Below, piece by piece: positions 1 through 64,000 of a stretch of 64,000 nucleotides of DNA. The notes under the pieces were generated by a model. That model was not told the DNA's origin, ran no database searches, and saw nothing but the letters and a program-made list of their open reading frames with translations. A program made the translations under genes and the position numbers. Source of the DNA: Eledone cirrhosa (lineage: Eukaryota); the NCBI GenBank assembly GCA_964016885.1, contig OZ024743.1, forward strand, positions 121,768,001 through 121,832,000, in the 5' to 3' direction. The stretch's first letter is position 1. Every line of letters starts with the position of its first letter.

Positions 1-2562
1 ATTGTAGATACATTTCCCTCAAATCACACTCCACCATCCTAAAAAAGGGAAGGACACACATTAGATAATGCAGTCCTGCATCACCACCACCCAATCCCTA
101 CAAAAAAATATAAAATAGATTGGTCGTGGTTGGAATTCGTTTGTTTGTGGTCTGCTTAATTATGGCTGACCTAGAACTTTATAACCATTGAAAAGAGATT
201 ATTAACCCTTTCCTTACCATATTTCAAATGAATTTCTATGATTTTCAAATAATTTTGGAGGGATTTAGTAATATAATTAATTTTTAAACTTTCAATGATT
301 TAACTAAGGTTCTTACATAAAGTTATGATGGAATGTTTTCACATAAATAAAAACACTTTAAATTAAACAGTTTTGCATCATAAAACCAGTTTTCAGTCTG
401 AAGTTCAAACATTGCTACAAATAGCAACATTAGCCGATTAAACTGTTAAAGTACTACAGCATGTAATTGGAAAACAGCAGTGTTTGGAAGTATCTGTATA
501 AATTGAAGTTGAGATATGAAAGAAGAACAGGTGAAATATATTTGGAAAGTCAAATAGCAGAGTGAATATATATATAAAATATATATAATGATCAGAGTGG
601 TTACAACAGCATCACAATTCTGATGATAGTGGCATGGATAACAAGGAAAAATCATACTACAACTACAAGGTGGATGGTAAAACCTGGACATTCCCTTGTA
701 GCATCAACTCTGCTTGACACTGCTGGAAAAGGTGTCAAAAGGTGCTGAAATCATTGAAAACTCCAGTTGACAGTTGATGAAAAAAATGTCTCGCTGTGTA
801 AACTGTATGAAGAATATATATGAAAGATTTATTGCCAAATATTCAAGTCTCAGCCACTTACTTATACTCTCTGCCACAATCACCCAATATTACATAGTGA
901 TGAAGACACCTGGTTATTATATGTATGCAATTGGTACAAGGTATTTGTCATCTGGGAATGTCTGCATTGCAAATATTGACTGTGGTGAATAAGTTTCCTC
1001 TCAAAATCTGCTTGTGTTAGCACGACTCTATAAATAAGTACAGGGTGCCTAAAACAAGCTCAAAGCGTTGTATGGACTGTAGGGAAATTATCAAGGGTAA
1101 ATCTGCAGGCTAAAATACCTATAACATCATAACTGGAAATAGCTGTCATGAATCACACAAGTATTTAAGACCATCTCAAATTCAGTTTTGCTCTCTTGTC
1201 TCTCTTTTCACACTGCTGGTCTCTGAGAGAGTTGACGGCTGTCACTCGATTGCAGCCGTCACTGATCATTAATCTTCAGCACGCTAGTAATTTTTATGAG
1301 TTGTTTCCCTTGACACTGCATTATCTATTAAAGGGAGATTACTTATATGGTGCATTTCGTTGCCTGCAACATGCTGAAAGTGAAGGTACTGCTGCAGTCA
1401 GGCCAGTACACTCAACTCAGTAAATCTGCACAAAGCAATATCTTATCTCTAACAACATCTCTGCATTCGTAAATTCCAACATATAACAACAAAATACTAT
1501 TATGAACATTACATTTAATCTGTTGACAAAATATTATTATAAACTATTTACATATTCTGGTTGTGTTATATTTTGCTACATGGCATTGTTGTATAGCATG
1601 CCAAATATAAAAATATAAAAATTAGCAATTCCGTTTTCCTTGTTGGTCTGTCTCAATTCATCGTGATCCTGATCATTTTTTCAACTACAACTCAGTGACT
1701 AACAACACAACTATGAGCAACACCACAACAACCAACCACATATTTGCTAAAATGGTATCTACCAGCATACTAAAATTACTGTCAAAGGATTATAGATACT
1801 TACTATCATTTGCTAATCACAGGATGCTATGGCACTCTAATTATCTTTAAAGTGTTTCTCTGTCACCACCACAATATCCAAATAAAGTATTTTTAATCTG
1901 GTGTTTTATCTGCTGAGAACTTTACCACATATTTTGGGGGAGATTATCAGATCAGACCAAGGAAACTATTTTTCCACTGATTTTTCTATTGCTGGCATAA
2001 CTCCTGGTAGAGGTGTCACTACTTCTCTGGTGACAGGAGGAAGGATTTGAACTCAGAATACACAGGGCTAGAACAAACAAAGCATCCCATCTAAAACCTT
2101 AACAATACTGCATATCCACCACCTATCATTGACCCTGAAAGGATAAAAAGCAATGTTGACCTTGGCAGGATTTGAACTGGAAATACAAAGGGCTAGAACA
2201 AATACTGAGGCATTTAATCGATAACTAGCAAAAGAAATTCTCCTAAAACTGTCATATTCTAATACTGCCAAGACTTCTTTAATGAGACAGCATTATATGC
2301 AATCTTTCTACCTTAATGAAGCCCATTATAAAAACCTTTTTCCTCACAAGCAGACATTAGACATTAAACAATGATGATGATGCACTTTCACCAAACATCT
2401 AATTTCTAACTGTACCATTCTGTAACAAATTCTTTAAAAATTAGGCCCAAATAATTTGTAAGGTTAGCCATCAAATCTTTTAACAAAATTTAGTTGTCTG
2501 AGAAGTAATTTGTCTGTTTTCTACTTCTCACAACCCAAATCTAGAAATTTACTTGCAACCTG

Positions 2563-3495
2563 ATCATCATCATCAGCATTTAGTGTCCATTTTCCACACT
2601 AGCATAGGTTAGACGAACTGTCCTGTTGTGAGACAAGCCAGGTCGGATGACTGTGTTTTGCACACACAGAACTGATTTTGGTTTGGTCTCTATGGCTGGG
2701 TGCCCTTCCTAATGCCAACCCCATTTTCAATAGTTACAGGGTGCTTTTTGTCATGACGCCTACACGACCACTTTACAGTGTGGGCTGGATGCATATCGTC
2801 ATGGCACCAAAATAACCACTTAATAGTGTGGATTGGGGACTTAGGTGGGGAAGATGCATATGGGAAGGCGGGTCTTCTGTATTACTATATAACGCCAGAG
2901 ATCACAGTCCTGTGTCATCACCTTTCAGAGGTGCAATTGTGCAAGGTCAGCTTTCATCACCTCATCCCAAGTCTTCCTACTCCATAGCTTCCATCGACTG
3001 AGCGCTCAGCACATTTTCATACAGCTGTCATCCTTCATACGCATCACATGTCCATACCAATGCAATCTCCTCTCTGGCACACTACATCTGATCCCTCTTA
3101 TGCTCAATTTCTTTCTCAGTTCATTTATGCTTTGCCGTTCATATATATTACTATTACACATCCATCAATGTATGGAACCTTCATTTCTTTCCAATCTTCC
3201 AGATCTCACTAGCATGCAATATTGCTGTTCATATACATGCATCATACAATCTGCCCTTCAATTTGAGGGGAAAACCTTTTGTAGTTAGCAGCAGTAGTAA
3301 TTCTCTTAACTTTCTCCAACCCATTCTCACTCTGGCTACTGTGCTTTTAGAACAACCTCCTGCAGTGTTAATTGGTCGCCCAGGTAACAGAATCTATCTA
3401 TTACTTCTACAAAACCCTCTAGGCATTTGCAGGAGCTTGTATCCTGTGAACTCTAGCTACTTATTGCACCTGTGTATCGGCCACATGTAAAACCT
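2563..3495 (-). mobile_element. Decayed RTE 3' end with tail repeat
   Basis: Reverse-strand similarity to 31300-32260 (WYGHV and VARVRMGWRK remnants), with a (CAT)n end. Confidence 0.75.
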
Positions 3496-4029
3496 ATGTT
3501 CTTTCCTTCATAAAAACGTTATTAGATGGGTTATATTCTCATTCATAATCTTTATTTCTTGCTGAATGATTTTCATGAACTCAGTTTTCTCATTTGGTGT
3601 GTTGATATTTTGAATTTACTTAGGATGTATGCATTTCTGTTTGTAAAGTTTGTTAATCTTTTTATACGCTGTTCTTTTCATATTTATCATTAACATTCAT
3701 TTTAATTTTTTGGCCTGTATTTTATTTTGTGGTAATTTCTCTACCTTAGTTATATCTTTTTAAATTATTCATTGTATGTTTCAATAGATATCTCATAGCA
3801 ATAGAGAGATATGAATAACAGTCCAAATCTTCTGACAAAATGTGAAATAATGATTAAGAACATCAACAACAAAACTATAGTTAAATAGTAGCTATATATA
3901 TGCAAACCAGTATGTATAATGCAACTTTTTTTTTGCATCAAAGAAACACTATGACATTTCTCTTTTCCATCAATGAGATTATATATTGTGTTAGTATTTG
4001 TTTGGCAAGATTCTTGATGAGAAGTCACA

Positions 4030-4830
4030 TTTCGTTCTTTCTTTTCTTATGCCCAGTTAGCCCTAAGAGGGTCACATTGGAAACAACTGTCACCAAATGA
4101 TCTGACTGGATCCCTAAATGAGACCAACTGAAGTTATAGATATTATCCAACCATCTTGCTGGTGGTCTACCTCTGGGTCTCCTGCTAGTTGATTTTACCC
4201 ATAGTATCTGTCCTGCGATTCTTTCATTATACAATCTAACCACATGCCTAATGCAGAGAACTAGCTACTCTACCTAGAGCAACCCCCTGATCTCCAAGCT
4301 ATGCACCTTATAAATTAATGAAACCCTATTTCAGTTGCTTGTATTCATGATTGTATTTTTTTTTTTACTACTATCTAAGATACATGTCCATAGGTAAGAA
4401 GTAGGCAAGAATAGCAAATTGAAGATAACACGTTTGGCTCTTACACCTACTTTCCTTCTGCTAACCAAGTGTTGAAGTTGGTACATTATTACACCAACTC
4501 CCGCAATTCATGCATCTAATTCAGCCTCCTGCCTCCCATCACTTGTGAAAACTGCATAAGATACTTGAACTTCTCCACCTGCTTCATTCTACTCACATAC
4601 GAAGCACACTGTACAGGCTTACTCTAGACGACAAATGTCTCGTCTTTGTAACACTGATTTTCATTTCTGCCTTGCAGCAATTGGCAGCAAACCTATCCAG
4701 TACGTGCCAGAAATCACCTTCTGATGAGTTAATTAACACCATGTTTTCTGTGAATATTAGCCAACCAATCCTACATTCGCTAATTCTGATAGCACTTCCA
4801 CCCTGGCTGCACATGTTAGTCTCTCACAAA
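4030..4830 (-). mobile_element. Decayed RTE-type (Expander-like) RT C-terminal fragment
   Basis: Remnants MKISVTKT, QVEKFKYL and RPRGRPPARWLD. Confidence 0.65.
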
Positions 4831-4865
4831 TATTGCTATACTTTGGGAGAGTCATGCTGCCAAAA

Positions 4866-5630
4866 ACACACACACACACCGATTGAGTTTCATTTTGCAT
4901 TTATTAATAGTTAGGTAATTGAGGGTGGTGGATTGGCAGTATCGGTTGGGCGTCAGACAACATGCTTTGCGGCATAGAGCTACGGCCCTTTACATTCTGG
5001 GTTCAAGTTCCGTCGAGGTTAGCTTTGTCTTTCATCCTTACAGGTTGATAAATAAAGCACCAGTAATGCATTGGGATCAATTTAATCGACTTTCCCCTCC
5101 CCCAAAATTGTTGGCCTTTTGCCTAAATCAGAAATCATTATTGGATTGGCAGTATCAATAGAGGGTCTGACGCCATGCTTTGCAGCAAAGAGTTACAGCC
5201 CTTTATGGTCTGAGTTCAAATCCCGCCGAGGTTAACTTTGCCTTTCATTCTTACGGGGTCGATAAAATAAAGTACAAGTAATGTACTGGGATAATTGCTG
5301 GCCTTGTGCCAAAAGTAGAAACACTTATTAGTCTAATCCATTCCTCGGTTGGTTTAGTAACCAGATGGTTATTTAATTATCATAGCTATTTCATCACACA
5401 TTCTGTGACCTCCCCAATGACTATTGTGACCCTCTGTGTCTTCTCTTTGTTTTGAATTTGTTCCAGTTATTTCACAGAGGGTCAAAATAGTGATTGAGAA
5501 GGTTACAGAATGTTTAGTGAAAGAGCTTTGACAATTAAACAACTATTTAGTGACAAAACTAACCAAAGAATTAACTAGCAGCCTGACTAATAATTAAACC
5601 AAAGTGAAACTCAACTGGTGTGTGTGTGTT
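4866..5630. repeat. Old palindrome related to the 62938 family, left arm interrupted by two tandem SINEs
   Basis: cacacattctgtgacc (5396) / ggttacagaatgt..gaaagagctttgacaat (5501-5535). Outer arms acacacaccgattgagtttca / tgaaactcaactggtgtgtgt. Confidence 0.55.
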
Positions 5631-6092
5631 TATATTGGCAGCATGACTCTCAAATAACAATTATATTGGCAAAATTAGTTGAGCATCGGAAAAAATGCTT
5701 TGCAATATTTAGTTATGGCCCTTTACATTCTGAGTTCAAATCCCGCCACTGTTAGCTTTGCTTTTCATCCTTATGGGGTTCGATAAAGTACCAGTAACAC
5801 ACTGGAGCCGATTTAGTCGACTTTCTCCTTCCCTTCAAATTGCTGGCCTTGTGCCAAATGTAGAAGCAATTATTTGTTTGAACCTTTAATATCTTAAAAC
5901 CATTCTTGCATTGTTCACAAATATGATAGTATATGGTAAAATTATATCACTAATTACCCAGTGATAGTACTAATCAACCTCATGATCTTACTGCGTATTG
6001 CAATGAATTTTCTTCATGAGAGGGAAAAATAAATCATTTATGAAAAAGTTCTCCTAAGAGCAAAAATTTTGAACATAATCTTTATCACTTAC

Positions 6093-6183
6093 CACTAACA
6101 TTCATCGATCTTATATATTCGTATTTATGACGTAAACTTCTGTAATCTTCAAACCATATCTGTTTCATTTGCCCATTTGTTTC
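6093..6183 (-). CDS. CTBS-like exon 7; the terminal exon was not found in this window
   Basis: Acceptor tttttag|GAA, donor GTG|gtaagt, 91 nt. Encodes ETNGQMKQIWFEDYRSLRHKYEYIRSMNVS(G), matching the GH18 motif QVWYDxxxSxxxKxxY....G. Confidence 0.93.
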
Positions 6184-6680
6184 CTAAAAAACAGAAAAAT
6201 CATTCATATTATTACAATTTATACTGACCACTCTAGTAAGAGTCCTCCATCAAGTTCAATGATGGGCACTGTCTTTCAAACAACGGAAAGCCTAACTTGT
6301 GTATTATTGTATAAATTATTGAGTATTCCACAGACACATGTACCCTGAACACAATTCTCAAGCAGAATCAGCAGGCACAATATGTGACAAGGGTGGACCT
6401 TTGAATTACAGGTAGTCTCTCAAATGGGCTTCCACACAGTTTCCATTTATCTAATTTCACTCTCATGGCTTGAGTTGAATTGTACAGACATTTGCTTAAG
6501 ATACCCTGTAGTGGTATCAAACCCAGGGCCTTATGATTGCAAAGCAAACTTCTTAACCACTCAACTACATTGTGTACATAGCATTAAATAGATGTCTATT
6601 GAAACTACTTACCTATTTCCTAGATATATCTTACCATCAAATATTTTCCTAATAATCTCAACACTTAAAAATAAAATTAA

Positions 6681-6886
6681 CCCTTTGATGCCAAACTGTT
6701 CATTTTATGCTTATCTTTATATTAAAATAATTTTAGTTTAGAATATTCGGTTAAGTAATGTTCTAAATATCAGCTTGCTAATGAAAAATGAGCTATTTAT
6801 TAAATTCGTCCAAATTTTTTATTATTTTAAAAATTAATTGAAATACATAGGCAGTGTATTTCGTTAGAAATATGGTAATGAAAGGG
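6681..6886. mobile_element. TTAA-flanked piggyBac-type MITE (multi-copy family)
   Basis: TTAA|CCCTTT...AAAGGG|TTAA. Related copies lie at about 206-400, 6997-7230, 8273-8531, 9990-10170 and 14190-14430. Confidence 0.7.
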
Positions 6887-8764
6887 TTAAATCAATTAAA
6901 CCAAGAAATAGCCTAAATTCCAAGTTGCATGTGCAACAACAAAATATCATGTTCTCAGTCTTTTAACAAATTTTAATGTATCATAAAAACATTTAACCCT
7001 TTCATTACCATATTTCTAGTAAGACATTGCCTATTATTGTCAAGTAATTTTGAAAATAATCAAGAATCTGAAGGGATTTAGTAATATAACTTTCTCATTA
7101 AACTGGCATTGAAACATAAAGGTTCTTACATAAAATTATGATGGAAGGTTTTTAGATAAATAAACATTTTATAATTTTAGTTATGTTCTTGATGGTTTCC
7201 TTTTTATAGAACCAAATAACCTTAAAATAAAAGCATATATGCATGTATGTGTGTATGTGTGTGTATATATATACACACACACATACACGCGCACACATAC
7301 ACGTACGCACACGATGATTAATTAAACTGCTTTAAAAAAAGTGACCCAAAGAAATAAACATAAACTTATGTAAGGGAGACAACTTTTGGAGGCTGCATTC
7401 TGGAAAGGCTTAATGAAGTGGTGATCTAAAAAAAAAAATCTACCATAGTATAGACTTGAAATTGAAATTGATACACTAACTGCAGCTATTTCACATATTG
7501 TGCTTTTCATTAATGAATTTTTAAACTGAATAAAAATGACAAAACACTGAAAAGCCAAAAAAATCAAAATGCAGTATATGATCTGGTTCTTTATGTACTG
7601 AGTTTAAATTCTGCCTAGCACTACTTTGTTTTTCTTCCTTCCGGAGCTGATAATTTAAAGTACTAATCAAGTACTGAGGTCGAAATAATCGAGTGTTTTC
7701 CCTTCCTTAAAAATGTTTAGCCTTGGACCTATCATTATCATCATCAGCGTTTAATTTTCCATGCTTGCATGGGTTAGATGGTTGTCACGTGCTGAGGCCA
7801 GATTTATTTTGGCTTGGTCTTATGTACCTTCCTAATGCCAACCACTTTACAGCATGTACTGGGAGCATGATTTCTACAGCTGGATGCATTTTATTGTGAC
7901 TCCATCACTACCACCTTACAGCATGGACTGGATGTTTTTTGTCGTGGCGCTAGCACTACCATCTTACAGGGTGGACTAGGTGTTTTACAAATGGCACCAA
8001 CTCTATTTCATTACAATACTAGGCTGCTCAGTGTACATGGTACTGGTGGGTTGCCAACATTTCATTGGTGAGTCATGGTGGTGCCTGGCTTCCTTAGGTG
8101 GCCTAATCGGAGGCCATTTATATACTGTTTGGAGCAAGTGGTTGTGAGGGTAAAAATAATTATTTTACTTGTGTCCCTTACCCAGAACATCCTACCTAGT
8201 TCCATTTGATATCTAGTAAAGCTTTATAATATTCATATTCTTTTCCAATCTGTTTATTTTTTACTAATTTAACCCCTTTGATACCAAACCACTTGAAACC
8301 TTCCTTGGTACTATGAGACTAAGCTGCATATTACAGCTTAGAATGGGTGCATTTAAATTTACCTAAAAATCTTCCATCATAATTCTATGTAAGAAAATTT
8401 GTTAATGCTCCAAACACTGACTGATAATTGACATAGTTATATTATTAAATACCTGCATATTCTTAATTATTTTCTAAATAATAGGAAAATTATAAACAGT
8501 GTCTTTCATTAGAAAAATGATAATGAAAGGGTTAACTAACTTTCAAACACCCATTTGGCAACAAGTGCCATTTCTAAATGAATGACTACCTTCTTATAGT
8601 AAGTCAAGTACAATATACTCATTTCATGGATACAAACATGGCTGAGTGTAAGACTCATGCATTGTTCACTTTCCTGACATTTGTAAATTATTCTATGTAC
8701 TATACATGCACCTTTGATGAGTTTTAGTGCACCTGAGCACTGTACACAATTTTCATTATTATTA

Positions 8765-9825
8765 CTAACAGAAAAACCACCCTTAGGGTGGTTTTCTGCT
8801 AGCATGTGTAGTGTGTATATTGATATTATATGCAAGTATATATGCATGTAGATATGATACATAAAAAAAAAATCGTAATTGACAATATACACAGAAATTG
8901 AACGAAGACTGCGTTACACTGTCTTATGTAATCAGTAACGTAATCCATGATACATTAAAAAAAGACAATATTATATAAAAACTGCATTAGGAGAAAATTA
9001 GTGACAGAAATATATGAATATTTATTTAAACGATCGCTAACCAGAGGTGTTGACATTTGAAAATTTTAAAGAAGTGAATCTTTAAATCATCATCATCATC
9101 ATCATCATTTTACGTCCACTTTTCCCTGCTTGCAAGGGTGGGATGGGGCTTATTCAGCACAGCATCTCTCCACTTGTCACGGTCCTTTATCATCTCCACC
9201 GTGAGCTTCAGTGATCTGAGGTCTGTTCTCACCACCTCCGCCCATGTTTTTTGTGGTCTACCTCTACCACGTCTTCCTTCAACTGACATTTCCTGGCACT
9301 TCTTCGCCCATCGGTCATCCTCCGTGCACATCACATGTCCATACCACCGCAGCCTCCTTTCTCGCACACTACATTCTATCCCTCTCAGACACAGTTTCTC
9401 TCTCAACACATTTATGCTGGGTCGTTCACGCACATTTACACTGCACATCCAACAGAGCATGCTTGCCTCATTTCTCTCCAGCCGTCGCATATCCTCTGCA
9501 GTTGCTGCCCATGTCTCTCTACCATGCAGCATCAAGCTCCTCACACAAGCATCATATAACCGGCCTTTCGTACGCAGGGAGAAACCCTTCTTCGTCAGCA
9601 GAGGAAGCAGCTCCCTAAACTTCTTCCAACCCGTCCTTATTCTAGATACTATGGCCTCGGAAATAAGTAATAAAATATATTTAATGAACAACCACGAAAT
9701 TTAGTAGATAAATTATGTAATATTCATTCATTATTTATTCAAAGTAATCCGACTTATTTTACTAAGGGGATAAAAAATTGTAAACCGTACGCAGTCCCGC
9801 GCTTCTTACTTTATTATAGTTTAGA
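8765..9825 (-). mobile_element. Second copy of the same Helitron, interrupted by the RTE fragment
   Basis: 9690-9825 is the reverse complement of 61869-62000, and 8765-9050 of 62120-62409. Confidence 0.85.
9088..9660 (-). mobile_element. RTE 3' fragment inserted in a Helitron
   Basis: ORF 9110-9691 encodes the RTE C-terminus (RIRTGWKKF..LRWYGHV..GRPQKTW). The (CAT)n tail is at 9088-9107. Confidence 0.9.
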
Positions 9826-10859
9826 TTAATTTGTGGATGAAGACAATAAAAAAATTAAACAAAAAACACACAACAAATTTTGTACATATATGATGACAAA
9901 ATGTTGGTGCTCAAGTGGCCACTAACTTTGTGTGTAAGACTTATAAGACATGACACTGGCTATGATTTTCAAAGAATGTTGATAATCAAGAATTTGGAGG
10001 TATTTAATTATATAACTAACTTTTTCATTATTAAGCTGTTGTTTGGAACATAGCTTAAAGGTTAATACATAAAATCACAATGAAAGATTTTTAGACAAAT
10101 AAACACTATAAAATAAATAGCTTCATATCACAGAACAAAGTGTGGTTTCAGGCAGTTTAGTAAAAGGGTTTATAAATTTTAATGGTTTATAATAATAGTG
10201 TTACATCTTTTATTATTAATCCTTAATTTGAAAGAAATATAATTTTCTCAAGTATCATCATCATCATCATCATCATCATCATCGTTTAGAATCTGTTTTC
10301 CATGCTTGTATGTATTACACGAGCTGGCACATTACGAAGCCAGCGAGGTTGGGTCACCACATCTTACTCATATGCTTCACATTTGGTTCTGTTTTCTACA
10401 TCTGGATGCCCTTCCTAACACCAATCCCCTTACACAGTGAACTGGATGCTTTTCGTTGTGGTAGCAGTATGAACACTCAACAGGGTGGACTGGGTGTTTT
10501 CATGGCACCAGCACTACCACTTTACAAAATGGACTGGATGCTTTTTGTTGTGGCACCAGCACAACATCTGAAATATCATTTCATTTGTTGGCTCCATGAA
10601 TTTGTTAAACCTATGAGCCAACAAGGTAGCTTCTATGCAGTCACTCAACCTGCTAGAAATAGTAGCCAAATCGCTCCTAAATCACACTATCATCTTAAAA
10701 AGAAAAGGACAATAAATAATGTAGTAGTAATGGTCCCTAAACAGAAAGTATGGTAACAACTGGAATGCTGTTGACTATATGTCTGCTTAAACAGGGTTAA
10801 CTTTAATAGCTCTAACTTTTTCTAATTTGTTCTGATTATCATTTTTTCCCCCAGATAAA

Positions 10860-12320
10860 TGATGACAGTTATAAAGCTAGCTCAGCAAATAAAAAGACAT
10901 GCTGTAATTGTTGCCTTAACGGCAGATTTATAGATTGCTCACTTCCTGAAAATTGCATGGACATTTGTTGTCAAAGTTTGCAAAGAGCTGGAAGCTGTTG
11001 ATGGAGATTCTACAGCAACAGCCAAATGTAAAATGCCTGCTAAGGGTCCCAATACCATCAAAATACCCAAATTTGTACAAAAGGTACAGAAGATTATTGA
11101 TAAAACCTCCAGAAAGTCAATTAGCACCGTTGTTAAAGAGCTCAAGATTTCAAGGCACACTAGCAAAAGAATTATACATGAGGACCTTCAATACAAGTCA
11201 TGTGTGATAAGGAGAGGCCAATTCATGTTGGCAAAGACAAAAGATAACTATCTGATCCATGCAAAGCACTTGTTGAGAAAACTGAAACATCAAAAGCCTG
11301 GAATGCTTTGGTTTCTCTCTAATGAGAAAAACTTTGATCATGACCAAAGGAATTCCAGATGGTTATGTAGAGATTCCTAAGATGTTCCAAAAGTCATGCA
11401 CAAAGTGTCTGGCAACTGTGATGAGTCTGGGAGTAGTGAGCAATAAGGGAGATGGAGATATCATGACTCCTCACTTCTTTTCCTCAGGGCTTAAGGGTCA
11501 ATGCTGTGGACTATGATGAGGTGTTGGAGAGGGTTATGAAACTTTGGATAGAGAGCATGAGCAAAGGCAGACTGTACACCAACCAATAACACTCTGTGCT
11601 ATCTCATAAAACCATGACAACCCATGAATGGATGAGTTACAATCTCCACGATCACGTCCCCCAAAACATATATATATATAATAATGAAATTATTGTGTAC
11701 AGTGCTCAGGTGCACTACAACTCATCAAAAAGTGTATGTATATTACATAGAATAATATACAAATGTCAGGGAAGTGAATAGTGTATGAGTCATGATATAC
11801 ATGTGTGTATGTGTATGGAGGGGGAACATTAGGTGTAGTGTTGGCGAATCTCGGGAAGCATGGAGGTTTTAAAGGATGCAGTGTCTCGACAGCTAACAAC
11901 TGATGCAGGTAGTTTGTTCCATGCTTCAGCAACTCTGAGCGTGAAAAAATGTTTCCGAAAGTCATAGGAACTGTGCTGTTTTCTGATTTTGTAGGCATGT
12001 CCATGTGTGTTAGACACATGGAAATCAAAAAGGTACTCAGGGTTGTTGTTGGCAAGATGGTTAATAATGTTGTGGGTGTTTACCAAGTCAGTTGCCAGGC
12101 ATCAGAGCTTCAATGTATCCATGCCCAGGGAAGCAAGGCGTTCAGAGTATGGTAGAGTATGGCCACCTAGCTTCCCAATCTTGAATCCATTGGACTACTA
12201 TGGTCAAGAAGGAAGTCAATCAACACTCCCATAACACTATAAAATCTCTCAAGTCCACCATAACTATCACATTGTATTGAAGCAGTCATCGATGTTAACA
12301 ATGATTTGTTGAGTAGATGC
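10860..12320 (+). mobile_element. Decayed Tc1/mariner-superfamily transposase, interrupted by CR1
   Basis: HTH region and WFLSNEKNF (degenerate FSDEK) in ORF 11033-11380. VWPPSFPILNPLDY (WPxxSPDLNPxDY) appears at about 12157-12200. Confidence 0.8.
11680..12156 (-). mobile_element. CR1 3' fragment inserted into a mariner transposase
   Basis: ORF 11829-12086 ends ..FFTLRVAEAWNKLP..QHYT. It splits the transposase between QNI and WPPS. Confidence 0.9.
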
Positions 12321-13303
12321 GTCAAGAAGAGACTCAAGATTATTCATGCCAATATTTTCTCAAAGAAAGCTCTTCTTTCATGACTTATGCATCATTTACT
12401 AAATTCATGCAAATATCCTCAATGAACTGAGAAACCCTGTATCATCATTATTTAATGCCAGCTATATGTATAGAAAACTCTTCAGCTGTATCAAAGACAT
12501 GACAACCTCTCTACTGCTGATGCCATGATAAAATGCACTCAGAGTATGGAAACATATGTAAGCAAGATGTAGGCCTTTGACCCATCTGAGAGGTCAGTAA
12601 CTCAGCTTAAATACTAGCAAGGAAGACAGACATTAAATGATGATGATGATGGCTGCAATAGTCTTCTGGTTGAATTGTGTGGATTGGAATAGACTACAGA
12701 CTTTTCCATGTTGGCTTGAGTTGGATAGCTTGTAAAGACCAAATCAATACTTAATAGGAACTACTGTCTTCCTAGGCAGGTAAGGGGTCAAGTCTCACCT
12801 ATGTTCTAGTTTTGATATGGTTTCTAGAGCTGGATGGTGTTCCTAATACCAATGACTTTATAGTGCACTAGGTGTACTGTTGATGTTTATAATAGTTTCA
12901 AAAAACATTTTAAATGTTTTCTTTCATAAAAAAAAGATACATTTTCTACAGTATAGTGACTGCTTCATGTATGTACTTTTCCAAATGTGATATTATATTA
13001 GGAAACAAAAGCAGGATTGTTATGATAGTAAACATTAGGCACTGGCTAATGCAAAATAAATAAACATAAATTTTAATCTAAAGCATTTGATGCTACTTAC
13101 AAGAGATGGTCCAAGGGAAGTTTACAGATATTGAAAATGTAAGAAAAAAAAACTAAAAATACTATTTTAATGTGGTTCCAGCTATTCCAGTACAATATGG
13201 AATTGTGAATAACAAACTGTGGTGTCAATAGATTTAATATACATTTTTTTTTTAAATTAATTAGTTAAGAAAAACAAAGTCAAAGGAAAAAGAGATTACT
13301 TGC

Positions 13304-13474
13304 CTTAATATTAAAATATGGGGCCAAATAAACAGAATTCCAGGTATTATTATTTTCATAATTCATATATTTTTGTGCTAATGTATTCATATCGATTTTT
13401 GTGCGAAAATGTTCATAATCACAGGTTTCTGATTCATTTTTCTTTTTTATAAAACATTGGTCATAAGGAGAACC
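13304..13474 (-). CDS. CTBS-like exon 6 (GC donor)
   Basis: Acceptor ttttcatttag|GGT, donor AAG|gcaagt, 171 nt. Encodes GSPYDQCFIKKKNESETCDYEHFRTKIDMNTLAQKYMNYENNNTWNSVYLAPYFNIK, matching chitobiase ..W....APYYNYK. Confidence 0.92.
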
Positions 13475-13976
13475 CTAAATGAAAAGAATATCAACTGTAT
13501 TTGCAACGCTTTTCATTAATTTATTTACTTTCTTTTTTCAAATTAATTCTTCTAATTTATATCTTTTAACCTTGTTAAACAGAGTTAATTTGTAAATATT
13601 ACCAATGAAGAATATGACATAAGTCATATCCTTCAATCGAAGATCATCAAGTACTTTATCTATAACAAATGTATAAATAAGTATCCGTATTCAAATTACC
13701 GTTATAGAAATAATTATTTTAATCAATTAACGTTTTTAGTCATTGGAGTTTCTAAAAGTTTTTTATTTTACTTTTTTGTTAGTATTGAAAATGTTTGGTG
13801 TTGAATTACCTCCCTTCAACTATAAAATCAGCACATAACTACGCTGTCAAAGGCATAACTGTAAAAATATTTCTGAGGAAAGCTTTAAATTGATGAGGGT
13901 TGACTAATGTAATAAATAACATGTAAATAATGCTATATTGTATTATAGATAATATAAAATATTACAAAATACTTAC

Positions 13977-14083
13977 ACTCCCTTTAGGTTTAAAAATGTC
14001 GCAATCATAGACATAGCCATGCCATGGTACACTTAAAATAAATTTCTGAGGGGGAACTTCATTTGCCATGAATTCATCAAAAC
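13977..14083 (-). CDS. CTBS-like exon 5
   Basis: Acceptor ttctattctag|GT, donor AGT|gtaagt, 107 nt. Encodes (G)FDEFMANEVPPQKFILSVPWHGYVYDCDIFKPKGS, matching the GH18 motif PxKLVMGVPWYGYDYxC. Confidence 0.95.
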
Positions 14084-14639
14084 CTAGAATAGAAAAAAAA
14101 TAGTCAATGTAATATATTGAATAGATAAAATAATTACCTTAGACATTCTTCAAATTATCTTGTAATAGAACGTATAATAATTGGAATTATGGTGTTAAAA
14201 ATATAAATGAATACTCCAAATATTTGATTATTTTCAAAATCAATTGAAACACATAAGCAGTGTATTTCATTAGAAATATGGTAATGAAAGGCTTAAGCTG
14301 GTGTTTGAAACATAAAACAGTCTTACATAAATTATGATATAAAGTTTTAATATAATTATGAACACTATAAAATGTGCAGTTTTGTATCACAAAACCAGTT
14401 GTACTTTCAGGTGGATTAGTATAAAAAATTTAAATTATTTCATTTCAAAGGGAAATTGGCTGATATATTTAGTTTCATTTACATCATGTTTAAAAAAGAA
14501 AAAAGGGGGTGATTATAAACTGAAAATAAAATGTAAATTTTGTCAACAAATAACCTTATTAAAAGAAGTTCTTGATATGGAAAATATCAACATTACGCTT
14601 GTATTTAATTATATAATTGAGCTGTTGTAGTCTACTTAC

Positions 14640-14811
14640 CTAACTCTAATTTAGTAAATGGAACTGTAGCTTGAGCCATACAATGTGTTTTTTCAGTGTT
14701 AAGAAAGCTTTCGGGGGTTAGCATAAAATAATCACAAATACTAAGCATTTTACTTATAAAATTGCACTGGGATTCATAACAAGGTGGGAACCAGTTGATA
14801 AGGCACAGAAA
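14640..14811 (-). CDS. CTBS-like exon 4
   Basis: Acceptor cttttacag|TTT, donor TTAG|gtaagt, 172 nt. Encodes FLCLINWFPPCYESQCNFISKMLSICDYFMLTPESFLNTEKTHCMAQATVPFTKLEL(G), which aligns without gaps to chitobiase VTFDVAWSP..C..CDFLFVMSYD..CIAAANAPY..G. Confidence 0.92.
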
Positions 14812-14829
14812 CTGTAAAAGAAGAATAGG

Positions 14830-16420
14830 TTTTATAGACATGATGTAAAATGTACTTCTATATACAAATAAGGCTGTTGATGTTGCTACTATTTTCGTGT
14901 GTGGACTTAGGATGCTACTGTAGTAGTGTTGTAGATGTATTTGGGGGTGATTTTCTTTGCATGTAGTGGAAGAGAATGTGAGGTTTGTAGCTGACTGGTG
15001 CAATAAGCTGTGTTCTTGACATCTCTATACAATCTTCCATTTCAAATATTTTTGTTTTTAGTCTCTGTGCAACCAGCTGCTTCATGTTCTTTCTAATTTA
15101 TTGTGGAGATTAGTGGACTCAGACAGGGTTGGTATAATCTATGATATATCTAAGGTATAGTTTGTATACTAATGTTGTTATTTCTTTTATCATCATTGTT
15201 TTACATCTGCTTTTCTATGCAGGCATGAGTTGGACATGTTGTCACAGTCAGAGGTTAGACAGATAGAAGAACTATGTCTTGCTCCTATGTTCCATTTTTG
15301 GCATGGTATCTATGGCTGGATGCCCTCCCTAATGCCAGTCAAATAACAGAATGTACTAGATGCATTTTATTAGGAGCCAACACTAAAGATGTCATGTTCT
15401 GATGGGAAGAGGCCTTGTAAAGGAGACAATGGTACCTGGTCAATTGTCCCTGAGTGATTGACAGGGAGATAAATGGGAGAGAGAGCCAAAGTGTTGGGCA
15501 GTAGATGTTGTTAGAAGTGGCTTTGAGAGAGGGAGTGGTGGCTGGCAGCTCAGTGATGGCTATTAGTGCTCAACTTTCTTTATTGTCTTCTCCATGTACT
15601 GTGAATATTGTAGAGGTATTGTATATAGTTTCCTCATGTGTGAGGTACATGTATGGAGAGAATTGTAGGTGCTACTTTAAATATGTTTTTAGAGATGGGT
15701 TTTTAAGTATTTGATATAACTGTGATATTGTCTGTACACAATGGTGGTGGATTGGTAGAATTGATAGAGCATCAGATAAAATGCCATTGTGATATTTGTT
15801 CTGGCCCTTTACATTCTAAATTCAAATCCTGCCAAGATTAACTCTGCATTTTATCCTTCGAGGATCAATAAAATAAAGCGCGAGTCATGTACTTAAGTTG
15901 ATTTAATCAACTTTGCCCTTTCCCCAAATTTGCTGGTCTTGTGCCTAAAATAAAAATCAATATTTTCTGCATACAAAGATATGTGTATGTTTTACAAAGG
16001 TGTTGAAAGGTTGTGTAGGTATAAATAGAAAAGAGTTATAGATAAGACAGAGCCTAGTGGTACCCCATTCAAAAGATTGTAGACTCTAGACACATTACTG
16101 TGTACTAAATAAGCTTGACAACCGAAAGTGTAGTCTGCTAGCCAGCATTTTGTGTTGTAAAGGTGGGTAGCAGAGATGTAGTTGAAAGCTTTTCTAATGT
16201 CAATAGGAGTTAGAAAAGCTTTTCTCAGGCCAATATTAGTTATTTTTTAGCTTTTGGAGCTATCACATATTTTAATGTGAGACATGTGAGTAATGCAGTG
16301 GTCAAGTGTAGTGCATGAATCCATGTTGTCATTTAGAAAGAAGATTGTATGGGTTGGTCAAGTCAAGGATAAGTGTTTCTAAGATTTTTTTATGATGTTC
16401 ATAGAAAGGAGATACCTGCT
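14830..16420 (-). mobile_element. Highly decayed Penelope-like RT/GIY-YIG relic with nested SINEs
   Basis: Minus-strand remnants NGVPLGS (about 16050-16070) and ..KEHEAA (about 15075-15095), with many stops. Confidence 0.35.
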
Positions 16421-16486
16421 TCAGTTAAATTTTCTTAGGGTTTAAAATTGCAATGATTTATCGCAGTTTTCAGATTCAGGGGTATG

Positions 16487-16703
16487 TAATGATTTCTAGT
16501 ATAGGCACAAGGCCAGTAATTTGGGGGGAGGGGAAAGTCGATTAAATAGACCCCAGTGCGTGACTGGTACTTTATTTTATCGACTCCGTAAGGATGAAAG
16601 GCAAAGTTAACCTCGGCGGGATTTGAACTCAGATCATAAAGGGCTGTAACTCTATGCTGCAAAGCATGGCGTCCGACCCTCTACCGATACTGCCAATCCA
16701 CAG
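16487..16703 (-). mobile_element. tRNA-derived SINE (representative of at least 8 copies)
   Basis: A-box-like TGGCAGTATCGG and B-box GAGTTCAAATCC, followed by core ..ctttgcctttcatcc..gtcgataaa. Other copies at about 2040-2230(-), 4925-5330 (two in tandem), 5665-5870, 7580-7730, 15745-15960 and 18225-18350. Confidence 0.8.
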
Positions 16704-16861
16704 CGGTACATAATAAAAGGAGTATAACATGTAGCTGAAGATAAGCTAAACTGGAAGACCATATTTACAGATTACTTAAGTAAAATCTGTCAAAATAAAA
16801 CATTCTTCTTCTGCCATGTTTGTTCAAGAAATAAGATTATAAAAAGCTTAAGAAATAAAAA

Positions 16862-18032
16862 TAATAATAATAATAATGAAATTATTGTGTAAAGTGCTCA
16901 GGTGCACTACAACTCATCAAAGGTGCATGTATAGTACATAGAATAATACACAAATGTCAGGGAAGTGAATAGTGTATGAGTCATGGTATACATGTATATA
17001 TGTGTATGGAGGGGGAACATTAGGTGTAGTGTTGGCGAATCTTGGGAAGCATGGAGGCCTTAAGGGATGCAGTGTCTGGACAGCTAACAACCGATGCAGG
17101 TAGTTTGTTCCATGCTTCAGCAACTCTGAGCGTGAAAAAATGTTTCCGAAAGTCATGGGAGCTGTACTGTTTTCTGACTTTGTGGGCATGTCCACATGTG
17201 TTAGACACATGGAAATCAAAAAGGTACTCAGGGTTGTTGTTGGCAAGATGGTTAACAATTTTGTGGGTGTTTACCAAGTCAGTTGCCAGGCGTCGGAGCT
17301 TCAATGTATCCATGCCCAGGGAAGCAAGGTGTTCAGAGTATGGTAGATGCCTGATGGAGGGTATTCGCTTGGTTGCACGTCTCTGAACAGTTTCCAGGCG
17401 GTCAATGTTCTGAGCAAAATAGGAGTTCCAGACTGGTGATGCAAATTCTAAGTGTTGCCGCACCATAGCCATGTACAGCTTTAAATAGATAGCTGGAGAG
17501 CAGTTCACAAGGGTCTTGCTGAGTGATGCTAAGACACCCTCGGCCCTATTGACAATTTTAGAGACGTGCTTCGTCCAATGCAAATTGCTGCTGACCGTAA
17601 TGCCAGGTCACTTTCACAAGAAGACTTCTTGATATTAGTGTTGTGGAGGGAGTATGTGGACGCTGGGTTTTTACTCCCAAAATGCATGGTGGTGCACTTG
17701 TCCACAGCTAGCTTGAGTTGCCAGTCCATGAGCCATTGTTGCATTGTGTCCAGGTCAGACTGCAGGCAAGATCTATAGTGTTCAGGATCTGTCCTTTTTA
17801 TCTGAAGGTACAGCTTGATGTCATCTGAGTACTTTAGTACTGTGGCATTCTTTAAGTTGGCATCAATGTCATTAATATATGCCACAAACAAAAGGGGGCC
17901 AAGAACAGATCCCTGTGGTACACCAGATGACATCTCATATAGTGAGGAATGCTGTCCCAGAACCGTGACTACTTCTCTTCGACTGAGAATGAAGGACTTC
18001 AACCAGTTAAAAAGATCATCCTTCACACCCAT
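16862..18032 (-). mobile_element. 5'-truncated CR1 LINE with 3' UTR and (ATT)n tail
   Basis: ORFs 17529-18059 and 17020-17583 encode the RT C-terminus. The tail appears as (AAT)n at about 16862. Confidence 0.93.
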
Positions 18033-18689
18033 AAAATAACAATAGTATGTTGAAATCAAAATTGCTAAATGATATGATCAAAACAGATACATACATTTTA
18101 GGCAGTGTATTTAATTCACATTGTAATTTTAATGAAATAAAAATGCTTTCAGAGATATAGATATAAACAATTTTTAAATGCATTTAAAGTCCTGCAAATT
18201 ATATAGTCATTAACACATTTATATCAAGGCAGTGAACTGGCAGTTGTCAAGGCATTGGATAAAAATGTCTTGATATTTGTTCTGGTTCATTGTGCTCTGA
18301 GTTAACTTTGCCTTTCATCCTTTCAAGGTCAATAAATAAATTACCAATCCAGGGCGATTTCCTCATTTTATCTCTCTCCCTCTCTGAATGAAAGTACCAG
18401 TCCAGTACTTCTATCTCTCTCTCGCTTCATCTCCTCCTCTCTTCCTCTTTCTCTGGAAGAAATTAGCTATTATCCAACCTGGAGAAGGATGGGCTCTGCC
18501 AAATTTAAAATGCTCAAGACATGCCATGCATCATGACAACATCCCTACAACTCCATCAATAGTTAAGGGCCCTTTATTACTTTCAACATTTTTAGCACTG
18601 GGTTTTTATGGGGGGGGGGGGGTTCTTTACTGGAGTAATTAATTCTATAACTAGTTTTAGAGTTAAGATTGACTGAAATGTAAACTTAC

Positions 18690-18901
18690 AGATATATCAG
18701 CAGAAATGGAAACCAACTGAGATTTTAAATCTGATATCACACTGGTAATCTCAGTAACATTTTCTGCAGATATTTCTGATGTGAAGGTCTGGTGCAGATC
18801 TAGCAAAAAGATGTCTGCGAAGAAAATATTTGCTTTTTTTGTTTCATCAACTATCCATGCCTGAGTCAGTTGTCTATCATGAAATTTTTTAGGAAAATGA
18901 C
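18690..18901 (-). CDS. CTBS-like exon 3, with degenerate catalytic motif DIFLLDLH
   Basis: Acceptor tttttcag|GT, donor TCT|gtaagt, 212 nt, phase 1 to 0. Encodes (G)HFPKKFHDRQLTQAWIVDETKKANIFFADIFLLDLHQTFTSEISAENVTEITSVISDLKSQLVSISADIS, aligning to chitobiase ..ASWIAQKLNLAKTQYMDGINIDIEQ.. Confidence 0.92.
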
Positions 18902-19059
18902 CTGAAAAATAAAAAAATAAAAAAATGATATATATATATTTTACATTAAAATTGATGAAAACTCGATTTTGATGTCAGTACTTAATTGGTGCTACTGCTT
19001 CCCGCAACCACCAGCCCATCTGAGAGGTCAGTAGTACCAATTAAGTACTAGCTTGGAGA

Positions 19060-20393
19060 AATGGAAACGCAACCATGCCTCTCCTGGTCTTGATGGTGTT
19101 ACGTACCTGCTTCTAAAACGTGGTGGGTACTTCCTTCTGCACCAACTATCACACTTCTTCCAATTCTGTCTGAACAACGATGCTACTACAGAACAGTGGA
19201 AAACTGCCAGTGTCATTCCTCTGTTCAAAAAGGGTGACCGCACATCACCTGTGAACTATCGTCCAGTCAGTCTTACTAGCTGCATTGCCAAACTGATGAA
19301 ATCCTGTGTCAGAGAAACACTTAGGAACTTTTGGAACTGTCACAGTCTTATCCGGCCCTCACAATTTGGATTTATCCCGAACTCCAGCTGCTGTGATCAA
19401 CTTATCGAGTTTCTTGAAGACATCACCCGGATCACTGATGGCGGCTCATGGGTGGATGTTGTTTACCTTGACTTTGCTAAAGCTTTCAATTCTGTGCCAC
19501 ACAAAAGGCTTATGGCAAAACTCTCTGCAATGGGTGTGAAGTATGATCTTTTTAACTGGTTGAAGTCCTTCATTCTCAGTTGAAGAGAGGTAGTCATGGT
19601 TCTAGGGCAGCATTCCTCACCATATGAGATGTCATCTGGTGTACCACAGGGATCTGTTCTTGGCCCCCTTTTGTTTGTGGCATATATTAATGACATAGAT
19701 GCCAACTTAAAGAATGCCACAGTACTGAAATATGCAGATGACATCAAGCTGCACCTTGAGATAAAAAGGACAGATCCTGAACACTATAGATCTTGCCTGC
19801 AATCTGACCTGGACACAATGCAACAACGGATCACAGACTGGCAACTCAAGCTAGCTGTGGACAAGTGCACCACCATGCATTTTGGGAGTAAAAACCCAGC
19901 GTCCACATACTCCCTCCACAACACTAATATCAAGAAGTCTTCTTGTGAACGTGACCTGGGCATTACGGTCAACAGCGATTTGCGTTGGACGAAGCACGTC
20001 TCTAAAATTGTCAAGAAGGCAGAGGGTGTCTTAGCATCTTTCAGCAAGACCCTTGTGAACCCCTCTCCAGCTATCTATTTAAAGCTGTATATAGCTATGG
20101 TGCGGCAACACTTAGAATTTGCATCACCAGTCTGGAACCCCTATCTTGCTCAGAACATTGACCGCCTGGAAACTGTTCAGAGACGTGCAACCAAGCGAAT
20201 ACCCTCTGTCAGGCATCTACCATACTCTGAACACCTTGCTTCCCTGGGCATGGATACATTGAAGCTCCGACGTCTGGCAACTGACTTGGTAAACACCCAC
20301 AAAATTATTAACCATCTTGCCAACAACAACCCTGAGTACCTTTTTGATTTCCATGTGTCTAACACACATGGGCATGCCCATAAAGTCAGAAAA
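19060..20393 (+). mobile_element. CR1 LINE RT fragment
   Basis: ORFs 19053-19583 and 19596-20396 are nearly identical to the RT at 37160-39115, with one in-frame stop. Confidence 0.93.
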
Positions 20394-21919
20394 TAGACAT
20401 GTGGAATTCAAAAACATTGGACCAAAGTATGGCTCAACTTGGATTTGTGGACAAAAAGTGCAACTCCCTAATTCATAGACTACAAATGGCTGTGATAGCT
20501 GGCACCTTCAAAATTTGCAAAACATTCTTGCAATTCAAGGGATGACAATTTCTTTTCTTTTACAACCTTGCCACCAGGAAGGTGGCCAGTCAAAAATGTA
20601 CTCGAAATTAAGAGAAAGAGAAACATACATACAAACATAGTTCTTCCAACAACAAAATGTTGACTAGTTGCAAAATTGAGTTTTTTGGGTTTTTTTTAGT
20701 GTTTTGTTGAAATTAAAACATTTGTTGCATGCATGTTGAAAAGGTTTTTTTGCAATTTGGGTGGCAACTGATATTTGAAACTGTGACATTTATATTTGCC
20801 CTCAATTTGAGATAAGAAATAGTTGGTGTGATTACAAATAATTCATAATTACTGTTTCATGAAAGGAGTAAGCAAACCAATTTCTTCATTGGAAACATAG
20901 AAAATAAAAAGGGGGAATAAAAACAGTCTTTGCCAATTAAGTATGTTTTTAGATAAACATACTTTTTTCAAAGGTTTGGAAAAAGCATGGGCCAAATAAT
21001 TCCAAGATCCTTTTGGGATAAGGTTGATGAACTTTATTTTGGATAAACTCCCAAAATGAAAGTAAAATCTTCAACAGGAAACTTGTCACTTAGAGTGAGG
21101 TTTAACTCAGTGATGTATGTCAAAGGTGATGTGACAAAACTAGTTCGGTAAATATTTGGTTTGAGCTCCTGTGATAACTTTTATAGTACAAGTGGAGTTG
21201 ATCAATTCCAAATAATGGCATGTACGGACATAGAGGATATAACTAGGCAGTAAATTAATATCAGCGGAGATGGGGGAAGATACTGATTGAGTTGAAAATA
21301 TCAGATGGAAAGGGTCATCAGTGAAATTTGACTGAAGCAGACACGCAAATGGGGGAAAAACTGAATCAATCTGTAAGTAATGTTGGTGGAAAGGAATGGG
21401 ATATGAAGTATTCAAAGTTATCTTTTCTGATATGTAACAAAGGTGAAGATCCTGATGTGACAAAGTCATCAAGTCAAGCAGGTTTTGCAACTACCTAAAG
21501 TATTTTAAGAAATGATTTTTAATTCTAAACAGTGATTCAGCAGAAAATATCTAAAAATAAGGTTTTTTAATTTAAATGCTACTAGAGGACAGATAGTTGT
21601 TAAAATGTTTAGTAATCTAGGTAAAGACTTTAATTTTCAATGTGATGCAGTCTAGATGCTGTTTGATACTTTTCAAGAATGGCTTGCTAATGCAACTCCA
21701 TGTGGTACAGGATGTTAAAAGTTAAATTAGACATATCTGAATATGACATCCTTTATAGGTTAATTTTTAGTCAAACTAGACCAACATACAACTTACCAAA
21801 TGAACAAACAGGGATGAAGAAGTATTAGTGCATTTGAGAAAGAAAAAAAGAAAAAAAACATCAAAAGCTAGAAGATAAAAAGAGACAAAAAGAAAAACCA
21901 AGATAATTAAAGTGTATGG

Positions 21920-22600
21920 TGTTTAACGTCCATTTTCCACGCAAGCATGGGCTAGACAGGTTGTCCCATTAGAGGCAAGTTGGGTCGGGTGACAATGTCT
22001 TCTCCATATAGGACTGTTTTGGGCTAGGTTTCTACAGCTAGATGCCCTTCCTAATGCTAACCACATTTACAGTGTGGGCTGGGTGCTTTTTGTCATGACA
22101 CCTACACGACCACCTAATAGTGAGGGCTGGATGCTTTTTGTTGTGATACCAACATAACTTTACAGTGTAAGGGTAGTATAGACAGAAGCGGGTGGGTAGG
22201 AGCATAGTGGTTAAGAGGTGCCTACTAGATGTGTGCATGGGAGGGTGTGTCTTCTGTATTACTGTATAGCGCCAAAGATCTTGATCCTGTAACATTGACT
22301 TTGATAGGAGCAATGGCGCAAGGTCAGCTTTTATCACCTTGTCCCAGGTCTTCCTACTCCATAGCTTCATCAATTTTGATCACCCTGCACCTTTTTATAC
22401 AGCTGTCTTCCTTCATAGACATCACATGACCATACCAATGCAATCTCCTCTCTAGCATATTGCATCTGATCCCTCTTATGCCAAGTTTCTCTCTCAGTTC
22501 ATTTATGCTTTGCTGTCCGTGTAGATTATTACTACACATCCATCGGAACATGCTGTCCGTGTAGATTATTACTACACATCCATCGGAGCATGCTGTCCAA
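21920..22600 (-). mobile_element. RTE 3' fragment plus tail repeat
   Basis: ORF 22354-22551 reads MFRWMC..LHWYGHV. There is an internal tandem duplication of about 40 bp at 22512-22598. Confidence 0.75.
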
Positions 22601-24224
22601 ATATCTTCTAGTTGTTGAGAATTTTCTTATGCTTAAAAACTGAGATAACTCCTGTCAGTTGTATCATCAAATGAAAATATAACTTTGTTGAGAGAGTGTT
22701 GCAGACTACTGTATTATTCAACCAGCAGACTACAATAATTTCAAAAAGTTAATTACTGAGCTGCAATTATTTTAACTATTTTGGTTTGGCAATGTGTTAT
22801 TTCTGCATAGCATTGTATCAAATTCATCATCATCATCATTTACGTTTTCCATGCTGGCATGGGTTAAACAAGTTGTCACTGTCCAAGAGGGAAACTGGAT
22901 GGTTATGGAGAACCACACCTTGTTCATACATTCCACTTTTGGCATGGTTTCCACAACTGGATGCTTTTCCTAACACCAACCTCTTTTCAAAGTGTTCTGA
23001 GTGCATTTTATTGTGGCACAGATACTACCACTTTACAGAGTGTGCTGGGTGCATTTTATTGTTGCACTGGCACTACTGTTTTACAGTGTGCTAGGTGCAT
23101 TTTATTGTTGCACTGGCAGTACTACTTTACAGAGTGTGTTGTGTGCATTTTATTGTTGCACTACCACTTTACAGAGTTTGCTGAATCAATATTGCAATGT
23201 TATTGAGAATATATCTATACAGTTGTTAGCTGTCAGGACACTATATCCTTCAAAACTTCCATGCTTCCCAAAATTCACCAACACTGCACCTGATATTCCT
23301 CATCCATACACACATACGCATGTATCTGTGTGTATATCATGACTCATGCACTGTTCACTTTCCTGACATTTGTACATTATTCCATGTACTATACCTGCAC
23401 CTTTGATGACTTGTAGTGCACCTGAGCACTGTACACAATAATTTTCCATATATTATTATATATATTACCATTTTAACAATCTTGATATGCTAGGTCTTGT
23501 AGACTACGATAGTAGATTACAATTACTCATCAAAAAGTTTCAGGATATCAATGAACAAAACTGCTTCAAATCTGACCATAAATTTAACAGTTTGTGTTTT
23601 TGTTCTTGTTTTTTTTTTCTCAGCCTTGTTTGGCTCAGGTGTTTAAGTGTAATTTCGTTTCATGCAGTAATTACAGTGAAAATGTGTTATATGATAAGTA
23701 TCAGTTGTACTTACTGAGGTTGTTCCCTTTTGTTTTGTGTGTATTCAAAAGATCACTCTTCTCTCTTTTACTTGACCTGTATGCTGACCTTAACTACACA
23801 TGTGTGTGTATTATTTTGACAATGTATTTATGTACTTAATCACAAGTAATGGGGAAAAATAAAAAAAAATAAAAAAAAAAAATCACTGTTGGATGTGTAT
23901 AATGAGAGACAAATAATAACAATTTCTTCATTTTCTTGCTAAATTTTTGTTTGATTTTGCTGTTGTTGAATTTATTTAAGATATTATAGTGAGCTTTGTT
24001 TATACTCAATCAATCCTTCAGTGCTGCAATTATTGATATCATCATTTGGTTAAGTAAATGTTTTCTTTGCACAGATTACAAAAATTATGTATCCATAATC
24101 AAATGGATGTATCATGATCAAATGAAAGATATGTCTCTATGCAGTTGTACAGAAAACCCGCCTTCCCTTGCATACAAACTTAAACCTAGTCAGTAGGCAC
24201 CTCTTAACCCAATATACACCCCAC

Positions 24225-24525
24225 CCCCCTACTCCATCCTCCCACTGTAAGGTGGTCGTGTAGGTGACACGACAAAAACACCCAGTCTACACTGTAAAAT
24301 GGTCGTATAGGAGACACGGTAAAAAGGCTCCCAGTCAACACTCTAAATGTGGTTGGCATTAGGAAGGGCATCCAGCCGTAGAAAACCTGCCAGAAACAGT
24401 TCTGTACGAGCGAGACACGGTCTCCCAACCAATCTTGCCTCAAGTGGGACAAAACCGTCCAACCCATGCTAGTGTGGAAGATGGATGTTAAACGATGATG
24501 ATGATGGTGGTGGTGGTGGTGGTGA
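24225..24525 (+). repeat. RTE-tail-related SINE-like repeat with (GAT)n end (representative of many copies)
   Basis: Core ggttggcattaggaagggcatccagccgtagaaa..ccatgctagtgtggaagatggatgttaaacgatgatg. Also at about 7740, 10260, 22825, 26545, 29900, 41800, 45200-45770 and 46090. Confidence 0.8.
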
Positions 24526-27500
24526 TTTCTGGATAGGAAACCAGAAAATTGGTTTCTAAATAAACAGATAACTAATAATTTTCTAGAAAATAGTATGTTT
24601 TTAAAGGAAAATGAAATAATTATTTCTTTATTAGCCATACAGAGCTGACACCAAGAAAATATCAACGATGGTACAGCACAATACAATGTAGGTTGTTTTT
24701 TTTTGCATGTAAAAAGTGTTAAACAGAAAAACAACAAACAAAAAATTTCTAACAAAATAAAATTCTCCAATAGTGGGGAGACTTCTAAAGGTCACTCATG
24801 GAGAAGGCCCACAAAATACTATAGCCACCCTGATCACTAGGGCAAGTCCCCCTTCCTCCAGACATATACTCAGAGCCGACTCATTCATTTAGGTCATGCT
24901 CGCCACACTTCTCTCTTCACCCTGATTTTCCTCTTCAAGTGAAACTTGAAAATAATTAATCAGGGCTTCATCTTTGCATCAGAGCAAACTGCCTGTCATC
25001 AACCCTTTCGTGCTTATCCACTACCCAACCTCTTTTGCTATGGCCATCGGGCAGATGAAAACTGCTTGCCCTTCTCAACTAAAGGAAAATGGCAGTCAAT
25101 AGCCGGATCCACTCTACACGCAACAGCAGCTGTTTAACATAACTCCACAAGTCAGCAATCCTCCCCTCTGACAGTGTGCCTTTCATTATTCCCCAAACAG
25201 TGCACTTCAGAACAAGCTCCTATCCTCATCAAACTCTTCAATCATTCTCTTACTATAGGAATTATAGATGGGAAACATAAACATTGATCTTATCTAGTGG
25301 CATAATCCACAAAACTTTACAGATTTTGATCAGAAATTCTTGGGTCTCTTAAAAGTTCGTCAAAATACATCCACATACTTCAGTACCCAATCAAGAAAGA
25401 GGCTCCCTACAAACCTCTTCCGCTAACGTCACCTTGCTTATCTCTGTCCCCTTCTGCACGCCTTCCAGCATGCCTCCTGTAACCCCACAGGAATCTATCC
25501 CAAATTATAAAACACATGACAAGGTGCCAATTTTGGGGAATTGTACATCTCCTCTACCCCAACAATGCCATCTGCCCTACCATCCTATATCTTTCACCTC
25601 CAACTCAGCATAAGAGAAATTAGATGAAGTGCATAAAAGAGAAGATATCATTGGTATGGACATGTGATGCATGTTGATAATAATCATTAAGTGAAGACAT
25701 GTCAGAACATGCCAGTAGAAGGAAACTGCAGAAGAGGAAGACCAAGGAAGACTTGGGTGAAGGTGGTGCTTTCAAAACTCTGAACCTTACACGGGTTATG
25801 AAGGAAGGCTACAAAAGGGGGTAAGTTGTGCTGGAGAAGCCCATCCATGATGATGATGGTGATAGAGAGCATCTAGAACATGCATGCCAAACATGTAGCC
25901 CGAGGGCCACATGTGGTCCTTTACAAGCACACCTGCAGCCTGCACAAAGGTTTTTACAGCGCTTATTTATCCAACAGACTATATTCTACACATTAATTAC
26001 CTATTTGATGTTACTTCTAATCACTCTTAAATAAATAATATTACTATTCAACCCTCCTTCACATTCCATATACATTTGTCAACCGCATGCAACCTAGACA
26101 AAACATGACATACAAGAGAGACTTGAAAACATCTTCAAATGTAGATATAAATATCTTCTTTTCTTTTTTCTTTTTCAAAAGGAGAAACACAGTTGCTACA
26201 CACATTAAAACAACAGCTTTATACCCTCCCTACATATGTAAAACACATGACTAAAGCTCTCAAACTCATGAACACTCATGATAACCTCGTATTTATGAAA
26301 TTACAAAATATGTAGCCTAAATACTAACATTCCTCTTCAGGATTAGGAAATACTTCAGCATTCATCAATTGCTGAAGTTCTACAAAGCTCAAGCATAGCC
26401 TAAACCTCACCCAAAACAAGGCTACTGACCAACTGGAAAAGATTCACTCACCAACAATCTACAATTACTGGACCACTGGTGTGTTGTTTCTTTCTCCTAC
26501 ATCTTTTAACACTATAACAATGGCTTCTGCTTCCAACTTTCCCATCATCATCATCATCACCGTTTTATGTCCATTTTTCCATGCTACCATGGGCTAGACA
26601 AGTTGTCCTGTTGTGCAATGTTGTCCAATGTTAGGTCAGGTGACCATGTCTTGCTCATACAGGACTGATTTTGACTTGATTTCTACAGCTGGATGCCCTT
26701 CCTGATGCCAACCTCATTTACAGTGAGTACTGGGTGCTTTTTGTTGTGACACCTACACAACCACTTTACAGTGGGAGGGTGGGGTGGGGTATGGGGCATA
26801 CTCTATATATGCTTCAGTTTCCATCCAATATATCCACCTTTCCCGTAGTCATCCCTCTAGAATTCTCTCTCTTTTCACATTTTTCCTGTAAATGTTGACC
26901 TACTGATATTCAAACTGAACATCAACCATGTTGTTCTCACTGGGCTACAGACTGCCTACAATGGTTGTGTACACTATCCTTTTTTCTTTTATATGATAAA
27001 AAACAAATAGGATAAAAATGATAATGATATGATTAAAAACAAATAATTTCTCACTCAATAGTTTCTGGTGAGTCAAGTCTGTGAACCAGTTTGAATCCTA
27101 GTAAATAGAATTTCATTTCATTTATGCTCTTTGGAAAAGCATAAAAGCTGTAACATTCAATTTTATCCATACAAATATAGAACGTATAAAGTCCATCTTG
27201 CCAACAGAGAAAAACAGACTGGACAAAAGAGAAAAAGCAGTACACCAGGACTGCCACACACAACTCATTTAAACACTGATAAACAACTGTACATGATATA
27301 ATGAAATTATTGTGTAAAGTGCTGTATGAGTGCACAATAGGCCCTCAAATAGATAGAGGCACATAACCAAGTGGTTAGGGTGTTGGATTAACAATCAAAA
27401 TGTCATGGGTATGATTCTTGGACTGGGTGGTGCTTTGTGTTCTAAAGCAAAACACTCGAGTTCATGTTGCTTCCGTACACTCAGATGAAAATGAGTACCA

Positions 27501-27653
27501 GCAATAGCTGGGAATAAACCCTAAAATGGATTAACATCCTGTCCAGGGAAAGGGGTAGTCATGTACTCTCAGTTACTTAACGTCAATGAAACCAGGATAA
27601 AAACTAACCTGATGAGCCTCAGGGCATGGAACAGACTTTAACTTTATTATATA

Positions 27654-28584
27654 CTAGACCACCCGTGACCCGTTGGGTCTGTTCACTTCAAAATATTCTT
27701 TTAAAATCATGTTCAGTTAAAAATAATCTTTAAATAATTAAAATATACACAGACATGTACATAATGTGAAATGAAACTGGAAGGCCCATATATATGTGTG
27801 TGTCATCATTTATCATTTCATTTTATGTCTGCTTTTCCCTGCTTGCAAGGGAGGGACAGGAACTTGATTTCTACAGCTGGATGCCCTTCCTAACACCAAC
27901 CTCATTTACAGTGAGTGCTGGGTGTTTTTTTTCCATGGCGCCTACACGTCCACTTTACAGTGTGGGCTGGGTGCTTTTTTGCCGTGGCACCTCCACGACC
28001 ACTTTGCAGTGGAATGATAGGGACCTGAGTCCTATCATCTCATTTCTACAGCTGAGTAAACTGGAGCAATGTGAAATAAAGTGTCTTGCTCAAGGAAACA
28101 ACACATCACCCGGTCTGAGAATTGAACTCACAACCTTTCGATTGCAAGGCCAATGCTCTAACCACTAAGCTATGTGCCTCCACATGTGTGTGTGTATGTA
28201 TATATACATAAATGTGTGTGTGTGATCTATATGCACTGGTCATAGACACACACAAACTCACATATATATATATACACACACAACAACACCACCACCAGCT
28301 CTCTCTCTCTTCCATTCTCTTCTCCTTCTCTCTCTTTCAATCTACTCTCACAACCACTATCTCTTCCTCTCTATCTTTCTCTCTTTTTGTTTATGAAGGT
28401 ACCTGGAAAAAACCCATATCTCGGAAACCCGTGATCCGATTTGCGCAAAACTTGTTTTATTCCATTTGTATTCCTATTTCTGGGGCAACTTCCTTTCAAA
28501 GTATTTTCCCATTATGCGCCCTTTTGGCTGTATTATATTACAGGCAAGCAAACAAGCAATCACAGAGTTTTAGTAATATATAGA
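27654..28584 (-). mobile_element. Non-autonomous Helitron with nested repeats
   Basis: The minus strand starts A|TCTATATATTACTAAAAC and ends with hairpin gacccaacgggtc..CTAG|T. Confidence 0.72.
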
Positions 28585-29341
28585 TTTAAAGCAATAAGAT
28601 AACAGTTAGACATTTGAGTGACTCTCTACATGTCATTATGAAGGCCTTGACCTTGTGATAAGGGTGTTGGACTTACGATCGTAATGTGGTGGGTCTGATT
28701 CCTGGACTGGGTTGAACAAAACACTTCATTTCACGTTGCTCCAGTATACTTAGCTGAAAATTAGTACCAGCTATAGCTGGGGGTTTAACCTTGCGATAGA
28801 CTGGCGTCCTGTCCAGGGGGAAGTCATTATGATTTACAACTTTTACACATTACAACAGTTATTGGAGAACTATTTTTTTATTTTATACCACAAGATGGGA
28901 ACAGTATTGTTGCTTACAAATTTCCAACAGGAAAACCATTGGTTCACTGCATTTCTAGTGGTGAGAGTGACCAAGGAGTGTCTTTAGCTTGGTGCAGAAC
29001 AAATAGCTCAAGGAACTTTGCAATGCACTTGTTTTTCAGTTTTTTTTTATGATATTTACACCATTCTCCAATATATATTGGCAAAAGATACCTGCCTGAT
29101 GGCACATGGATTAGAAGCAAACTTAACGTGGATTTAAAATTAAAACTTTATATCTTTTTACTTATGTCAATATCATAGAATATGGATCAGCTGGCTGATA
29201 GTGGCTATTTTACAACTAGTGAGTGTGTGATTAGTGTTCCATAACTGCATGACGAAAATGTACTCAAATTATTGTTACTAATAATTGATTGAAGTATTAA
29301 CTTCATATATTGTGTTTTCATTTACATCTTTTAATTCTTTA

Positions 29342-29866
29342 CTAGCTGGACCCATGAAAAATTTCAAAGATAATCCCCTCTCTATATATTATAACACCCT
29401 CTCTCTAAATATATGAAAACCACCCTCTCTATATATTATAACACCCCTCTCTATATATATATATATATATTTAACCCCCTCTCTCTATATATATATTTTA
29501 ACCCTCCTTTCTCTATATTATAACCCCCTCTCTCTATATTATAACCCCCTTCTCTCTATATATTATAACCCATCCCTTTCTCTATATTATAAACCCCTCT
29601 TTAAATATAGTATAACCCCCTCTCTCTATATATATTATACCCCCTCTCTCTATATATTTATATATAATAATGCATCTCTTTCTCTATATTATAACCCCCC
29701 CCCCCCCCCCCCCCCCTCTCCTTTCCAAACGTTGCAACGCTCTTTGATTTTCTTTGGCCGTAGATTGTTGTAGATTGTTTACCACCCCACTTCCATTGTT
29801 TTACTGAAAGCGTGACACACACGGTCGGACATACGGTTCATAGGTATTAGCGTATTAATATATAGA
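29342..29866 (-). mobile_element. Non-autonomous Helitron with an internal minisatellite
   Basis: The minus strand starts TCTATATATTAATACG and ends CTAG|T. An internal array of ataaccccctctctctatatt-like units spans about 29370-29720. Confidence 0.6.
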
Positions 29867-30247
29867 TATATACCACCCCTTTCTCTGTAAAGTTATGTTG
29901 GTACCACAACATCCAGTCCTAAATAAATGAGGTCGTGTAGGTGTCACAACAAAAAAATACACAGTCCACGCTGTAATGTGGCCGTCTAGGTAACACAGTA
30001 AAAACCTCCCAGTCCACACTGTAAATGTGCTTGGTGTTAGGAAGGCCATCCAGCCGTGGAAAACCTGCCAGACAGTCCCATACAAGCGAGATGACCAATC
30101 TTGCTTCAAGTGGAACAATTCCCGTCTAAACCCATGCTAGCGTGGAAGATAGATATTAAACAATGATGATGATACAAAATATGGAAGTCATTACGGCTCT
30201 CACTTTTTGTAAAGATGGCTGTGTATATTTGTTATTTATATTTGTAA

Positions 30248-32267
30248 TAAGTAAGGCAATCAAAGATATGAAGACGGGTAAGGCGGCTGTGCCTTTGGAA
30301 ATAGTTGCTGAAATGCTGAAAGCATCTGGAACGGTGGGACACACTATGGTCACCTGGATAGTAAACCAAGTAATACAGAATGGGGTCGTACCGAAGGACT
30401 GGCATAGCAGCATCATCATTAACTGCTACAAGGGTAAAGGAGATGCCCTAGATAGGGGAAACTATAGAGGCATTAAATTAATTGACCAGGTCATGAAGGT
30501 CACAGAAAAAGTAATAGCGCAACTAATCAGAGAGCGAATTGATCTGGATGAAATGCAGTTCCGGTTTGTGTCAGGTAAAAGTACCACAGACGCTCTTTTC
30601 ATTGTACGACAACTACAGAAGTACCTAGCAAAAAGTAAACCCCTATACCTAGCTTTTGTTGACTTGGAGAAAGCCTTTGACAGAGTCCCACACCCCATTA
30701 TCTGGTGGGCTCTCAGAAAACTAGGTGTTGATGAATGGCTTGTGAGAGCTACACAAGCCATGTATAAAGAAAGAGTCAGCAAGGTTAGAATTAACAACGA
30801 ATATAGTGAAGAGTTTAGCGTAAAAGTTGGTGTTCATCAGGGCTCCGTCCTTAGCCCCCTCCTATTTATTATTGCCCTTCAGGCTATAACAGAGGAGTTC
30901 AAGACCGTATGCCCATGGGAACTCCTATACGCTGATGATCTAATGCTTATAGCTGAATCAATGGCTGAACTAGAGAAGAAATTCCAAACATGGAAGCATG
31001 GCCTAGAATCAAAAGGCCTTAAAATTAACCTGTCTAAGACTAAAGTTCTAGTATGTAGGAAGGAAAATAGGGCACTGGTCCCATCTGGGAAATGGCCATG
31101 CTCAGTGTGTAGGAAAGGAGTAGGCAGAAATTCCATTTTATGTCCCAAATGCAAAGTATGGGTGCATAAAAGATGTAGTGGGATCACAGGTAAGCTAACT
31201 AAGAATATAGATTTTATATCTGGCCGGTGCTCAGGTGCAAAAAGTAGCAGCAAGTGCCCACAGAATACTAGCTCATTCCATTGCACAGATGGTTCTATAG
31301 AAATAGTGGACACCTTCCGTTACCAGGGTGACAAAATCAACAGTGGTGGAGGGTGCTCTGAAAGTACAGTAGCTAGAATCAGAACGGGATGAAAAAAGTT
31401 CAGAGAGCTTATGCCACTCTTGGCCGCTAAAGATTTCTCTCTAAAAATGAAAGGCAGGCTGTATGATGCCTGCATATGAACAGCAATGTTACATGGCAGT
31501 GAGACTTGGGCATTGTGTGAAGAGGATCTATGCAGACTGGAGAGGAATGAAGCTTGCATGCTCCGTTGGATGTGTAATAGTAATATACGTGAACGGCAAA
31601 GCATAAATGAACTAAGTGAGAAATTAGGAATAAGAGGGATCAGATGCTGTTTACTTAAGAGAAGACTACGTTGGTATGGTCACGTGATGTGCATGAAAGA
31701 CGACAGCTGTATAAAAAAGTGCAGGGCGATCAAAATAGACGGTTGCCACGGAGTAGGCAGACCCAGAAAAACCCGGGACGACTTGATAAATTCCGACCTC
31801 ACACACTTACACCTCTCCAAGACAATGTCACTGGACCGAGATCTTTGGCGCTAGGCAGTAATACAGAAGACCCGCCTTGCCTAAGTGCAAAGCGAAACCT
31901 ACAGTCAGTAGGCACCTCTTACTAAAATACACCCCCGTCCCACTACCGCCACCCGATCCACACCACCCCTTTCGATGTAAAGTTATGTTGGTACCACAAC
32001 ATCCAGTCCTAAATAAATGAGGTCGTGTAGGTGTCACGACAAAAAAACACAGTCCACGCTGTAATGTGGCCGTGTAGGTAACATGGTAAAAACCTCCCAG
32101 TCCACACTGTAAACGTGGTTGGTGTTAGGAAGGGCATCCAGCCGTAGAAAACCCGCCAGACAGTCCTATGCGAGCAAGACAACCAATCTTGCCTCAAGCG
32201 GGAAAATTCCCGTCCAAACCCATGCTAGCGTGGAAGATGGCCGTTAAACGATGATGATGATGATGAT
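30248..32267 (+). mobile_element. 5'-truncated RTE-clade LINE (RT, PHD-like finger, C-terminus) with (GAT)n tail
   Basis: ORF 30163-31392 has NYRGIKL, AFVDLEKAFD, GVHQGSVLSP and LYADD. ORF 31486-31854 has LRWYGHV..GRPRKT. Confidence 0.93.
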
Positions 32268-32459
32268 TTGTGTGTATGTGATTTGCAAATGTGTTAAAAA
32301 TTCTATGTATCAGCCATGCTCAAATAGTATGTGTAACAACAGTTTGTACGAAAAGTGGAAGTCGTTACAGCTCTCACTTTTCGTAAAGATGGCTGTGTAT
32401 ATTTGTTATTTATATTTGTGTGACTTGCAACTGTGTTAAAAATTCTATGTATCAGCCAT

Positions 32460-35400
32460 TACGGTTCTCACTACTGCCTCCACCACATTCAGTATACATG
32501 TCCGATGCTGTATGCTAACCACTCCCTCGTGAATATATCATAGAACAGACAAGGGGCGGACAGAAGTTCCATAACCCGTAATGTAGACAACTCGTCTAGG
32601 AGAGCTACCACTTCGAATAAACTGGTGCGGGGTAGAGAAGTCCCCCTAAGTCCAGTAAGACAACTTCCCTAGTGCTGGTGGCACGAATAAAAACATCCAG
32701 TCCATGCTGTAAAGCGGTGCTGGTGTTATGAAGGGCATCCAACCAGTATAATAAATGCCAAAATTATGAGCACAACAAATAAGAATTGCAACAACTGCGT
32801 CAACAGCAATAACACTAACCATGTTAGAGCTGCGTAAGGTAGTGGGGTGGCTGGTGCGGCCATGTACGAGAACTCCCCGACCGACATCAAGCAATCGCAC
32901 AAAAACAACTGCGTAAACAGCAATAACACTAACTATGTTAAGGCTGCGCACGGTAGTGGGGTGGCTGGTGAAGCCATGTGCGAGAACCCCCCGACCGTCA
33001 TCAAGCAATCGCACAACAGGAATAAGAATGGGACGTCGCATCTCAGTGTTGTCACACTTAATGTTGGCACTCTAACAGGTAGATCTGGTGAGATAGCGGA
33101 GATGCTGGAGAGAGGGCATGTGGATGTGTGCTGCGTGCAAGAGGTGAGATGGAGAGGTGCCTCTGCAAGACTAATCGCAGGCAAACATCGTAGTTATAAG
33201 CTTTTCTGGGTGGGTAATGATGATGGGTTAGGTGGGGTGGGCATATTACTGGCTGAGAGATGGATCAATAAGACAATAGAGGTAGTTAGAGTTAGTAATA
33301 GAATAATTAACATTAGGTTAGTTGTAGGCAAGAGACTACTGACAATCATCTCTGCCTATGCTCCCCAGGCAGGCCTAGGTAAAGAAGAGAAAGACGGCTT
33401 TTACGAGTAACTTTTACAGACAGCCTCAATGATAGAGGACAGAGACATCATTATGCTAGCAGGGGACTTCAATGGACAAGTTGGACAGCTCCAGGATGGA
33501 TACACTGGGGTACATGGTGGGCACGGTTACGGCTCATGAAATGAAGAAGGAGTGAGGCTTCTTGAATTTTGTGATGCAAATGCACTAACCATGTGCAACA
33601 CTAACTTCCAGAAGCCTACCAACCACCTAATAACCTACAAACCAGGCGAGCACATAAGCCAGATTGACTTCCTGCTAGTTAGACAGCGAGACAGACAGAT
33701 GGTGTCAAATACTAAGGCATACCCCTACCCCGAGGAAGAATGTACCCCACAGCATAGGTTAGTCGTTAGTGATATCTCAGTAAGCAAGAGAAAGAATGAG
33801 ACATACAGGAAGGTGTGGAAAAGAAAGGTCTGGAAGCTAAAACACCTTTCATTAAAATATAGCACTTAGCACGCAGGGAGGCTGAGAGTGGGAGGTTTGC
33901 CAATGTTCTGCGACGGGAAGATCAGAGACGTGCGGTGTTCCGCATTGCAAGGCAGTGTGTTAGTGCGAATCAGGATGTTGTTGGAGATAAATGTGTCCGG
34001 GATGATGCCAGTGTACTTAGTGTCACGAATGATCAAAAGAAGGAGGCCTGGGAATGTCATTATGAGAGACTGATGAATGTAGAGAACGAATGGGACAGAG
34101 AGGAATTACCCCCAGTAGACCCAACAGAGGGACCAGCTATTGAGATTAACAAATATAGGGTACAAAAGGCAATTAAGGAAATGAAGAATGGTAAGGCTGC
34201 TGGACCGTCGGAGATAGTTGCTGAGATGCTGAAGGCATCAGGAGAAGTAGGCACTAAACTAGTTGCATGCATCATTAATCAAGCTATATATGGTGGTGTT
34301 ATATCCAAAGACTGGTGAGCAGTATTCTCATAAATTGCTACAAAGGTAAAGGGGATGCTCTAGAGAGGAGCAATTATAGGGGCATAAAGCTAACGGATCA
34401 GGTTATGACAGTGGCAGAGAGAATATTAGCGTAACTGATTAGAGAAAGGGTCAATTTAGATGAGATGCAGTTTCGTTTTGTGCCTCGGAAAAGTACAACA
34501 GATGCCCTCTTCTTAGTGAGGCAACTACAAGAGCGGTTCTTAGAGAAGAATAGGCCACTATACTTAGCTTTTGTTGACCTAGAGAAGGCCTTTGATAGGG
34601 TATCCCAATCTGTTATCTGGTGGTCCCTAAGGAAACTAGATGTAGAGGAATTCTTGTGAGGACAGTGCAAGCTATGTACAGGATGCTGTCAGTAAAGTGA
34701 GAATAGGAATGGAGTTTAGTGAGGAATTCCAGATGTAAGTAGGTGTACATCAAGGTTCGGTCCTCAGCCCACTCTTGTTCATTATAGTCCTCCAAGCCAT
34801 AACAAAGGAGTTTAAGACTGGATGCCCATGGGAACTTCTCTATGCTGATGATCTGGTTCTGATAGCAGAATCAATAGAGGAGCTAGAGAATAAATTCTGG
34901 CTATGGAAACAGCAGTTGGAATCAAGAGGCCTGAGAGTGAACATAGCTAAAACAAAAGTGTTGATAAGTAGAAGAGAGGACAATACTCTGATTCCATCAG
35001 GGAAATGGCTATGTTCGATATGTAGGAAAGGAACTGACATAAATTCCATAAAAAGTACGCAATGCAGATCTTGGGTACACAAGAGATGTAGTGGGATAGC
35101 AGACAAACTAACAGGTAGGGAAAACTACGTATGCAGTAGATGTACAGGGGAAGTTGGCAGTAGTAATCGCTGTGATAGACTCATTTTTCCAATGCAGGTA
35201 GGTTCTATAGAAGTGGTTGATAGCTTCCTGTACCTAGGCGATGAGATTAGCATGGGAGAGGGGTGTTCCAAGGCCTTAGTATCTAGAATAAGGACGGGTT
35301 GGAAGAAGTTTAAGGAGCTGCCTCTTCTGTTGACAAAGGGTTTCTCACTGCGTACATAAGGATGGTTATATGATGACTGTGTGAGATGCGCGATGCTGCA

Positions 35401-35836
35401 TGGTAGTGAGACATGGGCAGCAACTGCAGAAGAAATGCGATGGCTGGAGAGAAATGAAGCAAGTATGCTCTGTTGGATGTGCAATGTCAATGTGCGTGAA
35501 CGACCAAGCATAGACGAGTTGAGAAAGAAACTGGGTATAAGAGGGATAAGTTGTGGTGTGCAAGAGAGAAGGCTAAGATGGTATGGACATGTGATGCACA
35601 TGGAGGATGACCGCTGGGTGAAGAAATGCCAGGAAGTCCCAGTGGAGGGAAGATGCAGTAGAGGTAGACCACAAAAAACATAGGCGGAGGTGGTGAGAGC
35701 AGACCTCAGATCGCTGAAACTCACCGAGTAGATGACGAAGGACCGTGACAAGTGGAGAGATGCTGTGCTGAATAGGACCCGTCCAACCCTTGCAAGCAGG
35801 GAAAAGCGGACGTAAAATAATGATGATGATGATGAT
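32460..35836 (+). mobile_element. Near full-length decayed RTE LINE (5' UTR, APE, RT, tail) with an internal deletion
   Basis: APE motifs TLNVGTL, VQEVRW, SAYAPQ and GDFN; RT fragments at 34465-35359; (GAT)n tail. A deletion at about 33850 is inferred by comparison with the 43.2 kb copy. Confidence 0.92.
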
Positions 35837-36189
35837 ATACATTATCTTCAGTTAGAATAAAATGCATGAATATTTATGAAACTAATAGGATGAAACTAGT
35901 GTTTCTTTTCCAGGATCTTGATCTACTTTAAACTGTTTGGGATTTCCCAGGAAATGCTTCATGTCTTTGGATTTTTTTAAATACACACACAATTACAGAC
36001 ATACATACACACATACATTCATGCATACATAAATATATAGATACATATATACAGATACACATAACTACTTGCAGACACACACACACATATATATGCCTAC
36101 ATTTATGCATCATACATTGGATAAAACACAAATCTTTGGATAAAACTGAAAATCGTTTGAAGTTTGTAACAAAATAAAATATTGCAATA

Positions 36190-39100
36190 CAAGAAGGCTG
36201 GTGAAACGTGGAAGAGAGATACCAGCTGGTCTGAGTGTGATCTACCCGCAATAACTGGCAATGTAAAAACTGCTACAACTCTGGGAAACTAAACCAGAAC
36301 AACCTGCCACCCTCTACACACCATCATAAACTGCGAGCAGGGTACAAATTGTTGTCCTTAAATGCTCGCAGTTTATGCAACAAGATACATCTGTTCGAAT
36401 CCTACGTCAGAAGCATCGACCCTGACTTCATCACAGTCACGGAAACATGGGCACATTCCTTACTCTGTGATGGGGTTTTCATCATTACTGGGTACAACCT
36501 TTTCCGCAAGGACCGCATTAACCGCCGTGGTGGTGGTGTGATGGTCTACGTTCGTTCAAACTTTTCGGTAATTCCTTGCGTTGATTTGAACGAATCACAG
36601 GAAGAAGTTTTTTTCTGTGACATACGTATGACCATGTCAACACTTCTGCTTGGTGTTGTTTATCGACCCCCAAACTACCATCAGGACACACAGCTTTGCG
36701 ATATCCTCAGAGTTGCTGCCAAGAAAACAGCCACTTATGTGTTTATTGCAGGTGACTTCAATCATCCTGAGATCGATTGGGAAACCTTTCGTTGGCCACA
36801 GGGTGCAAACGATTTCCTTGAACTAGTGCTGGACTCAAACTGGTCACAAGTAGTCACCTCTCCAACAAGAGGTGACAACACTTTGGACCTGATCTTCACC
36901 ACTACTCCTGAAGTGGTTATCAGTTGTACTACTGAGGAATCTCTAGGCGACTCTGATCATGCTATGATCATTGCCAATCTGGCACTTGAGGGCAGCAACA
37001 AAAACCAGGGCCATCTCCAATCTGCTTGCTTTGATTGGAAGAGGGCGGATTGGAACTTGTACTGCACTGAGCTACAGCGCCCAAACTGGCATGAGATGTA
37101 TAACTCTGGAGATGTGAACTCTATACTCCAGAGCATCCTGGACTCAATATGGATAGCGTGTGCAGCATCAGTGCCACGGAAGCGGAAAAATAACCACCCC
37201 AAAAGTGCAATCTGGGAAACTTCAGCGGTCCGACTTGCCAGGAAAGAACGTCGGAACGCTGAACGGGAATATAAACTGCATAGATCAGATGCCAACAGAA
37301 AAAAAGTGGAATAAATCTTCTAACCATCTCAAGCAAGTGACAAAGAAGGCAGTGCTTGAATTTGAACAGTGCATCGCAACCAATCCTGACAGTAAGGTGT
37401 TCTGGAAATATGTTCATTCAAAGCAGAGACCTCACTCTCCAGTTGGTCCTCTTCGCAATCCCCACACAAGCCAGATCACTGACGATCCCAAGGAATGCGC
37501 AGAACTCATTGCTGAGTGCTATGCAAGTATTTTTACTGTTGAAGACCAGAATGTACCATCTCCACCATCTCTAACATCAAATTCCATAACAACTATGGAA
37601 TTTACACCTGCAATGTTGCGACGTCACCTTAAGAATAAGCGCAACTATGCCTCCCCTGGTCTTGATGGTGTGACATACCTGCTTCTCAAACGTGGCGGGG
37701 ATTTCCTTTTGCGCCAGCTTTCTTTTTTCTTTCAATACTGTCTCAGCAATGGTGCTACTCCGGAGCAGTGGAAAACTGCCAGTGTCATTCCCCTGTTCAA
37801 AAAGGGCAACCGCATGTCACCTGTCAACTATCGTCCAGTCAGTCTTACTAGCTGTATGGCCAAACTGATGGAATCCTGTGTCAGAGAAACACTTTGGAAC
37901 TTCTGGAGCTCTCACAGCCTCATCCGGCCCTCACAGTTTGGATTTATCCCTAACTCCAGCTGCTGTGATCAGCTTATCGAGTTTCTTGAGGACATCACCC
38001 GGATCACTGACAGCGGCTCATGGGTGGATGTTGTTTACCTTGACTTTGCTAAGGCTTTTAATTCTGTGCCACACAAAAGACTTATGGCAAAACTCTCTGC
38101 AATGGGTGTGAGGGATGATCTTTTCGACTGGCTGAAATCCTTCATTCTCAGCCGAAAGGAAGTAGTCACAGTTCTAGGACAGCATTCTTCACCATATGAG
38201 ATGTCATCTGGTGTACCACAGGGATCTGTTCTTGGTCCTCTTTTGTTTGTGGCATATATTAATGACATAGATGCCAACTTACAGAATGCCACGGTACTAA
38301 AATATGCAGACGACATCAAGCTGTACCTTGAAATCAAAAGGACTGATCCTGAAATTTACAACTCTTTCCTACAATCAGACCTGGACACAATGCAGCAATG
38401 GATCACAGACTGGCAACTGAAGCTGGCTGTGGACAAGTGTACCACCATGCATTTTGGAAGGAAAAATCCAGCGTCCACATACTCCCTCCACAACACTGAC
38501 ATCAAAAAGTCCTCTTGTGAACGTGACCTGGGCATTACTGTCAGCAACGATTTGCGTTGGACAAAGCATGTCTCTAAGATTGTCAAGAAGGCCGAGGGTG
38601 TCTTGGCATCACTCAGCAAGACCTTTGTTAGCCGCTCTCCAGCCATCTATTTAAAACTGTATACAGCTATGGTGCGACCACACTTGGAATTCGCATCATC
38701 AGTCTGGAACCCCTATCTTGCTCGGAACATTGACCTCCTGGAAACTGTTCAGAGACGTGCAACCAAGCGCATACCCTCCATCAGACACCTACCATACTCT
38801 GAACGCCTTGCTTCCCTGGGCATGGATTCATTGAAGCTCCGACGTCTGGCAATGGACTTGGTGAATACCCACAAAGTTTTTAACCATCTCGCCAACTGCA
38901 ACCCTGAGCGCCTCTTTGATCTCCATGTGTCTAACACACGTGGACATGCCTACAAGATAAGAAAACAGCACAGCTCCCATGACTTTCGCAGACATTTTTT
39001 CACGCTCAGAGTTGCTGAAGCATGGAACAAACTGCCTGCGTCAATTGTTAGCTGCCGAGACACTGCATCCTTTAAGACACTCATGCTTCCCAAAATACGC

Positions 39101-39393
39101 CAAAACTACACCTGATGTACCCCTTCCATACACATGCACACATGTGTGTATCATGACTCGTGCACTGTTCATTTTACTGATGTTTGTGCATTGCCCTATG
39201 TACTGTACATGCACTTTTTTGATGAGTTGTGGTGCACCTGGGCACTGTGCACAATATTTCGTTATTGTTATTATATCATGACTCATACACTGTTTATTTT
39301 CCTGACATTTGTACATTGTTCTATGTACTATACATGCACCTTTGATGAGTTGTAGTGCACCTGAGCACTGTACACAATAATTTCATTATTATT
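36190..39393 (+). mobile_element. CR1-clade LINE with nearly complete ORF2 (APE + RT) and 3' UTR ending in (ATT)n
   Basis: ORF 36349-37314 has APE motifs (LNARS, TETW, GDFN, LDL, SDH). ORF 37160-39115 has RT motifs (YRPVSL, DFAKAF, GVPQGSVLGP, YADD, FFTLRVAEAWNKLP). One frameshift at the A7 run 37299-37305. The 3' UTR is partly duplicated. Confidence 0.95.
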
Positions 39394-39463
39394 ATTTTAA
39401 GTACACAAAGATTTTTAAATGAGAGAAAATCATAAGATACATTTCATAGGAAGTTACTTGCAC

Positions 39464-39494
<31 letters not shown>

Positions 39495-39619
39495 CATCCA
39501 CAAATACTTACAGACATACACACAAACACATACATATATATACATACTTCATATATACATATATACATATACAGACTCACATACCTACATACTACAAACA
39601 TATGAGAGAGAGGGGGGGG

Positions 39620-41620
39620 GGTCATACCGAATGACTGGTACAAAAGTATCATTTTAAACTGCTACAAAGACAAAGGAAATGTACTAGAAAGAGGTAACTA
39701 CTAAGAAGTTAAACTGATGGACCAGGTTATGAAAGTTACTTAAAAAGTTATAACACAATTAATTAGGGACAGAATTAAGCTAGATGAGATGCAGTTTAGC
39801 TTTATGTCAAGTAAGGATACAACCAATGCCCTCTTCCTTGTGAGACAACTGCAGAAATATTTATGTAACAGTAAGCCTCTGTACTTCATCATCATCCCTG
39901 TTTTACATCCATTTTTCCACACTAGCATGGGTTAGACGAGTTGTCCTGTTGTGAACAATACTAGGTCAGGTAACCATGTCTTGCACATACAGAACTGATT
40001 TTGGTATGGTTTCTACAGCTGGATGACCTTCCTAACGCCAACCTCATTTAGAGTGAGTACTGGGTGCTTTTTAGTAATTATAAATCTAAATAAGGCCTTT
40101 GATGGGGTTTTCTGTTCCATAAACTGGTGAGCACTTAGAAAGCTAATGCCAATAAATGGTTTGTGAGGGCCATGCTAGCTATGCATAGAAATGCAACCAG
40201 CAAAGTGAAATGGCGTTGAGTATAGCAATGAATTTGGATTGCAGGTAGGTATCCATCAGAGTTCAGTCTATTTCTGTTTATCATTTATTTTTTCAGGTCT
40301 ATAAATTGGATTTTCATGAGAACTCCTGTATGCTGATGACATAGGTTTTACAGCTGAATTAGTAGGAAACTTACAGGAAAAATTCCAGACATGGAACAAA
40401 AATCTAGAATCAAAAAGACTAAAAGTAAACCTAGTGAAGATTAAAGTCTTAATAAGTAGAAAAGAAGATAAGACTCTGATACAATCAGGGAAATGGCCCT
40501 GCTCGATATGCCAAAAAGGAGTGGGGTTAAAAGAGAAGATAGACTTTGTATGTGGCAGATGTAAAGGAGTAATAAGCACTAAGAGCTCACATGAAGTAGA
40601 TTCCCTCATTTGCCCTGGAGTCATTGATGGTTTTCTTACTTAGGTGATTTAATCAACAGTAGGAGAGTATGCTCTGAAAGTGTAGTAGTTAAAGTAAGAA
40701 TGTGCTGGAAGAAGTTTAGGGAACTAGTACTTCTGCTAATGACAAAGTGTTTCTTTCTCAGAGAGAAAAGTAGACTGTATGATGCTCACATGCATACTGC
40801 AATGTTACATGTTAGTGAGGCCTTGATTGCAGAAAATTTGCAAAGGCTACAAAGAAATTGAGCATGCTTGGCTGGATGTGTAATGTTAGTGTGCACAAGC
40901 AACACAGAACACAGCATAAATGAACTGACAAAAAAAACTAAGCATAAGTGGAATTGGATGTAATATACAAGAGAGAAGACATGTGATGTAATGGAAGATA
41001 ACCGCTGCATAGAGAAGTGCAGAGAAATCTCAGTGGATGGTATCCATGGAAGAGATAGTCGAAGGAAGTAATAGGATTAAGGAATAAAGACTGACCTTAA
41101 GTTGATGAATCTCATGACTGATGATAAAGGACCATGAGAATTGGCAATATGTGCCTACCAGTATAAAAATGTCAATGTGACCTGAACCATTTATGCTCCC
41201 CCACCCCTACCATCATTGCTCCATAGTAATTAGAACAGATTGGATGGAAAAAGTAAAGAGAGCCACCACTACTGTTGACAACAAAGGAATTTTCTCTCCA
41301 AGTGAAGGGTAGATTGTAAGATACCTGTGTGAGAAGTGTGTTGTTGTAAGGAATCGGATGTAGTGTGCAAGAGAGAAGACTAAGCTAGTCTGGAGATGTG
41401 ATACATATGGATGATGACTATTAGGTGAAGAAGTGCCAGGAGATCCCAGTGGAAGGAAGTTGCAATAGAGGAAGATCAAGGGAAACCTGGACAGAGGTGA
41501 TCAGAGCCGTTCTCAAAACACTAAACCTCAAAGAGTTGACAAAGGAATGCAATGAGGAGGCAGACTGTGTTGGAAAGGACCCATCCAACCCATGCAAACA
41601 TGGAAAATGATGATGATGAT
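39620..41620 (+). mobile_element. Decayed RTE fragments with nested SINE-like repeat
   Basis: Remnants of YADD and GKWPCSIC, and C-terminal GRSRETW with a (GAT)n tail. Confidence 0.8.
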
Positions 41621-42466
41621 ATAAGAGAATGAAGTCTTAGATTTGTGTGTATATGATGGTGAGAACAAAGGCAATGACACACGACCGTGACCTCTGGCAT
41701 CACGCAGTAATACAGAGTACCCGACCTCCCATGGGTACAAGCTGAAGCATATAGACAATATGCCCCCACACCCCCCACCGCAAGGTGGTTGTGGAGGTGC
41801 CACGGCAAAAAAGCACCCAGTCCACACTGTAAAGTGGACGTGTAGGCGCCACGAAAAAGCACCTAGCACTCACTGTAAATGAGGTTGGTGTTAGGAAGGG
41901 CATCCAGCTGTAGAAATCAAGCCAATTCAATTCCTGTATGAGCAAGGCATGGTCAGCCAACCAGACACTGCCCACAACAGGACAACCTGTCTAACCCATG
42001 CTAACGTGGAAGAACGGACGTAAAACGGTGATGATGATGATGAATATAGCATCTGATATCTATTATTTTCTACTGATAGGTGTTACCAGTAGAAAATAAT
42101 AGACTTATTAATTTTTTTCTTGTAAAACCAGAATTCTAGTTTACATATAAAGAAGACTCTTCAGCAGTGCCATAGACATGACAACCTCCGTAGTGTTGGT
42201 GATCTACACAATAAACAACCACCCAGTATACTTTGTAAAGTGGTTGGTGATAGAAAGAATACTCAAACCATAGAAAAACTGTTGAGAAATCTTTTCAGCT
42301 ATGCTAAAGCCATGACAACTTCCCTAGTGTTGGTGCCATCATTTAGAAGAACACAGGATCGTATGTCAGGCCTACTGACCCACATGAAAGTCAAAGGCTC
42401 CACTTGAATACTGACCGATCTGTGACGGCATGCCCAATATTTGCTAGCAGGAAAAACAGACATTAA

Positions 42467-42684
42467 CCCTTTAGCATTTAAACTGGCCATATCCGGCCAG
42501 AATTCTCTCACCTCATTCTGTTCAAACTGGCTGTAACCTGCTGTTCATACGTATGTCAAGGTATTGTTCTCAAAATAAATACTAAAATCTCATAGATTCA
42601 ATATTATATGAGATAATTATGTGAGATAAAGTAATTACCGTGAAAATACAATAGTATATACAGAGTAATGTAAATGCCAAAGGG
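42467..42684. mobile_element. TTAA-flanked piggyBac-type MITE
   Basis: TTAA|CCCTTTAGCATTTA...TAAATGCCAAAGGG|TTAA terminal inverted repeats. Confidence 0.78.
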
Positions 42685-42928
42685 TTAAACAATGATGATG
42701 ATTATGATATCTATGACCCGACCATCTCATTCCATTTCCTTACACATTCATCACTGCCTCTGTAACTCTCACTTTTCTCACCCAGTTACTTCCATCTTTT
42801 CTCAACACATAACCCAGCCATCAGATTCTATTTCTAGCCCATCATCCTCTGTAATTCATTGTCTTCCTTTCTCTCAGAAACACTCCACGCACACATGCAC
42901 ACAAATTAATTGTAATAGACATTTTTAC

Positions 42929-43079
42929 CAGTGAAGCCATATCTGCGTCCTTTTAAATGAGTATAGCACATCAAGGTTACGTCAGGATCATTATCACTGA
43001 TTACACTGGATATTGACAACCAATTCCAATGCTTCCAGGTTTTCCTTGGTTCATTATAATCATCTGATATAACATACAC
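42929..43079 (-). CDS. CTBS-like exon 2
   Basis: Acceptor tttttaatag|GTG, donor ACTG|gtaaaa, 151 nt. Encodes VYVISDDYNEPRKTWKHWNWLSISSVISDNDPDVTLMCYTHLKGRRYGFT(G), matching chitobiase VFVF..KTWKSYDWSQITTV..D..LMCYAHSKG. Confidence 0.92.
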
Positions 43080-43184
43080 CTATTAAAAAAAAATGTCAAC
43101 AATTCATTAAAATTATTAAAATCATACAAAAGTAGGAATCATATATATCTTCTTTGTATATATATATGTATATATATATTTCAG

Positions 43185-45192
43185 ACATGAAAAACCAACA
43201 TCAACTCTCCCCTCCCATTCCCACCCACCCCCCTACCAAGTTCCCATCTATCTCTCCCTGAACTCCATAACTTCAGACTTGGCACCATCAACGTTGGCAC
43301 CATAAAAAGTAGATCTGGAGAGATTGTAGAGATGCTTGAACGAATAAAAATCGATGTGTGCTGTGTATTAGAGACTAGATGGAGCAGTATGTCAGTTAGA
43401 TTCCTTGTAGGCAAAAACAATGCTACAAATGTTTCTGGGTGGGAAATGATGACAGGCTGGTTGGAGTAGGGATTTTGGTAGCAGAAAAGTGGGTAAACAA
43501 AGTTATTGCTGTAAATAGAGTAAATGACAGAATAATTAAACTTAAACTTGTACTAAACAGAATTACCATGACAATTATATCTGCCTACGCTCCTCAATCT
43601 GAACTTCCAGACATATAAAAAGACAGGTTCTATGAGTTTCTAATGCTCACTGCCTCTCAAATTAATGACAACAACTTCCTACTCATTGCAGGTGACTTCA
43701 ACGGACATGTAGGACAACTCTCCGATAGCTTTGATGGGATCCACAGGGGTTACAGGTACGGTTCTAGAAAAGAGGAAGGCTTCAGACTACTGGAATGCTG
43801 TGACGCCAATGACCTATCTATTTGTAACACGAACTTCAGAAAACGAGACAGACACCTAATCACATATAGATCAGGTGACCTCGCCAGCAAATTGATTTCA
43901 TTGTTACTAGAAGACGAGACAGAGTGAAGAATGCACCACCCAACCTAACCTAGTAGTTAGCAACCTTATAGTCAGGGCTAGAAGAACTCGACACCGGAAG
44001 CCATCCTGGAGGAGACGAGTATGGAAGTTAAACAGCCCATCAAACAGTGGCAAATTTAGAAGTATGTTGACCAACGCCTTCAACAGCAAGGAAGAGCAAA
44101 TAGGGATATACGATATAGAGGAGCAGTGGGAGTTCCTGAAAGATAAGCTACTGAAGGCAATAGATGAAATCTGTGGTTGGTGTAGGTCTCTAGAGAGGAG
44201 AGAGTGACTTGGTGGTGGAATAGTAAAGTAGATGAGACAATTCAGGCCAAAAGACAGTCTTGGAAAGATTGGCATAATGGGGGTAGCAGGGAAGTTTACC
44301 AGAAGGCTAGGAGAGAAGGTAGGCGACAAGTTTACCCTGCTAGAAGAGAAGCAGAAAACGAAAAATTTAAGCATGTTTTGCAGCGTGAAGATAAAAGACA
44401 TGAGGTGTTCAGAATCACAAGACAGTGTGTCAGGGAAAATTATGATGTCAGTCGAGAGAAGTGTGTCAGAAATGACTTTGGCGAACTTGCCCTCACTGAC
44501 GTTGAAAAGAAGGTAGCATGGAAGTGCCACTATGAAAGATTACTGAATGAGGAGAATGCATGGTATAAAGACAGTCTGTCACATGATGACCCAACAGAGG
44601 GACCAGCTGTATAAGTTAGCAGTAGTATAGTAAGTAAGGCAATCAAGCATATGAAGTCAGGCAGGGCAGCCGGCCCCGCAGGGATAGTTGCTGAGATGTT
44701 GAAAACCTCAGGTATGGTGGGCCACACCATAGTCTCCCGCATTGTAAACCAAGTCATACCCAATGACTGGTGTAGCAGCATCATTGTAAACTACTACAAG
44801 GGCAAAGGAGATGCCCTAGATAGAGAAAACTATAGAGGCATTAAGTTGGATGAAAGTCACTGAAAGAGTCTTAGCTCAGCTGATTAGAGAACGTGTTAAC
44901 ATAAATGAGATGCAGTTTGGATTTGTACCACAGATGCCCTCTTCCTTGTAAGACAACTGAAGCAGAATTACCTAGCTAAGAGTAAGTCCCTTTACCTGGC
45001 TTTTGTCGACCTTGAGAAAGCTTTTGACAGAGTCCCCCGTTCCACTATCTGGTGGGCTCTTAGGAAACTATGAGTTGATGAATGGCTTGAGGGCAATTCA
45101 AGAAATGTATCGAAGGTTAGAATTAACAATGACTATAGTGAAGAATTTAGCATGAAGGTTGGTGTCCATCAGGGCTCTGTTCTTAGCCCTCT
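43185..45192 (+). mobile_element. RTE LINE fragment (APE and N-terminal half of RT)
   Basis: GTINVGT, SAYAPQ, IAGDFNGHVG, TWWWN, YRGIKL, AFVDLEKAFD and GVHQGSVLSP, with frameshifts. Confidence 0.9.
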
Positions 45193-45827
45193 TCGACGAA
45201 AAGCACCCAGCCCACACTGTAAAGTGGACATGTAAAAGACACGGCAAAAAGCACCCAGCACACACTGTAAATGTGGTTAGCATTAGGAAGGGCATCCAGC
45301 CGTAGAAAACCAGCCCACACTGTAAAGTGGACGTGTAAAAGACATGGCAAAAAGCATCCAACATACACTGTCAATCCAACCGTAGAAAACCAGCCAGAAA
45401 CTCTTCTATATGAGCGAGACATTAACTCTAAATGGAACAAACCTGTCTAACCCATGCTAGCGTGAAAGACAGACGTTAATCGATGCTGAAAGCATACATT
45501 TATATTCGATCATATAAGAGACATACAGATGAAAAAGCAGTGAACTTATTCTTTTATCATTGCAAACACAAGCTCAGACAAAAAGTGGTCGTGTAGGAGA
45601 CACGGTCAAAAGGCTCCTAGTCCACACTGTAAATATGGTTCGTGTTAGAAAACCTGCCAGAGACAGTTCTGTACGAGCGAGACAGTCTCCCGACCAATCT
45701 CACCTGAGGTGGGACAAAACTGTCCAACCCATGCCAGCATGGAAGATGGACGTTAAACGATGATGGTGATATAGTATTAATAAATAAAGGAACAAAGAAT
45801 CAGTCTTACATCATATACATATTTATT

Positions 45828-45919
45828 ACATATTACATATGTTTCACTGTCGATCAGCTTGAGGAATGATCTATTAATGATCGAACTTGACTCTGGAATC
45901 AGACACTCCTCAGAAATGT
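45828..45919 (-). ncRNA. Hammerhead motif with long stem II, in host intron 1 and sense to the gene
   Basis: Minus strand: ACATTT-CTGAGGA-gtgtc..gacagt-GAAA-C-atat-GTA-ATATGT. Stem I pairs at 5 of 6 positions. The stem II insert resembles that of the 61.7 kb motifs (tgattccagagt...tgatc). Confidence 0.65.
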
Positions 45920-45993
45920 TTTAATATGCAGGCTCCCCAAGAGCATCGAGTGCTCGCCCGGCATACTGCCTACGAACGCAATTAACTTGCACC

Positions 45994-46028
<35 letters not shown>

Positions 46029-46424
46029 CACCGCTTAACCACTATACAGCCACCCACCCACTTCTGTTCACAACGCTAAGTATTTACTGTAAGGTGGTCA
46101 TGTAAGTGTCACAACAAAAAACACCCAGCCCACACTATAAAGTGATCGTGTAGGAGTTATGACAAAAAAGCACCCAGGACACACTGGTTGGCATTAGGAA
46201 GGGCATTTAGCTGTAGAAACCTAGCCAGAAACAGTTCTATATGAGCAAGATACAGTCACCTGACCCAACGTGCCTCTAATAGAACAACCCGTCTAACACA
46301 TGCAAGCATGAAAAATGGACGTTAAATGATGATTATATATATATAACAAAGAGGGTGTGGTAAGATACCAGGTGGACCATAACGCACCAGAGTACTCAAT
46401 ACTTAGGGTAGTAGAGTGGGTAAT

Positions 46425-46599
46425 AGGAAAAGAGTCAGGACCCCGACGGCTGAGCTCCGGCTGTTTCGGCAGCTAGATCTGAACTAAGCCACTAATATAC
46501 TGGTGACTTAGACTAAGCCACCAGTATATTAGTGGCTTATTTCGGATCTAGCTGTCAAAACGGCTGGATTTCAGCCATCGGGATGCTGACCCTTTTCCT
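46425..46599. repeat. Fold-back palindrome, arms about 87 bp, almost no loop
   Basis: aggaaaagagtcagg...tggtgacttag / ctaagccacca...ctgacccttttcct. Mismatches are mostly transitions. It abuts (TA)n. Confidence 0.85.
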
Positions 46600-46688
46600 T
46601 TATATATATATATATATATATATAGTGGTAGAACACTGGAAGGTAATATCCGTAGTGGTAGAGCACTCAGTCCATGGGACGAGTTAGG

Positions 46689-46831
46689 TAGAAGTGGTTA
46701 CACAACAGTTAGTTCACCATACCGAAACAATTGTTTCACATTAGCGGATCCTCAGCTTACGAGCTGAGGATCCGCTAAGGTGAAACAATTGCTCTCGGTA
46801 TGGTGAACTAACTGTTGTGTAACCACTTCTA
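46689..46831. repeat. Fold-back palindrome, arms about 70 bp and 4-nt loop, each arm with a hammerhead-like core
   Basis: tagaagtggttacac...ctcagct-tacg-agctgag...gtgtaaccacttcta. Both strands read CTGAGGA-tccgctaa(g/t)gt-GAAA-CAATTG. Confidence 0.85.
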
Positions 46832-47099
46832 TATATATATATATCTTTAGGTTTGTTGGTTCACCACTGGATAGAACTGGTCATTCCGTATGGTCAATCC
46901 TGGTGTAATATTGTGAAGAGTACTCAACGCAGTGCAGTTCACCCATCTTCGTTTGTGTAGTTGGTGGTGCGAATACGGAGTTAATTATAAATGAAATAAA
47001 ATAACAGGAGGCTGGAAATGAAATAAAATAACAGGAGGCTGTCTCTGTCTCTGATTTTTCGGACCCATGGTTTTTTACATATTCCTTTGTTATATTCCA

Positions 47100-47157
47100 A
47101 TACCTGATGATATCACCGGATTCATATGGAACCTGGTCATTGAAATGATCATAGTAT
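47100..47157 (+). ncRNA. Type I hammerhead ribozyme motif
   Basis: ATAC-CTGATGA-[31-nt imperfect stem II]-GAAA-T-gatc-ATA-GTAT. Stem III is palindromic (ATGATCAT) with an AUA triplet, and stem I is 4 bp. Confidence 0.65.
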
Positions 47158-47241
47158 AATAAACCTTTCAAGGATTTACACAAGTCCAGCCTGCTGTTAT
47201 TTTATTTCATTTATATATATATATATATAAAGATAAAAATA

Positions 47242-47287
<46 letters not shown>

Positions 47288-49218
47288 TATATAAAGATAA
47301 AAATATAACTATTAGCATGCAGAGAGCTATAGTTTTATATAAAGCTGAATAAGTTTATGTGGTTACAAGTGGAAGATATGAGAGGTAAAAAATACAGAAA
47401 GATAGATATAAACACAGAGAATATCCAACAAAAGAAAATGATAGAATAAAGATCTTATCTCATTTAATGCTTTACAATTGTTTTGGCATTACTACCGATT
47501 AGTACACAGTTAGGCAAAATTAGAGAAAGAATAAAATTGTGTACATGTGTATAAAAGGAAGTAATGTGTCAACAAAAGCAAAAACAAGCAAAATAATAAA
47601 AATAAACAAAATACGGCCTACAGGGCAAGATGCAGTCCACTAGAAGTTTACAATTCAATATGACTGCCAATATATATATATATATATGAAAATGGTTTAT
47701 TCCCTTCTATCGAATGTTGATCAGGCAATTCCATGGCTGCAGACAATAAATTCTTAATATCTGCACTCCTAATTTACTTTTAACTAAATTAGTTGAGTGC
47801 CAAGATAGAAATCTATTTTTAGATCTTATTTCCTCTTCCAGTCACTTCTGTGCGCCAACACATTTCACTTTGTCCTCCTCCCCTTTCAATCTTTTCTACA
47901 TTACATCTGCCTGTCACTCACCTTGTGGATTGTCTCTCTGTTGACCACTGGCTGCTAGTCTCTGTCCTCTGAGGCATTTTTGCCCATTGCTGTCTTCAAC
48001 AGCATTAAGCTGTTTTAACAGTTGTTCTAGCAATGAGTGTTCTCATTTTTATATGTATTCTAATCTTGTATGTTTGCCAGTAATTTACTCCTAAGGAAAC
48101 ATGTGACTGCATTTGCAGCTATATTTCTGTAACAGTAGCAGTGGCTATAACAGTTCTGCGAATTCATTACTATTCCTATTGGATAAGATCTGCTGATGAA
48201 GCCCATCTGTTCTACTTGCAACTGCTGTAACGGTGCACCTACACATAGCCAAGTGTAGTAGAAACCTGTGCTAGTCCAGGTAAATGATTTTTTCCCTAGG
48301 TTTTTATTATTGTTGCTCATTACGCTGTTTATGCCTCCCGTACAAAGTCACAGTTGCCACTCTGAGAAAACAGTTTATTTCCATCTATCACCATGTGTTG
48401 ATTGGGCAATTCAGGATTTGTCAGGTTATATTGCTTTCAGGCAGAGCTGGAGACAATGAATTCCTAATATATATATCACCATCATTTTACACCCACTTTC
48501 ATGCTGGCATGAGTTGAGCAAATTGTCACAGACTGAGACAAGACAGGTTGGACAACTGTTCCATTTTTGGCAAAGTTTCTACGATTGGATGCTCTTCCTA
48601 ATGAAAATCCACTTTATAGTGTACCAGGTGCATTTTATCATGGTACCATATATAATATATATATATAGGACTGGGTTCCCTATCATGAAAACACCAAAAA
48701 AAGCTCCTACGAGATGTAGCCTCATAGAGGTCAGCTAAACCTACTCAAGTGTGAGGCATAATGACGACATATATGCGCATGCACTTGTGTTTGTGTATGA
48801 GAGGGAGCATAAGTGTGTGTGTTGAAGCAGTATGGCTGAATGTTTAATAAGTTTGTTTCCTAATCATAAGATCCCCGGTTCAATCCTACTGCATGACATC
48901 TTTGAGTAAGCATCATTAACTATAGCCTCAAGTTGACCCAAGCCTTGTGACTAAAATTGGGTGTATGAAACTATTTGGAAGCCCGTTGGATGAACCGTAC
49001 CTGTCATGCTGAATCTTCCTGGAACAGCTGTCTAAGGAATGCTCAACCCTTTAACTCGGTAATTTCACGAGCAAGCTGTTCTGTTTATCGAAGAACTGGA
49101 ACACTTATGGTCGAAACTGACAGAGGTCCATTCCATCTTTCTTGCTTACATGTGTGTGTGTATATATATATATATATTTATATAAGCACACACACATACA
49201 TTATCTCGCTATTTATTA

Positions 49219-49836
49219 TCTATATATCTAAAACAGAGAATGTCTGTCTGTCTGTCTGACTCCCTAAAACTCGAGAACCACCCAACTGATTGTTTTCAAA
49301 CTTTACACATCTAATACTTATGGTCCTGTGAGTGTTTTGAGCAAAAGATATTTCAAATTTTCAATGCCCTAGGGACTGCATTAGGCGATTTAGCGATCTC
49401 TCTCTATAATTCTTAGTCTTTTTTTTTAGATAGATGCATAGATATAACGTTGCGCCCTTATAATATCTGTCTGTATGTCTGCATTACGACATTATGATGC
49501 TATATGTGTGTGTGTATATGTATATATAGTGTGTGTGTATATATATAGTGTGTGTAACGTTTTTCGAAATATTTTACTTCTGCATTCACAGATTGATTTT
49601 TTTAGTTTCAGAAGATCCTGTTATGAGTGAAACAGCGATTCTTTGCTTAAACTTTAATCTGTTATTTTAATATATATATATATATAATTATATATTCGTA
49701 TACAGATATTTTTGCATACACAATAACAAAATATAAACAAACGTATTTATTTCACGAGGCTTGATAAGGATAAATATATATCAAATATATAAGAACCCTA
49801 GAGCAAATCCTGAGCAACGCCGGGCCATTCTGCTAG
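49219..49836 (+). mobile_element. Non-autonomous Helitron
   Basis: Starts A|TCTATATATCTAAAAC and ends with GC-rich gcaacgccgggcc..CTAG|T. Related pieces lie at 59430-59610. Confidence 0.75.
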
Positions 49837-52033
49837 TATATGTTAATATTAATACTTTTGCAAAATTTAATTTGAATCTAAGAAATGTCTTCGTGTGTGT
49901 CTAAATGCAGAACTTTTGACAAATAATTCCTAAGTCTGTGACGTTCGAGACTTTTGGTGGAGTCTGGCCGCTGACAGCGAAGTTCTTGTCATTGCTTGCC
50001 TTACTGAGGTGCCAGGTGATGCCCGTGATTGTGCCTGGTTGTTTCAGCGCCTTAGCCTCGCCATCGCCCGTGGTAATGTTACGAGTGTGTTGGCTTGTCT
50101 CAAAGTGTCGCACTTGGTGAATTTTCGTTTTTGCTCCCCTCTTTTTTTTTTTTTTTTACTTTTTCTCGCTCTGGTCATGTTTTGATGCATTGTTTTTGTG
50201 ATGTTCCTGGCGGTGTTTGGTTGTATTTGTTATATGCGTTTATATTTGTGTTATACTATAATAAATACTATTCCTAAATATAAAATTAAAAAAATCTGGT
50301 GAGGCTCAATGGCTTCGAGGTTTTTAAAAAGTTGTTCGATGTTAGCCAACTTAGATCGAAAGATGGACTCGAAGGCGTGGTCAGTAATTGGGGCTCCAAG
50401 GGAGCACCATGCTGATGAGAAAGGAACTGCGATAGAAGGGAAGTATCTGTAAACAAGTCAAGTATGCTGATGTGAAACTAAGTTGTGGGGGGGGGGGGGG
50501 CAGAGCCCGCATATGGAACTGTAGACGTGAAGGCCCCTGCGACCCAGTTCCTCAATCATCGTTTACGCGGTCGCAAGGACTTTGTCTGGAGGACTCACAC
50601 ACACAAAACGGTGGTAAATTGATGGTCGTTTTTATTTTTGTTCCCCTTTTTTTTTCTTTCTCTCGCCCTGATCGTATATTTTGATGCGTTATATTTGACA
50701 GGTTCCTAGCAATGGTTAATTGTATTTATTACGTGTTTATATTTTCATTCTGAAAAAATTGAAAACAATTTGTAATGTTATTTATACAATTGTGAATAAA
50801 ATCTACGAGATCCATTGAATAAAACAATAAACAGTAGGCTGGTTTCATGAGAGTCGATCGATAAGCGTCAGTTTATTTACAAATAAATGCTTATACTGCT
50901 ATTCCATAGAATCAGCAGACATGCGCATGCATGCTTTAGATAGTGATACTTAATTGGAAGATGTTGACATTGATAGATATCAGTATTACTTGGAAATATG
51001 AAAACTATTTGCAAATATGAAAACTAAACGCGGGAAGAAGCTTGCAAAACGATGTGGTCAAACTGGATAAAAAAAAACGATATAAACAAATTACACTAAT
51101 AATAATGACTTTTCAAGAAAAAGTTAGGGATTTAGAAATATCGGAGCTGAATATACTGTGATTTTACCTGTTCTCAGTGAGAAAAAGCAATGTATACATA
51201 TGGCTCTCAGGTTAATTATCAGCACATGACAGTCTATAAGAATAATTTATTATATATTGAAACGTTCAAAACATAACAATGAGATTTCATTCCAATAATA
51301 ACAATAATTATTTTATCAATTAAATAGAACGCAGTATAAAATTGCATTTGTTGACTGACAAAAATGAACATTTAAACTGGTTTTATTTTACGAACCCACC
51401 ACGCCCGTATAAATTTTTTTTTTTCCAAAGAACAAGTAAATAAATTCAATCTGTAAATTATTGACATTAGTGCCTCTACTAGTATGTCTAAGAATCGTAA
51501 ATTTGTTAGATAAAAGTCTCGTTTTGCTGTTTAGACCCAAATCAGCTCTGATCGAACAGACCTATGATCCAGAGTTCCAGCCGTAACCATTTAAACTTTC
51601 TTCTATATCTAGAACTACATTATCTGGCGTATCCTTCCTTTTTAAATGCGATTGAGCGTAGTTTGATAGGATATTCAGCTATTATTTCTAGCAGGCAGAA
51701 CACCTGCATTGAGGATCCTTGTATGCTAGATCTTTTTGAATTGTCAACTGACTGATTACTAGTCCTTACTTAATCGATTACCAGGATATGTAAAGACGGT
51801 ACAAATTATAAGCAAATGTGGACTAAAACACTTTTTTTTTTACATTGTGCAAACACGCTATATCCTGGATATATATCTGGAATAAAATTTCTCAGGACAA
51901 AACAAAAGTTAATGAACATAGTGATAACCTAATACCCCCCCCCCCCCCCAATCGAACCAATAGTTCTAACTAACACACACTAAATAAATAAATAATATAA
52001 ATTAAAATAAAAAATTAAATGGGGTCTACTAGC

Positions 52034-52198
52034 CTCTTTTCTTTCGTGTTTCAGATGATCTCCATTTGGTACTCGAAGACACTGGTACTCTTCTTCACAT
52101 GGACACTCCTTCGATGGTATTTTAGTACTATCACAGCATAGTATTCCCACAAGTAAAATTATTATTGAAAATAGATATTTACTTGATGATTCAGTCAT
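52034..52198 (-). CDS. CTBS-like (GH18 di-N-acetylchitobiase-like) gene, coding exon 1: signal peptide and CPC motif
   Basis: ATG at 52198 gives MTESSSKYLFSIIILLVGILCCDSTKIPSKECPCEEEYQCLRVPNGDHLKHERKE (55 codons). It has a hydrophobic signal peptide and a C-P-C-x5-C motif like the chitobiase N-terminus (DCPCPEPELC). It ends in phase 0 at GAG|GCTAGT, a putative GC donor. Confidence 0.85.
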
Positions 52199-52436
52199 AT
52201 CAATAGTTATTAAGCAGACTAAAAACTTGCTACTTCAACAACTGTATGATACGTTAAATCAATAACAGAAAGGCGACCTTTATGTCAGATAACCTTTTTT
52301 TTTTAAGTTAAAACGAAAAAAAAAACTTCTAACACACTTCTACATCTACCTACGAGGACTCGAATTGCCTACGCACAAAGAAAAGATAGGGGTAGTAGCA
52401 CGAGTCTCAGAAAGTTATCGGAATAAGGCCATGCTG

Positions 52437-52496
52437 TGACGTCATATCAGTTGACTAATGGCTGGGACAGACACAGTTTACCTACTCTTACTTCCG
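52437..52496. promoter_or_regulatory. Candidate proximal promoter sites of the CTBS-like gene: CRE (TGACGTCA) and ETS-type core (ACTTCCG)
   Basis: Perfect TGACGTCA at 52437-52444 and ACTTCCG at 52490-52496, about 240-300 nt upstream of the ATG. Motif matches only. Confidence 0.35.
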
Positions 52497-54319
52497 TAAC
52501 TTAAATTTAATGTATACATCTATAATTAGTTGAATAAAACTTGTTTCTGAGCTGTTATTGGCAACGCTTGCTTAAAAACAAAAACAAAAAAGCAGTTCTA
52601 GAACTCTCGCGTTTTATTTTGGAGGTTTTAATATTACAATAATATTTTACTTCATGTTTTAATTCTACATTTCAGGATATACCTGTAATATATTAACGTT
52701 CTCACCTGTAACAATCACCTTTCGCTTTCTTTAATTAAGTCAAACATTAAGATGATTCTTTTTCTTTTTGTACCATATTTTAAAATTTAGATTATATTTG
52801 ATGCCATCAATAATAGGATTGACATTTAATGTGTTAAAGTTTATATTAACATTATATTGATTTTTAATAACATTTACAGCTCATGGGGGGGGGGGTCGAG
52901 AGTATTTTAATGATAGGGTCCCCAATCCTGTCACGAAAAGAAGTGTTTTGCTCAAGAATACACCCTTTTTCCGGTCCAGGAATTGAACTCACAATCTTAT
53001 TATCCTGAGTCCAACCTTCTAGCCACCAGGCCACCTGCCTTCACTTGAGTTATAAATACCAGAAAATGAACAGGTGTGCTAAAAATATTTATTTGATTAT
53101 GAATCATTCTTCTTTAAAAGGAAGTAGATCCCTCATATGGGACGCCACCTGCTGCGACACGTTCTCCGCCTCCAGCTTAGTCGCTTCGGCCACAAACCCC
53201 GGCATCGCAGAAGAACGTAAAATAAACAAATATTGGGGTTTGTCAGGCCGCTTCCTCTTCGTACCGGTCCCCGTCGAGACCTCAGGTGTACTGCCGAGCT
53301 CCTCCGCAAGATCGGAGCATCGGCGGCTCGTCTGAGGAAGGGCCCTGCGATGTCACTGGCCATCGTCCGAGGGAATGTTTTTACCGTCTTGTCCGCGGGG
53401 CGCAGCACTCCTTCCCCCTTGCCCTAGGCCCAAAACCCAGTCACCCTCCCCTTCACCCCTCCCTTCTCTTCTGCGACGTCAGAGCTCTTGCCACCCCCTC
53501 CCTTTCCCGTTCTTTTTCTTCTATCTTTCTCTCTTTTTTTTCTCGATATTTCCCTATTCTTTCTTTCCTTTTGTTTCCCCCCTTTTTTTCTTACTTAAGG
53601 TTTGTTTTTGGCTTTTGAATACATTTTCTTCTCTTATTTACCCTTTCATAGATAAGTAAAAATAAACGGTAAACCCAGTAAATGTGAATCAATCATTATA
53701 ATACGCTGTGTAGGTGTGTGTGTGTGTTGGTGAGGAGGGTGATATTTGGACACGCTGCGGGATGAAATACCAGACCTGGCAAAAGACGGGGGAATTCAGT
53801 AGAGTCAACGGTCATCCAAATAATGTGTACATGTGTGTGGGTGTGTCTTCTATCTATATATACTTGTATATGCATTTTAAATTTCTCATTTTTCATTCTT
53901 TTTATCTTCTAACATTTTTTTTAACTTGTCATGCTTGGTCACCTTTGGCCCGTGAGGATAATACAACTAATGAGGTTCTGACTAAGAAGGAGTAGGGATC
54001 CCACAGAAGGTGTTTGGTGCGTGTGAAGCGAAGTTTGTGGTTGTTGTTGAAGAAGATAAATACGACAAATACTATAATTTTCGTTATATATATATAACTT
54101 TATTCCACTTGAGTTAAGAGGGAAAAGAATCTGTGTTTATTATGCTACGCAATTACAAAGTGACAAGTTGTTTCAGGATGTACATACTAGCATATGTAGT
54201 AGTAATCTCGCAGTGCAAAGGAGGTGTATGATTCTGTGTGTTGTAATTGATATGCCGATGGAAGAATTGCTGTAGGGCCCTTGTCGACACGGCTGATTCT
54301 TTATTTTTATTTATTTATT

Positions 54320-57300
54320 TATTTTGCTAAGTGTTACATCTCGCCACTTGCCTGAGCAGGTCGAAGTGATGCTTCTCTCCAGAGTTACCAGAATCGACTG
54401 AAAAGAAGAACTTATCTCGCTTTCACTTCAAGCTAACCAGCTACTCAAGACAACTGACGCCAACTCAGACAAAAGAGAAATAGTAGCTAGATGTCATTCG
54501 GAGGTCAGTGTGTGTGCGAAGAGATTTCGCTACACATGGCCCATCACCGTGTAGATATGCCCGAACTTATGGGAAAATAGTACCTGCAACAGGTTGCTCC
54601 TGAAGCTGTTTCAGCTTTGCTCTGCCGCCGGTTTCCAGGGCATCTTGTCAATGGATACTGCAGTGGACTGGGCAGCATCGTAATCTTTTAGTGCAACCTA
54701 CTTTTTATGAGATAAGTAACACTGAATCTTCCCCTAATGCTATTGCGTTCGAGGTAACCGATGCACCACATTACATGGCAGTGGTGGAAAGGGAGCAAAG
54801 TCCATATTGTACTACACCTTTCGAGGTAACCGAGGATAATTCAATGTCAATAAACAACAATGTTTCCAAGAGAGAGAGAGGCAATTGTTTAATCGAACAA
54901 CTTGGAATGTTCGGACTACTAACGATGATACAAATTCGGTCAGGCCTGAAAGGGCTACAGCGATGATCTGCAATGAAATAGAAAAGGTAGGTATAACGGA
55001 ATACTCCTATGTTTTACCGGCAAAGATTCGAAACCGAATCTGAGCTTTCTCGCCTCTGGGACAATCTATCGTTGGAGGTTCTCACCATTGTCTTGTCAAA
55101 TACAGCGATGATAAATGTACATTCCACTTGACCTGTGACCCCAGCTTCGTGTAATAACCACATGGCTGATCATAAATCAACCTCATATATCCATCCTTCT
55201 AACTTTAGCACTTATTATAAATACAAGGAGTTAAGGAAACCACTGACAGACTCGAAGCGGCAGTCAACAAGCGATAAGCGATGTAGGCATTATCAAACCT
55301 TTCACTCTATCTTTATCCTGCTCCTTACTGGCTTACCTTCTCGGCCACCGACACAACCAGATGGCCAGCCATGCCTGCCTGACAGATTGACCACTACTAC
55401 TATGCGAATAATATATTCTAAGAATAGGCATACACACAAGCATAGTAAGTTCATATTGTTTACATTATACTCTCATCCTATTCTTCCTGTCGTATTGTAT
55501 CTGCCTGACACAACACAACTTATACTATATCGTCTTCTCTGATACATGCATTCACGTTAGCTCGTAGTAGCTGACAATTTAATGTAGCGACGGTTTATGT
55601 CATAAATAATATTACTCGATGTTCAAAATCGAATATTGTTGTTGTAAAATAAACATTGTTAACAACTCAATCATGGCATTATTCTTTTCATCAAAACTAC
55701 CATACAAAGAATACTACTTATCCGCTACATAGGTATTGACATTTGCACCTTGAGTGAGGTACGGCGTCCAGGCTCCGGTAACATCAAAGAAAGGAGCCAT
55801 ACTATCTTTTGGAACAGAAATGATAACAAAACAGCTGGGGTTGGATTTGCTGTCTCTAAATTTGGACACATCAATCCAGTTCCTATTTCTGACAGACCAG
55901 ACTCATGGCTGCTCGCATTCAACTGAAGAACAACTCCTATCTCACATTGATCAGTGTCTTTTGGACCCACAATGCAACAGTCAGTGGTTGAGAAGGAAGG
56001 TTTCTATGAGCAAGGAAGGTTTCTATGATGCCATTATTGTTCTTGATGACTTCAACGCTCGTGTTGGGAAAGATTGGAAGTCATGGCCATCAGTAGTTTG
56101 CAAGCATGGAGTAGGAAATGTGAACTCTAATGGCTTAATGTTGTTAGAATGTTGCACACACTTTCAACTCTCAAATATGGGCTCAATGTACCAACTAAGG
56201 AATTGTCTCAAGAACACTTGGCAGCATCTATGCTCCAAAAATTTGCATCAGCTAGACCACGTCCTTGCTAATCCAGTGGGCAGGAAATTCATCAATATCA
56301 CCAAATTGATTCTCGTGCTGATTGTCTTACTGACCATAAACTCTTAATCTACAAGTGCAGCATTGGGATAAAGGAACTAAAGAAGGGAACCAATCCTCCC
56401 TGCAAGGCTAACATCTACCTGAATACTGAAAAAAAAGAGACAAGATTGAAAGGTTCGTCAGCGAACAAATCCCAGATTGTGAGGTGTCTCGAGATAACTT
56501 AAAAGAAGTCGTTCAAAGTACTGCCAAATAATTCTTTCATAAGAAAAAAGGATAAGTACAGAGTTATTTGAAGATGAGGAGCAAGAAATTCAGAGGCTTC
56601 TGAAAGCAAAGAGACAGAGCGGCGATATAAAAGGACTACGGGATGAAATTGGAAAACTCAAGAACTACTGGTAGCAACAAAAAATCAATGACGTTGAAAC
56701 ATTTACACAGGAGAAGAATCAGAGAACTCTATGCAACTCTCAATGCAGTATATGGTCCAAAGTCCAAAAATCTGCATCCTGTGCGGTCGAAGAATGGTGG
56801 CCTTCTTTCAACGCCAGAAGACATTAAAGACAGATGAAATGAACACTTTAGTAAACTCTTCAAACCAATCATTGAAGAATTTGACAACCTTCTCACAATG
56901 AAAGAACTTGAGACAGCACTCAAAAACACTAAATTCAGAAAGAGTCCAGGTTCTGATGGAATAATCCCAGAGGTTTTAGTTCATGGTGGCAATGCATTGA
57001 AATCATTTCTGTTATCTATTTTTAATCGATTCTGGATCTGAAAAAGCTTGCCATCTCATCTTATTGATTCTAACATTTCTATTCTTTTTAAGAAAGGTGA
57101 TCGAAGTGTTTGTGAAAATTCGTGGCAAATCATTGCTTAGTGTAATTGGGAAACTCTTTGCCGTCATCATACTTCATAGATTACAATGGCTTTACCCTGA
57201 GTCACAATCTGGATATTGATATAGAAGGAATAGAAGCACTTTAGATGGTATCTTCATTTTACGTCATATTATGGGGAAATTCAGAGAACAGCAGTGGAAT

Positions 57301-58090
57301 TTACACATCGCCTTTGTAGGCTTCACCAAGGCTTTTGAGAGCTACTCTTCGAAATTCTGAGAAAGCTTGGCTGTCCAGTATATATATTCCGTCTATATTC
57401 AAATATGAATCATAGGCTTATTATAGATGGCGAATTGTCAAACACTATTAGCTACAACAGTGGGGTGAAGCAAGGCTGTAAACTTGTCCCAACACTGTTT
57501 GGGCTGTAGCTACTGTATTACTCTTTATAGCCTTCAAAGTAGGCGATATTTTTTATCTCTGTCGCTTCAAGTCCAAGACAAAAATGGAGGCTCAATATGC
57601 TGATGACATCGCTGCTTTCTGCAATGATCCCATTGTTCTACAGCAGCTGTTATCTACATATAACACAGTTTCATTGAAAATGAGCCTCCGAATCAACATT
57701 AATAAGACTGGAACAATGAGTGTCGGAGAGCAAGTTGGTTTTTTCATTGATGGGCAAAAACTCAGCAGAGTGGAACGCTTCAAATATCTTGGCAGCTATG
57801 TCACCAAAAACTGTAAACTACATGAAGAACTTAGTGCACGTATTGAAGCTGCCTCTTGTGATGTGGGTAAACTAAGAGTGAGAGTCTTTGACTCCAGGGA
57901 ACTGACTTCTAAGACTAAGCTTAAAGTTTATAACCACTGTATGGCTCCTCTCTTGTCGTATGGAAGTAAGACGTGGACTCTCCATCGTTACCACATAAGA
58001 CAGTTAACAACAGTTCAGCAACGACACCTTGGGTTTATTCTCAACATTAAATGGGACCACTTTGTCACAAACTGGAATGACTGCTTGGAT
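54320..58090 (+). mobile_element. Decayed RTE (BovB-like) LINE, APE + RT, interrupted by a solo LTR
   Basis: TWNVRTL, IDICTLSEV, DFNARVG, QLDHVL, KSPGSDGI, GVKQGC, QYADD and FKYLGS motifs, with many frameshifts. Confidence 0.85.
54992..55729. mobile_element. Solo LTR (738 bp, probably gypsy-type)
   Basis: Termini TATAACGGA...TCCGCTACA form an imperfect TG..CA inverted repeat, with TAGG duplicated on both sides. Removing it restores the RTE reading EIEKVG|IDICTLSEV. AATAAA occurs near 55648. Confidence 0.7.
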
Positions 58091-58795
58091 ATTCGGCTGA
58101 AACTCATCTTGTGAACTTGTTTACCCGTATCGGGACTCAGACAAGCATGTAGTGAAATCTATCCACACACTGACCCCCAAGTGACATCTAACAGGCATTT
58201 TGTAGGTTATTTCCTTTGGCGTCAGTTGTCTGAAGTAGCAGGTCATTTTAAGGTGAAAGCAAAAATAGGTTCTTAATGCAGTCGAACGGGAACCTTCCTA
58301 CGGTAAACACGGCAGAGTGTTTGCTCTGGTCGCCGACTGGAGAAGCATTTTTTTGTCTAGCCATCAAACTACTAGCCAGATGTAGTTCTTGGCAAAAATA
58401 CATCTCGAGCCTGCTTGTGGACAGGGCCACAAGAAATAACAGCCATCCCTTCTATAAGGCAAGTTACATTGTGTCGTTGCACGCAAACATATCTCACGCA
58501 CTTCTCCGCGCGCACAGTTTCTCCTTGTTTGTTGTTCATGCCTTTCGACTGTAACAAATGTCCAGTGTTTCCATCACTAAATAATATATAAAGGTAGCGG
58601 AAGTTTTCGTTCTTCATAGTGTGATCGGGGAAAATCACTTTCCACACGATATCAAACACTTTCGCTTTCCACAGATGTACACATTGATTAACTATCACAA
58701 TCATCTGCAACCAATACGAATCATCATCATCATTCATTCTTCTACTACGGTAAGAACTTCAATTTACAAGCACACACGCAAACTCCCGTTACAAG

Positions 58796-58829
<34 letters not shown>

Positions 58830-58834
<5 letters not shown>

Positions 58835-59100
58835 GAATGTATGTATAGTATATTTGGCAATATACCGTATGTTTAATTAAAAACATTTAGAAAACCTTAC
58901 GCTATCAGTTTTAAAGTAGTGACTATGTCACTTACTTATTTCCGGCGAAAGAAGGGAGAGAGGCTGACTTTCTGTTTCAGGCTGGTTGGCGTTCGTCAAA
59001 ATCACGCACTCCCCTGCTTCCGCCAGCGTATGGTCATCTAAATGTTTTTAATTAAACATACGGTATATTGCCAAATATACTATTCATACATTCATGTATA
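58830..59100. repeat. Inverted repeat (arms about 75 bp) enclosing a decayed hammerhead-like motif
   Basis: Arms are atgaatgtatg..aaacatttag..tacgct / agcgta..ctaaatgttt..catacattcat. The loop on the minus strand reads TTGACGA..GAAAC-agaaa-GTC with a GAAG..GGGGAG/CTCTCCCTTC stem. Confidence 0.75.
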
Positions 59101-59363
59101 CATCGCTATTTCAGAGTACCAATCCTAATATATATATATAGAGAGAGAGAGAGAAACCCAATGCTGGATATTTTATTTGTTTGACCCGAATTACTTGGTC
59201 GTTTCTATGGCTGTGCGGATAATGGTTTAACCATCGTCTCAGTGTGTTTGGCCTTTTAACTTATGTTGTTGCTCTAGTTCACTAGCTTCTATGGAGCGCT
59301 TGCCACACATCTAGGAAGTTGTTTTTTCGCTAATTTCCAATAGCCGAAATACGATTCTCGCTA

Positions 59364-59403
<40 letters not shown>

Positions 59404-60245
59404 ATAATAATAAATTTGACTAAAATCCAAAGAGGGCTCGATAAGGATAAATATGTATCAAATATATCAGAATTCTAGAGCAAATATTTATTAAAATAAC
59501 AGATTAAAGTTTAAGCAAAGAATCGGTGCTTTCACCCTTAACGGGATCTTCTGACACTAAAAAAATTAATCTGTGAACGCAGAAGTAAATATTTCGAAAA
59601 ACGTTGCAACCGAAGGAAAACAGGAAGACGATACTTTGGTTCGTGAAGACGTTCCCTGGCAATGAACGGAACAAAGCGAGGATAATACGTCATTATATGG
59701 ATCGATGAGAACAATTACACGCAAAGACAAAACCACGTTTATGGTAAATGAAGTCGTAGATTAATATTCTATTTAGGAAGCCGAATCATTCTCGACTTCA
59801 GATTTAAGAATAGTGTAAATAAATTAGTAGAACGAAAATGACAGAGGTTATTGAAATCAACAATAATTAAATATATACATACACGCATCCATATACGTAC
59901 ATACACATGCTTATGCGAAAACACCCGCCAAGCATGCATATACAAGCACGTACACATAAACACGCGCACACATACATAAACCCGCGCGACACCTGTGCCC
60001 GCACACATACGAACGTATACACCAAATACACATAAAAAATATATATGTGTGTGTGTGTATACATATAATTATATAAACGTATATAAATATACACACATAA
60101 ATACGTATATAACGCACGCACACACATACCTACAGGTAAACACATATGTTTACTAAACGCACGTCAACCAAAACACAAAGTACACATATACACACCTTAC
60201 ATACGTGCAAACACACATACACACACAAACACAAAATACATAGGG

Positions 60246-60281
60246 TCTTAACATTTCGGGCGCTAGTCCTTCATCAGAAGA
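60246..60281 (-). ncRNA. Minimal dimer-type hammerhead motif, slightly decayed
   Basis: Minus strand: TCTT-CTGATGA-aggactagcgccc-GAAA-TGTT-AAGA. Stem I is TCTT/AAGA. Stem III is probably the palindrome AACGTT with a C-to-T change. Confidence 0.55.
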
Positions 60282-60596
60282 AAGAATGAGAAATTAGAAA
60301 TATTGATGAGACGGGCGGGATGGAATTGTAAAAAATGTTTTTAGAGAAAAATAACAAGTCCATTGATGTTGCCATCTCTTGGAAAACTGCTGATGCTGGC
60401 GTTTTGTGTATGATATATTTTTTTTAGAAAAGTGGATGATGGAGCGCGTCTACCTGAAATGGAAAAAAACGGTGTTGTATAAAGAGCTATACTTGTGTGC
60501 GCGCGCGTGTGTTTGTGCGTGTGTGTATAAATCAGGATGGATTCAGTTAAAACTGGTTAGACTCACCAGAGTAATGGATACTCTTGCTGTTTCAAC

Positions 60597-60767
60597 AGTT
60601 AGTTTCAGACTGAATGTCAAAGGCTTTGGCGGTTAACTGGCTGTCTTGTCAGGAGGTGTCATTTACAATTGTATAAACAATGTATGCTCTTATTTGTACA
60701 AATGACACCTCCTGACGAAACAGCCAATTAACCGCCAAGGCCTTTGGCATTCAGTCTGGAACTAACT
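60597..60767. repeat. Fold-back palindrome, arms about 68 bp, next to (TA)n
   Basis: agttagtttcagactgaatg..ggaggtgtcattt / aaatgacacctcCTGACGA..cattcagtctggaactaact. It carries partial hammerhead-like core elements. Confidence 0.8.
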
Positions 60768-60776
60768 ATATCCCTA

Positions 60777-60809
<33 letters not shown>

Positions 60810-60811
<2 letters not shown>

Positions 60812-61510
60812 ATTGTTATACTTTGGGAGGGTCATGTTGCCAATAAGAAACACACGGACCAGTTGCTTTCACTTCAATTTATTATAAATTTAGGAATTTA
60901 TAAATTTCCGATTGGTTGGTTGGTTCCACAATCAGACGATTGTTCATATATTGTCAAAGTTCTTTCGTCACACATCTGTGACCTCTTCAGTGACAGGGGA
61001 TTCTTTCCTTTGTTTTTGTGCCTCTCCTTTGTTCTGTCCTACGCCATCTTGTTTGTGTGTGTGTTGTGTGCATAGTTTGCGCATGTGTTACATCCGGGTG
61101 TCTGTGTGTTTATATTTGTTTATTTATTTGTTTATTTACATGTTACTGGTTGGTTGTTTGTTCTATGTGTGTGTGTGTTTTCATTTTGTCCTTAATTGTA
61201 AGTTGTGATGTTACTATTCCATTCATGCTTTCTATTTAATGGAGTTCATTTATGTTTATTGCCTCTGTGATTTGTCTAAACATTGCGTCTTTTCAGTGTG
61301 TAGATTCTATTTTTATTTCTATGTTCTCTAATTTACCCTTGTTCTATTTTAGCATGTTGGTAGAGTACAGATGATTCTTTACTATCTTGAAGCTCTCGCC
61401 AGTGTTCATTTATCCGTTCTCCTATACTACGAGCTGTCTCACCTATGTACACTATATTCTTATCTCTACATTTTCAGATAAAGAATCTTGCTAAACAAAT
61501 TCAGAAACGA
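60810..61510 (-). mobile_element. Penelope-like retroelement 3' fragment: GIY-YIG C-terminal half and pLTR with hammerhead
   Basis: Minus strand about 61455-61240 translates as IVYIGETARSIGERINEHWRELQDSKESSVLYQHAK..RQITEAINI (YIG..R..EH..EA.I motif, with stops). The 3' region with the 60952 hammerhead follows. Confidence 0.8.
60952..60995 (-). ncRNA. Type I hammerhead ribozyme in a Penelope-like pLTR
   Basis: Minus strand: TGTCA-CTGAAGA-gGTCACagatgtGTGAC-GAAA-G-aa-CTT-TGACA. Stem I and stem II are 5 bp each, with a minimal stem III. Confidence 0.75.
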
Positions 61511-61672
61511 AATATATAATAATTGTTTCTACTTTTGGCACAAGGCCAGCAATTGTCCCAGTGTATTACTGGGATAATTACTGGCCTTGTGCCAAAAGTA
61601 GAAACAATTATTATTATATATATATATATAATACAAGGACGATTTGTTAAGCCTTCGTTACGTTTATTGATT

Positions 61673-61757
61673 GGTGACGCACGTTTCGCTATTGATCAAC
61701 TCAAGGTTCGATCTGTATCGATCTGGCCCGACTGTGGAATCAAAAGCTCGTCGGACC
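61673..61757 (-). ncRNA. Hammerhead motif with long stem II (left palindrome arm)
   Basis: Minus strand: GGT-CCGACGA-GCTTTTGA..TCAATAGC-GAAA-C-gtgc-GTC-ACC. The core is a U4C variant and the stem II domain is about 60 nt. Confidence 0.7.
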
Positions 61758-61777
61758 TCTGTCATTACTACAACAGA

Positions 61778-61862
61778 GGTCCGACGAGCTTTTGATTCCA
61801 GAGTTGGGCCAGATCGATACAGATCGAACATTGAGTTGATCAATAGCGAAACGCGCGTCATT
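61778..61862 (+). ncRNA. Hammerhead motif with long stem II (right palindrome arm)
   Basis: GGT-CCGACGA-GCTTTTGA..TCAATAGC-GAAA-C-gcgc-GTC-ATT. Stem III is palindromic (ACGCGCGT) with a GUC triplet. Stem I relies on G-U pairs. Confidence 0.65.
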
Positions 61863-61868
61863 AATCAA

Positions 61869-62409
61869 TCTAAACTATAATAAAGGAAGATATGCGGGAC
61901 TGCGTACGGTTTTGTTTTTTGTATCCCGTTAGTAAAATAAATTGGATTACTTTGAATAAATAATGAATGAATATTACATAATTTATCCACTAAATTTCGT
62001 AAACAAAAATAATTTCGTAAAAATAGATAATTTAATATTGACTTCTTTTCAAAGTTGCACTTCCGGTATATCGTTGCCACTACCACCACTTCAACTACCA
62101 TATATATAGAAAGAGAGAGTGTGTGATGTCAATACCTCCGGTGGCGATCACTTAAATAAACATACTAATTTTCTGTCACTAATTTTCTCCTAATGCAGTT
62201 TATATATAATATCGTCTTTTTTTAATGTATCATGGATTACTGATTACATAAGACAGTGTAACAACGTCTTCGTTCAATTTCTGTTTATATTGTCAATTAC
62301 GATTTTAATTGAAGTATCATATCTACATGTATATATACTTGCGTATAATATCAATATACACACTACACATGTTAGCAGAAAACCACCCGACGAATGGTTT
62401 TTCTGCTAG
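61869..62409 (+). mobile_element. Non-autonomous Helitron
   Basis: 5' end A|TCTAAACTATAAT. 3' hairpin gcagaaaacca..tggttttctgc followed by CTAG|T. No TSD, and the host palindrome resumes exactly afterwards. Confidence 0.88.
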
Positions 62410-62900
62410 TAAACGTAATGAAGGCTTAACAAATTGTCCTTGTATTATTATATTACACTCTGTCTAGCTCTGCACCTCGCCACTGACATGAACCTAAACA
62501 TCGAGTGCTCACCTGGGTGAACCTACAGTAACTTCACGTTACACTCTCTGGGTATATATTGGGGGGGGGGGGGTATATATATATATTTTTTTTTTTTTTT
62601 CTCTCTCTCTTCCTCCCACAGTGTAATTTAAATAAACGGTTGTTTTTTTTTTCAATTTTTCGGACATTCATTTGCATATTCACACAGAACTTTGAATTAC
62701 CCTCAATAAAATTGTTCACTATCCAGCGAATTTTGAACCGTCAAGGTTGTTTTCCACGGTTATGTCACAATTTGTTTTATAAAACAAATTTTGTATTCTA
62801 TCTGATGAAAGCGCACCAAGACTGCCTTGGTTGCCCTTGAAATATATATAATAAAATATTTATGGTTTTATAAATATAGTTTCCATTTATTAATATATTG

Positions 62901-62937
<37 letters not shown>

Positions 62938-63473
62938 ATATTGTTATACTTTGGGAGGGTTATGTTGCCAATAAGAAACACATTCACCAGTTGCTTTCAC
63001 TCCAATTTATTATAAATTAAAAAAAAAAATTTTTTTTAATTTATAAATTTCCGGTTGGTTGATTGGTTGGTTCCACAACCGGACGATTGTTCATATATTA
63101 TCAAAGTTCTTTCGTCACACATTCTGTGACCTCTTCAGTGACTGGGGATTCTTTTCTTTTTTTTGTGCCTCTCCTTTGTTCTGTCCTACGCCATCTTGTT
63201 TTGTGTGTGTTGTGTCAACAAGATGGCGTAGGACAGAACAAAGGAGAGGCACAAAACAAAGAAAAGAATCCCCAGTCACTGAAGAGGTCACAGAATGTGT
63301 GACAAAAGAACTTTGACAATATATGAACAACCGTCCGGTTGTGGAACCAACCAACCAACCAGAAATTTATAAATTTTTTGAAAATTTTTTTTAATTTATA
63401 ATAAATTGGAGTGAAAGCACCTGGTGCGTGTGTTTCTTATTGGCAACATGACCCTCCCAAAGTATAACAATAT
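62938..63473. repeat. Long fold-back palindrome (inverted Penelope-like pLTR pair, arms about 260 bp)
   Basis: 62938-63200 is the near-perfect reverse complement of 63217-63473. The arm matches 60810-61053 and is flanked by (TA)n. Confidence 0.9.
63099..63142 (-). ncRNA. Hammerhead motif of the same family as 60952-60995, in the left arm of the 536-bp palindrome
   Basis: Minus strand: GTCA-CTGAAGA-gGTCACagaatgtGTGAC-GAAA-GAACTT-TGAT. The right-arm copy (63275-63317) has GAAA changed to AAAA. Confidence 0.65.
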
Positions 63474-63525
63474 CGGTTTCAACGCACGTTTTCAGATAAA
63501 GAATCTTGCTAAACAAATTCAGAAA

Positions 63526-63553
<28 letters not shown>

Positions 63554-63559
<6 letters not shown>

Positions 63560-63693
63560 GGAATAGAATGAAACGAAATTTCATTTCTCACTCTTAGTAC
63601 GGCAGTTAGTTAAATGTAAGTATGTATGTATGTATAAGTAACTGCCGTACTAAGAGTGAGAAATGAAATTTCGTTTCATTCTATTCCATTTAT
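63554..63693. repeat. Perfect inverted repeat with 55-bp arms after (TA)n, upstream of the 63802 hammerhead
   Basis: ataaatggaatagaatgaaacgaaatttcatttctcactcttagtacggcagtta is followed by its exact reverse complement, ending at 63693. Confidence 0.88.
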
Positions 63694-63801
63694 CGTTTTC
63701 GGTGCGCCCGGCCGACTAAACTCACTCGATATGCAAATTAGGCTGCTCAGCCGTTAATATGCATAAGGAAAGTATATACTTTCAGACGTTCAACCATCTG
63801 G

Positions 63802-63860
63802 CAGGAAGGTATACGATGCTGACGATAGCTAATAAGCTTGAAACTAGTACATCGTTCCTG
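63802..63860 (+). ncRNA. Type I hammerhead ribozyme with intact core
   Basis: ACGATG-CTGACGA-tAGCTaataAGCTt-GAAA-C-ta-GTA-CATCGT. Stem I is a perfect 6 bp, extended by CAGGA/TCCTG past a bulge. Stem III is palindromic (ACTAGT) and the cleavage triplet is GUA at 63847-63849. Confidence 0.85.
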
Positions 63861-64000
63861 TGTCAGTGTTGAACAAAAAGGTGACGTGGTTGCCTAAATA
63901 CTGTACGGCGTAATTCGGACTGTTTGTTTGTTTACAAACAAACCGAGCATTATAATAAATGTTCGGTAAACCGATACGTGCATATATATGTGTGTGCATG

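Follow-up and report, generated by a model that had tools for sequence, protein, structure and literature searches.

The window analysed here, 64,000 nucleotides of the Eledone cirrhosa genome, carries on its minus strand seven exons of a GH18 gene related to lysosomal chitobiase (CTBS), and the seventh intron leads to two further exons beyond its edge. The features are listed below; X4 is a sequencing run of a second sample that yielded a spliced contig, and C15 is another chromosome, which holds the related gene used for comparison.

52034..52198, minus strand: exon 1, coding part (ends in the same alignment column and phase as C15 exon 1)
42929..43079, minus strand: exon 2, region of barrel strands 1-3 (tblastn match to C15 exon 2)
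18690..18901, minus strand: exon 3, 212 nt, strand 4 (AG/GT ends; in the X4 spliced contig)
18792..18815, minus strand: degenerate catalytic motif D135-I-F-L138-L-D140-L-H142 (alignment in gap-free register)
14640..14811, minus strand: exon 4, 172 nt, strands 5-6 (in the X4 spliced contig)
14707..14718, minus strand: T208-P-E210-S211, replacing chitobiase M-S-Y-D after strand 6 (gap-free register)
13977..14083, minus strand: exon 5, strand 7 (in the X4 spliced contig)
13304..13474, minus strand: exon 6, insertion domain, with a GC donor (in the X4 spliced contig)
6093..6183, minus strand: exon 7, with a GT donor at its end and not terminal (the X4 contig splices onward)
1..6092, minus strand: intron 7, the part within the window, leading to two exons outside it
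G000:C4:121766792-121766640, minus strand: exon 8, outside the window (exon 7-8 joint supported by the X4 contig)
G000:C4:121754679-121754525, minus strand: exon 9, coding part, outside the window (putative exon 8-9 junction)

Splicing of this gene is documented by a single contig of 2306 nt from X4, whose sample belongs to the same study as the one behind three DNA runs (X1-X3). The contig joins exons 3-4-5-6 and exons 7-8 at splice sites, jumping 7.3 kb between exons 7 and 8, and accurately omits introns that bear repeat insertions; the exon 6-7 joint at the GC donor follows from the combined contig coordinates. None of the exon 3-6 joints occurs in the three DNA runs, and a genome search found no second copy of exons 3, 5 or 9. 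Because the contig is spliced and these exons have no second genomic copy, we judge that a transcript is its simple reading, although X4 is not on record as RNA; the expression evidence amounts to one contig from one study, and the sample may be that of the assembled individual. At its 5' end the contig has a further 365 nt, equal to exon 2, the coding part of exon 1 and a leader of 49 nt, which is a consistency and not a test of the putative exon 1-2 and exon 2-3 junctions. Exon 1 holds the start codon, a hydrophobic signal-peptide-like stretch and a C-P-C-x5-C motif, and exon 8 encodes strand 8 with Trp361, the last helix and a short stalk.

The original prediction described seven open, phase-compatible exons with good splice sites and a secreted product of 356 aa. 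The exons are indeed open and their phases compatible, and the frame stays open over 458 codons, uninterrupted by any stop or frameshift, for which random codons give a probability of 3e-10. The splice sites were borne out as far as the GT donors and the exon joints in the contig are concerned, but two donors are GC rather than GT, at window 52033-52028 (GCTAGT, a putative donor assigned from the homologous position in the C15 gene) and 13303-13298 (GCAAGT, supported by the contig), both on the minus strand; thus two of the eight introns begin with GC, where the homologous C15 introns begin with GT. The count of seven exons and 356 aa has to be replaced, since the GT donor of exon 7 is spliced to exon 8 and there are strong indications of a ninth exon, which would bring the product to 458 aa. 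Intron 7 has no counterpart in the C15 chitobiase. A candidate last exon near window position 98 (G-I-G-W-W-stop) was discarded because the X4 contig skips it.

Beyond exon 8, whose donor is a phase-1 GT, the contig has another 1035 nt, and their first letter, a one-letter overrun, matches that of exon 9. The next 48.6 kb contain 304 acceptor-like sites, 39 of them matching this overrun. Among the 39, exon 9 stands alone in two respects: its 19-residue hydropathy exceeds 1.6 (2.3; the next reaches 1.51), and a repeat lies within 30 nt of the contig-end distance. A high-copy repeat starts at exon 9 position 1006, and the unexplained 1035 nt end 30 nt inside it; with an assembly word length that we take to be k=31 for Logan, a repeat at this position would stop the assembly at 1035. 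Exon 9 also fits the phase, and three agreeing clues strongly indicate that it is the last coding exon. It encodes a Gly-rich transmembrane-type helix at about residues 410-432 with a basic flank, an acidic tail of 25 residues and a stop, so that the predicted membrane anchor depends on the putative exon 8-9 junction.

The nine-exon product of 458 aa has a hydrophobic N-terminus, a GH18 domain reaching to about residue 386, a polar stalk, the helix and the tail, with four N-glycosylation sequons on the N-terminal side of the helix. Judged by hydropathy alone, a signal peptide, a dead glycosidase ectodomain, a single helix and a cytoplasmic part are all in place, and the protein is predicted to be a type I membrane pseudoglycosidase. 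Its C-terminal extension occurs in none of the seven active chitobiases (0/7), all of which end about 20 residues or less past the last barrel helix; a chitobiase is thus expected to end just past the barrel with no membrane helix, which the window gene does not do. The secreted product of the original prediction gives way to one predicted to be anchored, because the transcript runs into exon 8 and exon 9, at its putative junction, encodes the transmembrane-type helix and the cytoplasmic-type tail. The predicted helix (L033:6677-6600, minus strand) shows repeated G-x-x-x-G spacing, a possible dimerisation surface. In the tail, D-K-D-M-V stands nine residues from the end and resembles D-V-P-M-V of SorLA as described in PMC13581114; as a sign of GGA/AP-type cargo sorting this motif is weak, since a DxxLL-like pattern appears in 9.5% of tail shuffles, and two acids followed by x-x-L/M at the very end, a pattern chosen post hoc, in 0.6%.

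Reading through the exon 8 donor (L054:1639-1554, minus strand; G000:C4:121766639-121766554) adds 28 codons that are absent from the contig, ends hydrophobic (hydropathy 2.12) and is followed by ATTAAA words. This hydrophobicity is matched at 2.4% of random intron positions, and the read-through is a possible alternative anchored or GPI-type C-terminus.

In the 64 of 100 flank open reading frames that were scanned, only retroelement domains and no neighbouring gene were found. Intron 2 contains a near-complete LINE (window 36241-39112, plus strand), in which an endonuclease frame of 357 codons and a reverse transcriptase frame of 652 codons overlap out of frame; additional RT fragments lie at window 30160-31389 and 57482-58111. 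Intron 1 holds an open frame of 106 codons (window 46884-47201, minus strand) whose first half has a protein-like composition and which has no Pfam match. A GC-rich stretch at 53100-53480, about 0.9 kb upstream of the start codon, was rejected as a promoter island and is a dispersed repeat with 3856 candidates, 40 of which were scored, mostly at 73-82% identity. A single CRE-type palindrome, TGACGTCA, lies at window 52437-52444, 240 nt upstream of the start codon, and does not exceed chance for the window (0.42 expected).

The protein has clear affinity to the chitobiases. A CTBS profile built from six database chitobiases scores 169.6 bits on it, against 7.1 bits for the best of 200 shuffles, and in tblastn the window protein matched C15 loci only (three hits), while all 30 chitinase loci failed to match at E<0.05. 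Each of the six introns of the C15 gene is phase-matched in the window gene, five in the same alignment column and one within an indel, and exons 3 and 4 have equal lengths in the two genes (212 and 172 nt). As judged from these sequence comparisons, the window protein belongs by descent to the CTBS branch of GH18; the chitinase-branch descent of chi-lectins was not found. CTBS profile, shared intron phases and spliced contig together uphold the central proposal of the original prediction, an intact, spliced GH18 pseudoenzyme derived from chitobiase.

The search for a separate active CTBS paralog, for which the original prediction had called, turned up one with an intact motif. The genome search with exon 5 led to the second locus on C15, a gene of seven exons (G000:C15:26102229 to about 26119723) that encodes 369 aa with intact DGVNFDIE and MSYD motifs and is 70% identical to the CTBS of O. 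bimaculoides (P0002) and 64% to that of Argonauta (A. hians, P0003), identities that place the genome among the octopods. Searching the genome with P0002 gave nine matches, seven at C15, one at the window gene and one unrelated; candidate paralogs at C1:6.15-6.27 Mb and C1:274.99 Mb were dismissed as a tandem repeat and a repeat-like unrelated frame, respectively. The window protein is 21-26% identical to each of the seven active chitobiases and no closer to those of octopods than to those of frog or coral. It sits on a very long branch, estimated at 3.2 to about 10 changes per site, and AU tests neither rejected nor established a clade with the octopod chitobiases (p=0.104) or a pairing with C15 alone (p=0.056). 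The tree gives no date for the duplication, which could be old, or else the copy may have evolved fast.

An exon-by-exon Pfam GH18 scan of the genome gave 95 matches, none of them in the window, and missed the C15 enzyme too; scanned singly, the exons of the window gene gave no GH18 match. The motif exons listed comprise 14 distinct ones, of which 13 keep the Glu, and L015 reads DGLDISWEY. An exon of the chitinase branch (L014, G000:C1:106989712-106989984, minus strand) reads FDGLDLCWLY, with Leu for Glu, and by its sequence is part of a separate classical chitinase-like protein. The 'chitobiases' of bivalve shells are GH20 proteins and unrelated, according to PMC7747718.

The motif that first drew attention lies within exon 3, where window 18815-18789 on the minus strand encodes D-I-F-L-L-D-L-H-Q. 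The codon CAC of His142, at 18794-18792, stands where the catalytic Glu of GH18 is expected and is two base changes away from any Glu codon; the chitobiase Asn is replaced by Leu, and Asp140 is retained. The alignment with active chitobiases is gap-free from Trp121 past His142, which fixes the register of the motif. Runs X1-X3 cover 18314-19094 with 0 other letters, and exon 3 is covered by the spliced X4 contig, likewise with 0 other letters, so sequencing error and editing to Glu are both unlikely; the His read from the sequence in the original prediction is confirmed, and its claim that editing cannot give Glu is supported. As described in a survey of seven molluscs, group A, that of the chitobiases, has the motif LDGXNXDXEX, Glu included (PMC7560691); at the positions of DGxNxDxE the window gene reads DIFLLDLH. 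Exons 3-6 showed no variants and unique intron DNA a handful, numbers too small to demonstrate selection.

The Met and the strand-8 Trp of GH18 have recognised active-site roles. In GH18 chitinases the Glu of DXDXE is the acid and Asp142, Tyr214 and Asp215 assist it, as described in PMC7143101. An AlphaFold model of P0002 (pLDDT 84.6), which matches GH18 structures, puts the residues of the motifs where strands 4, 6, 7 and 8 end. The original prediction was right that the Glu to His change is real, but it is not a lone change, 40 of 76 invariant columns being altered. These 76 columns are invariant in the seven active chitobiases, and the window protein keeps 36 of them, compared with 44 of 286 other columns in which it is identical to C15 (p=3e-8); each active enzyme, left out in turn as a control, keeps 76 of 76-91 columns. 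The residues changed from P0002 to the window protein, each invariant in all seven active chitobiases, are N126 to L138, E130 to H142, D167 to L180, M195 to T208, Y197 to E210, D198 to S211 and Y242 to H255, and those kept include D128 (D140) and W343 (W361, strand 8); Trp183, Trp254 and Trp314 are retained as well. With T208-P-E210-S211, a second set of catalytic and -1 subsite residues is gone, as read from the alignment. Exon 5 has P-W-H255-G where active chitobiases read P-W-Y-G/S, and the C-S-D-A-x-G insertion-domain loop of the active enzymes is lost in exon 6. Single-exon profile comparisons are individually weak (E 0.001-0.11), but for exons 3, 4 and 8 they reproduce the same registers without gaps.

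The losses are unevenly distributed. Where the invariant residue is Cys, Trp, Pro or Gly, 20 of 26 columns are preserved, and where it is polar, 11 of 33 (Fisher p=0.0014); the Cys and Trp pattern that the original prediction called conserved is largely kept, but not at every position. These substitutions make normal chitobiase activity of the window protein very unlikely. In the sugar-binding subsites, Trp361 and Asp140 are kept and the Tyr-Asp pair, Met and strand-7 Tyr are lost, a pattern that makes classical -1 subsite binding of sugar doubtful, although the two retained residues could still allow sugar binding. The barrel itself presumably still folds.

Searches beyond this genome returned little. 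A word-based protein search for orthologs, a weak method, gave 43 candidates for exon 3, none of which scored, and no candidates for exon 8; ESM Atlas gave no usable match to exons 3 and 4, and PDB sequences gave none to exon 3. In metagenome scans, none of 98 pattern matches to exon 4 was confirmed, and six of 103 to exon 8 were, all the same chance match of 23 residues, which at the one locus read out lies inside an unrelated frame of 391 codons; beyond it there was no match to either of the two GH18 proteins, that of the window and that of C15. With methods this weak, absence from other species is not shown. A catalytically dead or membrane-anchored CTBS paralog did not appear in the titles and abstract openings of the papers listed, which come from few subscription journals. 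According to a survey of animal GH18 proteins (PMC1945033), the family falls into three groups, namely chitobiases, chitinases/chitolectins and SI-CLP; non-catalytic members occur in the chitinase and CHID1 groups, and the chitobiases are described as conservative and non-expanding, with no expansion in vertebrates and three copies each in Dictyostelium and sea urchin.

We are largely confident that the window gene is an intact and expressed derivative of CTBS that is no chitobiase and is membrane-anchored. As to what it does, the reading that we favor by a modest degree of belief is that a duplicate of lysosomal chitobiase has become a non-enzymatic, single-pass receptor or cargo binder, located at the cell surface or along the endosomal-lysosomal pathway. 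The CTBS ancestor is described as lysosomal and acting on chitobiose (PMC13213659). The duplicate would have lost the catalytic residues while keeping the barrel, and the protein would consist of a signal peptide, a lumenal GH18 barrel, one helix and a short cytoplasmic tail. With a rebuilt groove and an added anchor, it could bind a ligand with its lumenal or outward-facing part and be transported, or signal, via partners. We speculate that this ligand is a protein or a non-chitin glycan, as with the dead GH1 domains of Klotho, and that the acidic tail recruits sorting adaptors. More tentatively, and with well under even confidence, the protein might be a receptor of octopods, perhaps of molluscs more widely, and a GH18 counterpart of Klotho, in which Asp140, His142, Glu210 and His255 line a groove with a new ligand and the tail sorts cargo between Golgi, surface and lysosome.

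A classical role as a chito-oligosaccharide lectin is probably not the answer. The protein might nonetheless be a tethered chi-lectin, with chito-oligosaccharides or the N-glycan chitobiose core as ligands and a role in pattern recognition or uptake, and for this speak the retained Trp361, Asp140, Trp183, Trp254 and Trp314. Against it, 22 of the 33 invariant polar positions are lost and the Tyr-Asp pair has become Glu-Ser; to our knowledge, the known chi-lectins keep this pair. In the reference enzyme, the pair (Tyr214/Asp215) is described as serving both catalysis and substrate contact (PMC7143101), whereas a chitobiose-directed ancestor (PMC13213659) and the induction of molluscan chitinase-like proteins in hemocytes, as reported in PMC5877582, fit a lectin. 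We regard such a lectin as unlikely, with perhaps a minor share of the probability. Smaller still is the chance of a rewired, membrane-bound enzyme with a new reaction, in which Asp140, His142, Glu210 and His255 coordinate a metal or the role of the acid has moved to Glu210. In the P0002 model these four residues do map to the C-terminal ends of strands 4, 6 and 7 or immediately beyond them, where GH18 active sites sit; yet about 78% of positions have changed, enough for such a cluster to appear by chance, and there is no ortholog that shows it conserved.

Equally improbable is a secreted chitinase-like growth or matrix factor, released as a shorter isoform or by ectodomain shedding. The signal peptide and the short polar stalk ahead of the helix would suit it, and shedding of the ectodomain of Klotho provides a precedent for a secreted form; however, the sole transcript contig uses the donor of exon 7 and departs from the genome at that of exon 8, and even the exon 8 read-through ends hydrophobic. 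A transcribed but decaying pseudogene, as the great length of the branch and the failure to find an ortholog might suggest, is scarcely credible for 458 open codons (3e-10 for random codons) with selectively kept structural residues, an intact signal peptide and helix, and accurate splicing across introns bearing repeat insertions.

With its predicted membrane anchor, the window gene would represent an independent origin of a GH18 pseudoenzyme with the layout of a receptor and, if this is true, both the first pseudoenzyme and the first receptor out of the chitobiase branch. Its strong divergence explains why the exon-by-exon Pfam GH18 scan missed it, and such a miss means that simple surveys could overlook genes of this kind. 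The ectodomain is concrete and expressible and may serve as a model for the change from hydrolase to receptor, and the importance of the gene hinges on its conservation across cephalopods.

Compared with CTBS itself (P0002, P0003 and the C15 protein), the window protein shares a 170-bit profile match, the signal peptide and CPC motif, and six intron phases; it differs in lacking the catalytic Glu, the Asn and MSYD, in two extra introns and in a C-terminal extension of about 70 residues that includes the predicted membrane helix. The chi-lectins (YKL-40, YKL-39, Ym1, the IDGFs and oyster CgClp1/2) and SI-CLP/CHID1 likewise have a GH18 barrel minus the catalytic Glu, and YKL-40, Ym1, the IDGFs, CgClp1/2 and SI-CLP/CHID1 are soluble proteins that have kept chito-oligosaccharide binding. 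The same is described for YKL-39 (PMC7828330), and CgClp1/2 are the oyster's pseudoglycosidase counterpart (PMC5877582), yet these proteins belong, according to PMC1945033, to the chitinase or CHID1 groups and not to that of chitobiase, and the window protein differs further in being predicted to have a membrane anchor and in a groove that has been altered more extensively. The analogy to the lectins YKL-40 and IDGF drawn in the original prediction holds for the absent catalytic Glu and is weakened by the loss of Tyr-Asp and other -1 subsite positions. On these sequence grounds, the window protein is neither a chitobiase enzyme nor a chi-lectin of the chitinase branch.

Inactive glycosidase-like proteins at membranes are found elsewhere. 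The CHIL proteins of C. elegans are inactive and have an N-terminal membrane helix. They are chitinase-like animal proteins with a non-digestive role in defence, as described in PMC10523662. Tobacco CHRK1 is described as a plasma-membrane protein with an extracellular chitinase-like domain that lacks the Glu (PMC10573068), but it originates from plant class V chitinases and carries a cytoplasmic kinase, whereas the window protein has only a tail of 25 residues. Klotho is a single-pass protein with a short tail. In alpha- and beta-Klotho, inactive glycosidase domains act as parts of receptors that bind protein motifs (PMC7828330); their tandem GH1 fold has no homology to the GH18 barrel, and the likeness to the window protein is one of functional analogy only.
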